Origin: Candidatus Bathyarchaeota archaeon
GTDB lineage: Archaea; Thermoproteota; Bathyarchaeia; Bathyarchaeales; Bathycorpusculaceae
Length of the DNA stretch: 64,000 nt
Direction of reading: 5' to 3'
NCBI GenBank assembly: GCA_963739305.1
Contig: CAVTZU010000024.1
Coordinates: forward strand, 10,245 to 74,244
Positions 1-64,000 of the stretch are shown piece after piece. The position numbers were made by a program, and so were the translations under genes. The notes beneath the pieces were generated by a model. It saw only the letters and a program-made list of their open reading frames with translations. It made no database searches and was not told the DNA's origin. Numbering within the stretch: position 1 is the first letter of the stretch; every line of letters starts with the position of its first letter.

Positions 1-1
1 C

Positions 2-742
2 TGCGATCCGCGATTCAAGCCTGACATGATCAAAATCTACCCATGCCTCGTCTTGAAAGGGACCAAGGCTTTCGACTGGTATACGCAGGGCAGTTACAAT
101 CCCTACACAACAAGTGAGGCAGCTGATCTCATAAAGGAGGTTAAGAAAATGACCCCGCCTTGGATCCGAATAATGCGAGTTCAACGTGACATCCCAGCGC
201 GGCTGATAGAAGCAGGCGTCAAAAAAAGCAACCTTCGACAAATTGTTCAGAACCAACTCCAAAAAGAAGCTGCAGAATGTCGGTGCATCCGCTGCAGGGA
301 AGTTGGCCACAAGACAATAAACTCAGGCGTGAACGTTGATCCCGAAAGGGTTCAAATCGTTGACACAAGATACAAAGCTTCTGAAGGTCAAGAGATCTTT
401 CTCTCAGCAGAGGACCCCGTCAACGACGCCATCATTGGTTACCTGAGACTGCGAGTCCCATCAGCACACGCTCATCGACCGGAAATCAAAGCAGCACCAT
501 GCACGCTCGTAAGAGAGCTGCACATCTACGGTTCTCTCGTCCCCGTCGGAAAACACTTGGCAAAGGCCTGGCAACACAAAGGTTATGGGGGCATCCTTCT
601 CTCCGAGGCCGAACGCATTACTCAGGAGAACTACAGTTTTAAGAAGATTTCAGTCATAAGTGCTCTCGGCACAAAACAATACTATAGAAGATTCGGCTAC
701 AGTTATGACGGTGTCTACATGTCCAAAGTGTTGGAGGATTAA
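2..742 (+). CDS. elp3: Elp3 tRNA uridine(34) acetyltransferase, C-terminal part (5' end outside window)
   Basis: Frame open from window edge (DPRFKPDMIKIYP); RIMRVQRDIP, CRCIRCRE and GNAT motifs VRELHIYG, WQHKGYG. Confidence 0.93.
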   Translation, partial: CDPRFKPDMIKIYPCLVLKGTKAFDWYTQGSYNPYTTSEAADLIKEVKKMTPPWIRIMRVQRDIPARLIEAGVKKSNLRQIVQNQLQKEAAECRCIRCREVGHKTINSGVNVDPERVQIVDTRYKASEGQEIFLSAEDPVNDAIIGYLRLRVPSAHAHRPEIKAAPCTLVRELHIYGSLVPVGKHLAKAWQHKGYGGILLSEAERITQENYSFKKISVISALGTKQYYRRFGYSYDGVYMSKVLED

Positions 743-743
743 A

Positions 744-2081
744 ATGACCGGCGAAGAAACAGGATATCACGGGAAGGCGCTAGACGCAATAAAGAAGGTT
801 CATGTTAACATCGGTGACATACTCAGAATATCAAGAGAAAGTGAAATCTACGAAGGCACCTTGATCCCACGATCAGAGTATGGTGATGAAAAACACGTCG
901 TCGTGAAACTGAAGAATGGATACAACATCGGCGTGGAGATAACCCCTGAAACGATAATCGAAAAAATCGGTGAAGGCGCAAAGCCGACTTTTTCTCCGCC
1001 TCCGCTACCTGAGCAGAAGGCAAAACTGCCCAAAGTTGCCATAGTCAGTACTGGCGGCACGATAGCAAGCCGCGTCGACTATCGAACTGGAGGCGTTCGC
1101 CCAGCCCTCAGCGCCAGTGACCTCTACAGCGTGGTTCCCGAATTGGCCGACGTTGCGCGCATAGAGACTCAGATATTTCTAAGCATTTTTAGCGAAGACA
1201 TAACCCAGCAACACTGGTCGGAAATCGCAAAGACGGTAGCGGGGAAAATATCCGAAGGAGTGAATGGAGTTGTCATAGCTCATGGAACGGACACAATGGG
1301 ATTCACCGCCGCGGCCCTGAGCTTCGCCTTGCAGGATCTTCCCGTTCCAGTAATACTAGTCGGCGCACAGCGTTCAGCAGACAGACCGAGCTCGGATGCC
1401 GCAACAAATCTGTTCGGCGCGGTCCTCGCTGCAGCAGAAGCACCTTTCGCCGAGGTCGTGGTCGCAATGCACGAAACACCATCAGACAGTTCGATAGCAC
1501 TCCACAAAGGAGCAAAAGTCCGGAAATGCCACACAAGCAGAAGAGACGCATTCAAGTCAATCAACGCTTTGCCAATGGCCCGAATAGAAGATCAGAAGCT
1601 AACTATGCTCACGCAAGATTATCGCAGGAGAGACCCATCGAGAAAACTTCACTTGAAACCCGAATTCGAAGAAAAAGTCGCCATGATCAAGTTCCACCCA
1701 GGACTTGACCCTGCCATAATAGATTTCTATACAGAAAAATGCTACAGAGGCATCATCCTTGAAGGCACGGGACTAGGCCATGTGAGCAAACGCTGTCACA
1801 TCGCAATAAGGAAAGCTATCGAAAAGAAAGTTGTAGTAGCGATGACCTCTCAGTGTATCTGGGGTCGCGTCAACATGAATGTTTACAACGCTGGTCGTGA
1901 CTTGCAGGCTTTAGGTATCATTCCTCTTGAAGACATGCTTCCTGAGACCGCTCTTGTCAAGCTCATGTGGGTTCTTGGACAGACAAGAGATCTCGATGAA
2001 GAAAAGAGACTCCTGAAAACAAATATTGCAGGTGAACTCTCGCCGAGGACTCTGCCTGAAGAGCTCATCCGCGAAGGATAG
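744..2081 (+). CDS. gatD: Glu-tRNA(Gln) amidotransferase subunit D
   Basis: KLKNGYNIG N-domain, TGGTIASRVDY, HGTDT, GAQRSADRPSSD; ATG 744 after GGAGGA; followed by gatE. Confidence 0.96.
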   Translation: MTGEETGYHGKALDAIKKVHVNIGDILRISRESEIYEGTLIPRSEYGDEKHVVVKLKNGYNIGVEITPETIIEKIGEGAKPTFSPPPLPEQKAKLPKVAIVSTGGTIASRVDYRTGGVRPALSASDLYSVVPELADVARIETQIFLSIFSEDITQQHWSEIAKTVAGKISEGVNGVVIAHGTDTMGFTAAALSFALQDLPVPVILVGAQRSADRPSSDAATNLFGAVLAAAEAPFAEVVVAMHETPSDSSIALHKGAKVRKCHTSRRDAFKSINALPMARIEDQKLTMLTQDYRRRDPSRKLHLKPEFEEKVAMIKFHPGLDPAIIDFYTEKCYRGIILEGTGLGHVSKRCHIAIRKAIEKKVVVAMTSQCIWGRVNMNVYNAGRDLQALGIIPLEDMLPETALVKLMWVLGQTRDLDEEKRLLKTNIAGELSPRTLPEELIREG

Positions 2082-2084
2082 GAA

Positions 2085-3998
2085 GTGACAAGGTTGGCAA
2101 TTGACTATGAAACGATCGGTTTGAAAGTGGGACTGGAAATTCACCAGCAATTGAACACTGCACAAAAGCTATTTTGCAGCTGCAAACCGGGTCTCTTCAA
2201 GGATGAGCCAGAGATAACATTTCTTCGGAGATTGAGACCAACGCAGAGCGAGTTGGGTCAAGTTGACCCTGCAGCCTATTTTGAATTTCAGAAAGGAGTC
2301 AAAATCCTCTACGAAGCGAACCGCGAAACTTCATGTCTCGTGGAAATGGACGAGGAGCCGCCTCACGCGCTAAACCTGGAGGCCGTTGAAATAGTTATAA
2401 CGGCTGCGTTAATGATGAACGCGAAGCCTGTAAGTGAAGTCCACGTTATGCGCAAAACGGTTATTGATGGCTCGAACACAACAGGGTTCCAAAGAACATG
2501 TGCGATAGCTCTCAACGGAGAAATAAAAGTTGGTAACAAGAAAATTCCAATTCAACATGCGAGTCTAGAAGAGGACGCCGCAAGAAAAACAGGCGAAGCA
2601 GAATCAAACACTATAAGATATCGAATAGACCGACTGGGCATACCATTGATCGAAGTGGCAACAGGACCCACGATAAGATCACCGAAGGAAGCAGAAGAAG
2701 TTGCCCTCGCAATCGGAAGAATATTGAGAGCAACCGGGAAAGTCATTCGAGGGCTCGGATCAATTCGGCAAGACATCAACATATCACTTCCGAACGGTGC
2801 ACTCATAGAAATCAAAGGGCTGCAGGAACTTGAACTCGTTTCTCTCGTTGTGGAATACGAAGTTCAACGTCAACTCAACCTGATCAAGATTATGGAAGAG
2901 CTCAATAAGAAGAGGGCAAGTGAAGAACTACTGAAAGATGATTTTCTAAGTGTAAAAGGAGTGTTTACGAACACAAAATGCAAAGTAGTGCAGAAAGCCC
3001 TTGAGAGAAACCTCGAAGTTCTGGCAGTTTGCTTGCCAAAATTCAATGGAATGCTGAAGTGGGAACTGGGCCCAGGACTAAGGCTCGGAACAGAGATGGC
3101 AGACCGAGCAAGATTCTGGGGGAAAGTAGGAGGGATATTTCACACAGACGAGTTACCGGCTTATGGAATAACAACAGAAGAAATAGATAGTCTGAGAGAG
3201 GCTGTTGAAGCGAAAGAGGAAGATGCGGTTGTGTTTGTGGCAGACAGGCTCGAGAACGCCGAAGACGCTCTGAGATCAGTTGTCGAAAGGGCTCGCGAAG
3301 CTCTAAGAGGTGTGCCGCAGGAAACCAGAGCGCCAAACGCCGATGGCACGACACGTTACATGAGACCGCGACCTGGAGCAGCGAGAATGTATCCCGAAAC
3401 GGACATACCGCCAGTTGAGATAAAAAATGAACACGTGAGCGAAGTTCGTTCTCACCTTCCTGAACTGCCTGAACAGAAGCTTGACCGACTGCAAAAAGAG
3501 TACAAACTGAATGATAAGTTGGCAAAACAAGTCCTCAACTCTGAATATGGGGAGCTTTTTGAAACCATAGTAAAAGAAAGCAAAGTTATGCCGACAACTG
3601 TCGCAGCATTCATGACTGAGACTCTTAAATCCTTAAGAAGAGATGGCATTACCTTAGACAAAATCTCAGATGACCAAATCCGTGAAACCTTCAGACTTGT
3701 GGGCGAGGGAAAGATAAGCAGAGAAGCAGTAGCAGAAATTATTTCTTGGATATCAAAAGAAAAAGACAAGACAGTTCAAGATGCCATCAAAAAGCTGGGA
3801 ATGCAGAGCATTTCAAGAGACGAACTGGACAAAGTCGTCACCAAAATAGTCGAGGATAACAAGCATCTTGTCGAGACGCGTGGTGAAGACAGCTTCGGAG
3901 CGTTGATGGGCATCGCCATGAAAACCCTTCGAGGAAAGGCAGACGCGGCGCTCGTGAGCAAGATCCTAAAAGAAAAAGTCAAGGAAGCAATGAAGTAG
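2085..3998 (+). CDS. gatE: Glu-tRNA(Gln) amidotransferase subunit E
   Basis: GLEIHQQL, KLFCSC, DGSNTTGFQRT, LEEDAARK, RPRPGAARMYPETDIPP. Confidence 0.97.
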   Translation: MTRLAIDYETIGLKVGLEIHQQLNTAQKLFCSCKPGLFKDEPEITFLRRLRPTQSELGQVDPAAYFEFQKGVKILYEANRETSCLVEMDEEPPHALNLEAVEIVITAALMMNAKPVSEVHVMRKTVIDGSNTTGFQRTCAIALNGEIKVGNKKIPIQHASLEEDAARKTGEAESNTIRYRIDRLGIPLIEVATGPTIRSPKEAEEVALAIGRILRATGKVIRGLGSIRQDINISLPNGALIEIKGLQELELVSLVVEYEVQRQLNLIKIMEELNKKRASEELLKDDFLSVKGVFTNTKCKVVQKALERNLEVLAVCLPKFNGMLKWELGPGLRLGTEMADRARFWGKVGGIFHTDELPAYGITTEEIDSLREAVEAKEEDAVVFVADRLENAEDALRSVVERAREALRGVPQETRAPNADGTTRYMRPRPGAARMYPETDIPPVEIKNEHVSEVRSHLPELPEQKLDRLQKEYKLNDKLAKQVLNSEYGELFETIVKESKVMPTTVAAFMTETLKSLRRDGITLDKISDDQIRETFRLVGEGKISREAVAEIISWISKEKDKTVQDAIKKLGMQSISRDELDKVVTKIVEDNKHLVETRGEDSFGALMGIAMKTLRGKADAALVSKILKEKVKEAMK

Positions 3999-4635
3999 AA
4001 TTTAGAAGCTTCCCATCAGGTACGGTGAGTTTGGAAGACCCGAGCAACTTGGCATCTTCACCGCAGTATGGGCAAACCTTGAATTCAGGCAGCAACGGCT
4101 TCCCGCATGCGAGACAGACGTAGGAATACTTCATCGAACCCTCAAGCTTCTCCACTTCCTTTGTCAAGTCCGTCAATTCCATTCGTATTAAGTCGATAGT
4201 CGTGGTCAACGGTTGAATCCCCTTGACCTCAGTCCTTACGTTTGTGATCAGGTCCTTGACGCTTGAAATCGTCGCGTTACTGGACTCGATCGTCTCGTAC
4301 ATTGCATCAAGGACTTCGCTTTTGTCCTCTACCATCTTTGACTCGGCAAGGCTCTGTCTCTTAGCGTCGCAAAGCACTTTGTTCAGGAACTGCTCCATAG
4401 GGTTTTCAAAAGCGACTGCGCAGGTTATTCCCCAAAAGGAAATACTTGCAATGGCTGACAGCCAGAGATACGTGACAGGGTTAATGGTAGCCAGTTTTTG
4501 GCCTATGAGTGGATACATACTAATCAGCTTGATCTGGGCGCCGGTTATCAGAACATAGATGGATTCTATCAGGTGCGCCACAGAAAAGAAAGTCAACGAG
4601 CTGAAGATCCAGACTGCGAGCCCCTTCTTTGCCAA
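3979..4635 (-). CDS. Membrane protein with coiled coil and C-terminal zinc ribbon
   Basis: Two N-terminal hydrophobic helices, heptad-rich middle, CLACG...CPYCG. Confidence 0.75.
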   Translation of the reverse strand: MAKKGLAVWIFSSLTFFSVAHLIESIYVLITGAQIKLISMYPLIGQKLATINPVTYLWLSAIASISFWGITCAVAFENPMEQFLNKVLCDAKRQSLAESKMVEDKSEVLDAMYETIESSNATISSVKDLITNVRTEVKGIQPLTTTIDLIRMELTDLTKEVEKLEGSMKYSYVCLACGKPLLPEFKVCPYCGEDAKLLGSSKLTVPDGKLLNSTSLLP

Positions 4636-4675
4636 GTGTCATCCCCGCGTCGTTAGTAGCGAATATAGACACACT

Positions 4676-4700
4676 ATTGTATCTTAATATTTAATACAAT
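4676..4700. promoter_or_regulatory. Palindromic putative operator ATTGT-N15-ACAAT in divergent promoter
   Basis: ATTGTAT/ATACAAT inverted repeat enclosing TATA-like TTAATATTTAA; same TTGT-N15-ACAA spacing as 6811..6834. Confidence 0.4.
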
Positions 4701-4878
4701 GCTTCCGACCTAAAGCATATGTCAGAACTCGACATATATCGACAATCGATTCTGCCAATTGAAAAACTCTCATGGAAAAACTTGCGAGCTTCATCCCACG
4801 CAATAGCCACAACACATCATCTTCACGGAAGCATGTTATACACAAATCCTAAAAGCAGTTGCACCTTTCCTATATCAA

Positions 4879-5385
4879 GTGATTAATGTGCCGGACAAGA
4901 CGACGAAGACAATTCATGGTAACTTTTCTTTTCGGCTGAAAACCAGTGACTATGAGGTTGAGATCAACGGGAGCCACCAAGAAGTCCTGGACACAATCAA
5001 GGACTTGCCAAACCTGGTAGTTAACGTCGACAAAGCCTTCGAAAAACTCAAGCCCAGAAAAATAGCCACCTTAACCGTCAAGACAGAACCCGCAAATCCC
5101 CAAAAAACAGCTCAACAGTACCCCAAAATAGCATCCTCAGAGAAGCTAGATGAAGCAATCCTAAGAATCCTAGAAACTGACTGGGGAAAATGGCGCCCAC
5201 GAACGATTGACGAGCTGGATGAAGCCCTCCGAGCGAACGGAATGGAACAATCAACACGAACACTCGGAGCAATCTTAACGGAATTGGTTAAGAAAGGGAA
5301 AGTTAGACGATGGAACACAAACGCTGGAAACGTCTTCATACTGGCAGAAAAAGAAGCCCTCCGTTCTCGGGGAGAAGTTGAATGA
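4879..5385 (+). CDS. Hypothetical protein, N-terminal beta-hairpin plus C-terminal winged helix (paralog 1 of 4)
   Basis: FRLKTSDYEVEING; wHTH-like RTIDELDEAL...LTELVKKGKVRR; overlaps next gene (ATGA). Confidence 0.75.
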   Translation: MINVPDKTTKTIHGNFSFRLKTSDYEVEINGSHQEVLDTIKDLPNLVVNVDKAFEKLKPRKIATLTVKTEPANPQKTAQQYPKIASSEKLDEAILRILETDWGKWRPRTIDELDEALRANGMEQSTRTLGAILTELVKKGKVRRWNTNAGNVFILAEKEALRSRGEVE

Positions 5386-5852
5386 GCAAGGTTGCAATCA
5401 AGATAAAAACGTCGTTTGGCGAAGTCACAATCGAGGGAGAAAATCCGCAAGAAATCTTGGGAACGCTCGAAAGCTTCCCTGAAGGCTTCATGGAGAAGGT
5501 TTCAGAACTCGTTACAAGCCGCTTGGCGCCCTCAAGTATTCAGCTGAAAGGAATAGTCGAATCCACGACAGCGGGACCCGTTATAGTAGCACGTGAAAAC
5601 CTCACTCATTATGAAGCCATAGGTTTGACTTTGTACGCCTCAGAGGAGAAGAAGAGCACCGCAGCGCAAATCCAAAAACTCTTGGAATCAAGCGGAATTA
5701 AGTGCATGGTTCCGGCACGTTTGAACGAGATGACGAAAAGAGGCCAAGTGTTCAAACCAGACCCAAACAGACCCGAGTTCAAACTGACGATACAAGGCGA
5801 AAAATGGGTCGAGGACGAAGTCCTCGCCAAACTCAGAGGAAAAATGGGTTGA
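5382..5852 (+). CDS. Hypothetical protein, beta-hairpin plus winged helix (paralog 2 of 4)
   Basis: IKIKTSFGEVTIEG; RLNEMTKRGQV...FKLTIQG. Confidence 0.75.
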   Translation: MSKVAIKIKTSFGEVTIEGENPQEILGTLESFPEGFMEKVSELVTSRLAPSSIQLKGIVESTTAGPVIVARENLTHYEAIGLTLYASEEKKSTAAQIQKLLESSGIKCMVPARLNEMTKRGQVFKPDPNRPEFKLTIQGEKWVEDEVLAKLRGKMG

Positions 5853-6362
5853 CGCATGAACCTAACCGTGTAACTGTTCAGGTTAAGCATAACAATTCTG
5901 AAGAAACTTTTTCAGGCACCCCAGAACAAGTGTGGTTGCTGCTCGACAGATTTTTCCGTCAATATCCTTCCCTCATTCGAGACTGCTAAGAGACTATCTT
6001 TGCAGGTGGACCTGCAATTAATCGCACGAGATTGCGAAAACGTCATCGGTCTTGCAGACGAGGGCCCATACATACTCGTTCCAAGGAACAAATTGACAGA
6101 CAATGAAACTCTTGCGTTACTACTCCTTGCCAACTACATCGGTAACCGTATGGGCAAAGTGCAAAGTGAAGGACTTTCGAAGGAAGAGCTACAGTTAAGA
6201 CTTGGAAAGGATGCGAAAATCACGAGCACACGCCTGGGCGAACTGGTGAAAAACGAAATAGTCGTTAGAACTGCCGACGAAAAATACAAGATCACAACTT
6301 TTGGGCTCGTTCAAATGCAAAAGGACATCTTGCCGAAAGTCAAATCAAAAACTGGCATTTAG
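5849..6362 (+). CDS. Hypothetical protein, beta-hairpin plus winged helix (paralog 3 of 4), frameshift near 5955
   Basis: TTG 5849 overlaps upstream stop; VTVQVKHNNSEETFSG...LLDRFF continues in another frame as NILPSFETAKRL and joins ORF 6000..6362 (RLGELVKNEIV...YKITTFG). Confidence 0.7.
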
Positions 6363-6385
6363 GTCCGACTCCTCAAAGCACGTCG

Positions 6386-6787
6386 CTAAGTTGGCGGCCT
6401 CTTTTGTGCATATTGATATCTTCGGGGTTTTCCTTCCCTCGTCAGAATTCCGTCCTTAACGAGATCAATTAAGGCGTGGGCTACTGCCGTTCGATCATAG
6501 TGAAAACCGCGCCTTGCCAACTCGCTGTGAACCTCACCTAAACCTTTGGCGACGCCAAACCATCCTTCCTGCCAAAGCTTTTGGATCACGCCCTTACATG
6601 TTTCGGCTCTTGGTGCAGATGCATATCTCTCGGCAATAAGTGGACTCTCTTTCAGTTTCTCGGTCACCGTCGAGAGAATCTTGTCCACTGTGGGCTGAAG
6701 CTGATCTTCTTGGCATTCTATTTCGAATTCTATCTCGCCTATTTTCATCTTTAGCCGTATGGGAGGTTTGGCTTCTTGTTCGGTCAA
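6386..6787 (-). CDS. Hypothetical protein, beta-hairpin plus winged helix (paralog 4 of 4)
   Basis: IRLKMKIGEIEFEIE; LIDLVKDGILTREG..RRYQY; probable TTG start 6787 after AGGTGA (ATG 6805 alternative). Confidence 0.75.
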   Translation of the reverse strand: MTEQEAKPPIRLKMKIGEIEFEIECQEDQLQPTVDKILSTVTEKLKESPLIAERYASAPRAETCKGVIQKLWQEGWFGVAKGLGEVHSELARRGFHYDRTAVAHALIDLVKDGILTREGKPRRYQYAQKRPPT

Positions 6788-6810
6788 CGGCTCACCTTGT
6801 TGCATATTGT

Positions 6811-6834
6811 ATTGTGCATCTTGTACATGCACAA
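6811..6834. promoter_or_regulatory. Palindromic putative operator TTGTGCAT-N7-ATGCACAA in divergent promoter of wHTH paralog 4 and nurA
   Basis: Perfect 8-bp inverted repeat directly before TATA-like CTTAAATA. Confidence 0.45.
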
Positions 6835-6877
6835 CACTTAAATATCTCTTCCCCAAACAATTGGCTATTGGTGAATC

Positions 6878-7960
6878 TTGGTGATTGCACAATACCATAT
6901 TGGTACAACACCAAAATATAACTTTCCACAATCCAACCTCGACACGCTTCTTCCACAACAATTCACTCAACTCAGCCTACGTTCATTGAAGCGCACGAGA
7001 AACCCAATATTTCCACTAGACCAGCAAATCTGCCAACAAAGCGGCGATGAAAACAACCTGCAAACACTGAGACTGAGGTTTGCGCCTGTGTTTTTGAAAC
7101 CTTGCCACAAAGACACGCTCGTTGCAGCTGTTGACACGTCAACGATGAAAATCGCCGAGACAAACGCCGGCATTGTCATAGCAGTCAGAGGAGCAAATGT
7201 ATGGAAACAAAACGGAAACTACCGATATACTCGAATGGGCCCTTTCATATTCCACATTACAGAAGACAACAGGAGAGAAGTCTACAACAACCTTGAAAAA
7301 TCCTACTTCAACTCCAAACGCGAACCCAGCCATCAAAGTGCACCAAGCCTGATGCAAATGCCCATGCGAATAGCAAGTCTTCTAGAAAGGTGGTTACAGG
7401 CCATGCTCACGAAAACCCTAAACAACGGACTGATTCTTTTTGACGGATCGCTAATCGCAGGAACGGCCGACACACCAATTCATCGAATGGCTGAAATTCT
7501 GGCGAGAGGAAGGGAGAGAGGCAACACGGTCTTGGCATTCTCGAAAATGACAAACCTCAGAGTCAACGGTTGCCTCATCACAGACTATGCGCTCGAACAC
7601 CGACCTCCATACCTGCTTGAAACAGTTGGTCTGAAACTTAGGCCACCAATGGTTTCGATGGGGGACGTCTATGTTTCCAAACTGAGCAAAGGAAACTGGG
7701 CATTCCGACTGGACGTTGACCATCAGGTTTCTCCAGCTCAACGAATTGAATCCGTCGAGAAACTTCTTGGAAACGATCTGATCTCGCAAGGTTATCCTGA
7801 AACCCTTCGTCTTGCCCACATTCTTTGCACTTTTACTGCAAACGAAGTGTTAGCCATGAAACACTTCATCACCCGCAAGTGCAGGCTTCAGATCATTAAC
7901 AGACCAGACATGCACAAGCTTTTGTTCGGCCCGTTTGGAAAAGGGGAAAGCTACTCATGA
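6878..7960 (+). CDS. nurA: NurA-domain nuclease
   Basis: VAAVDTS, ILFDGSL, FSK, FRLD, GYPETLRLAH motifs; coupled (ATGA) to HerA-like gene. Confidence 0.8.
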   Translation: MVIAQYHIGTTPKYNFPQSNLDTLLPQQFTQLSLRSLKRTRNPIFPLDQQICQQSGDENNLQTLRLRFAPVFLKPCHKDTLVAAVDTSTMKIAETNAGIVIAVRGANVWKQNGNYRYTRMGPFIFHITEDNRREVYNNLEKSYFNSKREPSHQSAPSLMQMPMRIASLLERWLQAMLTKTLNNGLILFDGSLIAGTADTPIHRMAEILARGRERGNTVLAFSKMTNLRVNGCLITDYALEHRPPYLLETVGLKLRPPMVSMGDVYVSKLSKGNWAFRLDVDHQVSPAQRIESVEKLLGNDLISQGYPETLRLAHILCTFTANEVLAMKHFITRKCRLQIINRPDMHKLLFGPFGKGESYS

Positions 7961-9411
7961 AACTATACAGAAAAGAAGGCAATATACTTCAGATACTCAG
8001 TTTTCCAAACGAGACTGTCGAAAAAGGAGACTATCTGCTTGTTGAGGACGCAGAAGAGGGAAGAGCTCTGATCGTTCAAGTAATCGATGTTCAGTTCGCA
8101 ACCATACCAGGCGTTCTCGAAGAACTCCTTCGAAGTTTGCCGGATGGCGGCGAAATGATCCAAGGCGAAGATGTTGATCCACTCGAAATTGCGCCGCACA
8201 TCACTTACATGCAAGATGCAAGCCTGCTTGTCTGCAAAATCAGAGCCACGGTCGAAAACGAAAGTCTAAGTCCAAGCAGCTCGTGGCTGCCTTCGCGTTC
8301 ACAATCGACGATAAAGAAACTCCCGATACCAACGCTTCTGAGCCTCGCAAAAACAAGCGGAAAACTCCCGATTATAGTTGGGACGGCGAAGGATTCTTCA
8401 CTTTTAACCATAGACGCTTCGTCATTGGATGGAAGACTTAACATAATAACCGGAAAAAAGGAAACCGGCAAATCACATCTCTCTAAGCTGCTTATGGTAA
8501 ACCTGGTCCACTACAAGGCAACTGTGGTTGTCTTCGACTTGAACGGCGAATACGTGAGTCTAGGGATGACTTCAGATGGAAAAATAAACGTTAACTTCGA
8601 AAAAATACACGTGCTGACGCCTTCCCAGAACTTCAAAGTAGCCCTGAAGCAAGTGGGCCTTCATATTCTACTCGGCATTCTCGTCCATGCGTTGCATTTG
8701 CCAGGCACTTCTTCCAGAGAATTCAGACGCATTTGGAAGGAGCTGCGGGACAAAAACATGCTCACCCTGAACGAGTTAGGGGAGACAATACGCAATTGGA
8801 ACTGCAATCAGCATGTCCGGGACGCTCTATTCTCGCGTTACCACGCCCTCGTGAACTCAGGCTTCTTCACCGACAACATTGCCGAAGCTGCGCTTCTCGA
8901 GGAATCATTCCTGAAAGCGAAGGAGAATGGCGGGGCCATAATCATAAATCTCAGAAATACTTCAACGATGGATCGCCAAATAGTCGTGGAATACATTCTA
9001 GGCAAACTAGTTGAATCGCTCACCAGTTACAGACTCAAGGCAGCGTTTCTGTTTGCCGAAGAAGCACATCTCTATTTGCGCGAAACTTACTGGGATGACA
9101 TAGTGACCCGCATGAGGCATTTTGGAATCTTCACTACGTTTATCACCAATCAGCCTGACACAATCCGAGAAAACATCTACCGTCAAGCTGACAACATATT
9201 CCTATTCAATTTTACCAATGAGCATGACTTGGATGTGGTTTCAAGGGCTGCTCGAGTGGATGCTGAAACTGTAAGATCAATTGCACGGGATCTGCCCCCA
9301 CATTACTGCCTAGCACTTGGCAGATCTGTTCGTGATTTTCCAATTGTTGCAAAAGTGAGAGCACTCGATCTTAAGACCATGGGAGAAACGAGACTTTTCT
9401 TTACTCCTTGA
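7957..9411 (+). CDS. herA: HerA/FtsK-family (DUF87) ATPase with HAS-barrel-like N-terminus
   Basis: Walker A GKKETGKS, VVFDLNGEY, Walker B FLFAEEAH, RMRHFG, TNQP. Confidence 0.82.
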   Translation: MKLYRKEGNILQILSFPNETVEKGDYLLVEDAEEGRALIVQVIDVQFATIPGVLEELLRSLPDGGEMIQGEDVDPLEIAPHITYMQDASLLVCKIRATVENESLSPSSSWLPSRSQSTIKKLPIPTLLSLAKTSGKLPIIVGTAKDSSLLTIDASSLDGRLNIITGKKETGKSHLSKLLMVNLVHYKATVVVFDLNGEYVSLGMTSDGKINVNFEKIHVLTPSQNFKVALKQVGLHILLGILVHALHLPGTSSREFRRIWKELRDKNMLTLNELGETIRNWNCNQHVRDALFSRYHALVNSGFFTDNIAEAALLEESFLKAKENGGAIIINLRNTSTMDRQIVVEYILGKLVESLTSYRLKAAFLFAEEAHLYLRETYWDDIVTRMRHFGIFTTFITNQPDTIRENIYRQADNIFLFNFTNEHDLDVVSRAARVDAETVRSIARDLPPHYCLALGRSVRDFPIVAKVRALDLKTMGETRLFFTP

Positions 9412-9427
9412 AAAACCACAAAAGCCA

Positions 9428-9880
9428 CTATTTGCCAGATACAGAACTCAATTTCTCAAGTTTTTCCCGATTTCTCTTGAAGAAACCCAAAAAGGATTTT
9501 GTTAGATCTCTCTTCTCAACATCTTCAAAAGCAACCCATTCAAGCTCCGCGGCATCGCTCGCCGCTGTGGGAGTTCCTCCCTGAAGCTTAACAAAATAAT
9601 CGATAATAACAAAATGGTACTTCACACCACCATGCTCGTCTAGAGTAACCTGATTGATGACATCAAGCGGTTCAGGCTCGCTAACTCTTAGACCGGTTTC
9701 TTCCATCGTTTCTCTCGTAACGGTCTGTTCCAAAGTCTCGCCTAGTTCCACGACGCCTCCTGGAATGCTCCATTTTCCTCGTCCAGGATCGTTCTTCCTT
9801 TTCTCGAGTAGAATCTCACCATTACGAATTATCACCACCCCGACGCCAACTATGGGGCGATTCGGGTAGAGTCTACTCAA
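9428..9880 (-). CDS. NUDIX hydrolase (ADP-ribose pyrophosphatase-like)
   Basis: Nudix box GGVVELGETLEQTVTRETMEETG. Confidence 0.92.
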   Translation of the reverse strand: MSRLYPNRPIVGVGVVIIRNGEILLEKRKNDPGRGKWSIPGGVVELGETLEQTVTRETMEETGLRVSEPEPLDVINQVTLDEHGGVKYHFVIIDYFVKLQGGTPTAASDAAELEWVAFEDVEKRDLTKSFLGFFKRNREKLEKLSSVSGK

Positions 9881-9905
9881 ATCTCATCCTCTTAACAAGT
9901 CAGTC

Positions 9906-10046
9906 TCATTCGTACCTTAGGGCGTCTGCAGGTTTAAGTTTTGATGCTCGCCAAGCTGGGTACGATGCAAAGAGGACACTGACACCTAGACCAAATCCCA
10001 TTGCTCCGAGGAAAACCGAAGGAATCAAGACAGTTGTTATCGTCAT
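9906..10046 (-). pseudogene. C-terminal remnant of FtsX/MacB-type ABC permease
   Basis: Manual translation MTITTVLIPSVFLGAMGFGLGVSVLFASYPAWRASKLKPADALRYE*, the typical MacB/FtsX C-terminus; rest of gene absent. Confidence 0.7.
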
Positions 10047-10076
10047 CCCGCCGTTTGTGGCTGCTTGAGCGCGCGC

Positions 10077-10757
10077 TCATGCGGTTTCAATTATTGTTCC
10101 AACAGGTTTTCCTTCAACAGCAGACAATACGTTCTTCGGGTTGAAGCCGTTAACAACAACAACCTTGACTTGATAACGACTCAGAATCTTGACAGCCTCC
10201 GGGTCGATGACCTGATGAATCCCTGCCTTGTGTCTTGTTTCTGATAACACTTTCAGCAGATCTTCGATTTTCAGATGGTCGATTTTCACTGCATCCGAAT
10301 GTTTCGCTGGATCCTTGTTATAGATGCCGTCCTGGTTCGTAGCTTTCACGAGCACATCGGCCCTTATCTCCTTAGCAACGAGAGCTGCAACGGTGTCAGT
10401 CGTCATGCCCGGCTTCAACCCTCCCATAACGGTCACTTTTCCTCTTCTAAGGCACTCAACTGTATCCCTAAGGGTCAGAGGAATTGCAGCGCATCCATTC
10501 TTGCCCAGCTTTTTCACGAAGAGCTGTGCAAAGATCCTAGAAGCAGAAATTGCAATCTCATCTTGGGCTGGCTCGGCCAGACCCATGTCCCTGGCAACGT
10601 TAATCATTTCTCTGGCAAGCTTTCCTCCACCGACAACGACAACAATCTCGTGTTTTTGCTTTTTCATTTCCTCAAGAAGCTCGACGTACTCCAGCATCAG
10701 TTGAGGATTAATCGGCGTAGCCACGACTGATCCGCCTACCCTCAGAACAACTCTCAT
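10077..10757 (-). CDS. pyrH: UMP kinase
   Basis: RVGGS, VVGGGKLAR, GGLKPGMTTDTVAA, TNQDGIY..DP. Confidence 0.93.
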   Translation of the reverse strand: MRVVLRVGGSVVATPINPQLMLEYVELLEEMKKQKHEIVVVVGGGKLAREMINVARDMGLAEPAQDEIAISASRIFAQLFVKKLGKNGCAAIPLTLRDTVECLRRGKVTVMGGLKPGMTTDTVAALVAKEIRADVLVKATNQDGIYNKDPAKHSDAVKIDHLKIEDLLKVLSETRHKAGIHQVIDPEAVKILSRYQVKVVVVNGFNPKNVLSAVEGKPVGTIIETA

Positions 10758-10806
10758 TGAATCAACGCCTTTGACCTACTATACGAATAGATCAGTTAAA
10801 AATCCT

Positions 10807-11643
10807 TTACAGGAAGCCCGTTAAGTCCTTCTGATTCCTGCCTCTGCCCAGCTGAATCTCAACCGATTCGGCGAAATCGATAGCCATGCCGTCCGACGCA
10901 GCAACAGTCGGTACGCCCGTTTTGTCCTGCACTAGCTTTGCTTCTTTCTCGGGTCCTTGAATCAACATTCTCATGCCCAAATGCGTCAACACTGCACGTT
11001 CGGGTTTGGTTTCATCGAGTATCTTTATCGCGTCATCAGTCGACATATGACCTTTCCACGGTTTCCCAGATGGTCTCATGACGCACAACGCAAGAACACG
11101 AAGATCACGATAGTATTCGACTATATTTTCGAAGTATTCTGTGTCGCTCGTATACGCGAAGTCTCCGAAATCTGTCTGAAACCTGAAGCCTACTGCATCA
11201 GGGTCTGTGTGCCTCGCCTCTGTTGTCAGAACTTTGACTTCTCCGACTTCAAATTCGACCCTGGGTTCCACCTCAATCTTCTGTGCTACTATCTGTTGAT
11301 GATATTTTGAAATTGATGCCTCGCAAACATCACTTCCTTCTAGCACGCTCTTTGGCGCAGCCAACAAACCTTGCTTGCGTGTCATGCCTCGCGTCATCGC
11401 TTCCACGAAGACCTCGGCGTCTGTGTAATGATCAGGGTGACAATGGGAAACTAACAAGGCACGAACACGCTGTGGGTCTAGTCCTTCTTCGATTGAGTGA
11501 ACAAGTGCGCCAGGACCCGGGTCCAAATGCAGGTTCAAGTCTTCACCAATTATTCGGATTCCAGCCGTTCGCCGCCTCTGAGTTATCGTCACGAATCTTC
11601 CACCGCCAGTTCCTAGAAATACAATTCGAAATTTAGGGCTCAT
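10807..11643 (-). CDS. Metallo-beta-lactamase fold hydrolase (archaeal RNase Z-like family)
   Basis: FLGTGGGR, DPGPG, SHCHPDH, YTSDT, LTH. Confidence 0.88.
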   Translation of the reverse strand: MSPKFRIVFLGTGGGRFVTITQRRRTAGIRIIGEDLNLHLDPGPGALVHSIEEGLDPQRVRALLVSHCHPDHYTDAEVFVEAMTRGMTRKQGLLAAPKSVLEGSDVCEASISKYHQQIVAQKIEVEPRVEFEVGEVKVLTTEARHTDPDAVGFRFQTDFGDFAYTSDTEYFENIVEYYRDLRVLALCVMRPSGKPWKGHMSTDDAIKILDETKPERAVLTHLGMRMLIQGPEKEAKLVQDKTGVPTVAASDGMAIDFAESVEIQLGRGRNQKDLTGFL

Positions 11644-11761
11644 GTTGAATACTCTTGCAGTCCCGCGATTTTTGCCTTGCGCAAATCTCGATTCGAGGCA
11701 TCAAAAACCGTTTTAACTCCACAGCAAAAGAATTAACCACGATGGGCAAGAAGACAGAACC

Positions 11762-12685
11762 ATGATTGCATCCGAGACAATCGTTTTGAAATGCGTTTCA
11801 CCCTTCAACTTTGATTTGACAGTAAGTTTGTTTTCCAACGGCGACAGTCAGATCAAAAGGTTCGACGAAGGAAGATTCTGGCAAGTCATAAGAGTTGACA
11901 ATCAACTGATGCTCGCAACACTGAAAAGTTCAGGGACGACTGGGCGACCAGAAATATCAGGCGAGCTAAGTTCAAACCGCAAAATCTCGCAAGAAAGCAA
12001 AGAACGGATCAAGAAAGAGTTGAACGCGCTTTTCGACACGCAATTTGATCCAGAACCCTTCTACAAACAGGCATCAAACGATGAAGTCTTGAAGAAAATT
12101 ACGCGACAGTTAAAAGGTTTGAGAATTCCATCGACCCCAACTGTTTTTGAAGCTCTGATTGATTCTGTAGTTGAGCAGCAGATTTCGCTGGACGTCGCTC
12201 ACACTCTCGAGACAAAGGTAGTAAGAACTTTCGGCGACAAGTTAAACCTTGACGGTGAAACCTACTATGCTTACCCAACGCCGAAGAACCTTGCGACAGC
12301 CACGCTTAAGAGACTTCGGAATTGCGGCTTGACCGTCAGGAAGTCCGAGTACATCAGAAACATCGCAAGACTTGTCCTCGCCAAAGAGCTTGATCTAGAG
12401 GTCCTCAAAGACAACGCCGACGTACCGAAGATAATTGAAAAACTTGACGCGGTAAGAGGCATCGGCGTGTGGACGGCGGAGCTAACGGTTGCGAGATCAA
12501 TGCACAAGTACGACGTGATCCCTTATGACGATATAGGCCTCCGAAGAGTCATCTCACACTACTATCGCAATGACAAAAGAATCACGGCGGAAGAAGCTTG
12601 CACAATCGCTGAAAAATGGGGAGAATGGAAAGGACTTGCAGGATTTTACCTGATAGTCGCAGAAACTATAGAACAAGCCAAATAA
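11762..12685 (+). CDS. alkA: DNA-3-methyladenine glycosylase II (AlkA, HhH-GPD)
   Basis: FEALIDSVVEQQIS, RGIGVWTAE, PYDDIGL, WKGLAGFYL. Confidence 0.88.
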   Translation: MIASETIVLKCVSPFNFDLTVSLFSNGDSQIKRFDEGRFWQVIRVDNQLMLATLKSSGTTGRPEISGELSSNRKISQESKERIKKELNALFDTQFDPEPFYKQASNDEVLKKITRQLKGLRIPSTPTVFEALIDSVVEQQISLDVAHTLETKVVRTFGDKLNLDGETYYAYPTPKNLATATLKRLRNCGLTVRKSEYIRNIARLVLAKELDLEVLKDNADVPKIIEKLDAVRGIGVWTAELTVARSMHKYDVIPYDDIGLRRVISHYYRNDKRITAEEACTIAEKWGEWKGLAGFYLIVAETIEQAK

Positions 12686-12836
12686 CAAATCAGCCAGGAC
12701 TTATCCCGAACCGATCGAAGCGTCCCATAGCCAAATAATCAATGTATGGACGCAGAATCAAAATAAAACCTGCAAAGCGTGCGTTAACGTGAACTCATGA
12801 AGCTTATTAGTGAAACAATACCTATTCCCTTTTGTT

Positions 12837-13742
12837 ATGTCGTCAGCAGAAGTTGCGGTCAGAGTTTTCCGCGAACTCACAAACGAAGACTTTCGAGTCC
12901 TCCAAGCCATAGAAACAGGAATGAGCCAACATGAATTCGTCCCCAAAGAACAAATCGCAAGATTCACCAAGTTCGACCTAAACCGTGAAACCGACTTCAG
13001 ACTCAGCCGAATCAACAAACTCGGATTAACATATCAGATACGAACGTCATACGTGGGCTTCACCCTGAACTACGCCGGATACGACTGTCTCGCAATCAAC
13101 GCCCTCGTCAAAGCCGGGGTTCTAGAAGCCTTCGGCAAACCGCTAGGGGTCGGAAAGGAAGCAGACGTCTTCGGGGCTCTCAACCCAAGAGGCGAAATCA
13201 TCGCGGTCAAATTCCACAGGCTGGGCAGAATCAGTTTCCGACAGACAGTCCGCAAGAGAGGCTACACGACCGAGCCAACCGCTCGCTGGCTCTATCAATC
13301 CCGAATTGCCGCCGAACGCGAGTTTCAAGCATTAAGCCTACTTTTCCCAAAAAAAGTCGCGGTCCCAGAACCTCTGAGTCAAAATCGACACGTCGTCGCA
13401 ATGGGAATGATCGAAGGCGCAGAACTCGCCAACTGGAAGAAACTCACTCGACCCGAAAGAATACTCAGAGAAATACTGCGAAACGTGAGAAAAGCTTACC
13501 TAAAGGCCGGCGTCATCCACGCTGACCTAAGCGAATACAACATTATTCTCAAACCGAACAAACACATCCTGGTGATCGATTGGCCACAATACGTAACGAA
13601 ACAGCATCCGAACGCTGAAGACCTATTGAAACGCGACGTTCAAAATGTTTTGCAGTACTTTGAGAGAAAGCATATGCTGAAATTCGAAATCCAAGAAAGC
13701 CTACGATACGTTACAGGACAGACTGGAACGCTTACCGCGTAG
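12837..13742 (+). CDS. rio2: RIO2 serine/threonine kinase
   Basis: N-terminal wHTH, GVGKEADV, KFHRLGRISF, IHADLSEYNI, IDWPQ. Confidence 0.93.
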   Translation: MSSAEVAVRVFRELTNEDFRVLQAIETGMSQHEFVPKEQIARFTKFDLNRETDFRLSRINKLGLTYQIRTSYVGFTLNYAGYDCLAINALVKAGVLEAFGKPLGVGKEADVFGALNPRGEIIAVKFHRLGRISFRQTVRKRGYTTEPTARWLYQSRIAAEREFQALSLLFPKKVAVPEPLSQNRHVVAMGMIEGAELANWKKLTRPERILREILRNVRKAYLKAGVIHADLSEYNIILKPNKHILVIDWPQYVTKQHPNAEDLLKRDVQNVLQYFERKHMLKFEIQESLRYVTGQTGTLTA

Positions 13743-13971
13743 ACACGTCTAGCATGATGTACAGTACGTTGTTGCCCCGCAACAAAACGTTTCCGTAATT
13801 CGTTATCAGCTGATCATCCTTGGATTCAGTTGCGCCTTCCAGGAGAATATTCATGTGGCCATCACACTTGATCATTTTGCCCTTATATTCACCGCCGTTC
13901 TTGAGAACAACCGCGATTCCCGCGTTCAACTGTTTTATCAGAACGTTAAGCGGTTTCTTGCTAGGTTCCAT
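13732..13971 (-). CDS. Sm-like archaeal protein (Lsm/SmAP)
   Basis: KPL..L, LKNGGEYKG, DGHMNILL, LLRGNNV. Confidence 0.93.
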   Translation of the reverse strand: MEPSKKPLNVLIKQLNAGIAVVLKNGGEYKGKMIKCDGHMNILLEGATESKDDQLITNYGNVLLRGNNVLYIMLDVSTR

Positions 13972-14153
13972 CTGAGCACCTTAGGTTTGAATATAATCAC
14001 AGATTACCACAAGTCATCACATATAAAAGCCTTATGAAAAGCGGTTCTGTTACCTCTACGGTTGATTAAGCTTTTTCTTAGTCGTGTTACTTTTCGGTGG
14101 ATAGATGTTCCTCTAAAAAATCGGTTGATAAACTGTTATTGTTAGTTTTGTTT

Positions 14154-14660
14154 CTAGTTGGTGATTTCGCTGGGTTCGCTGATTGCTTGAACGTTTTGAA
14201 AGAGAGGTCTTAATTCTGTTTCAATCCCATCTGCAAGATATTTGGAGTCTGTTTCTCTTACTTTTTCTCCTACGCACTTTCGGTACATTGCCATGACGAT
14301 TAAGGCGATGGGACACGTTTCGTCCCTTGGTTTTAGCTCCTTATGAATACGCTTTGCCCATACACAGCCCTCAACCTTCAAGAGATACCTGTTTTGCCCA
14401 GTTTCCGTAAACTTCAAGTTCTTAACGATGCCATCATCAATAAGCATGCTAGAAAAAGACGCGACTGCCTCGTCGATCTTTTTAAGCTCAAACATCTTCA
14501 TCCTACTTTCCCTACCGATTCTTGCTAGGCTTTCAAGCATTGGCTGAACAAACGATTCAGTTCCCGACCCTAGAACGTCCTTAATCGCCTTCTGCTGGGC
14601 AAAAAGAAGACAATGAAACAGTGTACCGACCCTTACTTCTGCCGAAACCTTGGCTTTCAT
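14154..14660 (-). CDS. Stand-alone V4R/methanogen-output-like small-molecule-binding protein
   Basis: VEGCVWA..H...CPIA Cys pattern typical of V4R-like domains. Confidence 0.55.
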   Translation of the reverse strand: MKAKVSAEVRVGTLFHCLLFAQQKAIKDVLGSGTESFVQPMLESLARIGRESRMKMFELKKIDEAVASFSSMLIDDGIVKNLKFTETGQNRYLLKVEGCVWAKRIHKELKPRDETCPIALIVMAMYRKCVGEKVRETDSKYLADGIETELRPLFQNVQAISEPSEITN

Positions 14661-15030
14661 CTATGGTGAACCTGAACATAATGATGAGTTTGATATTCTA
14701 AAAACATTGTGAATTTTGGCTCCACAAAATCCTTGGCAAAAACGAGCTCATATGAGCCCACAGACAGTTTTGGCAACTTGTTAAACGAGCCCCCAGACGA
14801 TTTTTCTTTTAGGTGTAAACTTGCCATATCAAAGAAAATATACGAAATATCAGAAATGTCAGGAAAGACCCTCAACACTTTTTCCGCAAATTTCTAGTCA
14901 AACCATCCGACGTTTGGAAACACGATAGACAATCCGATGGAGAGGTAACAGAACCTGAAAGCAGGCTCACGATTCGCTGATACGCAAATCAAAAATAACT
15001 ATCACTCACACTCTTTGTTCAGGGAAATTT

Positions 15031-15202
15031 ACGAAGTATGAGATAAAGTTCAGACCGTTATATTCGATGCTGGTGGTAAATTTGGAACGAGGCGAGCACA
15101 TGGTAGCTGAAGCGGGAGCCATGACCTACATGGACCCAAGCATCGAGGTTCACACGGCAAAAAAGAGAGCAGAGTCTTCTGGGCACTTTGATTTGTTCCT
15201 GA
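15031..15202 (+). pseudogene. Decayed AIM24/TIGR00266-family gene (N-terminal remnant)
   Basis: (ACG)KYEIKFRPLYSMLVVNLERGEHMVAEAGAMTYMDPSIEVHT, then shifted KREQSLLGTL and a stop. Confidence 0.65.
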
Positions 15203-15275
15203 TCAGGACAGAATTGAAAAAAGCGATGCCTGAACACAAGAATCTTAAGCAACCATCGGCAGGAAAAGACTTGAA

Positions 15276-16214
15276 ATGAAAATCGTCGTTGTAGACCACG
15301 TATATCTCGAAGCAAAACACGTTAAGAAACTTCGCTCACTTGGAAACCTCAGAGTCTTCAAAGAGCCACCAAGAGATACGGAGGAATTGAAGAACCGAAT
15401 AAGAGAGGCAGACATAGTAATAGTTGGCTGGAGCAACTTGACAAGAGACGTCATACACTTCGCCAAGAAACTGAAAATGATTTCAATATGGGCAACAACC
15501 TGTCACTACGCTGACCTCGAAGCTGCAAAGGAAAGAGGAGTCACAGTGACCCATGTCCCAGGCTATGCCACAGAGTCTGTTGCTGAGTTCACGTTTGCTT
15601 TGATGCTGGCAACAATGAGAAAACTCATGCTTGCCGACAAGCATGTTAGAAGTGGCAAATTTGATTGGAGGCCGTTCGGAGGAAGAGAGTTAGCTGGGAA
15701 GACTCTTGGAATCGTGGGCACTGGGGCAATCGGGTTTCGAGTAGCAGAAATTGCCCGAGCCTTCAAGATGCAACTTTTGGGATATGATAAATACCCGAAC
15801 CCAGTGAGGGCTGAAGAAGTCAAATTGAAGTACGTGGATCTCGAAACTTTGCTGAAGGAGAGCGACATAATCACAAATCATGTGACTCTCACATCTCAGA
15901 CTGAGATGCTGATCGGGAAGAAAGAAATCGCTACAATGAAGGATGGCGTGGTCATAGTGAACACCTCACAGGGCAAAGTGATAGACGAGAAAGCGTTGGC
16001 TGAAGCTCTAAGAACAGGGAAAATAGCAGGTGCAGGCTTAGATGTCTTAGAAGAAGAACCCCCGCGGAAAGACAACCCCTTGTTCAAACTTCAAAACATC
16101 GTCCTCTCACCTCACATCGGCTTCAACACCACTGAAGCAGAGACGAGATGTTCCGACATCTGCGTCGACAACGTCGTGACCTTCGTGGAGGGAAGAAGAC
16201 AGAACGTTTGTTAG
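15276..16214 (+). CDS. D-isomer-specific 2-hydroxyacid dehydrogenase
   Basis: ELAGKTLGIVGTGAIG, GAGLDVLEEEP, SPHIGFNT; NTSQG in place of usual N(T/I)(A/S)RG. Confidence 0.92.
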   Translation: MKIVVVDHVYLEAKHVKKLRSLGNLRVFKEPPRDTEELKNRIREADIVIVGWSNLTRDVIHFAKKLKMISIWATTCHYADLEAAKERGVTVTHVPGYATESVAEFTFALMLATMRKLMLADKHVRSGKFDWRPFGGRELAGKTLGIVGTGAIGFRVAEIARAFKMQLLGYDKYPNPVRAEEVKLKYVDLETLLKESDIITNHVTLTSQTEMLIGKKEIATMKDGVVIVNTSQGKVIDEKALAEALRTGKIAGAGLDVLEEEPPRKDNPLFKLQNIVLSPHIGFNTTEAETRCSDICVDNVVTFVEGRRQNVC

Positions 16215-16231
16215 GGAAAAGGTGAAGATAG

Positions 16232-17440
16232 TTGTACCTCACTAACGAAGAAGAAAGAATACTCAAAGGGGAATCAGGCGTCGGAACTCAGAAGGCGCTT
16301 GAGTTGCTAGTGGCGATAGGAGACGCGTACGACGCTGAAAAGATGGTTCCAATCACGCGAGCTCACGCGGCAGCGAGCGGTCAGGAGGGTGATCTATACT
16401 TTGTTGAGCTGCTGGCGGAAGGCGGAGCAAAGTGCAAAGTGCCTACGAGCACTAACCCAGTCTATGACATCGAATACTTCCACGACTCGTTCTCTAACAT
16501 ACCTGCAGATGAAGCTGAAGTAGCGAGAAGAGTAATGGAAGGCTACAAACGTCTTGGCGCGGTATTGAGCTGGAGCTGCGTACCTTACCTGAATGACAAC
16601 ATTCCCTTGTATGGGGAGATCGTGGCGTTTTCTGAGTCCAGTGCCACACCTTATGTTAACTCAGTCATTGGTGCAATGACGAATCGAGAGGCAGCACAGA
16701 GTGCACTTGCCGCAGGGGTGATAGGGAAGACACCCGAGTACGGACTCCTGTTCAAGGAAAACAGGAAAGCCACCCACCTTGTCGAGGTGAAGACGCCTTT
16801 AAAGGATGAGTTTGATTACTCGCTTCTCGGTTATTGCGTGGGAAAAGTTATCGGCTACGGAATCCCCGTGCTGACAGGGATATCCAAGCGCCCGAATACA
16901 GAGGAATTCATCAATTTCTGCGCCATGTCCAATACTTCTGGCGCGGTGTCAATGTTCTACATTCCAGGATTCACGGTTGAAGCGTCAACTGTGAAGGAGG
17001 CTTTTCAGGGTGACGTTCCGAAAGACAAGACAACCATCACCGATAAGGATCTCAGAAAAGCCAATGAGGAGCTGCAAACTTTCAGCGGAGAGATTGACTT
17101 CGTCCAGCTGGGATGTCCGCACTATACGCTTCAGCAAGTAGCTAAAGTCGCCAGGCTGTTGGACGGCAAGAGGATACGTGATGGCGTTGCGTTTTGGGTG
17201 TGTACTTCAGCTACAACAAAGACATTAGCAGAAAAAATGGGCCTCACGAAAACCATTGAACGAGCAGGTGCACGTTTAGTCGTGGACACTTGCATAGACG
17301 AACCATGCTGGATATCGTATAAGCAGAAGGTGGGAATGACGGATTCTCCGAAATGCGCGTATTACAGACGGTTCAAAGAGGTTGTCGTTGGAAGACTCGA
17401 AGACTGCGTCGATGCTGCGGTTAAAGGCAAATGGAGATGA
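16232..17440 (+). CDS. Aconitase X large (catalytic) subunit, DUF521
   Basis: MYLT.EE, TSTNP, SCVPY, FSESSA, NREA, GCPH, DTC. Confidence 0.88.
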   Translation: MYLTNEEERILKGESGVGTQKALELLVAIGDAYDAEKMVPITRAHAAASGQEGDLYFVELLAEGGAKCKVPTSTNPVYDIEYFHDSFSNIPADEAEVARRVMEGYKRLGAVLSWSCVPYLNDNIPLYGEIVAFSESSATPYVNSVIGAMTNREAAQSALAAGVIGKTPEYGLLFKENRKATHLVEVKTPLKDEFDYSLLGYCVGKVIGYGIPVLTGISKRPNTEEFINFCAMSNTSGAVSMFYIPGFTVEASTVKEAFQGDVPKDKTTITDKDLRKANEELQTFSGEIDFVQLGCPHYTLQQVAKVARLLDGKRIRDGVAFWVCTSATTKTLAEKMGLTKTIERAGARLVVDTCIDEPCWISYKQKVGMTDSPKCAYYRRFKEVVVGRLEDCVDAAVKGKWR

Positions 17441-17862
17441 CGATCGTGGAAACCTCGTTGAAATGTCACAAGATAATAGGTGGGCGCGGTGAAGGGGAAG
17501 CGTTGGTGTCTCATGAGCCGATCTGTTTCTACCTCACGGATCCTAAGACTGGTTTGATCAGGGAAAGAAGCCATGAGCTTGCTGGAAAGAGTGTTGCGAA
17601 CAAAGTACTCGTATTTCCTTCGGGGAAGGCGAGCTCGGTTGTTCAGATAGATGGGTTGTTCAAGCTCGCCCAGAATAATCTTGCTCCAAAAGCAATGATC
17701 GTAAAGGAGGTGGAGACTGTTCTGGTAGTGAGCGCGTTTATCGCAAAGGTTCCGCTGGTGGACAGACTAGAAGTAGATCCTTTTGACGCAATTCGGACGG
17801 GCGACTTTGTCAAAGTGGACGCTGACAAGGGTATCGTTGTCACGACGAGAAGAAATATTTAG
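17437..17862 (+). CDS. Aconitase X small (swivel) subunit, DUF126
   Basis: GEGEALVS, DPKTG, HELAGKSV..KVLVFPSGKASS, TGDFVKVDADKG. Confidence 0.88.
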   Translation: MTIVETSLKCHKIIGGRGEGEALVSHEPICFYLTDPKTGLIRERSHELAGKSVANKVLVFPSGKASSVVQIDGLFKLAQNNLAPKAMIVKEVETVLVVSAFIAKVPLVDRLEVDPFDAIRTGDFVKVDADKGIVVTTRRNI

Positions 17863-18056
17863 GTGTTCAACGAGTTTTTCTGCGGTCTAGAACGGTTCAA
17901 CCAAGTAACCATGTTTTCAAAGGAGGATCCCATTTCTCAGACTGTTGATGAGATCATAAGAAACTCCTTTCAGCTGCAATGGAGCGGTGACGATTGCGCT
18001 AATTGGGTCGTCTGTTGAAAAAAGTTGCTCTACTCTCCCCAGATTTCGTGGATATT

Positions 18057-18218
18057 TGGTCGGGCGGGCAGGATTTGAACCTGCGACAGTCCGGTTTCTG
18101 CGTGTTAGCCTGGTAGGCTGGGTGACATCTACTTTCAGTAGGCGTCTACAGCGTCTCCGTCAGCCAACTTCGTATTTTGAGCTGACTCGGAAGCTCTGCC
18201 AGGCTGAGCTACCGCCCG
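18057..18218 (-). tRNA. tRNA-Tyr(GTA) with introns at 30/31 (18153..18187) and 37/38 (18096..18145); CCA encoded
   Basis: Acceptor CGGGCGG/CCGCCCG-A-CCA (C1:G72, A73), T-arm GCAGG-TTCAAAT-CCTGC, anticodon stem TCCGG/CCGGA restored after removing both introns, BHB-type helices at both. Confidence 0.9.
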
Positions 18219-18282
18219 TTGCCCGATCGAGCTTCTAGAATGGGTGAAATGGATTTATGTGTTTTGTTGAGTGGTTTGGATA

Positions 18283-18297
18283 TAGAAGATTTTTCCA
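18283..18297. promoter_or_regulatory. 15-bp palindromic site (copy 1)
   Basis: TAGAAGATTTTTCCA, 6 nt upstream of TTTATTT TATA-like box of gene 18379. Confidence 0.45.
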
Positions 18298-18378
18298 TAA
18301 GCATTTATTTATGTTGAACGCTGTTAGACATATGGATATCTAAGGAAAGGAGAAGGTTTCAGAATAGGAGGTGAACGT

Positions 18379-18621
18379 GTGGAGTTTTCGATCAATGTGA
18401 AGCAAGGAATTGCCATAGTGTGGACATTTATTGCGGTAATCATATCGCTCATAATTACGATCTCAATCGGGTGGCCGACTTCATCTACTTTTGGCATGAT
18501 TTTCCCAGCGGCATGGGAATGGTTGGTTGTTCTGTTCTTTGGACTATTCTTGGTTCTGACCATCCCTGTCTACTTGCTGATAGCTCTGTGGCACATAGTG
18601 TCCAAGTGGGACGCAACGTAG
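18379..18621 (+). CDS. Small two-TM membrane protein
   Basis: Strong SD GGAGGTGA; two hydrophobic segments. Confidence 0.65.
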   Translation: MEFSINVKQGIAIVWTFIAVIISLIITISIGWPTSSTFGMIFPAAWEWLVVLFFGLFLVLTIPVYLLIALWHIVSKWDAT

Positions 18622-18815
18622 CTTCGGGAAAACTTCAACGTTTGAACCTCCGTAGGGCATCTGCGAGCCTCGCAGTGTCCTCAGCAAGTGACCAGTTAGA
18701 TTCTTCCTCAATTCTACATCATAGCACATAATTTAGATTAGGAAATCCCGGGGCAGTAGTTTTTTGAGAAATTCGATACGGTTCGTGGTCAGCCCTTTTT
18801 GGCGCCGCAGAGTTT

Positions 18816-20236
18816 TCATATGTGCGGGTGCGCTATCACTGTATACGCAGGACGTGGCCGACGTCTGCGTATCCTGTCCAGAGCAAAGATGAGGAATAAC
18901 AAGATTACACCTGCTATTCCAGCGATAAGGACTATCGCAAAGAAAAACAGCCACTCGCTTGGCAGTGAGGGCGACCTGGACAATATCGTCACTGTTCCGT
19001 CCACGAAGGTGTTGTCTGATGGGTTCACATCGCTGGGAAGCGGAGCCGAGGCGGTTATCCTGTATGAACCTGGGTTGACAGAGTCCGTTATCCATACGAA
19101 AGAAACCGTTTCGTTTGCAGACGGCGCGAGCCCAGTAACCTGTTGAGTCCCAACAAGAGCCTCATCATAAAAGACGCTCACGTTGAAAGTCTCAGCATGA
19201 CTGCCTTTGTTCAGCAAATCCACATCAATGCCAACCGTGTCTCCCGCAAATACCGAAGTCCTCGATAACGTTACGCCAGTTATTGCGATGTCTGTTTCGC
19301 CGATGGTGAAACTGTGAAAACGGCGGGACTATAAAGTCTGCCTCCCATTTCAGGAGGTGCAGTGAACGGAGCAGCCGAGACATTGGCCAAGCCAACGTCC
19401 GCAGAAATCGGTATCTGAGATGAAGTTTGCACGCTGCTCTTTCCAGGTGGGAAAATCATGTTTTCCATTTCTATGTGGATTATCGGGTTCTTTCCGGAAT
19501 CTTCAACGTCAACCTTGATTGTTGCTGATTTGTTGGTTCGTGCGATGTTCTCTACGGTCATGTTGAACACGACTAAGTCCTGTCTGGCGAATGCCGTTTG
19601 AATTTTCGAGTGGAAGTCAAGAGTTGACAGGTCAATTATTCTGATGATCCAACCAACTTGAAAAGTCAGTGTATCAACCACTACTTTTCCTGCGATGTCG
19701 ACGGTTGCGATGGCGGACCATTTGCCGAAGATGATTTCTTCAGCATTCACGTTGGGCCATGGAATCCTGAATGAAAAGGTCCCAACTCCGCTATCGTTAG
19801 TAGTTGCTGATCCCACGATCGACACGTTTTCAAATGCGTTAGGTGGACCATTCACTTCAAAAGCAACTGGCATATTTCGCTCAGGTCCTCCGTTGTATGT
19901 TGCAAGCGCGGACAGATTGACTAAGTCTTGAGGCTCATAGGTGTCGCTCGATTGGTTTGCTCCTATTCCGTTGAATGGCGCCTGGTCCGTGAAAAGATCT
20001 ATGACAGCTCCTGTCTGAGCGTTTACAAAGTGATGGTCAAAATAGGGAAGTGAAGAAAGCAAGAGGAAGGCGACCAATATCAAAGCTAAGGTAACTGCAC
20101 GATTTGACTTCTCCTTCTCCTTTCTCTCCAACGTTTTCGCTTCTCCTTTGTCAAAGAACAGCCCGTTAAGGCCGATCCCCTCGGCAGATCCAAACTCTAT
20201 CGCATGTGGTCTAGTAGGAACCTTTCGTATTCCCAT
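18816..20236 (-). CDS. Cell-surface Ig-like/CARDB-domain protein with C-terminal TM anchor, frameshift near 19310
   Basis: Signal-like helix, beta-rich domains; shifted frame FTIGETDIAITGVTLSRTSVFAGDTVGIDVDLLNKG is a CARDB start joining ORF 18816..19223; TM then RRRRPR. Confidence 0.75.
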
Positions 20237-20271
20237 TGAAGAGGTGACTCTGCGACCTATTTAGACGATTA

Positions 20272-20286
20272 TAGAAGATTCCTCTA
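20272..20286. promoter_or_regulatory. 15-bp palindromic site (copy 2)
   Basis: TAGAAGATTCCTCTA upstream of the CARDB gene. Confidence 0.4.
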
Positions 20287-20444
20287 GGATGCCAGTATCG
20301 ATTCATTGTGGTCATTCAGTTCTAGGTAAAGTGGATAAAAAACATGCACTTCATCCGCGGAATATATCAAGAAAGACAATACCGTGCAAAAACCTGACTT
20401 GACAACTATGTTGTTGTTCTTCGCGGCCCCTTACAAGTTCAATG

Positions 20445-21704
20445 CTAACCCGATTCATTGAAATGTAACGCCAAGAGAACGGCGTCATAAATGTCCACAG
20501 CGCTGTCTCCGTTGATGTCTGCGCTAGGGTTCCAGTACTGATCGCCTGGTTTAGTATTATACGCTCTAGCTAAAAGGATGGCGTCATAAATGTCGACGGA
20601 ACCATCATGGTTCACATCTCCAATTAGCGGCAGATAAAACGTCGTGTTACTCGTTGCAAGCATATTGTAGTAACTGCACGCACTAACGGTGTAGTGTCCA
20701 TGGCGTATGTTTCCCGACGGAAACCTGAAGGAGAAATTGTAGGTTCCATCACCCGCCAACAACAAGACAGAATCAGTAGCCTGAGCTGGTGAGACTACTG
20801 GGGACGCGGTTATCGTCAACGTGACTGACCGTTCCGGACAGTACGGGTACCCGCCGTCTCTAGGAAAGCCAGAAAGCAGGTTCCCATAGATGACGAAAGT
20901 CCCAATTATTCCACTATCGGTGATCGACATTGCTTTGAAAAATGTGGAGCTGACCATGTTCGAGCCTAAGGTGCCGGACGTGAACCCGAAGCCGAGAGGG
21001 GCAGACGTAGAATCATTGAAAACCGAGACTTCCGTCACGTTGTGTGCGTTAATAGGGTCAAAGTTCTCCCATTCTGCGAATATCCAGACATCCTCGCCTT
21101 TCGCGAAGCTGTACTTAGGCACTTGGTTCGGGTCGCAAGAATAGAATCTCGTGAAGTTGACAACCCAGTTCTGTCCACTGATCAAGCCTGTTGGCCTGGT
21201 TCTGAGGTCAAAAAGTGAACCTCCAGGGTCTCTAACCTCGACAGCTACCAGTCCATCAGTTACCGGTACGTTGTTCGGAACCCAACTCAGGCTTCCAGTA
21301 ACATTGACTGTATCCGAAACGCCGTATGTCGCCTTATCTGTCGCAACCGTGACACTTAGCGTGTTTGTTTGGACGAAGTGAGCAGTAACTGCCTTGTTCC
21401 CGTTCATGACGACGAAAGCGGGGTTGCTAGAACCATTCAAGTCCCCACTCCAACCTAGGAAACTCCAGCCTGGCACAAGAGTGACCAACAACTGGACGAC
21501 ATCATTGGCGTTGTAAGGTCCCGTGGCGTTCGGAGTGACGTAACCCTTACCAGCAATCGTTATTGTAAGAGTATAAGTTACCAGCAATATCTTTTGAGAA
21601 TCAACAGTGTTGAGTGTTGAGGCATTTGCCAACGGAGGTTCCGCAAAGAGAATAGAAACCACGATGAGAAGCACCATGGGCAACAATATCTTTCGAATCA
21701 TCAA
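20445..21704 (-). CDS. Secreted protein with InlB B-repeat-like domain and C-terminal type I dockerin
   Basis: Signal peptide; GWSFLGWSGDL...MNGNKAVTAHF; duplicated GDVNHDGSVDIYD / ADINGDSAVDIYD Ca-binding loops. Confidence 0.85.
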   Translation of the reverse strand: MMIRKILLPMVLLIVVSILFAEPPLANASTLNTVDSQKILLVTYTLTITIAGKGYVTPNATGPYNANDVVQLLVTLVPGWSFLGWSGDLNGSSNPAFVVMNGNKAVTAHFVQTNTLSVTVATDKATYGVSDTVNVTGSLSWVPNNVPVTDGLVAVEVRDPGGSLFDLRTRPTGLISGQNWVVNFTRFYSCDPNQVPKYSFAKGEDVWIFAEWENFDPINAHNVTEVSVFNDSTSAPLGFGFTSGTLGSNMVSSTFFKAMSITDSGIIGTFVIYGNLLSGFPRDGGYPYCPERSVTLTITASPVVSPAQATDSVLLLAGDGTYNFSFRFPSGNIRHGHYTVSACSYYNMLATSNTTFYLPLIGDVNHDGSVDIYDAILLARAYNTKPGDQYWNPSADINGDSAVDIYDAVLLALHFNESG

Positions 21705-21755
21705 AATTCTCCTTGGGACAAAGTACTAAGAGATATGAAAAGGATAAATGCCTTC

Positions 21756-21770
21756 TGGAATATTCTTCTA
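21756..21770. promoter_or_regulatory. 15-bp palindromic site (copy 3)
   Basis: TGGAATATTCTTCTA; on minus strand 7 nt upstream of TTTATCC TATA-like box of the dockerin gene. Confidence 0.45.
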
Positions 21771-21950
21771 GAACCTTTCATAAACATAATTGATCTGCTC
21801 GTTATCGATTATCCAACACCTCAATAACGAAAGCTATAAATGTTCCGAAATAAGGCCTTCAACGAATAGCATCACATGGTTTTGCAGTCTTCAATGGATT
21901 AATAGAGTCTGATTTAGATCGGTCGGAGAGGAAAGTCAAGTTGTTCTTAT

Positions 21951-22223
21951 ATGGAATGGCGATACGCAAGACATAAATCAAACACCAAACTCTTCCAGAG
22001 TTGTGATACGGGCTTGAGCTTGGATGAAATTGAAGCATTCGCCAGCTACTTGAAGACTTGCCCAAAATGCGATTCGAATGAGGGGTTCTGGCTTGTGGCG
22101 AACCTTGAAAAGAGTTATGTTCAATGCAAGCATTGCGGTGCCATTCTTGAATTTTGTGAATTTCTGTCGTCTCGAGACAAAGGGAAAGCTTCTAAAAGCA
22201 CCTTCAGAAAATTGAAATTCTAA
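21951..22223 (+). CDS. Small zinc-finger protein
   Basis: CPKC...CKHC. Confidence 0.6.
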   Translation: MEWRYARHKSNTKLFQSCDTGLSLDEIEAFASYLKTCPKCDSNEGFWLVANLEKSYVQCKHCGAILEFCEFLSSRDKGKASKSTFRKLKF

Positions 22224-22247
22224 CCTTCCAGGCACCAAGAACAGATA

Positions 22248-23239
22248 CTATGCGGTTTCTGTTCTATAGCAAGCGACCAGATGGTCAGGTTTGACACGAA
22301 TGAGTTCTGGTTCCTCCCTCTTGCATTTTTCATCGGCGTATGGACATCTTGGGTTGAATCGGCAGCCCTTTGGTACGTCTATAGCTGAAGGCACTTCACC
22401 TTTGAGTTCAATATTTCTGCGTTTCCTTTCAGGGTTTGGCACAGGAATTGACGACATCAGTGCCTGCGATGTACCCATGAATCGGATTTGAGAAGATTTC
22501 TTTCTTGTCTCCGACTTCGAAGATCTTTCCGAGGTACATTATTGCTATTGTGTCTGAAATGTACTTGGCGATTGCTAGATCATGGGTGATGAAGAGATAA
22601 GTGAGATCAAGTTCCTTTCTTAGTTCAAGCATGAGGTCTATTATCGTTGTTCTCAATGAGACGTCGATCATGGAGACGGGTTCATCTGCGACGATGAATT
22701 CAGGGTCGAGAATCAGTGACCTTGCCATCGCAACTCGTTGTCGTTGTCCCCCGCTCAATTGATGCGGGTACAAATTGATGAATTGTTCAGGAGGTGTTAG
22801 ACCGACCCTCTGAAGGATTTCTACGACTTTTTGCCTCCCCGCTACACCCTTTGCTAAATCATGGATTTTCAACGGATGTTCAACGGCTCGACCAACTTTC
22901 ATTCTTGGATTGAGAGAAGCGTATGGGTCTTGAAAGATGATCTGAAGCTTTCGTCTGCAAATTCTGAACTCCTCTTTCTTCATTTTGTGTGATGTTCTGT
23001 TGGTTGAAGAACGCTCTGCCTGTCGTCGGTTAGAAGGAGTCTCACAACCAACCTGCCCAGTCATTGATTTTCCGCATCCACTTTCACCGACGAGTGTGAA
23101 GACTTCGCGCCCTTTTTGATCGAGAAAGCTTTCGTCGTCCACTGCCTTCACGAACCATTACCTGGTCAGCGGCCTCAAGGAAGCTCTTTTCCACGGGGAA
23201 ATATTTCTTCAGATGTTCAGCACGGAGGCGTTTGGCCAT
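22248..23239 (-). pseudogene. dppF: Oligopeptide/dipeptide ABC ATP-binding protein (OppF/DppF), multiple frameshifts
   Basis: ATG 23239 MAKRLRAEHLKKYFP; GESGCGKS, FQDPYASLNP, LSGGQRQR, ADEP, GCRFNPRCP spread across frames. Confidence 0.8.
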
Positions 23240-24242
23240 TACTCATTTTCTTTCTTCCTTGCAAGGTTTAACGTGTTCCCAATGGTTTTCTATTAGTTTT
23301 TGAGAAAGCGGTCGTTGCTAGCTTGAGAACGGCATGTGTGGCATGGCAAAGGAACATCGAGGCCAGGAGTGGGCATCCGCTCGGCGGGTTGACAAGTAGC
23401 CCAAGGCGAGGCCTGAGGATGGCTTAAGCTTGTGGTCGGCGAGTTCGATGTACGAAATCGGTTCGGGGAGTCCCCTGCGAGTACGGATGTTGAGTGCTTG
23501 AATACAAGTCGAGCACTGGAGGTCTTCAAGCTATTCTTCCAGCATACATTACGATGATCGTGCTCAGGCCTTCGAGTACGATGCTCAGGTCATGTGTTAT
23601 GAATATGAGTGCATTCCATACCTATTCTTCAAAGGCACAAGAAGGTGAAAGATTTTGGCCTGCACCACCACGTCCAAAGCTGTCGTCGGTTCATCCGCCA
23701 TGCGAGGCTCGGGTTGGGAGCCAAAGCCAACCCAATCGTTACGCATTCCTCATGCCTCTTCTCAACTGATGTGGATAATCGTTTATTCGTTCGTGCTGGG
23801 TCCCGACAGTCTGAACAGTTGTTTTGCTGGCCAAAGCCTTATTCTTTGTATCTTTAGGTTAGTGAGTTTGAATGACCTCAATAAAATGATAAATGATTTT
23901 CTTGACGGGGTTGAGCGATGTCATTGGATCCTGAAAAATGTAGGAGATCTTCCTGCCCCTCATGTCTCGTATTTGTTCGATCTTGAGTTTCAGTATGCTT
24001 TGTGCCTCGAGAGTTATTTCACCTTTCGTTATTCTGCCTGGGTACGGCACCAGCCGTATCAAGGACAGTGCTAGAGTGGACTTTCCTGAACCAGATTCTC
24101 CGACCACCCCTAGAGTTTCTCCTCTGTCTAGTTCAAAGGACGCGTTTTCAACTGCTCGTATTTTTCCTCTTCTCGCCCAGTATTCCACCGACAGGTTCTT
24201 CACTGTCAGTAAATGGGAGACTTTCGCATTCACAACAGTCAT
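23239..24242 (-). pseudogene. dppD: Oligopeptide/dipeptide ABC ATP-binding protein (OppD/DppD), 3' half heavily disrupted
   Basis: GESGSGKST, FQDPMTSLNP intact; later YPHQL, DEPTTALDVVVQ, ITHDL, MYAG, PPSGC remnants in shifting frames with stops. Confidence 0.8.
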
Positions 24243-25126
24243 TGCTCAAGCCTCGGGTTCAGAAGTTCACTCAGTCCCTCGCCCATGAGCGTGAACCCCA
24301 ATGCCAGGAGTATGATCATGATTCCAGGAAATGTGATGACCCACCACGCCCCACTTGTTAGAAGTCTTCGTCCGCTGGTCAAGTCATAACCCCAATCTGG
24401 AATTGAGACTGGTACTCCTAACCCTATGAATGTTAATCCTGCTGCAGTGAGTATAGCGTCTGCGAAGTTCACTGTTGCTACGACAACTATTGAGGGCAAA
24501 ATGTTTGGTAGGATGTATTCAGCGAGAATTATGCGGTTCCTTGCGCCTATCGAGTTTGCGGCTTCCACGTAGGGCATTTCTTTTATGCTTAAGACCTGAC
24601 TGCGGATGACTCTGAAGTATGAAGGTATATAGACGACTGCTATTGAAAGAGCCATGTTCAGAACTCCTCGGCCGAGCATGGCCGAAATCGCGATTGCCAA
24701 GACGAGTCCTGGAAAGGCGTAAATGCTGTCTATTATTAACCCAACGAATCTGTCGACGACACCTCCAGCATAGGAAGAGAAGAGTCCGAGTGGTACGCCT
24801 ATCGCCAAGCATACTACAACTGAAAAGAACGCTACCTGGAGCATTATCCCACCGCCGGACAGAACTCTGCTGAAAATATCTTGCCCAAGGTCATTGGTTC
24901 CAAACAGGTGTTGCATGCTTGGAGCGACTAGAATTTCTGGACTGCTCGGAATCGCCACGGGATCGTACGGTCGAATCCACGGTGAAATCGCAGTCATTAC
25001 AATTATTCCGATTACGAATATCGCTCCTAAAATGATGAGCCAACCTGCTAGACCTCTTTTAGTCAGCGATTTGAGTGCGTTTATCAAGCGCGAGAAAATG
25101 CTTCTCTTGGTTTCAGCGCTGCTCAT
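24239..25126 (-). CDS. dppC: Peptide ABC transporter permease
   Basis: HLFGTNDLGQDIFSR, EAA loop YVEAANSIGA, WWVITFPG. Confidence 0.92.
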   Translation of the reverse strand: MSSAETKRSIFSRLINALKSLTKRGLAGWLIILGAIFVIGIIVMTAISPWIRPYDPVAIPSSPEILVAPSMQHLFGTNDLGQDIFSRVLSGGGIMLQVAFFSVVVCLAIGVPLGLFSSYAGGVVDRFVGLIIDSIYAFPGLVLAIAISAMLGRGVLNMALSIAVVYIPSYFRVIRSQVLSIKEMPYVEAANSIGARNRIILAEYILPNILPSIVVVATVNFADAILTAAGLTFIGLGVPVSIPDWGYDLTSGRRLLTSGAWWVITFPGIMIILLALGFTLMGEGLSELLNPRLEQ

Positions 25127-25135
25127 TATGTCATC

Positions 25136-26170
25136 TCATAGACGAATTCTTGGATCCAAGTAAGCGTACAGCAGATCCACTGCCAAGCTCACTATCGACA
25201 CGAAGATTCCAAATACTATCACTGCGCCTTGAATGGCCGTGTAGTCTCGGAAGTTTATTCTCTCGACAATATACCTGCCTAGTCCAGGCCAGGAGAACGT
25301 TGTTTCTGTCAGTACGGCACCGCCTAGAAGAGCGGCGAATTGTAGCCCCATCATCGTAAGCACCGGAAGAAAGGCGTTTCTGAGTGCGTAGCCGTAGGTC
25401 ACTTGGTTCTCTTTAAGTCCTCTGGCTCTTGCCGCGGTCACGAAGTCAAGTCTGAGAGTCTCAAACATGTTGCTTCTCGTCAACCTTATGAAGACTCCCG
25501 AAAGCACTAAGCCAAGCGTGAGTGAGGGAAGAAATAGATAGCGCAACGACTCAATGAACTTATACACGTTTCCTTCGAGCAGACTATCAACCGTGTAAAG
25601 CCCAGTCGAAAAATGAATGCTCCCGATATTGAGGCCTTGCGGAGGTTGTATTAACGGGCTAAATCGTTGACCAACAGGCAACAAATGCAACCCTATGCCT
25701 AGAGTCATTTGAAAAATCATGCCAAGAAAGAATACGGGGATGGCATAGGTTACGATCCCGAAGATTCTTATTGCGTGATCTTCCGGTCTGTTGTAGGCTT
25801 TGGACGCTTGTACTCCGAGAACTATTCCTAGACCGGCCGCAATTATCATAGAATAGATTGCCAGTTCCAGCGTTGCTGGAAAAGCGGAGAAGATCACCTG
25901 TCCAATCGAAGAATAGTCCTGCATGGACTTACCAAGATCTCCCCTGAAGAGCCCAAACAGGTAGTCGAAGTATTGCTCCCAAAGTGGTTTGTCGAGTCCC
26001 AGTTGGTGACGCATTTCTGCGATAGCTGCTGGACTGGCGTTTTTCTCGAAATGAAGGAGAACAGGGTCACCTGGAAGTACCCTAATCAAAAGGAAAACCA
26101 TCGTCAGAAGGATCAGTATCATTGGAATCGTGAGTATTATCCGCGAAATGACGTAGGTGCGCAGGGTCAA
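25136..26170 (-). CDS. dppB: Peptide ABC transporter permease
   Basis: LPGDP, LGLDKPL, FVTAARARGL, ETTFSWPGLG, DPRIR. Confidence 0.93.
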   Translation of the reverse strand: MTLRTYVISRIILTIPMILILLTMVFLLIRVLPGDPVLLHFEKNASPAAIAEMRHQLGLDKPLWEQYFDYLFGLFRGDLGKSMQDYSSIGQVIFSAFPATLELAIYSMIIAAGLGIVLGVQASKAYNRPEDHAIRIFGIVTYAIPVFFLGMIFQMTLGIGLHLLPVGQRFSPLIQPPQGLNIGSIHFSTGLYTVDSLLEGNVYKFIESLRYLFLPSLTLGLVLSGVFIRLTRSNMFETLRLDFVTAARARGLKENQVTYGYALRNAFLPVLTMMGLQFAALLGGAVLTETTFSWPGLGRYIVERINFRDYTAIQGAVIVFGIFVSIVSLAVDLLYAYLDPRIRL

Positions 26171-26195
26171 TTAGCGTCCCTCTCGTTCCTAGGAA

Positions 26196-26222
26196 TTATA
26201 AAAAAGGAGAAGATAAGGTTGC
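26196..26222 (-). terminator. U-rich terminator-like tract after dppA
   Basis: Minus strand CCTTATCTTCTCCTTTTTTAT right after the stop. Confidence 0.4.
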
Positions 26223-27890
26223 TTATTGATGTGCGTAGACGAGCCAATTGCGCCAGTTCTGTGTAATGTCTAAATAGACACCGGTCACATTCAGTGAGGT
26301 GACAGCGATTGCTGATCCTTGGTACAGCGGAATCATAGGTGAGTCGGTTACCATTAGGCTCTGAATCTGTCCATACAGGCTGTTTCTGACCGTGTCGCTT
26401 GTGTTGCCTCTGGCCCAGTCTACAAGCTGGTCCATTTGAGGGTCCGCATAGTTCAAGTGGATCCACAAATTGCCCGAACTGCCCGAATGCAGGAATGGGA
26501 AGATGTAGTCGTCTGCGTCTATGTAGTCAGGGTACCATCCCATGATGTATGCAGGCATCGATTGGCTTTTTCGAGCACTTCCGAATCCTGCCCAATCCAG
26601 GCTCTGAAGGTTGACTGTTATGACGCCGCTTTGTTCGATGGATGATTTGAGGACTTGCGCTAGTTGAGGGCTTTGCGGATAGTGACCTGACGATTCGTAA
26701 TACAAATCGAATGTGAGCTTGTGGGCCGCGTTGTATCCAAACGGTGCCAGCAATTCCTGTGTTCGAGTGTAGTTGGGGTCGCCGAGACTCTGAAAAGCAT
26801 CGGTGTGTCCAGCCATTCCGATCGGTATGAGGCTGTACAGGTTCTGACCCTGTCCTTGAAAAGCTGTGTTTACGACTGCTGTTCTGTTTATGGCAGCCCC
26901 TACAGCTTGTCTAATGTTGGTTTCATTGAATGGTGCGTACTTTTCTTGGAAGACGAGATATGATATGAATGCGCCTGTTCCTGTCCAGACCTTGAGGTTT
27001 GCGTTATTATTCATCGCGTTTATGTCTGTCACGTCCAGTTGTCGGAAAGCTACGTCAACTTCTCCGTTTTCCATAGCAAGCGCGAGTGCTGTTGAGTCTG
27101 AGTAGAATGTTATTATGATATTCTTGGTTTTTGGAATGCCTGCACCTGCATTCCAGTAGTTGGGGTTTGCAACGAGCTCCATCTGCGAATCTTTGCCAGC
27201 TTTCCGCGTCCAATTGCCTAATGTGTATGGGCCTAAGCCCATGGGGTTGCTAGCCCTTGGATTTCCTTCAGTGTATAGGGTCTCATCTGTCACGTTCCAC
27301 GAGCTTCCGTGCATTGGCGCATTCTTCGGGTCCATCATGACACATTCCTGGCCAGCTATGAGCGATAGGAAAGGCGAGAAGGGAATTTTGAGGTAGAATC
27401 TGACAGTGTAAGTGTCGACCACTGTGACGTTTTGGATTATGTCGCTAAAGCCTATGCCCACGAACGGGCCGTCGGGATCTGCTATGCCCATGTTACGGTC
27501 AAAAGTGTACTTGACGTGTGTTGCGTTGAACACAGTTCCGTCGTCGTATTTGACGCCTTGTCTCAAGATAAAGGTCCATTGCAGGCCATCAGATGAAGTG
27601 CTCCAGCTTGTTGCCAAGTCAGCGATTATGTCGCTGGAGCCTGTGGCTCCTGGTCGGTAGTCGACGAGCCCTGAGCCGAGTGATCTGATTATTTCCCATG
27701 AGAAGTAGTCGTATCCGTTTGCGGGGTCTATAGTGGTTTCGACCGAGTCTGTTGTGCCCATCACCAAAGTGTCCTTTGTCGCGAGGGTTGGTGGCAAGGT
27801 GAAGTAGTAGCCGACGACTCCTGCGATGATAATTATGACGATTATTATGCCGACGATGACCATTCTGCCAATTGCTTTGTTGCTTTTCAT
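26223..27890 (-). CDS. dppA: Peptide ABC transporter substrate-binding protein (family 5)
   Basis: N-terminal TM, DLATSWSTSSDGLQWTFILRQGVKY.DG, GLGPY, GWYPDY; ATG 27890 after GGTGA. Confidence 0.92.
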   Translation of the reverse strand: MKSNKAIGRMVIVGIIIVIIIIAGVVGYYFTLPPTLATKDTLVMGTTDSVETTIDPANGYDYFSWEIIRSLGSGLVDYRPGATGSSDIIADLATSWSTSSDGLQWTFILRQGVKYDDGTVFNATHVKYTFDRNMGIADPDGPFVGIGFSDIIQNVTVVDTYTVRFYLKIPFSPFLSLIAGQECVMMDPKNAPMHGSSWNVTDETLYTEGNPRASNPMGLGPYTLGNWTRKAGKDSQMELVANPNYWNAGAGIPKTKNIIITFYSDSTALALAMENGEVDVAFRQLDVTDINAMNNNANLKVWTGTGAFISYLVFQEKYAPFNETNIRQAVGAAINRTAVVNTAFQGQGQNLYSLIPIGMAGHTDAFQSLGDPNYTRTQELLAPFGYNAAHKLTFDLYYESSGHYPQSPQLAQVLKSSIEQSGVITVNLQSLDWAGFGSARKSQSMPAYIMGWYPDYIDADDYIFPFLHSGSSGNLWIHLNYADPQMDQLVDWARGNTSDTVRNSLYGQIQSLMVTDSPMIPLYQGSAIAVTSLNVTGVYLDITQNWRNWLVYAHQ

Positions 27891-28100
27891 TCCTTTCACC
27901 GTGATAGTATGCATGTGTGCGTTATCAATATAAGATTTTAGTTTCTGAGTGTGACTAATCGACAATGTGTTCTGTGTTATGCAAACTAACGTTCAGCAAC
28001 GTTCGTGCTCAATGATAGAGGTGGATCTCGTTTTCATCAACTTTGACGCCACCGTTCGACATCTTGTTTAATCGCCGATTCATGGCGCGATTTCAGCTTG

Positions 28101-28587
28101 TCAGATGTTTGCTTCTTTGGATTTCTTCCCGCTCATGTACTGAAGGTTGATCCTTCCTATCGTCGTGTTTTTGAGACGATCCTCGTTGAGGTCAGTTAGA
28201 AGTTTTTCAGGATTCTTGTCGATCTGGTTAATCATACATTCCATAGCCTTGGCGCTTTTCATTGAGGTCTTCTATGAAATCGATTTTCCCTGAAAAGTGA
28301 ACCGTTGCGTACAAGTGAGTGCACTGTCCTTCGTAATATCCAAAATCCACGAGTGCCTGCCCCCAGACATTGTTGTTTGCTCTAAGGTAGTGAAGTTTCT
28401 TTCCCTCTTTTGCGCAGTGAAAATACAGACAATTTTGTTTCTCATCGTACCCATGGCTGAGGGATACGAGATAAGGCAGATTGTCCATCGAAAGCGCAAT
28501 AGTTACGTATTTGGCAGTTGCAAGTATCTTTTTCAAGAGTCGTTGATCAGTTATTTCCTTGTCTTTGCGCCTCATATGAAATGACAT
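28101..28587 (-). CDS. Pyridoxamine 5'-phosphate oxidase-like (NimA-type) flavin-binding protein, frameshift near 28250
   Basis: MRRKDKEITD, PYLVSLSHGY, LYFHCAKEGKK; C-terminus AMECMINQ...MSGKKS in shifted frame. Confidence 0.8.
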
Positions 28588-28764
28588 GCAGGAACATGCG
28601 TCTTTGATCACCTATTAATTTTTTGGACTGGGTTCTCCGCCAAAGATCCGTCCTTTTGAACATTCTAGGTCACTGCAGATCCGAAAAATCAAAACAAGCA
28701 ACGTTTCGTCTACCTTTAGTCTTAAATAGCACCTCCCACAAAACAGGGCACGAGGCAAAAAAGC

Positions 28765-28986
28765 ATGAACATGGGGATAACTGCGACCGGCGTAGTGCTT
28801 ATCATCATAGCTTTGATACTTGGCGCAGTGCAGCATTTTGGCATGTACAACATCTACGGAGACGAAAGCAACAAGTGGTACTTCTACGGAATCATCGGAG
28901 TAATCGGACTCATTGGCATAATACTTGCAGCATGGGGAGCCATGAAAAAAGAAAAACCACCAACGACAACGCCGCCCAAGCAATGA
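28765..28986 (+). CDS. Small two-TM membrane protein
   Basis: Two hydrophobic helices, basic/Pro-rich tail; TATA-like CTTAAATA upstream. Confidence 0.65.
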   Translation: MNMGITATGVVLIIIALILGAVQHFGMYNIYGDESNKWYFYGIIGVIGLIGIILAAWGAMKKEKPPTTTPPKQ

Positions 28987-29115
28987 CAGCACAGCTTATT
29001 CTGGGATCTTTTCCATCAAGTCCCATTTTTTTGTTCAAACATCTTTGGAAAGAAGCAAATCCTTTGTGCGGGTTCCTAACGTCTTGGAAGACACTTCGAA
29101 AAACCAGCGACTAAA

Positions 29116-29209
29116 TGGCGGGCCCGCCGGGAATTGAACCCGGGACCCCCGGATATCTCCGCGAATTGCCTAAAAGTCCGGTGCTCTATCCTTACTGAGC
29201 TACGGGCCC
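29116..29209 (-). tRNA. tRNA-Lys(TTT) with 16-nt canonical 37/38 intron (29155..29170); CCA encoded
   Basis: GGGCCCG/CGGGCCC-G-CCA, anticodon arm CCGGA-CTTTTA|A-TCCGG, central helix CTTT/GGAG. Confidence 0.93.
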
Positions 29210-29434
29210 CTTCATACCTTGATTGTTCGTTTCTAGAAAGGCTGTGAAGGTGTTTTTTAGTGTTTCGATTGGTCCCTGAATGCGGCGTTACTAGAGTCAC
29301 TTCGTACAAGCCAATTTCGGGTTTCAAAGCTCGATTTTTCGACCCTGACTGAAAAGGAGCGTTTCTAATCAGCCAGCGATATATCTGCATGTTAGCAAAG
29401 GTTATTTGCCACTAAGAGGGAAGAAGCATTCACG

Positions 29435-30034
29435 GTGCGTAAATTGATCTCTTGGAAGCATTCCTTTAGGAGATTGAACGAAGAATACGAAGTGGCTAGG
29501 AAAAAAAGACAAGCATTGGACAAATTGCTGAACACGGGCAAGATTTCTCAGTCAACCCATGGCATTTTCAACAAGGAAATTGACGATGCCATCGCAGACA
29601 TAGAGAAACAACAGAAAGTCTTGCTTGAAAAAATGGCTGCAAAAGTGGTTGAACTTGAAGGACAAGTAAAAACACTCGAGATTCTTCTTGCAAACTTTGA
29701 AATCCGCCACGTGACAGGCGAAATAGATGAAGACGCATATCAACGCGAAAATGATTTACTGACTGTAGGATTAGACGCTGCCAAACAAGAGCTAGAGGAA
29801 GTGAAAGATGCAACAGATCAGTTGGCCAGCGGCGATTTCATGATTGACGAACCTGAACCAGCACCTCAACAGAACGAGGACGCTCAACCAGAAGTCAAAT
29901 TCTTAGATGAAACTCCGCCAGCTGAAAATGAGACTGTCAAAGTTGAAGAAGAACCCGTCGTTGAAACAGTAGTTTGCGCAGAAGCAACAAACCAGGACGC
30001 CGAGGAAAAGACTGAAGAAAAACAGCAAACGTAA
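29435..30034 (+). CDS. CdvA-like coiled-coil protein (no PRC barrel, acidic tail)
   Basis: RQALDKLLNTGKIS and FEIRHVTGEIDEDAY match the CdvA coiled coil at 57219..57938. Confidence 0.75.
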   Translation: MRKLISWKHSFRRLNEEYEVARKKRQALDKLLNTGKISQSTHGIFNKEIDDAIADIEKQQKVLLEKMAAKVVELEGQVKTLEILLANFEIRHVTGEIDEDAYQRENDLLTVGLDAAKQELEEVKDATDQLASGDFMIDEPEPAPQQNEDAQPEVKFLDETPPAENETVKVEEEPVVETVVCAEATNQDAEEKTEEKQQT

Positions 30035-30053
30035 AAGACCAGTCCAACAGCTT

Positions 30054-30072
30054 GCTTCCCCTTTTTCTATCT
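30054..30072 (+). terminator. Pyrimidine/U-rich terminator-like tract
   Basis: CTTCCCCTTTTTCTATCT about 20 nt after the stop. Confidence 0.35.
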
Positions 30073-30225
30073 GTCACATTGGATTGCTCGGACACTGTCG
30101 AATTGTCCTGGATACTCATCGAGTGAGGAATTCTTGCCTCTGAACGAAAGTCACCGCTTCATACCTTGAGGCTTTAATATCAGTTCCTATATTCCTATCT
30201 CGCGATTGAGCAACGGCGGTTTGGC

Positions 30226-31356
30226 ATGGAAGACATTCAGAAAATTCGCGAGCAGTTTCCAGTCACTCGGAAAACGATCTACCTCAATCACGCTGCACAT
30301 TCTCCTCTCCCAAAACCAGTGGCCAAGGCGATTCATCAATACGCGGACGACCTGTGCAGAAGCGGGATTGCCTCTGTGAAATGCCCGAATTGGGGAAAAA
30401 ACTGTTTTGCAAGGCTCATTGGGGCTCGAACTGAAGAAATTGCGGTGCTAGGAAATACTTCTGAAGGATTGAACATCGCCGCAAACGTTCTACACTACCC
30501 GAAAGGCGCAAAGGTGGTAACAACTGACCTAGAGTTCCCCTCTGCCGTATTTCCCTGGCTCCGCAAAGGGCTTGGAGTCAAGGTTCAGTACGTAAAGAAC
30601 GTCAATGGAAGAATTCTATTGGACGACATGGAGAGGGCAGTTGACGACAAGACAGTCGCAGTCACGATTAGTCACGTAGAATATGCTAACGGTTTCCGCA
30701 ACAACCTTCGAGTACTAAGCGAGATAGTCCACGAACACGGCGCCTACTTAATCGTCGACGCAATACAATCAGTGGGAACTATGCCCATAGACGTTCACAG
30801 AGATGATGTGGATTTTCTGGCAGCGGCATGCTATAAATGGTTGTTGAGCCCGCCAGGAGCAGCGTATTTCTATGTCAAGGACGACCTCATCGAAAAGTTC
30901 GAACCCCCCTTTACTGGCTGGGCAAGCGTGAAGCCAGAAACATTCGAAACTGCAGATTTCTATGGCATTTGGAACATGAACCTTTCGAAAACAGCGAGTC
31001 GTTTTGAAGTGGGGTCACTTTCTGAAATCAGTTGTGTGGGCGCGATTGAAGGAATGAAGATGCTGCTGGACTACGGAACCGAAAACGTGAGGAAAAGAAT
31101 TGCCAAAGTCACCGACCGTCTGATAGACTCCATTAAAGACCTGGGATTTGAGCTTCAAACGCCCGAAGATAAGCAATGCCGATCTGGCATCGTCAACTTC
31201 ATAGTGAAAGAGCCAGAGCAAATCGCTGAAAAACTGAAAAAAAGGAACATAATCGTCTGTGCCAGGGCAAATGGCTTGAGAATATCACCGCACTTCTACA
31301 ATACCGAAGAGGAAGTCAGCAGACTTATGGGCGAAGTCAAGAAACTCACTCACTAG
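30226..31356 (+). CDS. Class V PLP-dependent aminotransferase (cysteine desulfurase/lyase-like)
   Basis: YLNHAA, NTSEG, VDAIQSVG, CYKWLLSP, RISPHFYN. Confidence 0.9.
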   Translation: MEDIQKIREQFPVTRKTIYLNHAAHSPLPKPVAKAIHQYADDLCRSGIASVKCPNWGKNCFARLIGARTEEIAVLGNTSEGLNIAANVLHYPKGAKVVTTDLEFPSAVFPWLRKGLGVKVQYVKNVNGRILLDDMERAVDDKTVAVTISHVEYANGFRNNLRVLSEIVHEHGAYLIVDAIQSVGTMPIDVHRDDVDFLAAACYKWLLSPPGAAYFYVKDDLIEKFEPPFTGWASVKPETFETADFYGIWNMNLSKTASRFEVGSLSEISCVGAIEGMKMLLDYGTENVRKRIAKVTDRLIDSIKDLGFELQTPEDKQCRSGIVNFIVKEPEQIAEKLKKRNIIVCARANGLRISPHFYNTEEEVSRLMGEVKKLTH

Positions 31357-31392
31357 CGAATTATGGCTAACGTTTCTGGCGCGTGATTTCTC

Positions 31393-32184
31393 GTGCTCAA
31401 AATCGAAGAAATCGATGATAGAAACAGAGACCGATTCATTGATCTAATCAAGTCAGACGTGATCAAACACGTTTTCGCTTTCTATGATATTCAGAATGAT
31501 CCAGCACATACCAGAATTCACGCAAGTTTCGAAAATTGCGGTCTCAGGGGATACATCCTGACATACACAGCTACCGACGTTCCGAGCGTTATCCTCGAGT
31601 GCGAAAAAAGAATAGCCACGAAATTGACTCAATTTGCGCCTGAAAATCACTTCGTGATGCACACGAACCCGAGTTTCCAGTCAATCATCAAAAAAAGATT
31701 CCCTTGGGCAAAAAACTATTTGGAGAATTGGATGGTTTTGGAAAAAGAGAAAGCACACGGCTCGGACCTGAAAAATGCAAAACGCCTTTCAACAAAAGAG
31801 GATGCCGCAGCTCTTGCCAAGCTTGTTCTTAAGAGAAAAGACCGTCCGAGACGGAGCTTAAAGAAATATCTCGAGTGGATTGCCAAAATGCCAATCTATG
31901 GAGTCTATGTCGGAAATGAACTCGCTTCTTATGCTGGTTCTTTCATTCAGCTTCCCCAAGTATGGCTTATCGGCGGAGTTTACACTGATCCGAGGCACCG
32001 AAACAGGGGGTATGCACAAATCGCCACGTCTGCAGTTACGAGAGAAGCCCTGAAAAACGCCAGAATGGCAGCTCTTTTCGTTAGGTCAAACAACAGTCCA
32101 GCCATTAGAGTCTACGAGAAAATCGGTTACCACAAAATAGCCGAGAAACTCTGGGTGGACGTAGGCACCGGGCTGAAACCTTAG
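31393..32184 (+). CDS. GNAT family N-acetyltransferase (FR47-like)
   Basis: VYTDPRHRNRGYA, NSPAIRVYEKIGY. Confidence 0.88.
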   Translation: MLKIEEIDDRNRDRFIDLIKSDVIKHVFAFYDIQNDPAHTRIHASFENCGLRGYILTYTATDVPSVILECEKRIATKLTQFAPENHFVMHTNPSFQSIIKKRFPWAKNYLENWMVLEKEKAHGSDLKNAKRLSTKEDAAALAKLVLKRKDRPRRSLKKYLEWIAKMPIYGVYVGNELASYAGSFIQLPQVWLIGGVYTDPRHRNRGYAQIATSAVTREALKNARMAALFVRSNNSPAIRVYEKIGYHKIAEKLWVDVGTGLKP

Positions 32185-32927
32185 GATTCCGTTGCTCGTT
32201 CTAGCAAATCCTTAAGTAGTTTGATTGCAGACCAAGCCGCAAGCGCGCTTGTTCCAGGGTTTTCTGGATGAGGGTCATTTTCAAAATTCAAAAGCATTTC
32301 TCCATTCTTCCAGATCACCTTGATTTCGTGAACGTTCCTGTCAATTTTGGGGTCGGAGATCACCTTCACCTTGACCTTCTTTGGACGAACAGTCAAGGCC
32401 AGAGTCGCTGCGACGTTCATTTCTCTTGGAAAAAGCCGAACGGCAGTTTCTGCGTCTCCATCGTAGACGATAGTTTCTCTGTGTCTATCGGTTTTCAACG
32501 CTTGAGGATTCTTTCTTGTCGTCAACGAGATCTCGTCGATCCCTGCCAGAGAAGCACTTGCAATTGCGTCGATCCCTCCAATTGCGCCTGATGGGGTGTG
32601 AACCAGTCGGTTGTGCACGTCCATGTCCAAGAGGGCACCAACACTCATAACGACGACTTCGATTTCTGCTCTCAAGATTTTGTGCAAGTACTCTTTCACG
32701 GCTTGCTGAGAGGCTGCTTCAACGATAATTGTTGGTTGATGCGCAATCATTTCATCCACACTCTCAACAACGGTAGATTGGACGCGCAGAGATCTGTGGA
32801 GACTGTCAGCTTTTTCACTGTTGTAGTCGTAGAGAATCAGTTCGTCACATTTTATTATTTCAGTTTCCACCGCCTTTGCAATCAACGAACCAATCGCGCC
32901 GCAACCCAGAATTCCGACTTTTTTCAC
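32181..32927 (-). CDS. nadX: L-aspartate dehydrogenase
   Basis: GILGCGAIG, VEAASQ, MSVGAL, PSGAIGGID, NVAATL, NVHEI, NPGTSALAA. Confidence 0.88.
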   Translation of the reverse strand: MKKVGILGCGAIGSLIAKAVETEIIKCDELILYDYNSEKADSLHRSLRVQSTVVESVDEMIAHQPTIIVEAASQQAVKEYLHKILRAEIEVVVMSVGALLDMDVHNRLVHTPSGAIGGIDAIASASLAGIDEISLTTRKNPQALKTDRHRETIVYDGDAETAVRLFPREMNVAATLALTVRPKKVKVKVISDPKIDRNVHEIKVIWKNGEMLLNFENDPHPENPGTSALAAWSAIKLLKDLLERATES

Positions 32928-32943
32928 GAGACCGCTTCCTGAT

Positions 32944-35404
32944 TTATTCATATGTGGCAACAAAACTAATGCCGAAGGGTTTGACTTCGCTTCCGCTTCC
33001 TTTTTCTGCCAGAACCTGAAAACCATTGACCTTGCAGGTTCCTCGTATGTCTTCTTTCCCCTCGTCAACTGTTCTTGCGACGTCGTCGTTTGGAGCGTAA
33101 ATTCTAAGATTTTTGATGGGCGCATTCAAAGGTAGATGTTTTTCGGCTTTTTCCCTTCTGATCTCACTGATTATTGCTATCAGCAGGTCTCCGCGTTTCT
33201 CTGATTCTTCATCAATCTCGCTCTTTTTGACGAGTGGCCATTGACTGCGATGTATGCTTCTTATTAGTTCGTTCGTCCGCGTACAAGTTCTGGTAGATTT
33301 CCTCTGTAACATGAGGTATCACAGGCGCTAAGAGAAGCAGGATTCTATTGAGGACTGAGTGCAGCGTGTATTGTGCTGCGCGTTTCTTTTCTTCTCCATG
33401 TGCTTCAGGTCTGTAGAGTCGATCTTTCGCAGCTTCTAGATAGGAGTCGCAAAAGACGTGCCAAGTGAAGTTGCGCGTTTCCTCAATGGCTGTGTTGAAC
33501 TGACACTTTTCCAAGGCGTCCGTCACTTTCTCAACCAGTCTTTCGGTCTTGCTCAGTATCCACTTGTCCAAAGGCTGAAGATTATGCCGAGCTTTTTCGT
33601 CCGGAGTATAGTCGCTGAGTAGGTTGCCTACGAACCCAGATGCGTTCCAAAGTTTGATTAGGAAACGCCATCCATACTCGACATCTGGCCAGCGGAAAGG
33701 AATATCGGACCCAGTGGCACCGCCGGCTGCCGCCCATTGCCTTATGGCATCTGCTCCGTACTTGTCCAGAACTTCCTGTGACGACACGTAGTTGCCCAGA
33801 GACTTGTGCATTTCGCGCCCGTCTGTTCCAAGAACCATTCCGTTGATCAAGCAGCTTTTGTACGGTTTCTCGTCGAAGAGGGCCAGATGCCGGACCATTA
33901 GGTAATAGGCCCAAGTGCGTATGATGTCGACTCCTGACGGGTGTAGACTGGCGGGGAAAAGTTTTCTCCAATCCTTTTTGTCTGGCCAGCCAGCATGCAC
34001 GGCGCAGGTTATCGATGAATCGAACCACGTGTCCAGTACGTCTCTTTCTGGCTTGAACTCTTTGCCTCCGCACTTTGGGCATTTGCTGATTCGGGGCTGG
34101 TCCAAGCGGGGGTCGATTGGAACCCAAGTTGTTTCTGCTAGGATTATTTCTCCGCACGCCTTGCAGTACCAAATTGGAATCGGCGTCGCAAACACCCTTT
34201 GGCGGGATATCACCCAGTCCCACTCAAGTGATTTTGCCCAGTCAATTAGTCGATGTTTCATATAGTCGGGATACCACGTGATTTCAAGCGCGTTCTTTTC
34301 CACCTTGTCAGTTAGGATGCGGGTTTTCATGAACCATTGTTCTCTTTCGAGTATCTCGATAGGCGTCCTGCATCTCCAGCATACGCTGACTTCTTGCTTC
34401 AGTTTGTCGGTTTTTGCTAGCAATTCTCCAGTCTCTAGATCCGTGACGATAGCTTTCTTCGCGTCGCCTGTTCGCATTCCAACGTATTTTCCAGCGGCGT
34501 TAGTCATCGTTCCTTTCTCGTCTATGCACATTATTACGGGCAAGCGGTGTTTCATAACTGTCTTCACGTCTGCTTTGTCACCGTATGTGCAGATCATCAC
34601 GACGCCTGTCCCGAAATTCTGGTCAACCATCTCGTCGCTGATGATCTTGACTGCTCTGATGGTCGTCGGTATCTTGATCATCTTGCCTAAGTACTTCTTG
34701 TATCGTTCATCTTCAGGATTGACTGCTACTGTTACGCAGGCGGGAATCAATTCAGGTCTGGTAGTTGCAATTTCGAGAAAACCACCGTCCTCAAGCTCAA
34801 ACCTGACATAGTACAGTGCCGCGTTTCTATCCTCGTAAATGACTTCTGCATCGGCGATGGCTGTCTCACATCGGGGACACCAGTTCACGGGATGGGTTCC
34901 GCGGTAGATGAAATCTTTGTTGTAGAGAAGAATGAAGGAAAGTTGAGTGCGTCTCCAGTAGTCTGGGTCCATTGTCTTGTATTCGGTTGTCCAATCCATC
35001 GAGTAGCCGAGACGAACCATGGAATCCTTCATCGCGACTATGTACTTGTTGACCAGTTCCTCGCAGAGCTTCCGAAATTTGTCAGGCGGGATGTCCGTTT
35101 TCTTGATCTTGGCCTTCTTTTCAACTTCGACTTCCACTGGCAATCCATGACAGTCCCAGCCTTGGGGAAAATGAACGTTGAAGCCCCTCATCCGCTTGTA
35201 CCTTGCAACGATGTCAAAATAGGTCCAGTTGAGAACGGTGCCCATGTGAAATTCGCCAGAAGGGTACGGCGGCGGCGTGTCGATCGTAAATTTGGGGCTC
35301 TTGTTGTCGTTCCAGTCAAACCGGTAAGTGCCATTTTCCTCCCATTTCTTCTGCCACTCCTTCTCGACCGCCTGAATGTCTAGTTTCTTAGGCAGTTGCT
35401 TCAT
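32944..35404 (-). CDS. valS: Valine--tRNA ligase, apparent frameshift near 33270
   Basis: DTPPPYPSG, HMGT, GWDCHGLP, WVISRQR, EMHKSLGN; C-terminal SIHRSQWP...IRREK in ORF 32944..33312. Confidence 0.93.
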
Positions 35405-35728
35405 CGTTCCAGACAACACCCTAACGTAAATTCTAGGTTATGTCTACAAAAAGTAATTATTCGCATAAAAAAGCCTTCTGGAAGCGACTCCAACCTAATT
35501 TCCCTTTTTTCTTAAGTTTATGGAGACCATCATAATAGAGTCATGCGCCACACGTTTTAACGCAACTCCTCTAAAGACGGTATGTGTTTCACAAAATGGA
35601 AATGCACGCATGAAAATGAAGACATAAAGCATATATGGAACAAGTCTTGCGAAAAATTTAAAGCGTTGTTTAAGCCAGTTTAGAATCCTTTGACGATTTG
35701 GAATTTGTGGAAGCAGGGAACGTGAAGA

Positions 35729-36397
35729 ATGGCAGCCAGCTTTGTTTGGGCTTATGGCAAAAAGGTCGTTAGTTGGGTCTTAATTTTCAATGGCCTCCTA
35801 AGCATAGTGCTTGCCTTGGGACTTTTGATCGGCTTCTACGCGGCGCACTGGAGACTTTACCAGCCATATCTTTTGAATGCGAATCTTTTGTGGGCGGCAA
35901 TTCTAACCTCGATAACGAACTTTTTTCCAACAGCAAAATTTGGAAACGTGAAAGTCCGCAGGATAAGGTTTCATCACTTCGTCTACGGATTCGCGATCTT
36001 ATCAGCATCGGCCATATTAATGATTTTGATGCCCGTTTCTCTCCTTAGCCTGTTCAATTTGAACATAACCAGCGTGGATTTTAATGTTGAACGGGTCTTT
36101 GTCTTGGTTGGCTTAACCCTGATAATAGACGATTTCGCCGACATCTCAAACATAACGATGACGGGACTTCGCTTCGCGAAATCAAAGGCTTATGAAAAAC
36201 GAAGAACAATCCATGCAGTCCAATGCCTCTTATTCTGCGTAACCTTCTTCGTTCTCCTTTGCATCACCGTCTGGCTGGTACAAAATCCAAAAGGACTAAT
36301 CCTTAGGAACTTGGCAGTAGAGGGCAGTTTGTTGGTTACCAGCCTAACAAGCTTCGCAAGCGCACTTAGGAAGGTATGGCTGAAAATCACGCCATAA
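35729..36397 (+). CDS. Multi-pass membrane hypothetical protein
   Basis: About 6 TM helices, RFHHFVYG and LIIDD motifs. Confidence 0.7.
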   Translation: MAASFVWAYGKKVVSWVLIFNGLLSIVLALGLLIGFYAAHWRLYQPYLLNANLLWAAILTSITNFFPTAKFGNVKVRRIRFHHFVYGFAILSASAILMILMPVSLLSLFNLNITSVDFNVERVFVLVGLTLIIDDFADISNITMTGLRFAKSKAYEKRRTIHAVQCLLFCVTFFVLLCITVWLVQNPKGLILRNLAVEGSLLVTSLTSFASALRKVWLKITP

Positions 36398-36556
36398 CCG
36401 GCTGGAACAGACGAGGAGAAAGCACGCTAGATTATTGGAATGGCTTCCTTAGCAATTTCTGTTGAATGTTCACAATGTCGTTTGTTGTTTCAGGAGTTGG
36501 CGCGCTCTTATGTCATCCAGAAGCCTTATTTACGCATGGATAACAATTACCCTCAT

Positions 36557-36654
36557 AGGTTTAAGGGGAGCTGGGCCGTGACCTGGCTGAGAGGACGGTT
36601 GAACACCGTCGACCCATAGAACCTGATCCAGATAATACTGGCGGAGGGAAAACT
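36557..36654 (+). promoter_or_regulatory. TPP riboswitch (THI element)
   Basis: GGGG...CTGAGA...GACCC...GAACCTGATCCAGATAATACTGGCGGAGGGA; P1 GGTTT/AAACT, P3 AGCTGGG/CCTGGCT, P3a GACGGT/ACCGTC; directly upstream of thiT. Confidence 0.93.
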
Positions 36655-37197
36655 GTGAATCAAGACACTGATACGACTAAAAAACGTCTTTTTCCAACCC
36701 ATCTACTTGCAGAGACAATAGTGTTGGTAGCCCTAGCGGGAGCGCTCAGCGTCGTTAGCCATTTTTTCTTCAGTCTTCCTCAAGGTGGATCCATTAATAT
36801 CGGTATGGTTCCTGTCCTTTGGCTGGCTCTCAGGAGAGGGCCAAAGATAGGGATCTTTGCAGGCGCAGTTTTCGGTTTAGTTGACCTTGCAATTGAACCG
36901 TTTGTCGTTCACCCTATACAGTTTATCTTGGATTATCCGTTAGCGTTCGCGGCCCTTGGTCTCGCAGGATTCTTTCGAAAACTCCCGGTCATAGGTGTCA
37001 TCGTAGCAGTGACTGGTCGCTTCCTGTGCCACTTCACTTCGGGCGTGGTCTATTTCCCCAGCTACGCGCCGGAAGGGATGAGCGTCATTGTCTATTCAGC
37101 AATCTACAACGGAATATATATGGTGCCAAGCATGATAGTATGCGCAATAGTAATCGGCTTGCTGCAGAAAAGCAAAGCCATTAACATTTACCTGTGA
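36655..37197 (+). CDS. thiT: Energy-coupled thiamine transporter S-component ThiT
   Basis: LPQGGSI, HPIQFILDYPLAF, RFLCHFTSGVVYF..YAPEG, YSAIYN; TPP riboswitch upstream. Confidence 0.92.
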   Translation: MNQDTDTTKKRLFPTHLLAETIVLVALAGALSVVSHFFFSLPQGGSINIGMVPVLWLALRRGPKIGIFAGAVFGLVDLAIEPFVVHPIQFILDYPLAFAALGLAGFFRKLPVIGVIVAVTGRFLCHFTSGVVYFPSYAPEGMSVIVYSAIYNGIYMVPSMIVCAIVIGLLQKSKAINIYL

Positions 37198-37213
37198 GGA
37201 TCCTAAAGGAACC

Positions 37214-38218
37214 ATGGGAAAACTGCGAAATGAAGAACTCGCGGAGATGCTGAGATGCATCAGACACACTCCAAGAGTGATAGTCCCGCCGTTGCCCGGT
37301 TTTGACTCCGGTGTCCATGAAATCGATAGCCACAGACTTTTGGTCATCTCGACAGATCCATGCATCGGTGTTCCCGACGAGTGGTTCGGCTGGCTCTTGA
37401 TTAATTACGCGGCCTCTGATGTTGCACTCTTTGGCGCCAAGCCCCAGTACTGTTCAGTCAACCTTCTGGGACCTCTGGGCACTAAGGGGCAAACGTTCCA
37501 GAAAGCCATGAGACAAGCCTGCACGGCCGCAGACGAACACGGTTTGACTATTATTACAGGTCACACAGGGTCCTACAGAGGGTTGACTACCATGGTGGGC
37601 GTGTGCACGGCCTACGGCATCATCAATCGAAACGAGCTGATTACTCCGGCGGGTGCCAAGCCTGGTGACCTCATATTATGCACTAAGCCCATAGGGCTGG
37701 AGTTGGCTGTCAACTTCGCGCTAGCTCAAAGAAAGGTTGCAGAGGAGATTTTCGGGACAAGAAGAGCGTGTGAATTGAGGGGACTCGTCAAGATGCAGAG
37801 CTGCGTGAATGAAGCATTGTTACTTGCGGGAACGGGTTTTGTGCACGCCATGCATGACGCCACCGAGGGTGGATTGACGGCCGCTATTAACGAAATGGCT
37901 GAAGCTTCTCAGGTAGGCTTCACTGTAGAATTTGAAAAAATACCGTTCGTAAGAGAGTCCAAGGCGTTGAAGGATCATTTCCGACTGTCAGACACTCAAT
38001 TGCTTTCGATGTCTTCGACAGGTGCCGTTCTAGTGGCCGTCGGTTCCAAATCACTAGGGTCCGTTGAGAAAACGCTTAGACGTAACGGGATAAATCCGGC
38101 GGTCATAGGCGTTTTTTCGGAAGACCGAAAACGGCGCATCGTCAAACATGGAAAAAAGAGACAGTTTCCAAAAGCAGGGCAGGATCCCTACGAAAGAATT
38201 CTCTCAGGGCAGCTGTAG
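37214..38218 (+). CDS. AIR synthase/PurM-fold protein (ThiL/HypE-like)
   Basis: STDP, SDVA, GHTG, GAKPGD, MHDATEGG. Confidence 0.82.
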   Translation: MGKLRNEELAEMLRCIRHTPRVIVPPLPGFDSGVHEIDSHRLLVISTDPCIGVPDEWFGWLLINYAASDVALFGAKPQYCSVNLLGPLGTKGQTFQKAMRQACTAADEHGLTIITGHTGSYRGLTTMVGVCTAYGIINRNELITPAGAKPGDLILCTKPIGLELAVNFALAQRKVAEEIFGTRRACELRGLVKMQSCVNEALLLAGTGFVHAMHDATEGGLTAAINEMAEASQVGFTVEFEKIPFVRESKALKDHFRLSDTQLLSMSSTGAVLVAVGSKSLGSVEKTLRRNGINPAVIGVFSEDRKRRIVKHGKKRQFPKAGQDPYERILSGQL

Positions 38219-38976
38219 ATGTTCATGTGATTTCTCCTCACGAATCCAATCAGCGTGAGATTGGTTTTCTTTGCAAGCATAATGCCCGAGTCTATTGCGG
38301 CAGCGATGGAGGCAACGATAGGTACTTGTATTCTTGCGGATTTTGCCACGATGTCACCCGTCAATCTTCCAGTCAAGGTTAGTAGACAGTTTGCTGGGTC
38401 GTTTTTTCGCAGCACCATGATGCCCAAAGCCTTGTCGACCGCGTTGTGACGGCCGACATCCTCGGCGAACGACAGACGGGTTCCATCAGCCTTGAAAACG
38501 GCGGCAGCGTGCACTCCTCCAGTTCTCTTGAAGATTTCTCCACCGGAATTCAGCTGATTGACACAGCTGAGAACCATATCAGCCTTGACCGCCGAGCCTT
38601 GTTTGATTTTCGGAAACCTGCGCAAGGGCTTGAAAGATCCCTTGTGTCCGCAGGCAGAAAGAATGACGCGTTCATAGTGTTTTCGAAGCCGCAGCCTTTT
38701 GTCCAAGTCGAAACTCGAAATAAACTTGATGCGACAGACATCTGCTTCGATTGCTACTTTCTCAACTTCATTGACTGTCTCAATGATTCCTTCAGTGAGT
38801 AGGTGTCCAACTGCGAGTTCTTTCAAATTTGAGGGGGTACAGAAAATCGTGGCGTAGAACCTTCTATTCAAGAAAAAGTCAAGAGATTTTTCCTCGGCGA
38901 CGCAGTCTTCGAATGTAACCCTCTTCTTATTAGGCACGTCAATTCGCTGGATTTTGACTTTCTGCATCTTTGTCAC
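38188..38976 (-). CDS. fdhD: Formate dehydrogenase accessory sulfurtransferase
   Basis: LAVGHLLTEG, SACG, FKRTGGVHAA, EDVGRHNAVDK. Confidence 0.92.
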   Translation of the reverse strand: MTKMQKVKIQRIDVPNKKRVTFEDCVAEEKSLDFFLNRRFYATIFCTPSNLKELAVGHLLTEGIIETVNEVEKVAIEADVCRIKFISSFDLDKRLRLRKHYERVILSACGHKGSFKPLRRFPKIKQGSAVKADMVLSCVNQLNSGGEIFKRTGGVHAAAVFKADGTRLSFAEDVGRHNAVDKALGIMVLRKNDPANCLLTLTGRLTGDIVAKSARIQVPIVASIAAAIDSGIMLAKKTNLTLIGFVRRNHMNIYSCPERILS

Positions 38977-39848
38977 TTTCTTATGTCCGACAGGACAAAG
39001 TCAACGATTTCATCCGCGATGTTGACGTTGGCGACTGTCTGCAGCCCCCGCCATCCTGGCTGACTATTTACTTCAACCACGACGGGGCCGGCCGGACTCT
39101 CCAGTATATCTACGCCGCCCACTTTGCAGTCTATGGACCGTGCGGATTTTACCGCGAGATCTTCTAGAGGTTTTTCAAGTTGTATTGCTTGAGGCGTGGC
39201 TCCTTGGCTGTAGTTGGTCTTCCAATTGTTGGCAACGCGTTTCATGGCGGCGATGACCCTGTTACCGACGACGAATGCGCGGACGTCGGAGACGCCGTGG
39301 CTTACAAATTCTTGAAGATAAATTACTCCGTGGTAGAGGGTAATTGCGCGGAAGACAGTTGTTGCAACCTCGGGATCATTGATTCTCGTTGCGCCTACGC
39401 CCCTGGAGCCGAACAACGGTTTAATTACGACATCTCCGCCAAGTTCCTTGAACGCTTTTAATGCTTCATTTACGTTCTCCGTGGTTGCCGTTTTGGGTAT
39501 TGGTATACCGTTTTCCTCAAGAATCGTCAGGATATCGTACTTGTCGACGCAGTGTTCAATCGCTTCAGGCGGGTTTATGACGTACGTGCCTGCACGCTGA
39601 AGCCGGTACAATACATCCATTCTGAAGACCAGTTCTTCAAGAGAACCGCGCCCGATCGGCCGGATTATCAGCGCGTCCAAACTGCGGATGTCAAGATTTC
39701 CGACCGAGACTTTGAGGTTGCGTCCGACGTGCGCAACTAGTCTTGGAAAGTTGAAGCAGACGCTTGATACGTTGCGCCTTTTCAGGGCCTCGAATAGTTG
39801 GAATGAACTGTAAGCTTTTCTGTTTCTCGTTACGATGGCGATCCTCAA
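38973..39848 (-). CDS. mptN: RimK-family ATP-grasp ligase, probable tetrahydromethanopterin:alpha-L-glutamate ligase
   Basis: IRPIGRGSLEELVFRMDVL, KPLFGSRGVG, EVNSQPGWRGLQ; near mch/fwd. Confidence 0.75.
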   Translation of the reverse strand: MRIAIVTRNRKAYSSFQLFEALKRRNVSSVCFNFPRLVAHVGRNLKVSVGNLDIRSLDALIIRPIGRGSLEELVFRMDVLYRLQRAGTYVINPPEAIEHCVDKYDILTILEENGIPIPKTATTENVNEALKAFKELGGDVVIKPLFGSRGVGATRINDPEVATTVFRAITLYHGVIYLQEFVSHGVSDVRAFVVGNRVIAAMKRVANNWKTNYSQGATPQAIQLEKPLEDLAVKSARSIDCKVGGVDILESPAGPVVVEVNSQPGWRGLQTVANVNIADEIVDFVLSDIRK

Positions 39849-39925
39849 GAAAGAGACGCTCCCGGTTTTGATGTGTGAGAAATGCTATGCGTAGCGTTCT
39901 TAAAGTTTCCGTGACGATTTGATAG

Positions 39926-40861
39926 TCAGAATTGGCGAATGTAAGGAAGCAGATGGTTAGCCGTTGGATATTCATTGGACAGACTTATGTCCAAGTAAGC
40001 CCCGTGCAGGTTGCAGTATGGTTCTCCCTTTCTTGAGAATAACGTGAGGATTCTTCCGTCATGGCTGATCTGGAACCCTTCGCTGCATGGTTCATGCCCT
40101 CTTATCAATATCCTTACGCCAAGAGCATCAAGGACCTTTTGAGTCACATCCTTTCCGAATAGTCTTCCGGCTCCTCTTGGAGACGGGAAGACGCCTGAGC
40201 GCGCTTCCAAGGGGTCGCTCCATAACATGTCTTCAAAAAACGTTGCTTTTGGATGAGTCTCGTGGGCGTAAGCGAAGTCATCCAAAGTGCGAGCCCCCTG
40301 AGGGAGACCTCCATGCACGATCAAATACCGTCTTTCTACCGATGCTGAATTGTAGAGATACTGAAAAAGCCTTATCGTTTCTTCATAGGCCTCATGCCAT
40401 TTCTTTCCGAACTTAGTTTCGAATTGCATTGGCAAGTCATGTGGAGATGCAAGCAATTCTTTTGGACCCTCGTGGTTTCCCCGCATTAAAACGATCTGCT
40501 TCGGGTATAGAAGCTTCAGCTTGAGAATGATGTAGTAAACTTCTGCGGAAAATTCTCCTCGATCGCCGTAATCTCCCAAGAAAATCAAACATTTTGACTC
40601 GTCTTCTTTCATTCTGTGAATGATGTTGCTGTGGCTAAGGATTTGAATGAGGCTTTCGAGGTCTCCATGTATGTCCGAGACTATTACCGCTTGACCTTTT
40701 GGGTTGATTTCGACGTGTCTGCCGAAAATTCGAAAGTTGCCGAGTCTTCCGTTTTCCATTTTGAGCACTTGCCCCGCTTGTTGAATCAGTTCAACGAAGG
40801 AGTCGGCGCTAGTCTCCATTGCTTCTCTGACAATTTGCGCGAAATCGTTCTGCAAAAACAA
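39926..40861 (-). CDS. PPP-family Ser/Thr protein phosphatase
   Basis: SDIHG, LGDYGDRG, RGNHE, HGG, LWSDP, SPRGAG..FG, IRGHE. Confidence 0.9.
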   Translation of the reverse strand: MFLQNDFAQIVREAMETSADSFVELIQQAGQVLKMENGRLGNFRIFGRHVEINPKGQAVIVSDIHGDLESLIQILSHSNIIHRMKEDESKCLIFLGDYGDRGEFSAEVYYIILKLKLLYPKQIVLMRGNHEGPKELLASPHDLPMQFETKFGKKWHEAYEETIRLFQYLYNSASVERRYLIVHGGLPQGARTLDDFAYAHETHPKATFFEDMLWSDPLEARSGVFPSPRGAGRLFGKDVTQKVLDALGVRILIRGHEPCSEGFQISHDGRILTLFSRKGEPYCNLHGAYLDISLSNEYPTANHLLPYIRQF

Positions 40862-40872
40862 GTATCCTCTGT

Positions 40873-42120
40873 TTACGTGACCGTTATCTTCTTGTCCATG
40901 AAGCTCAAGACGTTTTTCTCTATTTCCCTTTTCACGTTGCGTATCTTTTCGGCTATTTCCTTGCAGTTTCTGCTGGTTGTGATCTCTTCGGTTTCGAGGA
41001 CTCCTCTCTTTCTTGTCAAGTTTTCTGAGTGTTCACAGAGCTTAGTCAGGTCTTTCTGTGTTGCTGCCACTTCTTCCGACTTCGAGAGTTGCGTTTTTCG
41101 AGTCATTGCATCCTTGCACTGCTTGTGCAGCGTGGCGAGTGAGTCGCTGTTGATGATGTTATTGATGGCCTGCTCGGCTTTGCGGGCTTTTTCAGGTTTC
41201 AGTTTCAACTTGTCTTCAACAATGTTTCGGTGCAGTTTTTCGAATATTTGTTTTAGCAGGGGGTAGCCTGTCTCCTCTGTAGATAATGCTTCGAAGGGGT
41301 TTTCTAGGTATTGTGCAAGTTTTGTGTATTCTTCGGGGGTTAAGCCGCTTCCTGAACCGTGGGTGGCTAGAGCCTGAAGTTTGATGAATGGTTTCTGGAG
41401 GTATTGCAGTCTGTGCTTTACTTCTGCAGCCAATGTTTCTATTTCGTTTCCGGTTTGACTCAGTTGACCTATCTCGCCCATCGTTTTCAGGTCTACGATT
41501 CTATTTGCTGTCTCAGCAATCGCCTTTTGGATAGTGGATATCTCGTTTTCAACTCCTAGTTTAGCCGTGCTGAGTTCTGCGAGCTGTCTTTCGAGTGTCG
41601 AAAGCTCGTCGATAAGTTGGTAGGTCTCTTCAAGAGTCTTTGTTTTCACGTATTCTTTGGTCTGAAAGTTTTCCAAGTCTCTTTGAACGAGTTTTGCTTT
41701 TTCGAAGACTGCTTGGAACTTTCGCCTGTCCAGTATAAAGAACGGTGAGATTCGAGGGAAATACACTCTGATGTCCATGTCGATGAGTGTGAACGCTTTC
41801 TGCGTTTCCTGAACTAGCGTAGAAAAGTTTTCGTAGGTTACTTTTTCAGGGGTGTTGAGCTGACGTATCCTGTCGGTCCAGAGTTTGGCGAGTTTGTTGA
41901 GGGCTCTCGCGCGCTTGTATGTCTTCATATTTCTCTTGTCGATTTCTTTCCCGCTGTTGTCCAATAGCATCTTGGATGTTTCGGCGAGGTTGTTGATGGA
42001 TTTGCCCATTTCCTCGACTTGCTTCTTAGCTTTCGTGTGGATCGGGTTGAACAACGAGCCTGTCTCGCGTTCTAGCCAAACCTTGACTTCCTTGGAGGAG
42101 AACTTCTGGGGTTCGGACAA
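40873..42120 (-). CDS. Long coiled-coil hypothetical protein
   Basis: 415 aa K/E/L heptad-rich, no catalytic motif; co-oriented with phosphatase. Confidence 0.75.
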   Translation of the reverse strand: MSEPQKFSSKEVKVWLERETGSLFNPIHTKAKKQVEEMGKSINNLAETSKMLLDNSGKEIDKRNMKTYKRARALNKLAKLWTDRIRQLNTPEKVTYENFSTLVQETQKAFTLIDMDIRVYFPRISPFFILDRRKFQAVFEKAKLVQRDLENFQTKEYVKTKTLEETYQLIDELSTLERQLAELSTAKLGVENEISTIQKAIAETANRIVDLKTMGEIGQLSQTGNEIETLAAEVKHRLQYLQKPFIKLQALATHGSGSGLTPEEYTKLAQYLENPFEALSTEETGYPLLKQIFEKLHRNIVEDKLKLKPEKARKAEQAINNIINSDSLATLHKQCKDAMTRKTQLSKSEEVAATQKDLTKLCEHSENLTRKRGVLETEEITTSRNCKEIAEKIRNVKREIEKNVLSFMDKKITVT

Positions 42121-42255
42121 GCTTTTTTCCCACTAGCTGTTATACGTCTGCAATATTTATGCTTCGAGCTTGCAGAGGGGAACGCATCCTTGAGTAGCTA
42201 CTCTTAAATAATGACCGAGCTGTATCATCGATAACTTGGTTCAGGTGAAGAAGAG

Positions 42256-42873
42256 ATGAATGCGAAGAAAACCGCGTTCGTTGCCATTCTGAGCGCTCTT
42301 GGAATAACTCTTTCGTTGATCTCGCTAAACGTTGCTCCCTTCCTCGGTTCTGGGCAAGGAGGTGCAGCACTTGACCTCTCCCATATAGCAACGTTCGTAG
42401 CTGCTTTTTTCGGTGGACCTCTTATTGGCGCATTAGTTGGATTCCTGAGTGGCATCTACGCGGGTTACTATTTCGGCTATGTCATGGGCAGCTTGGGTCT
42501 GCTTTCGGTGATAGGAGTACCCCTTGGTAAAGCCATGACTGGATTACTAGCGGGTTTCCTCTACAAGAAAACGGGCCTAAGTAGCGGTGCCAGACGCTCT
42601 ATTTGGGCTCTGCCGCTGACACTGTTTTCGTACATCCCTGAATCCATCTATACGGTCTTCTACTTCTTGTTCATTGTGACACTCTTAGGCACGCCTGCGA
42701 TGGCGTTTATGATCCCATTGGTTATTCCGAAGGCATGGATAGAGATAACGGTTATGAGTCTGCTGATGGGTGCACTCGCCGGAAACTCTGGGTTCAGGCA
42801 GTTCATGAACAGGTTCTTCTATGTTTGGCCGCAGAAGAACGTGCCTAGCAAAGAGGACAAGATTGTTCAATGA
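42256..42873 (+). CDS. ECF transporter S-component, substrate unknown
   Basis: About 6 TM, AxxxA in TM1 (AILSAL), FFGGPLIGALVG. Confidence 0.72.
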   Translation: MNAKKTAFVAILSALGITLSLISLNVAPFLGSGQGGAALDLSHIATFVAAFFGGPLIGALVGFLSGIYAGYYFGYVMGSLGLLSVIGVPLGKAMTGLLAGFLYKKTGLSSGARRSIWALPLTLFSYIPESIYTVFYFLFIVTLLGTPAMAFMIPLVIPKAWIEITVMSLLMGALAGNSGFRQFMNRFFYVWPQKNVPSKEDKIVQ

Positions 42874-43838
42874 TTGTGGATGTCAAATGACTCCTTTAGC
42901 ATCTTGACATTGATTTGACCGCTTCTGAATGTTCGTCCAGTCTTAACGTCGTTGACTACTACCACTGCAGGGGCAAACAGGTCAGAACTTATCTTATAGA
43001 AATCACAGTTTGCCTCTTGGAAAATATCAAGGAATGGTCTGCCATATGATTCTGATGCGCCCGAAGGCGCTTTTTCCACTATTCTAGCAAGTCGTTCCTG
43101 ATCGTTGCTTTCAACCGTGCACCAGAATGTTCCGCCATACAGAATCGCATCGTTTGTTCTTCCCATCATGTTGCTTAGCTTCGTATGCAGTGGAGGAATA
43201 GGCGCGCTCCCCCATGCGTGCAGAATCTCGTTGGGGTCCAACCCCAGCTTTCTGAGCTTGTGTGTTCCTTCTTCTGCGATTCTTCCTGAGATTTGAGTGG
43301 CTCCAGCAAGGCTGTTTGTTGGCGTTAATACGATTGTCAGCTTCTCTGGTTGGATCCCGCAGTCTTTGCTGATCCGGTCGACTACCTCCGGTGGCGGAAA
43401 TTCTCCGGTTTCTAATGACACGATCGCTTTGTCGGATTTGTCTTTGTACCCGATTTCCTCGTAGATTCTCTTTGGCTTCAGAGCCAACGCTCTTGCGGGT
43501 CCGGACCCTATCGCAGAGTAGTTGCCTTCAGTTATGTGCCAGCCTGCAAGCTGTGAGCCTAGTGTTGCGATTGCCGGATGGTCTGTATAGACAAGGATGG
43601 TTGGAAGCAGGAGGTCTCCGTATGTGGCGGAGGTGATTTCAGCCTTTCCGAGGCCCCCCATACAGATTTCGGTTATAAGTCGGCCGGCTTGAAAACCGCC
43701 TTCCGAGTCTATTCCTGCGTCTATTATTGTGGCCCCGTGGGCAGTTTTTTTCACTTTCACGGCGTATCGGTCGGGATCGTTTATCATTTCTTCCGATAGC
43801 TGCAATGCAAGATCGTTTATGCTTGGGTTATACTTCAA
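42867..43838 (-). CDS. mch: Methenyltetrahydromethanopterin cyclohydrolase
   Basis: EICMGGLG, LGSQLAGW, GSGPARALA, MGRTNDAILYGG, LFAPA. Confidence 0.95.
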   Translation of the reverse strand: MKYNPSINDLALQLSEEMINDPDRYAVKVKKTAHGATIIDAGIDSEGGFQAGRLITEICMGGLGKAEITSATYGDLLLPTILVYTDHPAIATLGSQLAGWHITEGNYSAIGSGPARALALKPKRIYEEIGYKDKSDKAIVSLETGEFPPPEVVDRISKDCGIQPEKLTIVLTPTNSLAGATQISGRIAEEGTHKLRKLGLDPNEILHAWGSAPIPPLHTKLSNMMGRTNDAILYGGTFWCTVESNDQERLARIVEKAPSGASESYGRPFLDIFQEANCDFYKISSDLFAPAVVVVNDVKTGRTFRSGQINVKMLKESFDIHNH

Positions 43839-43851
43839 ATTCTTGGTTTCC

Positions 43852-44676
43852 TCACAGGAACTTTTCGCGATAGCTTAACTGAGGATTCCTTTTCTTGGAA
43901 ACATAAAGTTTGCCATTTCCGCATTCGGCGAGGTCTCCTAGAAAAAGATAGAAGGGTCCTTGAGCTATGTCGTTTTCTTCGATTTTGACCCTTGGTTTGA
44001 TGCTGTCTATCGTGAAAGTTGGCAAGACGGACTGCAGCGTCCCATCGACGACGATTTTGCCATCAACCATGCAAGCTCCTGCTCTTTCGTCACAGTCACC
44101 TCGTACGTGAATCGCGCCGTCTTGCATGCGGAGACCGAGGAACTGCCCTGAATTTCCGTAAATATTGATGATTCCTTTCTTCATTCGGGCGCCTGCTTCG
44201 TTTCCAGCGTTTCCGTAGACTGTTATTTTTCCTCCGTGCATGCCTTTTGTGCTTCCTCGATATGGCGCCGCCAAGTAGTCTCCTGTGTTTCCATGGATTT
44301 CGATGGTTCCTCCCTTCATCATGGAACCAGTCCAAGCTTCGGCGTTTCCGTGAACTGTGATTTTGCCGTTTTTCATTTCTTCGCCGAGGTGCATCCCAGC
44401 GTTTCCCTTGATTGTGATTTCTCCAGTTTGCAGGTGTGATCCGATTCTTCGGACTTCGCTGACGTCGCCGATGATTTCTATTGCGACGCTGCTTTGAGAT
44501 TCAGGGTCTTTTGTTTCTTTGATTTTGAACAGGTCGCTGAGCTTTCTGTGTTTGTTGCCTTCCCAAACGGTTAGTTCACTTATTTCATTGGTCGTTTTGT
44601 TTTGGAAAACGTCTGGGCTTATGCAATCGGCGACAACTGGAAACGTGAACGTTTTGGTGGGTTGAAGCGTTATCAA
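43852..44676 (-). CDS. fwdC: Formylmethanofuran dehydrogenase subunit C
   Basis: ISPD, GXXM repeats (GEEMKNG, GSMMKGG), LPTF. Confidence 0.95.
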   Translation of the reverse strand: MITLQPTKTFTFPVVADCISPDVFQNKTTNEISELTVWEGNKHRKLSDLFKIKETKDPESQSSVAIEIIGDVSEVRRIGSHLQTGEITIKGNAGMHLGEEMKNGKITVHGNAEAWTGSMMKGGTIEIHGNTGDYLAAPYRGSTKGMHGGKITVYGNAGNEAGARMKKGIINIYGNSGQFLGLRMQDGAIHVRGDCDERAGACMVDGKIVVDGTLQSVLPTFTIDSIKPRVKIEENDIAQGPFYLFLGDLAECGNGKLYVSKKRNPQLSYREKFL

Positions 44677-46368
44677 CTAGACCTTTGCCTCCACACGAAT
44701 TGGCATTGAAGCCTTCAGACCTTCAGCGGAGACGGGATAGTTTTCAAACTCTACGGTCCAGTATTCCTTGAATCTCTTCTTGAAGTCCTCGGTCACTTCG
44801 GCGGGGTGAGAGACTTCTATGTCAGCCCACATCGTGGTGCCGTTGACGCTCTTGATGATTTCGCCGTTTTGTGAAACGATTTCTCCGCTTTTGATCGTGT
44901 AGGCTGCTTGCTTGAAGGCTCTTCTTGCGGTCTTGTATTTTCTGGACGGATCGGTCTTTTCAGGATTAAAGTTGTAGATGGCTATGTCAGCGTCTGCGCC
45001 TAAGCCGAGATGTCCTTTGTTCTTGAGTCCCAGGGCCTTGGCTTGTCCTGCCCGCGTCACAATCGCGATTTCGTAGAAGCTCAATTCACGATCTATCGAT
45101 GGGAGGAGGCTTCGACTTCTTGCGCGAGAATTGATCCTTTTCAAGCTTGCCTCTCTTGCTTTTCGGCTTAGTAGCCAAGCAATTATCTTCGGGTAAGATG
45201 TGAATGGACCGGCGTTGGGATGATCCGTGGTCATGAAGATTTTCCATGGATCTTTGATCAGAAGGGCGAGTTCTAATCCGATTGACCATTGGACTGCGTG
45301 GACATAGCTCTTTCGTCGGTAACGGAAGGGAACGATGCCCGCGCTTGTTTCGGTTTCTACGTCGTGGTTCACCCACTTGTTTCCTGTCAGCCCGTAAAGG
45401 TCGTACTGAAATGGACCGTCTGCTGTCATCGTGGTTGTGTCGGTGAATATTATTTGGCCCATGTCGGTCGTAACGTGGGTGTGGTTGTTGATGTATTTGG
45501 CGATTTCTTCGGCGCCAGATTGCATGGTTCTCCAGTCGTCGCCCTTGAAGGCTGAAAACTGGCAGTGTGTCACATGTATTGCAGGCTTGTTTTCTGCGGC
45601 GAGGTTTTCGACGCACTTCATAGTTTCCAGTGCGGTGAGGTAGTTGTCAGGTTTTCCCAAGTTGTTTGTGTGGAGGTGGATCGTGTGGGGCAGTCTCAGC
45701 AAGGTGTTCACCTTGCACAATCCGCGCACGATCTCCCGTGGAGTTATGCAGAAATGGGGGACTTGATCGTCGAGGTTTTTGACATTATGTCCGAATCCCC
45801 ATGCTTCAAGTCCGCCTGGGTTAACGACTTTTATGGCGTATCCCTTCGTTGAGTCCATGAGCCAAGCAATGTGTCTTGCGCATTCTTCGATGTCGTCTTG
45901 CGCCAAGTATTCAAGCACGAACCACCAGTCGCCGAGAAGCGGGTAGGAAGCTTTGTCGACCATCGGGGTGTCGTTCAACTCTTCATGCGTGTGCTTCGCT
46001 TCAAGAGGAGACATCGACGGGTTCATTACAGTCGTGTATCCCATCCGGGAGTATCGATAACCCGTTGTGAATGTCGAAGGAATAGAACGCCCCACTCCAG
46101 ACCGGGTTAACGGTGTTCTTGATTCAAAATCCTTGAAGTGATCTTCTGGTCTCAACAGTCTGCCAGAATTTACCTCTCCACCCGCTATGTGCGTGTGGAT
46201 GTCGACTCCCCCGGGCATGACTGCCATTCCTGAAGCATCTATGATGCGTGCCTTGTGCTCGTCAACTCTGTCGACGATTTTTCCTTCTTTCACTGCTATG
46301 TCCATTTTTTGCCCGTTGATGCCATTCAGAGGATCGTAGACGTAACCGTTTTTCACTAACAGTTCCGT
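44677..46368 (-). CDS. fwdA: Formylmethanofuran dehydrogenase subunit A
   Basis: PGGVDIHTHIAG, KVVNPGG, HLHTNNLG, TTDHPNAG; start ACG 46368 or GTG 46356. Confidence 0.96.
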   Translation of the reverse strand, partial: TELLVKNGYVYDPLNGINGQKMDIAVKEGKIVDRVDEHKARIIDASGMAVMPGGVDIHTHIAGGEVNSGRLLRPEDHFKDFESRTPLTRSGVGRSIPSTFTTGYRYSRMGYTTVMNPSMSPLEAKHTHEELNDTPMVDKASYPLLGDWWFVLEYLAQDDIEECARHIAWLMDSTKGYAIKVVNPGGLEAWGFGHNVKNLDDQVPHFCITPREIVRGLCKVNTLLRLPHTIHLHTNNLGKPDNYLTALETMKCVENLAAENKPAIHVTHCQFSAFKGDDWRTMQSGAEEIAKYINNHTHVTTDMGQIIFTDTTTMTADGPFQYDLYGLTGNKWVNHDVETETSAGIVPFRYRRKSYVHAVQWSIGLELALLIKDPWKIFMTTDHPNAGPFTSYPKIIAWLLSRKAREASLKRINSRARSRSLLPSIDRELSFYEIAIVTRAGQAKALGLKNKGHLGLGADADIAIYNFNPEKTDPSRKYKTARRAFKQAAYTIKSGEIVSQNGEIIKSVNGTTMWADIEVSHPAEVTEDFKKRFKEYWTVEFENYPVSAEGLKASMPIRVEAKV

Positions 46369-47820
46369 TTACTGTTCCTCCTCTACGGCTGTCCTGATTT
46401 TCCGGACTTCTTGGAGAATTCTTTTCAGGATTTCCTCGTCTGATTGAATTTCAGCGGGTGGATCAGTGATTTTCTTTAGGAAAAGTGGAACGTGATCCAT
46501 ACGGTAAGCAGTGCCGGCGGTTTCTATCCCTACGAAGGCTGATGGAAAAACGACATCGGCCATCTGGCTTGTCGCGTTCATGTGAGGGTCTATCGCGATA
46601 AGCGGATTATTCACAAGGTGCTCTGTTGCGGGTTTCGGGAAGTTTGCAACTGGGTCCGAGGCGACAACCAGTGCCGCGTCGGTTTCTTTCCGCAGCAGCA
46701 CGTCCACGGCCGAGGTTTCTCCGGGGTTGTAGCGCGGATAACCGAGGGAGAAATCAATTGCGAACGGATAACCTGTTTGCCAAGTGAAGACCGTGTCAGC
46801 GCCTGTCACGTTGAAGTGTCCTCGCATAGGCATTATGACGAATTTTGTTCGCGTGTTCAGGTCTTTTGCAAGAGAGATTGCAGCGTCGACGTTTCGGACC
46901 TTTCCTTTGCTCATTGTGAGACCGAGCCCGAAGAAGATTACTCCGAAGCTGCACTGAATCATTGCATCAGCAACTTCTTCGAGGAATTCTACGGGCACTC
47001 CGGCTACTTTGTCGACCTCGAGTTCCTGATCCCTAACTAGGCCTCTCAAGGCTTCGAAAAGTTCGTAGTCCTTGTTAGGTTCTATTTGTATGAAGTAGTC
47101 TGCAGCCTCCGCAGTTCGGGTTTTTCTAACGTCTACGACGATGAGTTTTCTGCCACCTTTCAGAATTGCTGGGCAGGGTCCCTTTTCATTCGGCAGCGTC
47201 TCGATCTTCTGCGCCTGTTGTATTCTTCGCAGCGTGCTGTCCACTTTCTTCTTGGCGGCAAAGGCCTTGGTTTTGGTTACGTAGTCCTTCCATTCGCTCT
47301 TCTCAAATTTCCCTTCTGAAAAACTCGTGTACCGCTCAATGTGGCGTGGATGCGAGCTCCAAGGGTTGCTTCCCCAGTAAATAATCAAGTCCGCGCGGTG
47401 TCTGATCTGACCAAGTGTGCACGACGGCAGTCCAACGTCTTGGACGCCCAGCTCTGACGGCCCGTGACACACGGTTGAAGTGTTGTCGAGTACTCCTCCT
47501 AGTTGTTCAGCTAGCTCGACGCCTGTGCGAATGGCTTCGCAGCTCGTGTTGCTCCAGCCGTATAGCAATGGGTAGCTTGCTTCTACGAGTATTCTGGCAG
47601 CTTTTGCAACTGCTTCGTCAATTGAAACTGGAACGTGCTTGCCGTTCTTTTTGATGAGGGGTTTCAGAGGTCTGTGACCGGGGTTGTAGCTGAGGAATTT
47701 TGCTTCGCTCATTGAGCAGCCGTTCTTGACTTTTACTATTGCTCCGTTTTCTACCGTGAGTTCTATATCGTCGCATAGGCATCCGCATATTGGGCAAGTC
47801 GCGGCTTTGACCACTGGCAC
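46369..47820 (-). CDS. fwdB: Formylmethanofuran dehydrogenase subunit B (Mo/W-bisPGD)
   Basis: CPICGCLCDD, VCHGP (Cys ligand), HPRH, MRGHFNV, YRMD. Confidence 0.95.
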   Translation of the reverse strand: MPVVKAATCPICGCLCDDIELTVENGAIVKVKNGCSMSEAKFLSYNPGHRPLKPLIKKNGKHVPVSIDEAVAKAARILVEASYPLLYGWSNTSCEAIRTGVELAEQLGGVLDNTSTVCHGPSELGVQDVGLPSCTLGQIRHRADLIIYWGSNPWSSHPRHIERYTSFSEGKFEKSEWKDYVTKTKAFAAKKKVDSTLRRIQQAQKIETLPNEKGPCPAILKGGRKLIVVDVRKTRTAEAADYFIQIEPNKDYELFEALRGLVRDQELEVDKVAGVPVEFLEEVADAMIQCSFGVIFFGLGLTMSKGKVRNVDAAISLAKDLNTRTKFVIMPMRGHFNVTGADTVFTWQTGYPFAIDFSLGYPRYNPGETSAVDVLLRKETDAALVVASDPVANFPKPATEHLVNNPLIAIDPHMNATSQMADVVFPSAFVGIETAGTAYRMDHVPLFLKKITDPPAEIQSDEEILKRILQEVRKIRTAVEEEQ

Positions 47821-47821
47821 T

Positions 47822-48232
47822 TCACGCATCTCCGAATTCTTTTGTAAGAAGTTCTTTCAAGCTGAGTACCCGCTCGTTCGGCGCTGGCTCGATTTCGGCG
47901 GGTATTCCTTTCAGAGAGGGCATTCCGATGCTGTCGGTGGAAGGGTCAACGATCATGTTTGCCCATGGTCCATACGGAATGAAGATTATGCCCTTGTGTG
48001 GTCCTCTGGGCGATTCTATTGCGGTTAGGACAACTGAGCCAGCTGGGGTTGATACGCGCACGTTTGTGTTTTCTTTTATTCCAGATGCTTTGAGGTCCCC
48101 CGGGTCTATGAAGCACAGGGAAACACTCTGCATGTATTCCTTCGAGGATTTTCCAGATTCTCTTGCGACACCTTGCTCGATGGTGCGACCGGTCAGCAAA
48201 ATCACGTGCAGTCTTTGGTTTATAGCCATCAA
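47822..48232 (-). CDS. fwdD: Formylmethanofuran dehydrogenase subunit D
   Basis: LTGRTIEQG, IFIPYGPWAN, GMPSLKG. Confidence 0.94.
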   Translation of the reverse strand: MMAINQRLHVILLTGRTIEQGVARESGKSSKEYMQSVSLCFIDPGDLKASGIKENTNVRVSTPAGSVVLTAIESPRGPHKGIIFIPYGPWANMIVDPSTDSIGMPSLKGIPAEIEPAPNERVLSLKELLTKEFGDA

Positions 48233-48407
48233 ACATTCACACTTTAACAGCAGTAAGTCTGAGTTTCCAGAATCACTGTAAGACTTGAACGTGCTTTTTA
48301 ATCTAACTCGTTTTGGGAGCGCTCCTTAACATACGGATTTATGGCTGAGAACAACTAGAGTCTGGACAAAGAACTGGTCTTCTCATCCTGCGAAGGCCGG
48401 ACCCAGC

Positions 48408-49352
48408 CTATGGTCTGTAGCCTTCAAGGACGCATACGGCCAATGCTGCCGCTATCACGTCTGCGGTTGTGCCCGGGTTCAGAAGATTGCTCTGTTTCCT
48501 GAGTTCCTGATCAAACTTGTCCAAGGCTCTTCGGCCAGAAGAGGTCTCGACCCCGCCTAGTTTCACAATCCGTTCCGCCTTTGACGACACTTCACGAGCC
48601 TTTTGAACAGTTGTCTTTCTGGCTATGAACGTGTCTGGAACAACGGCAAGAACTTCAAGGAAACTTTGAAGGATTGCTGTGCTCGGATCGGGGATTTTCT
48701 TCAGGTGTTTGGACAAGGAAGGATAGGCAACATCGAAGGTGACGTGAAAGTCGTTAACGTACTCTGAGCAGATTGTGTCGTATTTTTCAGCTATTTTGAA
48801 GACGTTATACAATGATATGTTCCCATCTGCTATTCTTTTCCTCGACGCAGGGTCATTCACATCGAGATCGGGAGCTTTGCCTAGTCCACTCGGGTTGGCG
48901 ATCGTGATGGCATCATAGACGTCTAAAGCATCTTGCGCAGTTGTGGATTCGGTTATGAGTCTCAAGTTCCTTCTTAAAGAAGGAACGCTGAACCTTCCCT
49001 TATACAAAGTCATTCCAGCTGCGGGCGCCATCGGTGACTGGAGAATTACGGTGCCTAGGAGAGTGTTGCCGCCATGCTGCCACGCGGTTATTTCGGCTAT
49101 ACAATCCTTAATGATCTTTCCGACGCCGACTTTCGCGACGTCAATTTTCCCTTCAGAGACCTCGATTCCGCGCTGAACTCCCAATTCTAAGGAAGGAGTT
49201 GCTGCCACCGCCGAAGCCAGAAAATGCTCGTATCGTGTGGTTTCAAAGTCGGTGACGACGTTGACATTTCCTGGCTTATGAGCACTTGCTTCAAGCAGAA
49301 TTGCCAACTCTAAGCATCGTGAAATATCCTTCGGGCTTGCCAAAGAGGTCAT
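48408..49352 (-). CDS. citG: CitG-family triphosphoribosyl-dephospho-CoA synthase homolog (Orf7-like)
   Basis: LEASAHKPGNV, NTLLG, PDTFIARK, NPGTTAD. Confidence 0.88.
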   Translation of the reverse strand: MTSLASPKDISRCLELAILLEASAHKPGNVNVVTDFETTRYEHFLASAVAATPSLELGVQRGIEVSEGKIDVAKVGVGKIIKDCIAEITAWQHGGNTLLGTVILQSPMAPAAGMTLYKGRFSVPSLRRNLRLITESTTAQDALDVYDAITIANPSGLGKAPDLDVNDPASRKRIADGNISLYNVFKIAEKYDTICSEYVNDFHVTFDVAYPSLSKHLKKIPDPSTAILQSFLEVLAVVPDTFIARKTTVQKAREVSSKAERIVKLGGVETSSGRRALDKFDQELRKQSNLLNPGTTADVIAAALAVCVLEGYRP

Positions 49353-49451
49353 TCTGTGTTATCCCTTGAGCTGGAACTCTAGCTTGGAAACTTTTATTAA
49401 CGTTGTGTAAAAGACTACACAGGAAGTCAATAATCTACACAAGGTATCTCC

Positions 49452-50144
49452 GTGAGAATAACTACCACCAAAATCGCGTTGATCGCTGTTTTCGGCGCTT
49501 TGCAAACCTTGCTTAGTCTTCTTCCTTATACGATAACGATAGGCGTTTCGGGTCAGATAACGCTTGGAGTCATAGGCGGACCGTTGATAGGAATTGTAAT
49601 GGGGCCGTTTTTTGGGGGATTAGCCGTTCTCATCGGATCTCTCGCGGGGATTTTTCTGAACCCGTCTGGAGCTATTTTCGGAGTGTTAACGGTTCTTCCG
49701 CCCACTGTCGGGGCATTGGCAGCAGGGTTCACGAAGCTTCGGCAGGGATACGTCGCAGGAGCAGTCATTCTTCTTGGCTTATTCATCTTCTACGCCAACC
49801 CCGTGGGCAGAGAAGTCTTTGCTATCACGTGGTTCGACATCTTTGGCATGATGGTTGCTTTCTCGTCAATCTTCTACGTCAAGAAAACGACCTTCAGTTC
49901 CGTTGGAGCCCTTAGACCTGTGGTTGGTATTGCGGTCGGAGCGTTAGTCGGCGTTCTTGCTGATCATATGACGGGAAATGCTATAGCCGTGTGGTATCTC
50001 CCGCCGTTTCAACCGTCAATGTGGTACTTTGCCATGTTCGTTTATCCCTTTGAAAGAATAGTCGCGTTCCTTCTAACTGTGACTATCGCGGTTCCTGTTT
50101 ACTTCGGTATCAAGACATCCGGAATGGCCGAACAACTAAAATAA
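49452..50144 (+). CDS. ECF transporter S-component-like membrane protein
   Basis: TTKIALIAVFGAL, GIVMGPFFG, ADH, YPFER; 6-7 TM. Confidence 0.68.
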   Translation: MRITTTKIALIAVFGALQTLLSLLPYTITIGVSGQITLGVIGGPLIGIVMGPFFGGLAVLIGSLAGIFLNPSGAIFGVLTVLPPTVGALAAGFTKLRQGYVAGAVILLGLFIFYANPVGREVFAITWFDIFGMMVAFSSIFYVKKTTFSSVGALRPVVGIAVGALVGVLADHMTGNAIAVWYLPPFQPSMWYFAMFVYPFERIVAFLLTVTIAVPVYFGIKTSGMAEQLK

Positions 50145-50178
50145 ACGTGTTTCACGACTTCAGTTTGATAGACGCCTG

Positions 50179-51201
50179 GTGTTTGGTGTGAAGGCACGGG
50201 AGGGCGATTTTGTTGAAACTCGGAATGGCTCGATTTTTGACGTGAAGGGCCATGTTCACCCTCCGAAGAGAGTGGTCGCCTTCATCCGTTATTTCCCTGA
50301 AGAGAGAGGAGAAAGAAAGAAGAACGGGATCTCGTATGGTAAGGTCTACTCGTTTTCGGAGCGTTATGAGCTCTTGATGAGGAGATATCAGGGATACCTT
50401 GTCTACGACCCCGTTTTCGACGAAACGCTTTGTGAAGTTCCAGATAGTAATATTCGAAGACGCTATGATCCAGTTGAAAGAATGACACAGCTTAGAAACT
50501 CCGGGAACTTGGATTCGCTTGAAGAAATGGCCCTACGATTGGCTGAGAGACTCAAAGAAAGGTCGAAAGCGCCCTGGGACGCGATTGGGATCTCAGGATC
50601 AGTTTTGGTCGATCTCCAAAAGAAGGGTTCCGACCTCGACCCAGTCGTGTATGGTTCCGAAAATTGTAAGAAGGTCCATTCAGCGCTAAAGGAGATGTTG
50701 AATGACCCTGAGTCACTGTTCAGCCCCTACAGCGTGGATGAACTGAGAGCGTTGTTCGATTTTCGTTCGAAAGATACAGCTATGAATTTTAGACAATTTC
50801 TTCGAACCGAATCGAAGAAAGCTTATCAGGGAAAGTTCATGGGAACCGACTACTTCGTGCGTTTCATAAAAGACTGGGAAGAGATTGATGAAAAATATGG
50901 CGACATTCAATACAAGAATGTTGGTCACGCAAAGATCCAGGCAGTGGTGGCGGACGATTCCGAATCCATTTTCACCCCGTGCAAGTACGTTATTCGCGAT
51001 GCCACATTTGTTGAAGGGCCAAAACTCGATCCAATACGTGAAGTAGCGTCCTTCAGAGGTAGATTCTGCGACCAAGCAAGGAAAGGTGATTCGATAGTTG
51101 CGCAGGGAAAAGTAGAAAGAGTCATGAATAAGCAGGAAGGCTACGAGTATCTGAGGCTTCTGATCGGTAACGAACGTTCGGATTATATGGTTGTCGTTTA
51201 G
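50179..51201 (+). CDS. COG1665-like nucleotidyltransferase (paralog 1)
   Basis: REGDF...FDVKGHVHP...AFIRY; Pol-beta motif GISGS...SDLDPVVYG; C-terminal OB-like region. Confidence 0.8.
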   Translation: MFGVKAREGDFVETRNGSIFDVKGHVHPPKRVVAFIRYFPEERGERKKNGISYGKVYSFSERYELLMRRYQGYLVYDPVFDETLCEVPDSNIRRRYDPVERMTQLRNSGNLDSLEEMALRLAERLKERSKAPWDAIGISGSVLVDLQKKGSDLDPVVYGSENCKKVHSALKEMLNDPESLFSPYSVDELRALFDFRSKDTAMNFRQFLRTESKKAYQGKFMGTDYFVRFIKDWEEIDEKYGDIQYKNVGHAKIQAVVADDSESIFTPCKYVIRDATFVEGPKLDPIREVASFRGRFCDQARKGDSIVAQGKVERVMNKQEGYEYLRLLIGNERSDYMVVV

Positions 51202-52277
51202 GGTTTCGGATTGCTAACTTTCAGGACCTGCTCGTAATATCTTGGACAATAGGTGAGAGTTATTTGAAAAGAGTGACCGTGTGGACCAGCAAGTTCCTCC
51301 AAGTTTCCCGTGACCTCCACGGTTTCATCGCATTTTGCCTGAAGCCTGAACTCCTCAAGGTAGGAGACAACCCGATTCACCTCGACAGCTTGCTTGGACC
51401 CTTCGGAAACTTCAAGCGGCTCTATGTCGTAAATTGAAGGAACAAAGGGAGACTCAATATCGTCAAGTACTTTGGCGCGAATGCTGGTCCACCCCTTCGA
51501 CACTATTTTCGTTTCGGGGTCAAAATCATTCTTGATTTCCTGCCACTTTTTCACGGGCTCGAATTCCGTCTTCACTGTCCGTCCGCCCGCCGGATCCTCA
51601 AAGAGTGAGTAGATCAGCTTTCTTCGTTGGTGCCACAGGTACTCTTTGAGACTGAGATTTGTGAACCGCCAGTTCTTACCCGCAACGGACTGATCAGTTA
51701 CGAATTCATTCCTTAAGGACGAAGCTTCAGATTCATAGAATCCTTGGAGACTTTCGAGAAGTCTTGCAAGGTTTCTTTCGCCGTAGATTATTAGGTCGAC
51801 GTCAGAAAACCGTGGATGATAGAATTTGTGAAGCAGGGAACCGAAGACGCCGAAATCTGTGAGATGGAGTCTTGAACATCGCAGCACGTTCTCGAGTACA
51901 CTTTGCATTGCTCGGTGCAGATTGTCTTTTGGCGCGGTTCCTACGAGTTTGAGAAGAGTCTTTTCGGGCTTCCGGACCATGAAAATGTCGTTCAGACTTA
52001 CTCCAACCACTTTTCTGCCTAGCATCTCGTGAAAAATCATGTATCGTGGATACTTTTCTTGAATGAACCTGAAGCCTTGATCTTCATAGAACTTGAAGAA
52101 GCCGTTCTGCCCCTGACCCCTGGGCGCTCTAGGATCGGTCGAATTGAAGATTTTGGAAGAGGCATACTCTGCGTCACAAAGGAAAGAGCGTTCTGGATGT
52201 GAATAGCCAAATACCCTGAAGATCAAGCCTTCCTTTGTGACTATGGCGTCGCGGTCCCTGAGTTTTAAAGAGGCCAA
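51198..52277 (-). CDS. COG1665-like nucleotidyltransferase (paralog 2)
   Basis: RDRD...FRVFGYSHP; GVFGS...SDVDLIIYG. Confidence 0.8.
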   Translation of the reverse strand: MASLKLRDRDAIVTKEGLIFRVFGYSHPERSFLCDAEYASSKIFNSTDPRAPRGQGQNGFFKFYEDQGFRFIQEKYPRYMIFHEMLGRKVVGVSLNDIFMVRKPEKTLLKLVGTAPKDNLHRAMQSVLENVLRCSRLHLTDFGVFGSLLHKFYHPRFSDVDLIIYGERNLARLLESLQGFYESEASSLRNEFVTDQSVAGKNWRFTNLSLKEYLWHQRRKLIYSLFEDPAGGRTVKTEFEPVKKWQEIKNDFDPETKIVSKGWTSIRAKVLDDIESPFVPSIYDIEPLEVSEGSKQAVEVNRVVSYLEEFRLQAKCDETVEVTGNLEELAGPHGHSFQITLTYCPRYYEQVLKVSNPKP

Positions 52278-53300
52278 AGGTATTCTTCCTCGCTGGAGCC
52301 TGTGCCGACGACAACCTGATGAAATGTTTCCTTTGTCTCAGTGTGTTGAACGCGTTCAAGCATGCCTGAAACGCGGATCGTGTCGTCTTTGCGGGCGACG
52401 TTCCTGTAACATCCGATCATTGAAACCACGATGGTCGGAACAAGGTCATCCCTCAGTTCTGATGCTGGATCGACCGGATCGTAATTCTTAATCTTGTAAA
52501 CGGCAGGGCGGAACATGGCTTCGCTGTCGTCTTTCACCTTACATTCGAATGTGACCTTGTGAAATGGAGCGTATTTGAAGTCACCATACTTGGATTTGAT
52601 TTCTTCGCTTTTGCGAACCGCGTTGAACATGAACAGCTTGCCTTTGAACCTTCCCTTGTATCTTCTTGCTTTGTCGATACGATTCTTGAAAACGTAGTTC
52701 AATGTCCCGTTTTCTGCAAGTTTGTCTATTACGTTTTCGAGTTTTCGGAAGTTTCGGCCTCCGTAGATGACCAAGTCGATGTCCGATCTCGAAGTGTGCA
52801 TGTTCAAGGCAATTGACCCGTGAAGGCCGAAATCCTTCAGAGGAACCCTGGATTCTTTTGAAAGCAGTTCTACGAGATTTATCGCGGTATTCTGTAAAGA
52901 GTCTCTCTTTTCAAGTGCAAGAACGTGTTCGAGACAATCTCTTGGAACGTACACGTCTCTGATCGATGTTAGAGGTGCGCTAAGAATTTCTTTGCCCTTG
53001 AAAATGCAATAATAAACGTATTCAGGGAAGTTCGCCTTGAAAGAGTCAAGAAAGCTTCTGTAGTTTTGGGGCGTGTAGAGTTTCTCAGCCCTGAAAACCT
53101 CACGGTGCCCATAGGTCCAAATGTTTTCGAGGTACTTCACCTTGAAGAGTTCCTTGAGGTCAGCAGGGATATACTTGATGAAAGCGACTACTCGGGCTTT
53201 CGGATGATCGTACCCGAAGACGTTGAAAATGAAACCTTCCTTCGTTGCGAAGGTGTCTCCGTCTTTGGGAACCCATTTTCTCGGACGCGTGTTGAAGCAC
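52265..53300 (-). CDS. COG1665-like nucleotidyltransferase (paralog 3); N-terminus extends beyond 53140, possible indel near 53278
   Basis: In-frame upstream WVPKDGDTFATKEGFIFNVFGYDHP...AFIKY; GLHGS...SDIDLVIYG. Confidence 0.78.
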
Positions 53301-53398
53301 CGCGTTAGACTGATACTGGAATGCTAGAAAAACCTATTGTCAGGACACGTAAGGCTTTAAGCAGTAGCTGTATCAAGACTGAGTGAAGTGAAACTGGT

Positions 53399-53869
53399 TT
53401 GGGCGATGACTCGCACCCCTACGTTGTTTTTCTTCCGTCCGAACACAAAATCAGAATACTAAGCGCCATTTTCGGATCCAGGGCTGCTGTCGACATACTG
53501 AAGTTATCGTTGAACAAGGGTATTTCGGAAAAACTATATCAACAGGAGCTTGGGAAGAAGCTTTCTTACTCGAACAAGACGATCATCAAAAACTTGAAGT
53601 CTCTCACCAAGTTGGACATTCTGCAAGAGTCGATGGAAAAATCTGAGAAGAATCACCGAATCGTATGGGTCAAAGCTTATCAACTCTCAGATATGGGAAA
53701 GTGGTTTTCGCTGCTTCTGGCGGAAGAAAAAGACTTGTCAGAAAGCGAAAAGGCACAGATTCTGGAGAGTCTTTTCAGAACATACATTCGATGGGTGAAA
53801 GATCTCTCTGGCAAGTTGCACTTGAGCAAGGGCAATTTGGAAAAGGCATTCAGGGAAGAAATGAAATAG
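53399..53869 (+). CDS. Winged-helix transcriptional regulator
   Basis: YQQELGKKLSYSNKTIIKNLKSL...YQLSDMG. Confidence 0.75.
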   Translation: MGDDSHPYVVFLPSEHKIRILSAIFGSRAAVDILKLSLNKGISEKLYQQELGKKLSYSNKTIIKNLKSLTKLDILQESMEKSEKNHRIVWVKAYQLSDMGKWFSLLLAEEKDLSESEKAQILESLFRTYIRWVKDLSGKLHLSKGNLEKAFREEMK

Positions 53870-53881
53870 GAGAGTCCAAGC

Positions 53882-54406
53882 TTGAAGCCGAGAGTTATAG
53901 CTGTCGTTGGCGGAAAGAAATCGGGAAAAACAGCCATAATTGAACTTTTGACGAGAGAACTCGTTGGAAGAGGTTACAGAATCGCCGCAGTGAAACATAT
54001 TCCAGAGCCCAAATTCACGATCGATCAAGAAGGAAAAGACACTTGGCGGTTCGTCCAGGCAGGAGCGACAACTGTAGTCAGCGTCTCCGCACACGAGATA
54101 GCTACAATTGAGAGAACGAATACGGAAAATATTCCCCTCGAAAGAATCCTTCAAAAGTGTAAGGACAGCGACTTAATTCTTGTTGAAGGATTCCGCGATC
54201 TCGTTTCCAAGAATGATGAAATCGCAAAGATACTCGTAGTAACCTCCGCAGAGGAAGCGGCGAAAGACCTGAAGACTTTTCACCCTGCAATTGCCTTGAC
54301 AGGAATTGCGCAGCCAAGAATGGCAAGAATGAATATTCCTTTTGTGAACTTACGCGAGAACCCAAAGGAACTGGCAGACCTGATCGAGAAAACTGTTCTC
54401 AAATAA
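53882..54406 (+). CDS. mobB: Molybdopterin-guanine dinucleotide biosynthesis protein B
   Basis: GGKKSGKT, VKH, GKDTWRF..AGA, LVEGF. Confidence 0.92.
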   Translation: MKPRVIAVVGGKKSGKTAIIELLTRELVGRGYRIAAVKHIPEPKFTIDQEGKDTWRFVQAGATTVVSVSAHEIATIERTNTENIPLERILQKCKDSDLILVEGFRDLVSKNDEIAKILVVTSAEEAAKDLKTFHPAIALTGIAQPRMARMNIPFVNLRENPKELADLIEKTVLK

Positions 54407-54555
54407 ACATCTTCAGATCATTTATGCGGTCAGCCTGTGAAGGAATAATGCTTCCTACCCGATGATGAACGAGTTCCAATCGCAAGATTTATCCGAGCAA
54501 CAAAGAGCTGTCTGAGTGGGACGCCCAAGCGTCAGAATAGGCGAGGAATCAATTC

Positions 54556-54912
54556 ATGGAAACATTGACTATGGTGATCAGCAGTTCTCCATATGGTGAT
54601 GAGAGAATCTGGAATGCTTTGAGATTGGGAGAAGCGTTGTCGTGTTCAAGCGCCGGAATCAAGATCAACATTTTCTTGATCGGAGATGCCGTGAACGCCG
54701 CCAAGAAGGGCCAGAAACCAGCGAAAGGTTTCTACAACATAGAAAAAATGCTCAGTGATCTAGTGAAGGTGGGCGTGTGCATCAATGTCTGCCACACGAG
54801 CATGAATCTGAGGGGGTTAACGGAGGAAGACTTGGTCAAGGGCGTTGAAATGGGCACAATAACTGGGCTTTCCAAGTGGGTGGAGAGAAGCAAGAAAGTC
54901 CTGTCCTTCTGA
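54556..54912 (+). CDS. DsrE/YchN-family protein
   Basis: PYGDERIWNALRL, FLIGDAV, CHTS..LRG. Confidence 0.85.
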   Translation: METLTMVISSSPYGDERIWNALRLGEALSCSSAGIKINIFLIGDAVNAAKKGQKPAKGFYNIEKMLSDLVKVGVCINVCHTSMNLRGLTEEDLVKGVEMGTITGLSKWVERSKKVLSF

Positions 54913-55092
54913 GAAACTCTGACTTGTTGCGTTCGATGAAGCGCAAAACGAGTTGTGTTGTGCTGGCATATGGGGTTTGGAGAGATTATCTGAGGGGGAG
55001 ATGGGAGAAAGGAGATAGATGAAAAACTTTACGGTAATTCTCCAAACCTATCCATCCAGCTTTTCAACACACTCTTGCGCCGTCACCACTTT

Positions 55093-56283
55093 CTAAAGAG
55101 CTTTGAAGGCTTCAAACCATCTGTTGTACATGCCGAGCATATCAACGGAGACACTCGGCTTTCGTTCCTCAAGAATCGTCGTGAAATCATTCATCGTCAA
55201 CACCCTCGGCTTTGCCAACTTGTCGGCTGCTTGTCCTGATTCAAAGAATTCTCCAATAAGACTCAGCTGAGCCGATTGATTAACGTCTCTTATGTCGCTT
55301 CCCGAGAATCCTTCGGAAAGCCTCGCCAATTCGTGAAGGTCAACGTCAGGACCCAGTTGCAGGTTAGTCACATATAGCTTGAACATCATCAACCTTGTGT
55401 GATGGTCAGGAAGGGGAACAAGTATCCTCTTCTGGAACCTTCGAATGAAAGCCCAGTCCAAGTCCCAAGGTTTGTTTGTGGCGCCGATAACGTACACGTG
55501 AAGATTCTTGCCTTTGTCCACTATGCCGTCCATCTCTTTCAGGAATTGGTTTCGTACACGAATTTCCCCGCCGACTTCGTTTGTGTGTTTGCCCATCAGA
55601 GAATCCAGCTCATCCACGAAAACTATCGCTGCTTTTCCTTCTTGCGCTGACTTCCGAACATTTCCAAACAGTCGTGCAACGTTCTGTTCAGCTTCGCCCA
55701 GCCACTTGGACATTACCGATGCTGCGTCTATTGACACGAAGGTAGCATCAATCTCAGTGGCCACGGCGGCGGCCAACAACGTCTTTCCACAGCCAGGTGG
55801 TCCGAAAAGGAGGATTCCTCTGGGCCAGCCAAGCGGGAAAAGATCTGGGCGTTGTACGGGATAGATTATTGCTTCCTTGACCGCCTTCTTCGCGGGGTCA
55901 AGACCTACAACTTCATCCCATTTTACGTTGGGTTTCTCTGCTAATATAAGTTCTTCGTAGCTTGACTTGCCACCTTGAGTAGTCCTTGGTTCGCCTTCGC
56001 ATTCTGCGTGCGCGCCCCCATTGTTCTCTTCTGCCGCATGGGCCATTTCACGTGCGCCCACAGCGCCTTGTATCGCCTTTATCCGCTCTTGGTAGGCGAT
56101 AGCCCTTTGCACGTAGACTTTGTTCAGACTGTATTCAGGGTAAAGCTGGACAAGCTGAAGGAGGCTCTCTATGGATTTTTGGTACATGGTAATGGCCATG
56201 CCCTTTGAACCCTGCTTGTCCAAACGCACTGCTTCCAAAGCGTAGTTGGTCGCATTTTTCTCAAGTTCTTGTGAAGCACTCAT
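55093..56283 (-). CDS. cdvC: CdvC/Vps4 AAA+ ATPase with MIT domain
   Basis: MIT (AVRLDKQG...YQERI), GPPGCGKT, SKWLGE, FVDE, RRFQKRI. Confidence 0.93.
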   Translation of the reverse strand: MSASQELEKNATNYALEAVRLDKQGSKGMAITMYQKSIESLLQLVQLYPEYSLNKVYVQRAIAYQERIKAIQGAVGAREMAHAAEENNGGAHAECEGEPRTTQGGKSSYEELILAEKPNVKWDEVVGLDPAKKAVKEAIIYPVQRPDLFPLGWPRGILLFGPPGCGKTLLAAAVATEIDATFVSIDAASVMSKWLGEAEQNVARLFGNVRKSAQEGKAAIVFVDELDSLMGKHTNEVGGEIRVRNQFLKEMDGIVDKGKNLHVYVIGATNKPWDLDWAFIRRFQKRILVPLPDHHTRLMMFKLYVTNLQLGPDVDLHELARLSEGFSGSDIRDVNQSAQLSLIGEFFESGQAADKLAKPRVLTMNDFTTILEERKPSVSVDMLGMYNRWFEAFKAL

Positions 56284-56288
56284 AACCT

Positions 56289-57182
56289 CTAATCTCCTAA
56301 TTCTATCTTAATCTTGCCTTTAGACCCTAGACTATGAAGGGCCTTCTCTATCTCCTCATTCGAGGTTTCCAAATCGACTGAACAACGTGTCAAATCGATT
56401 TGTCCGTTACTCTTCTTAACGTAATCTAGAAGGGTATCTTCGAGTTTGGAATTCTCCACGGTTAAGGAGATTTCCTTGATCTCGGATTTCTTATAAGAAA
56501 AAAGGGTTTGAGAAGAATCTCCTTGAGATTCTTCAACAGACTTTTGACCGGTGGTCTTCGTCATTTCCGAAGAGATTGCGATCATTTCTTTGATTGTGGT
56601 GTGCTCAGGTTCAGTAACCTTTGAGGCGGCAGGGGGTTCAGGAAGATTTTCAGCAACTTTCTGTTCAAGATATCGTGAGACTTCTGTGAGGATTTCTTGG
56701 CCGCCAGTGGTCTTGAAGTTGATTGGGATTGTTGATTCATCAGCTGTTATCTTGGTTGAGTACAGAGTTTCGCTTATGGTATCGTTGACCTTGCACAGTT
56801 CAGAGGAAACGTCTGGCAGAACTGATAGCAGTTCTTGTGATACTCCCTGGAGAAGTCTTAGAGCGGGTTTGAGATCAACTACTACGTCGCTCAGTTCCCT
56901 TATGGTTTCAAGCCTTAGAACTACACGCTCTATAGCGAGTTCGACGTTGTAAAGAAATTGAAGGAGTTTTCTGACTTCTGCTATCTCGTTTGCACAAATG
57001 GACGCGCGGTCTCTGTTCTTGCTCTTGATCGCGTTGACGCATGTTTGGAACAGAACTTTGTCCCTTTCTCTAAGCCTGTGAGATGCTAGTCCGAGTTTGC
57101 CTTGTTGAATTTTCAAGACATGAATCGAGTTGTTGACTGTTTCACGAAACGGTGGAGGGTGAGAACGAATAAATCCTTTGAT
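56289..57182 (-). CDS. cdvB: CdvB (ESCRT-III) with MIM2-like motif and C-terminal winged helix; start uncertain
   Basis: RASICANEIAEVRK, IERVVLRLETI, LPEPP, wH tail LLDYVKKSNG...GKI; frame open to ATC 57182 after GGAGGG, first canonical start TTG 57116. Confidence 0.85.
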   Translation of the reverse strand: MKGFIRSHPPPFRETVNNSIHVLKIQQGKLGLASHRLRERDKVLFQTCVNAIKSKNRDRASICANEIAEVRKLLQFLYNVELAIERVVLRLETIRELSDVVVDLKPALRLLQGVSQELLSVLPDVSSELCKVNDTISETLYSTKITADESTIPINFKTTGGQEILTEVSRYLEQKVAENLPEPPAASKVTEPEHTTIKEMIAISSEMTKTTGQKSVEESQGDSSQTLFSYKKSEIKEISLTVENSKLEDTLLDYVKKSNGQIDLTRCSVDLETSNEEIEKALHSLGSKGKIKIELGD

Positions 57183-57218
57183 ATGCTTTCCCTCCGCCTG
57201 CCATTCAGTTTTGCTGTT

Positions 57219-57938
57219 CTATACGCCGGCTTTTCCGATTTCTTTCACATAGACAACTACGGGGGGCTCTGGAAGGCCTGGAGAAGATGAAAACGAACTT
57301 GAAGTCCTTGGTGCCTCTGGCAATTTTGTTTTGGTGGAGTCACCTAGTAGAACGTTCGAAATCTTGCTTCTTGTCAGTTCCAAGTCGGTTTTCTCTATGT
57401 GTGTTCGTTTGAGGTTGGCTTGGATCATCGCAAAAGCGGTTTCGTACGTCGGGTTGTCCAGTTTTCCGATGTCGTGTTCGATTTCAAGGTTAACGAAAGC
57501 ATAGTTCAAGCCTTTTATTCCGTCGGTAGACGCTGCTATTTCGTCGTCAATCTCTTCCAATAGCGCTTGAGCTTCAGTCTTCAGTTGCGTGAGTAGGCCG
57601 TCGAAGTTGGTGTGAAGTTCAGAGTACATCTCTTTCGAGATTTTCTTCTTCTCGGTCAAATCTCTGAGAGCCTGGTCTTTGCGCCAAATAAGTGGAATTT
57701 GGTCACATAGAATGTCCGCCTGAGCTTTGATGTTAGAGATCAGAGTTATGTCTGCGCCATTTATCTTAAGGTGATCAGTGGAGTGTTTCGAGAAAGTTCC
57801 ATCCCCGAATTCGATATATACCGAGTCGAATTTTCCGCTCGGCGTCACTGCGAAAGAAGCGATTTTCCCTATTCCACATCCGTACTCGTCTTTGACTGGT
57901 TTTCCAACGGAAAGAAAAAGACTGGGGTTTTGTGACAT
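57219..57938 (-). CDS. cdvA: Cell division protein CdvA
   Basis: PRC barrel VGKPVKDEYG, coiled coil with LEIEHDIGKLD, C-terminal PPVVVYV. Confidence 0.87.
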   Translation of the reverse strand: MSQNPSLFLSVGKPVKDEYGCGIGKIASFAVTPSGKFDSVYIEFGDGTFSKHSTDHLKINGADITLISNIKAQADILCDQIPLIWRKDQALRDLTEKKKISKEMYSELHTNFDGLLTQLKTEAQALLEEIDDEIAASTDGIKGLNYAFVNLEIEHDIGKLDNPTYETAFAMIQANLKRTHIEKTDLELTRSKISNVLLGDSTKTKLPEAPRTSSSFSSSPGLPEPPVVVYVKEIGKAGV

Positions 57939-57955
57939 GATTTTCACCCCTCAGT

Positions 57956-58624
57956 CTACGAAGTCTCTGTCGAGGATTTCTCGCCTACTGGTGTTGGAAG
58001 TCCTGGGATGCCTGGTGGCAAATCTGGAAACTTTTCTTTGATCCTTTGTTCTGCGACTGTTGATGCCTCTGTAAGAATTTTGGTAGCGTCTTCGTTTACC
58101 GCGTTGAAGTTCAGTGACATTCCTGTTTCGGTTCCGGCTTCCATCATTATGCCGCTTAGTAAATTGCCGATTTCGCCAAGTTCGCTTTCTGCCTCCGGGA
58201 AAACGCTGACCAACCCTGTTCTCACTGATCTCAATACGCCTACTGCTGGACCGAGTGTGGACACTACGTCGCCAAGTTCTGACACAGTTCGTAATCTTAG
58301 CACGATTTGTTCGAGTGCAAGCCTTGCGTTTGTAATCAGTCTTTCCATCTTGCGGATTTCTGCTAATTCGTTGGCAAAGACGTTTGCGCGTGCAGTGTCG
58401 TGTTTGGTGTATGCATCAACGATTCTTGCAAAGATTGTTCTGTCTCTCTGTGAGAATTTCTCGCCCGCCTGGTCGAGCTTGTTGACTTGCAGTTCAATGC
58501 GTCTAACGGCTACGTCTAGGCGTGGCTTCAGAGGACCTGGTGGTCTTACTGCATCTTGAAGTCTGCGGGTTAGCGGTGCTTCTTCCCTTTTTGTTTCCCA
58601 TTTCTTGCTAAACCTTTCTGACAA
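57956..58624 (-). CDS. CdvB1/2-like ESCRT-III (Snf7) protein
   Basis: RANVFANELAEIRK, LEQIVLRLRTV, FPDLP. Confidence 0.9.
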   Translation of the reverse strand: MSERFSKKWETKREEAPLTRRLQDAVRPPGPLKPRLDVAVRRIELQVNKLDQAGEKFSQRDRTIFARIVDAYTKHDTARANVFANELAEIRKMERLITNARLALEQIVLRLRTVSELGDVVSTLGPAVGVLRSVRTGLVSVFPEAESELGEIGNLLSGIMMEAGTETGMSLNFNAVNEDATKILTEASTVAEQRIKEKFPDLPPGIPGLPTPVGEKSSTETS

Positions 58625-58854
58625 ATTTAACTACCTCCTGAAAAACACTGAGTGCCTAAAACGAAATTATGCATTGTTAACATGACTACAATATGCCCGT
58701 ATATATGTGGAGCTATACGCCTAATCTAAAGCGGCTTTGGGCTTTAATTTTCCAACTAAAAGCCTACGTTGCCTCTTTTCTCGAGAATAGACAAAAAAAT
58801 GTGAGTTAGACTAAAAAGCGGCAAAATTCAATTGCTATCCAAAAGGTGAATTGA

Positions 58855-59073
58855 ATGGGCGAAAGGTTAAAGATGTTCGTCTTCGTCGCGATCTTAGGTT
58901 TCGTCGCAGGAGTAGTCGCAGACCTCAGTGCAACCTATGTGATTCCAGCACTCGCAACCGTTTTGCCGGCGTTCCTCAATGCAAGGTACATGTTATCAGG
59001 ATTTGCAGGAGCCTGTCTGACACTCGTTCTGGTCAGCGTTTGGGCCTACGTCACTGGACATCCTGAACGATAG
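58855..59073 (+). CDS. Small two-TM membrane protein
   Basis: SD AGGTGA; two hydrophobic helices; divergent from cdv operon; pyrimidine tract after stop. Confidence 0.65.
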   Translation: MGERLKMFVFVAILGFVAGVVADLSATYVIPALATVLPAFLNARYMLSGFAGACLTLVLVSVWAYVTGHPER

Positions 59074-59209
59074 CCTTCTCCCCTCCCCTTTCTTTATTCT
59101 CAAAACACCCACATCCACTTTTTGTCCCCCCATCTTGTCGATTCTCTTAGACACATATTCGCAGAACGACGGGAAATTCTTAATAATCCATCTTTGAAGT
59201 CTATCGGAC

Positions 59210-59785
59210 ATGGATTTGCTCCCGCTTCTCTCTTCCTTCGGAATTGTTGCGTTGGCAGAACTTGGAGACAAGACACAGCTCACCGTCGTCTGTTTGAGCG
59301 CAAACAGGAAGTCAAAGTCAGTTTTTATAGGAGCAATTCTGGCGTTTGCACTCGTGGACGGAGTGAGCACCTTGATAGGGGGCAGCATTGCAGCGATCAT
59401 GCCGGCACAGTGGATCGGAATAGGAGCCGGCGTTGCATTCTTGATTTTCGGAGTGTACTCATTATTGTCAAAGTCGGAAGAAGTCGAAGTGAATGAAAGT
59501 TCTCTGAGTCTGGCCCACAGTTTCTCACTAATAGCTTTAATGGAGCTGGGAGACAAGACTCAGCTATCTGCTGTGGCATTAGCGGCAGAGTATGATGCAC
59601 CGCTAATGGTCTTCATCGGAGTGATGCTCGCACTTGCGTTGTTAACTGGAATCGGAATCGCAGTTGGAACTTTGATCTCAAGGCATATTCCTATGAGATA
59701 CGTGAAAATTGGTTCGGGTCTCGTTTTCATAGCCTTTGGTATCCTCTTCTTATGGACCACGGCAACCGGAAGTAGGCTGATTTAA
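59210..59785 (+). CDS. TMEM165/GDT1 (UPF0016) Mn2+/Ca2+ transporter
   Basis: Two ELGDKTQ motifs. Confidence 0.93.
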   Translation: MDLLPLLSSFGIVALAELGDKTQLTVVCLSANRKSKSVFIGAILAFALVDGVSTLIGGSIAAIMPAQWIGIGAGVAFLIFGVYSLLSKSEEVEVNESSLSLAHSFSLIALMELGDKTQLSAVALAAEYDAPLMVFIGVMLALALLTGIGIAVGTLISRHIPMRYVKIGSGLVFIAFGILFLWTTATGSRLI

Positions 59786-60112
59786 CCGCATTATACCGAA
59801 ACGAATTGAATCTTTATTGGACTCAGTAGCGGAAAAAGAGGTCATTCGCCGAAGCGTTCCCGTACCTCGATATCTTCATAGTCCATGTTCAAGAGTATCG
59901 GCAAAGGATTTCAGTTTTTTGGTCCAGATAGCACGTTAGGAAAACAAGTACATCTTAGTGCGCGCAAAGACTATTGTAACAATTGGCGTTCCTCTCAACA
60001 TTGCCAGAAGTGCTTCGAAATTACTTTTTGTAACGCGCGCTCAATGTACTTCTGAATTTCGGCCCAATGAACGTACTCTGGCGGGCGAATGATTAAACGT
60101 CGAATTTTGCCT

Positions 60113-60853
60113 TCAGGGGTTATCGAATGAATGTTTTCCGAGAAATGTGCTAATGAAATAGGTCATGATAGGAGCAGCTACCAGAAGAGAAATGCTTCGC
60201 AAAGCACCAGCCGACCATATCAAAGTGTTGCCTTGTGTCGACGTCATCTCGGCAAAGAAGTATTGAACATATACCGATGAAATTGATGCCACTGCCGGAG
60301 CCACGGCAAAAATCGTTGCATGGACGATATTTCTTCTCAAGTTTCTTGTAAAGTAGTGTCTATCATAGAAAATGAATAGGAGAACCCCAAGAATCATTCC
60401 CAACAGGCCAACGAAATTTGAAACGAACACTTGCTCTATCGAGACGCCTGATTGACCGATACTTTCCACCGACAAGGTTATGTCAGCGCTCAAGGGAGCT
60501 ATCAGAGTGATACCAAAGATAAGGAAAAGAAAGATGGCTTCTCCAAATAGTTTCTCAAGTTCCCCGTGAACAGCTTTGCTTGTCTTGTCCTTTTCCATCT
60601 CAACCTTACGAAAAAGCGTCATGCTTGCCCGTCCCACTTCGGAAAGGGAGTATTTTCCTCTTCTCGACTGTTCGATCAAAGTTGCTAGTTCTTTCAAATG
60701 ATAGCTTATCAGACCAGTGTCACTAAGTCCCAAAGCATTCTGAATTTCCGTAAATGAAACTTCGCCCCTATCTTCTAACAGAAGCAGAATCTGTCGGCGA
60801 ATGGGATGCTTCAACGCCGCAAATATCTCATCGTAATCATCTGATTCTGCCAA
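60113..60853 (-). CDS. ArsR-type wHTH regulator fused to C-terminal TM domain
   Basis: FAALKHPIRRQIL, GLISYHLKEL, YSLSEVG; 4 TM. Confidence 0.82.
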   Translation of the reverse strand: MAESDDYDEIFAALKHPIRRQILLLLEDRGEVSFTEIQNALGLSDTGLISYHLKELATLIEQSRRGKYSLSEVGRASMTLFRKVEMEKDKTSKAVHGELEKLFGEAIFLFLIFGITLIAPLSADITLSVESIGQSGVSIEQVFVSNFVGLLGMILGVLLFIFYDRHYFTRNLRRNIVHATIFAVAPAVASISSVYVQYFFAEMTSTQGNTLIWSAGALRSISLLVAAPIMTYFISTFLGKHSFDNP

Positions 60854-61302
60854 GATAGCACCACATCTCCTCTATGGCAGAAGAAGGAAAAAACGTTTTC
60901 ATGAAGAAAAGTTGGAAAACCTGTTTTCATGTGTTCTTTGGTATAGCTACACCTGAGTGTTGAGGAAAACTGACCAAGAATCTTTCCAAACGCCGTTTGG
61001 TTGGTTGGGGTAAAGTTTTATCTAATGCCAAAAACCCAATTACTTATTGTCTCTACCTCTATCTCTTGCTTTCTCCTTTCACATTACACACACTCTCACA
61101 CGCGCAAATGCTGTTCCAGCCTAAGAATACATAAAGAATTGGCATCGATCGATCGCGCCGGTGACATTTTTGTTTCATTTGTGGCTCTTTTCTCGTGACA
61201 CCTTCATTCCATTTTGTCATGACCAATTCTTGATAATTGTTTTAGTCAAATACCCTTAAATCGAGTCTTAACGACTTGTTCTAACGTGGAACGGTCGGGT
61301 CG

Positions 61303-62240
61303 ATGAGTGTCGATTTTGAATCTCTGAGTGACGTTCTCAAGCATCCGATCAGAAGAAAAATCATTTTGGCGCTTTCTGAAAGGAAGAGCGTGTCTTACGT
61401 TGATCTGATGAACCTTGTTGAGGTCGTGAATACTGGAAAATTCAATTATCATCTCAAGATTCTGGCCGATTTGATCGAGAAGGATGAAAACGGCAAGTAT
61501 AGTCTATCGGAAAAGGGTCAACTGGCTACGCAGTTTCTTCAAAAGTTCCATGGAAAGGAAAGCGAGCAGGCACCTCTGCGGATGGCCGACGCAGTTCTCA
61601 TAGGCTTTGCAGGTTGCGTCCTCACAGTCGTCAATCCTGGTTTCTGGGGTGCTTTTTTTGTCGCACTGATGAGGATTGAGATTCCGTCATCCTTCTTCGT
61701 GGTTCTTGGCTTGCTGGATTTCGGATTTGCCTTGTTACTTCCTGGCGGCGTGATGTGGCTGCTGGCCATTAGGCGTGCACGCTCTCACGATGCCTATGAC
61801 TTGTTCAAACCGCCTCTCGTGACGTTCATCCTGCTGCTCCTACTGACAATCGTCATGTTTCTCCTGAACATAGGCTTGACAGTCACGAGTCACCAGCCCG
61901 TTGACGGTTGTGCCTTCAGGGAACCCCAACCAGATCTGTTTCTACCCAATCAATGATGCAAACCAGCCTATCGACAATCTTGCTGCTTGGATCGGTATTG
62001 TCTTTTCTCGGCGTGGCAATTGCTGAACTCGGAAGCAGAATAAGGAATAGGATTAATGTTCTAAAAAACCCGCGCGCTCTAAACAGCGATCGGTCAAAAA
62101 CCACTCATTGTATATCTGGTCAGTCACTCAACAACTCAAACTTTCACCCTATCGGTGATAATAAGTTAACACAAAAAGCGCGAAGAGCAACTATAAAAGA
62201 AAGAGCGGTGAAGGTTAGACCAGTCGGTCGTTCAAATTGA
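61303..62240 (+). CDS. ArsR-type wHTH regulator fused to TM domain, frameshift near 61900; true 3' end uncertain
   Basis: LKHPIRRKI, TGKFNYHLKIL, YSLSEKG; last TM (TILLLGSVLSFLGVAIAE) lies in ORF 61908..62240. Confidence 0.72.
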
Positions 62241-62267
62241 TAGAAGAAGGTTAAAGAAGGAAAAAGC

Positions 62268-63053
62268 ATGTGTGGCATATTCGGTTTCTCCTTCGAAAAA
62301 TCTATATCAACCGAGAGAGTTTTCAGACTTCTCCAGAAACTGGAAGCGCATCAACTTCCTGAAGAAAAGTCTCCTCTTGGAGGCTTCGGCGCAGGCGTGG
62401 CCATCCTACTGGATGATGGCACCGTTCTTGTCGAAAAAGTCGGAAAAATCGGTAAATCTCCTGCAGGGCTCTTGCCCGAAATCGTCAAGGTCAAGAAAGC
62501 AAAGGTTTTGCTTGGTCATGTGAGGATGCCGAGCCCCGAATTCATGCGCACAGCCAACCTCAAAGAAACGGCACAGCCGTATGTGGTTGAACGAGACCCA
62601 AACTTGACGGTGGCTTCCGTTCATAACGGAAAGATGGAGAATTACACAGAAGTCAGAAGTAAACTGGGCAAAGAACACGTTTTCGAATCTGAAAAATCCG
62701 AGCTCATCGACTCTGAAGTCATTCCACACTATTTCGAAGAGATTCTCAGCGAAAAAGAAGACGTAAGCCAAGCTGTTTACGAGTACTTCTGTGCGCTGAA
62801 GGGATCAAATGCTGTAGCACTTCTGCAAGTTGGAGAGGAGAACTCGTTCATCCATCTGTTTCACAAAGGACTCACAAGGGGATTGAGTGTCTGGACAAAC
62901 AACCGGAATGAATTAGTCTTCTGTTCACGAAGAGCACCGCTGGTTGAAGAGTTCGGCACTTTACTCGCACGACGCCGCTTCAGAGAAAAAGTTTTCATAG
63001 GCTATCATGAGGACATCGGCCTCATTCTTTCTCATCAGCTGCCATCGAAGTAA
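62268..63053 (+). CDS. Stand-alone class II (Ntn) glutamine amidotransferase-like protein
   Basis: MCGIFG, LGHVR, AQPY, VHNG, DSEV. Confidence 0.82.
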   Translation: MCGIFGFSFEKSISTERVFRLLQKLEAHQLPEEKSPLGGFGAGVAILLDDGTVLVEKVGKIGKSPAGLLPEIVKVKKAKVLLGHVRMPSPEFMRTANLKETAQPYVVERDPNLTVASVHNGKMENYTEVRSKLGKEHVFESEKSELIDSEVIPHYFEEILSEKEDVSQAVYEYFCALKGSNAVALLQVGEENSFIHLFHKGLTRGLSVWTNNRNELVFCSRRAPLVEEFGTLLARRRFREKVFIGYHEDIGLILSHQLPSK

Positions 63054-63140
63054 AAGAATCGCGCGCGCAAAATGTTTCAGGAAACTGAAGAAATCCAATT
63101 GTTAGAGAAAACCTTGAGATATGATTTTATCTAGTGAATC

Positions 63141-63896
63141 TTACTTGCCTTTTTCTTCTACTCGCTTTCTAGCTGCGCTACTGTTTATTGAGGCTAATGC
63201 TCCCAAATCTCCTATGCTTGCATACTTCAACGTCTCTAACGGCAATGCCATAATTATTGTGTTTGCGGCTTCTTTGCTTGCTTCACTTACTGTCGCTAAG
63301 ATTCTTAGTTGCATTGCATTCGGGTCTTTCATGTTCTCAGCTGCTTGTTTAAGAATTTCTGATGCCTTTAGTTCTGCGTTAGCTTTAATCACAACTGCCT
63401 GTGCTTCTCTTTCTGCTTCAGCTTGAACGGCAAAGGCTCTTTTCATGTCTTCCGGCAAAGCAATATCTTGAATCTCTGCTTTAGCAATATCAATGCCCCA
63501 ACCTTTCGACAAAGTGTCGACTTTATTTTCTAAGGCTTGGACAACATCAGCTTGACTTGCAAGAAGTTCATTCAAAGTGTATTTGCCGATGATTTCACGC
63601 ATTGACGTTTGAGAATACTTCATTACTGCATCCTTGTAATCTTCAATCTCCAATATCACTTTTGTCGGGTCTTCAACTTTTGTGAAGATTACTGCGTCTA
63701 TTGAAACTGAGATGTTGTCTTTAGTTATGGCTGATTGACCTTTCAATGTGATGCTTTGCATTCGCATGTCAACAACATAAAGTGAATCGATGAACGGTAT
63801 TTTGAAATGTAACCCTGCTTTTTCTTCGATTCTCACTATTCTCCCCAAACGTATCAATGCAACTTTCTCCCACTGCTTAACTATGAAATAGCACAT
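63141..63896 (-). CDS. SPFH/band 7 (stomatin-like) protein
   Basis: RLGR, GLHFKIPFID, ITKDNISV, AEAERE, AMQLRIL. Confidence 0.9.
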   Translation of the reverse strand: MCYFIVKQWEKVALIRLGRIVRIEEKAGLHFKIPFIDSLYVVDMRMQSITLKGQSAITKDNISVSIDAVIFTKVEDPTKVILEIEDYKDAVMKYSQTSMREIIGKYTLNELLASQADVVQALENKVDTLSKGWGIDIAKAEIQDIALPEDMKRAFAVQAEAEREAQAVVIKANAELKASEILKQAAENMKDPNAMQLRILATVSEASKEAANTIIMALPLETLKYASIGDLGALASINSSAARKRVEEKGK

Positions 63897-64000
63897 TTTC
63901 TTCACCTCTTTCTATTTTCATTCTTAGTCTAACGGAGTATTTATTATTGGTTGAATAACGCACGAACTTTTCCGCAACGTCTAATGTTGGTTGGTTGGAT

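Follow-up and report, generated by a model that had tools for sequence, protein, structure and literature searches.

The TPP riboswitch of Escherichia coli thiM is a translational OFF switch in which TPP masks the ribosome-binding site (PMC2018614, PMC10907184), with the ligand gripping the helical arms P2/P3 and P4/P5 and P1 the last helix to form (PMC2018614). In the excerpted text of PMC10907184, TPP riboswitches serve as the exemplar of the strand-exchange group and are not among the direct-occlusion riboswitches named there, although one aptamer class can fall into several mechanistic groups. Those named for direct occlusion include SAM-II, SAM-III (SMK box), preQ1-I (T. tengcongensis) and preQ1-II, in which aptamer and platform are one unit and the ribosome-binding site lies within the ligand-stabilised fold (PMC10907184, same excerpts). 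Directly upstream of thiT in Lactococcus lactis, the thiamine-repressed TPP riboswitch RSthiT relies on a stretch of U residues ahead of the AUG that the excerpted report interprets as an intrinsic terminator (PMC8862789). As of 2021, the fluoride riboswitch of Thermococcus kodakarensis was the sole experimentally determined natural archaeal riboswitch, and passages citing that case indicate that the mechanism of no archaeal TPP riboswitch had been tested (PMC8241225, excerpts). A 2017 count, likewise seen in excerpt, gave six archaeal riboswitches in Crenarchaeota and one in Thaumarchaeota (PMC5473149). Our searches of main texts returned only citations of reviews for archaeal riboswitches, nothing on mechanism for Thermoplasma TPP riboswitches, no relevant report for riboswitches in Bathyarchaeia, and nothing pertinent for ThiR in archaea. 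Reportedly, Rodionov et al. in 2002 found THI elements before transporter genes of Thermoplasma and predicted that they act on translation.

The Bathyarchaeia locus described here resembles each of these systems in part. With E. coli thiM it shares the aptamer class (RF00059) and, by prediction, the ligand and the sign and level of output; thiM, however, carries a separate expression domain whose downstream anti-Shine-Dalgarno strand swaps partners, whereas the Bathyarchaeia switch has no downstream domain, its Shine-Dalgarno sequence (SD) being the aptamer's own P4 3' strand and its spacer part of P1 (thiM as described in the excerpts of PMC2018614 and PMC10907184). The union of aptamer and platform recalls SAM-II, SAM-III, preQ1-I and preQ1-II, for which the same source describes other folds (mostly H-type pseudoknots), other ligands and exclusively bacterial hosts (PMC10907184); here, enclosure of the ribosome-binding site in the ligand-stabilised fold is implied by geometry. 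Like RSthiT, the switch sits directly upstream of thiT, but it has no U stretch of the kind described there (PMC8862789, excerpts), and it has neither the terminators nor the distant SD hairpins found in 11 bacterial thiT-linked switches. As in the Thermoplasma case mentioned above, an archaeal TPP riboswitch is placed on thiamine transport genes, although the lineage differs (Thermoplasmata versus Bathyarchaeia). The fluoride riboswitch is likewise archaeal and thought to act on translation, but differs in class and ligand (PMC8241225, excerpts). Apparently, the locus presents a known riboswitch class in an undescribed regulatory layout, a novelty that we regard as provisional. Its features, within the window (the whole 64 kb stretch of DNA that was analysed), are as follows.

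36519 to 36532, forward strand: BRE/TATA-like putative promoter element, purine-rich CCAGAAG and then TTATTTA (36526-36532)
36540 to 36549, forward strand: A/T-rich block ATAACAATTA, conserved, lying downstream of the TATA element and ahead of the predicted start of transcription
36550 to 36554, forward strand: pyrimidine tract CCCTC, complementary to GAGGG (36645-36649), expected to fall immediately before the start of transcription
36555, forward strand: predicted transcription start, an A after a C, 26 nt from the TATA centre (36529)
36554 to 36666, forward strand: TPP riboswitch aptamer (RF00059, 63.4 bits against a gathering score of 54.3 bits), with its structured core at 36558-36654
36558 to 36562, forward strand: P1 5' strand GGUUU, extendable with 36555-36557 to AUAG-G-UUU and also complementary to GAACCUG (36619-36625)
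36622 to 36624, forward strand: P4 5' strand CCU by the Rfam alignment, inside the invariant AACCUGAUC, partner of the A, G and G of the SD
36643 to 36647, forward strand: Shine-Dalgarno sequence GGAGG, the GG-AGG of the conserved CG-G-AGGGA, of which 36645-36647 form the P4 3' strand
36650 to 36654, forward strand: P1 3' strand AAACU by the Rfam alignment and folding, doubling as the SD-to-start spacer
36655 to 37197, forward strand: thiT, thiamine-specific S component of an ECF transporter, GTG start, 180 aa
37214 to 38218, forward strand: AIR-synthase-like gene (PurM superfamily; PF00586 and PF02769), 17 nt after thiT

Scanning of the 64 kb window with cmscan returned a match to the full RF00059 model (positions 1-105, E 4.2e-10) that exceeded the gathering score, and the same match was recovered from a whole-genome search. 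The canonical TPP aptamer of the original prediction was thus confirmed by the covariance-model check proposed along with it. No further riboswitch matches were found by cmscan in the window, nor did the RF00059 search find a second TPP element in the 2.32 Mb genome. All TPP core motifs are present, comprising CUGAGA (36587-36592), ACCUGAUC...UAAUAC (36621-36638) and CG-N-AGGGA (36642-36649), and each of these was invariant or nearly so across 41 relatives. In the same 41 sequences P2, P3, P3b, P4 and P5 were 99-100% paired, with compensatory changes in P3, P3b and P5; two-sided changes in helices numbered 39 cells versus 14.2 in shuffles, a total that none of 500 shuffles reached. The P4 pairs were invariant (41 of 41 sequences), a lack of variation that makes covariation uninformative either way for this helix.

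P1 behaved differently from these helices. Within the window, GGUUU and AAACU pair over 5 bp and the helix is extendable, whereas P1 in the relatives was weak and its register not conserved (45% paired in a fixed register, n = 41). The 10 x 10 nt duplex of the relatives had a median energy of -1.3 kcal/mol, at a median percentile of 0.41 versus random 10-mers, and no cognate-specific complementarity was detected, own pairs standing at -3.35 versus -3.30 kcal/mol for cross pairs (793 of 2000 permutations as low). Covariation of P1 was dropped as a line of evidence, given that the column count, the cognate/non-cognate duplex test and the random 10-mer control each revealed no specific conserved P1. 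Two compensatory-looking P1 pairs, GGUCU/AGACC (locus L003) and AGGGU/ACCCU (locus L006), are recorded as anecdotes only.

The SD belongs to P4 and not to P1. According to the Rfam alignment, A36645, G36646 and G36647 pair with U36624, C36623 and C36622, the internal loop that separates P5 from P4 contains G36643 and G36644, and the SD-to-start spacer is the 3' strand of P1. Seven bases (36648-36654) separate GGAGG from the GTG start (36655-36657), and a separate expression platform is absent, because the last model-paired base of the aptamer touches the start codon. Sequence and Rfam alignment together uphold what had first been read at this locus, namely that the aptamer itself holds the SD, at 7 nt from the GTG, and that there is no platform. 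The integrated ribosome-binding site that characterises the direct-occlusion group (PMC10907184) is likewise found here, with GGAGG inside the aptamer and the start following the last P1 base. The organism's own 16S rRNA 3' end, ...GAUCACCUCCU, terminates in CCUCCU and is complementary to GGAGG. Genome-wide, GGAGG was 15-fold enriched before ORFs (60 at -18 to -4 versus 4 in the control zone), and the most frequent spacing was 7-9 nt. The extent to which translation here relies on the SD is uncertain, because the full GGAGG was present in only 60 of 1470 ORFs with crude start calls.

The G that completes GGAGG within CG-G-AGGGA was rejected as an SD-creating adaptation and counts against a design-specific SD, since the thiC and NCS1-type switches of Bathyarchaeia and 8 of 24 Thermovorax-phylum switches have it too. 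In the thiT-anchored set, long spacers accompanied a non-G at this position in 6 of 10 cases and a G in 2 of the 41 that had an ORF, these sequences being related.

Upstream of the aptamer, 36519-36532 aligns with a conserved AGGAAAA-TAAATATA(C) block that keeps a fixed distance from the aptamer in the 41-locus alignment and that we take, from the archaeal BRE/TATA consensus, to be the promoter. The distance from the TATA element, together with a pyrimidine-purine step that the relatives keep 2-4 nt ahead of AGG, leads us to predict that transcription starts at about 36555, at the aptamer 5' end; a search of sequencing runs listed no RNA run containing the stretch. This placement, originally suggested by the TATA-like TTATTTA, gains support from the conservation of the BRE/TATA-like block. 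Between the two, ATAACAATTA was kept as ATAACA(A/T)T(T/A)A in most family members, regardless of the downstream gene, and may be a promoter-proximal element. Its candidacy as a regulon operator in this genome was rejected, with 5 copies found versus 6.7 expected and the other copies not at thiamine-gene promoters.

We consider it probable that this element, at or near the transcript 5' end and behind a conserved BRE/TATA promoter, is a translational OFF switch that acts by direct occlusion; the direct off-switch of the original prediction still offers the best reading of the locus. The leader of about 100 nt would consist of the TPP aptamer alone and would govern translation of thiT and probably also that of the AIR-synthase-like gene. 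Transcription would start from the BRE/TATA promoter at about 36555, so that the RNA opens with the P1 5' strand. With TPP plentiful, the two sensor arms would be clamped together and would stabilise both P4, which contains the A, G and G of the SD, and P1, whose 3' strand is the spacer AAACU and which, in the present genome, could extend into the GUG. The whole ribosome-binding region (36643-36656) would then be buried, and the small subunit could not bind. With TPP scarce, the 3-bp P4 and the A/U-rich P1 would be too weak and the SD would be free, possibly aided by pairing of the 5' strand (U)AGGUUU with GAACCUG, which contains the P4 5' strand, instead of with the spacer. Enforcing P1 and P4 gave a best fold of -30.4 kcal/mol, versus -34.9 kcal/mol for the unconstrained minimum-energy fold, which leaves the SD largely unpaired; by our own estimate, rather than by computation, ligand binding could bridge this gap of 4.5 kcal/mol. 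Counting against direct occlusion are the brevity of P4, which is only 3 bp and lies beside a G-G mismatch, and the weakness of P1 in most relatives. Such a mechanism would add a direct-occlusion form to the TPP class.

A possible refinement of direct occlusion, and one that could be true alongside it, is an internal strand exchange in which (U)AGGUUU toggles between GAACCUG without ligand, leaving the SD free, and the AAACU spacer with ligand, so that the aptamer would hold its own anti-sequestor. Minimum-energy folds of 36555-36680 and 36557-36660 form a 7-bp helix (36556-36562/36619-36625) that keeps P2, P3 and P5, AAGGUUU is conserved across the family, and the divergent 5' strands of other lineages (AGUUCU, AUCAG, AGGUG) still fit UAGAACCUGAUC in other registers. 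Compared by eye rather than by duplex test, the 11 bacterial thiT-linked switches have no AGGUU-like 5' strand. Enrichment of the proposed ligand-free helix was, however, modest against random windows and random 16-mers (10% at or below the 5th percentile, 38% at or below the 10th, median 0.157), and the sequences are related, so that these counts overstate the support. The helix is equally possible in the thiC and NCS1 switches, which do have platforms of their own, the invariance of the target strand makes covariation uninformative, and the complementarity may be a by-product of the resemblance between the P1 3' strand (AAACC) and GAACC. T runs act as terminators for archaeal polymerases. 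It is conceivable, if improbable, that the switch works chiefly through termination of transcription or decay of the mRNA, perhaps at an oligo-T tract, and that it masks the SD only incidentally. A T5 run (36689-36693) does lie within the early coding region and the longer leaders of thiC-type relatives have hairpin and T-run motifs, but this T5 run is absent from the N-terminal coding sequences of the relatives compared, no T run occurs between aptamer and start codon because the spacer is AAAACU, and the feature that is conserved is the SD-to-start geometry (74 of 93). We give still slightly less credence to transcription from upstream of 36550, by which CCCUC would enter the RNA as an anti-SD and its pairing with GAGGG would compete with the aptamer. 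CCCUC (36550-36554) perfectly complements GAGGG (36645-36649), the two pair when 36550-36680 is folded to minimum energy (-39.3 kcal/mol, z-score -2.2), and a C/U-rich tract occupies this place in most relatives. The conserved TATA block, however, lies 26 nt before 36555 and not 36549, the tracts of the relatives, judged by eye, match the SD or the P2 strand over 3-5 bp only and in a register that shifts, and CCCUC in the RNA would mask the SD both with and without ligand, and therefore give no switch.

The host is a Bathyarchaeia archaeon, as the original prediction of an archaeal host implied: the ThiT relatives come from Bathyarchaeia MAGs, the window carries an intron-bearing tRNA, an archaeal-type ValRS and an MptN-like ligase, and the genome has an archaeal SSU rRNA. 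RF00059 matches above threshold were obtained from 39 of 61 relatives and from 92 of 151 genomes of the class, and 31 of 36 family members share the switch, among them a member of the same genus whose genome is a single contig. The earlier view that archaeal TPP riboswitches are rare and found mainly in Thermoplasmatales is not true of this class, and the possibility, raised earlier, that the region is a chimeric bacterial insert was not borne out by this distribution. TPP riboswitches are therefore the rule in a globally abundant class, within a domain in which riboswitch action is almost untested. Across 93 distinct Bathyarchaeia TPP riboswitches, the start codon lay at most 10 nt downstream of the conserved CGNAGGGA in 74, as it did in 31 of the 41 RF00059 riboswitches of the relatives; those 31 precede thiT (n = 27), other ECF S components (n = 3) and a ParA-like ORF (n = 1). 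Riboswitches of the same lineage before thiC (n = 5) and NCS1 permease genes (n = 2) have spacers of 74-85 nt and their own UUUUGGAGG, on which basis the short form is a distinct design tied to gene class. Most thiT-linked Bathyarchaeia switches follow this minimal plan, which fits promoter, sensor, SD and start codon into a single piece of about 100 nt, and provide a compact, canonical-SD system in which to ask whether a ligand-locked RNA blocks archaeal translation initiation.

None of 35 bacterial riboswitches that we examined has the short layout. Upstream of the closest bacterial thiT genes, all 11 riboswitches had either a distant SD and hairpin or a terminator, and the Thermovorax-phylum sample contained the short form in 0 of 24 parsed riboswitches. 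Three apparent bacterial short forms with a start within 5 nt (loci L132, L146 and L149) were rejected as spurious ORFs over terminator hairpins. It is extremely unlikely that the locus was recently inserted from a bacterium, or belongs to a bacterial contig binned in error, and that its switch arrived with thiT from bacteria. ThiT shares 44-55% identity with its counterparts in Rubrobacter, Bacillota and Coprothermobacterota, the estimated contamination of the genome is 7.8%, and in the ThiT phylogeny proposed earlier a bacterial group of 9 rows adjoins the 10-row subclade of the window (SH-aLRT 89), in a tree that is unrooted, drawn from the 80 loci most similar to the query, and accordingly silent on the direction of transfer. 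Against an insert stand the even GC over 30-44 kb of the window (0.43-0.51), the archaeal flanking genes, the archaeal-type promoter and the presence of the switch throughout family and class, together with an aptamer that is 85-92% identical to those of Bathyarchaeia thiC and NCS1 permease genes versus 67-72% to those of the closest bacterial thiT genes. The joint acquisition of switch and thiT from bacteria, originally suggested, is accordingly disfavoured, the aptamer being lineage-typical and class-wide and the nearest bacterial thiT switches carrying separate platforms. A pattern with all Bathyarchaeia ThiT inside one bacterial clade, together with matching aptamers, was not seen in this analysis, and an old inter-domain transfer of thiT, in some direction, is possible.

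The gene behind the aptamer was assigned as thiT, the protein passing both ThiT models (PF09515, 163.1 bits versus 25.8; TIGR02357, 152.1 versus a cut-off of 108.45), and an N-terminal motif, (T/S)K(I/L)LAE, conserved in 17 homologues rules out a start further downstream. On contig C32, a CbiQ/EcfT gene (120.6 bits) adjoins two ABC ATPase (EcfA) ORFs, and we infer that these energise ThiT. ThiC, ThiN and TPK were not found in the 97% complete genome and ThiE fell below its cut-off, which together with the ECF module would make the cell dependent on thiamine uptake, with repression of uptake by TPP the expected logic. The locus would thereby mark these organisms as thiamine auxotrophs tuning uptake, and it directs attention to an uncharacterised thiT-linked enzyme.

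That enzyme, the AIR-synthase-like protein, is probably co-transcribed with thiT and fell under all NCBIfam cut-offs. Its identification as ThiL (TIGR01379) was rejected, at 84.8 versus a cut-off of 184.15 bits and with a true ThiL (268.8 bits) elsewhere in the genome, at C13; on sequence grounds it is classed as a PurM-superfamily paralogue of unassigned function. We regard as doubtful, though worth stating, a joint reading in which a self-contained switch, with its SD in P4 and the pyrophosphate arm and a toggle between the P1 and P4 5' strands, co-regulates this enzyme as the missing thiamine kinase, which would phosphorylate imported thiamine in archaea lacking TPK, ThiN and ThiE. If true, it would establish a direct-occlusion branch in a riboswitch class so far treated as strand-exchange only. 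The AIR-synthase-like gene was located downstream of thiT in 54 of 120 loci searched, a conserved arrangement.

A search of the whole window (cmscan, Rfam 15) returned two matches, a TPP riboswitch and one tRNA. The riboswitch (RF00059, 36554-36666, + strand) aligned to the full model with 63.4 bits (E = 4.2e-10), clearing the gathering score of 54.3 bits, and is the sole TPP riboswitch of the 2.32 Mb genome (36 contigs, completeness 97.1%, contamination 7.8%). Across 41 relatives, helices P2, P3, P3b, P4 and P5 were paired at 99-100%, and two-sided changes in P3, P3b and P5 amounted to 39 cells versus 14.2 in shuffles (0 of 500 shuffles as high); the element is a normal member of its family. 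The 180-aa ORF running from GTG 36655 to 37197 (+) matched PF09515 (163.1 bits) and the NCBIfam equivalog TIGR02357 (152.1 bits; cut-off 108.45), which identify it as ThiT, the thiamine S component of an ECF transporter. The TTATTTA, the GGAGG and the GTG seven bases further on that the original prediction had named were all found where it placed them:

36526-36532, + strand: TATA-like TTATTTA (sequence)
36643-36647, + strand: Shine-Dalgarno (SD) GGAGG (sequence)
G36643 and G36644, + strand: loop separating P5 from P4 (Rfam alignment)
A36645, G36646 and G36647, + strand: paired with U36624, C36623 and C36622 as P4 (Rfam alignment)
36648-36649, + strand: GA, junction (Rfam alignment)
36650-36654, + strand: AAACU, 3' strand of P1 (Rfam alignment)
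36655-36657, + strand: GTG start codon of thiT, seven bases after GGAGG
37214-38218, + strand: AIR-synthase-like (PurM superfamily) gene, 17 bases after thiT

The Rfam alignment places the SD in P4, not P1, and the end of the aptamer abuts the start codon, which therefore leaves no space for an expression platform; an SD within the aptamer and the lack of a separate platform, both proposed originally, are borne out. The 16S rRNA of the genome ends in ...GGAUCACCUCCU, and by crude start calls GGAGG occurred at -18 to -4 of 1470 long ORFs 60 times, versus 4 in a control zone, with a genome-wide spacing mode of 7-9 nt, at which the 7-nt spacing of thiT falls. The tRNA (29116-29209, - strand; 29119-29209 by cmscan), called tRNA-Leu with anticodon TAG by ARAGORN, has an archaeal-type intron, 17 nt inserted into its anticodon arm.

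The layout was compared across the 41 riboswitches that RF00059 detected in relatives, a sample drawn without regard to the downstream gene.

Distance from the GGGA of the aptamer to the start codon, by downstream gene
thiT, n = 27: 4-10 nt
Other ECF S components, n = 3: 4-5 nt
ParA-like ORF, n = 1: 7 nt
thiT without a canonical start at the usual place, n = 3: longer by ORF call
thiC, n = 5: 74-85 nt
NCS1 permease, n = 2: 76-78 nt

When RF00059-found and thiT-anchored loci were pooled, 74 of 93 distinct riboswitches had a start codon no more than 10 nt after GGGA, the platform-less short form, and the mode of this gap, 5-7 nt, equals 7-9 nt from GGAGG. Of the 67 non-bacterial thiT-anchored loci across the class, 57 had a riboswitch by pattern search. 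Two of the three thiT loci lacking a canonical start have ACG (L008) or ATA (L017) in place of the ATG of relatives, with the frame open from there; these codons, 5-8 nt after GGGA, could be near-cognate starts or assembly errors. Within the same family, the thiC (L007, L026, L027, L031 and L032) and NCS1 permease (cytosine/purine-type; L012 and L025) switches are assigned separate expression platforms because their long leaders contain an SD of their own, UUUUGGAGG, as well as hairpin and T-run motifs. The G that completes GGAGG was rejected as a peculiarity of the short design, since the same G is shared by platform-bearing Bathyarchaeia switches and by 8 of the 24 bacterial switches of the Thermovorax phylum.

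For a transcript beginning at 36555, the fold of lowest energy (-34.9 kcal/mol) retained P2, P3 and P5, paired U36556-U36562 with G36619-G36625, the 5' strand of P4, and left the SD largely unpaired. Imposing P1 and P4 gave a best fold of -30.4 kcal/mol, a gap of 4.5 kcal/mol that by our own estimate could lie within reach of ligand binding. In the bound form, 36645 to about 36656 would be paired, AGG in P4 and AAACU(GU) in P1, and the TPP-bound fold would bury the SD region and turn translation off by direct occlusion. The direct translational OFF switch put forward originally stands as the favoured reading, on the SD in P4, the spacer in P1 and the two fold energies, and we consider it probable that the thiT switch operates in this way. 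An attractive, tentative refinement would have the 5' strand toggle inside the aptamer between P1 and the 5' strand of P4. Against random windows, complementarity to the 5' strand of P4 reached the 10th percentile or lower in 38% of 93 related sequences (median 0.157), and the thiC types showed it at least as strongly as the short type. P1 was weak in most relatives (median duplex -1.3 kcal/mol) and 45% paired across relatives in a fixed register, and a permutation test showed no preference for cognate strands (793 of 2000 permutations reached values as low).

In folds of a transcript starting upstream of 36550, CCCUC paired with GAGGG and masked the SD in both states, which argues against such a start, or against the occlusion model. 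In an alignment of upstream regions, CCAGAAGCC-TTATTTA of the window falls on a block conserved as AGGAAAA-TAAATATA(C). Downstream of this block lie, in order, the conserved motif ATAACA(A/T)T(T/A)A, a tract rich in C and U, and AAGGUUU. Archaeal promoter spacing from the TATA centre at 36529 predicts transcription to start near A36555, at a C-A step, so that the mRNA would open with the 5' strand of P1; this predicted start and the conserved TATA-like block agree with the originally proposed start at the 5' end of the aptamer. Lying after the TATA-like element and before the predicted start, the ATAACA(A/T)T(T/A)A block accompanies the riboswitch promoter in nearly all loci of the aligned family set (L002-L041), whichever gene lies downstream. 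The genome holds 5 copies of its window version, ATAACAATTA (36540-36549), no enrichment over the 6.7 expected; the block could act as a promoter-proximal element or as an operator. Upstream of the promoter lies a 222-aa ORF (35729-36397, +) without a Pfam or NCBIfam match, and without a tblastn match in any of 120 related loci.

RF00059 scored above threshold in 39 of 61 close relatives, including 31 of 36 same-family genomes, one of them a congeneric genome assembled as a single contig. Class-level sampling gave 92 positive genomes of 151, with as many as four copies each, and phylum-level sampling 31 of 151. Because it recurs at these three taxonomic depths, the element is native and widespread, not a chimeric bacterial insert, and the rarity assumed for archaeal TPP riboswitches fails for Bathyarchaeia. 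GC content was uniform over 30-44 kb of the window (0.43-0.51), an archaeal SSU rRNA was found in the genome, and the genes near thiT include an archaeal-type ValRS (PRK13208, 963 bits) and an archaeal-type MptN-like ligase. ThiT relatives in a species-representative genome collection were 'Candidatus Bathyarchaeia' or 'Bathyarchaeota' MAGs at up to 74% identity. No RF00059 match lay within 1.5 kb upstream of five thiT homologues (L072, L094, L099, L102 and L116) from MAGs labelled Nitrososphaerota or Thermococci, and the link between riboswitch and thiT is therefore not universal in archaea.

Acquisition of the switch from bacteria together with thiT, as originally suggested, is not supported. 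The window aptamer shared 85-92% identity with the Bathyarchaeia aptamers of thiC and NCS1 genes (median 85% against 91 other Bathyarchaeia aptamers) and 67-72% with 11 bacterial thiT-linked aptamers. Among the 13 bacterial thiT loci nearest to the window's ThiT, 11 had RF00059, and each of these 11 switches carried either a terminator or a remote SD accompanied by a hairpin. A sample of the Thermovorax phylum (41 genomes; 30 loci retrieved, 24 riboswitches parsed) gave no instance of the short form; three seeming instances turned out to be spurious ORFs lying across terminators. A quick maximum-likelihood ThiT tree had 77 rows, the window and 76 of the 80 loci kept, after removal of rows with a stop or with under 130 aligned residues. 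In it, nine rows of bacterial origin adjoined the 10-row subclade of the window (SH-aLRT 89; subclade 96). The tree, being unrooted and sampled by similarity to the query, gives no direction of transfer; an old transfer of thiT alone is possible.

A 2024 review (PMC10907184) assigns TPP riboswitches to a 'strand exchange' group and the SAM-II, SAM-III and preQ1 classes to 'direct occlusion'; the platform-less Bathyarchaeia thiT switch differs from the former and resembles the latter in its favoured architecture. Riboswitch counts in McCown et al. 2017 (PMC5473149) are 79 for Euryarchaeota, 6 for Crenarchaeota and 1 each for Korarchaeota and Thaumarchaeota, and a 2021 paper (PMC8241225) calls the fluoride riboswitch the only one determined experimentally in archaea. 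We found no publication on riboswitches in Bathyarchaeia in the literature searched, and provisionally regard the platform-less layout as previously undescribed. It looks like a new regulatory architecture for the TPP class, direct occlusion conserved across an archaeal class.

The genome encodes one EcfT, accompanied by two ABC ATPase genes, and a true ThiL; in this 97% complete assembly no ThiC, ThiN or TPK was detected and ThiE fell below its cut-off. From this gene content the organism looks like a thiamine auxotroph dependent on vitamin import, which would fit TPP feedback on thiT. The AIR-synthase-like gene scored under every NCBIfam cut-off (thiL 84.8, selD 81.1, hypE 77.1), its solved relatives were, best first, HypE, SelD and ThiL, and its database names were only 'AIR synthase-related' or 'hydrogenase maturation factor'. 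It lay 3' of thiT, directly or about 0.7 kb on, in 54 of 120 loci searched (identity at least 48%), none of the 54 bacterial. We speculate that it is a candidate thiamine-salvage kinase, which would phosphorylate imported thiamine under riboswitch control. Platform-less riboswitches also preceded ECF S components matching PF07155, not ThiT, in L022, L036 and L038 (same genus and order), which may import thiamine precursors. In L018, from a single-contig genome of the same family, the riboswitch directly preceded a 246-aa ParA/MinD-like P-loop ATPase ORF (PF13614) in place of a transporter gene, either an unusual object of TPP control or an ORF called in error.
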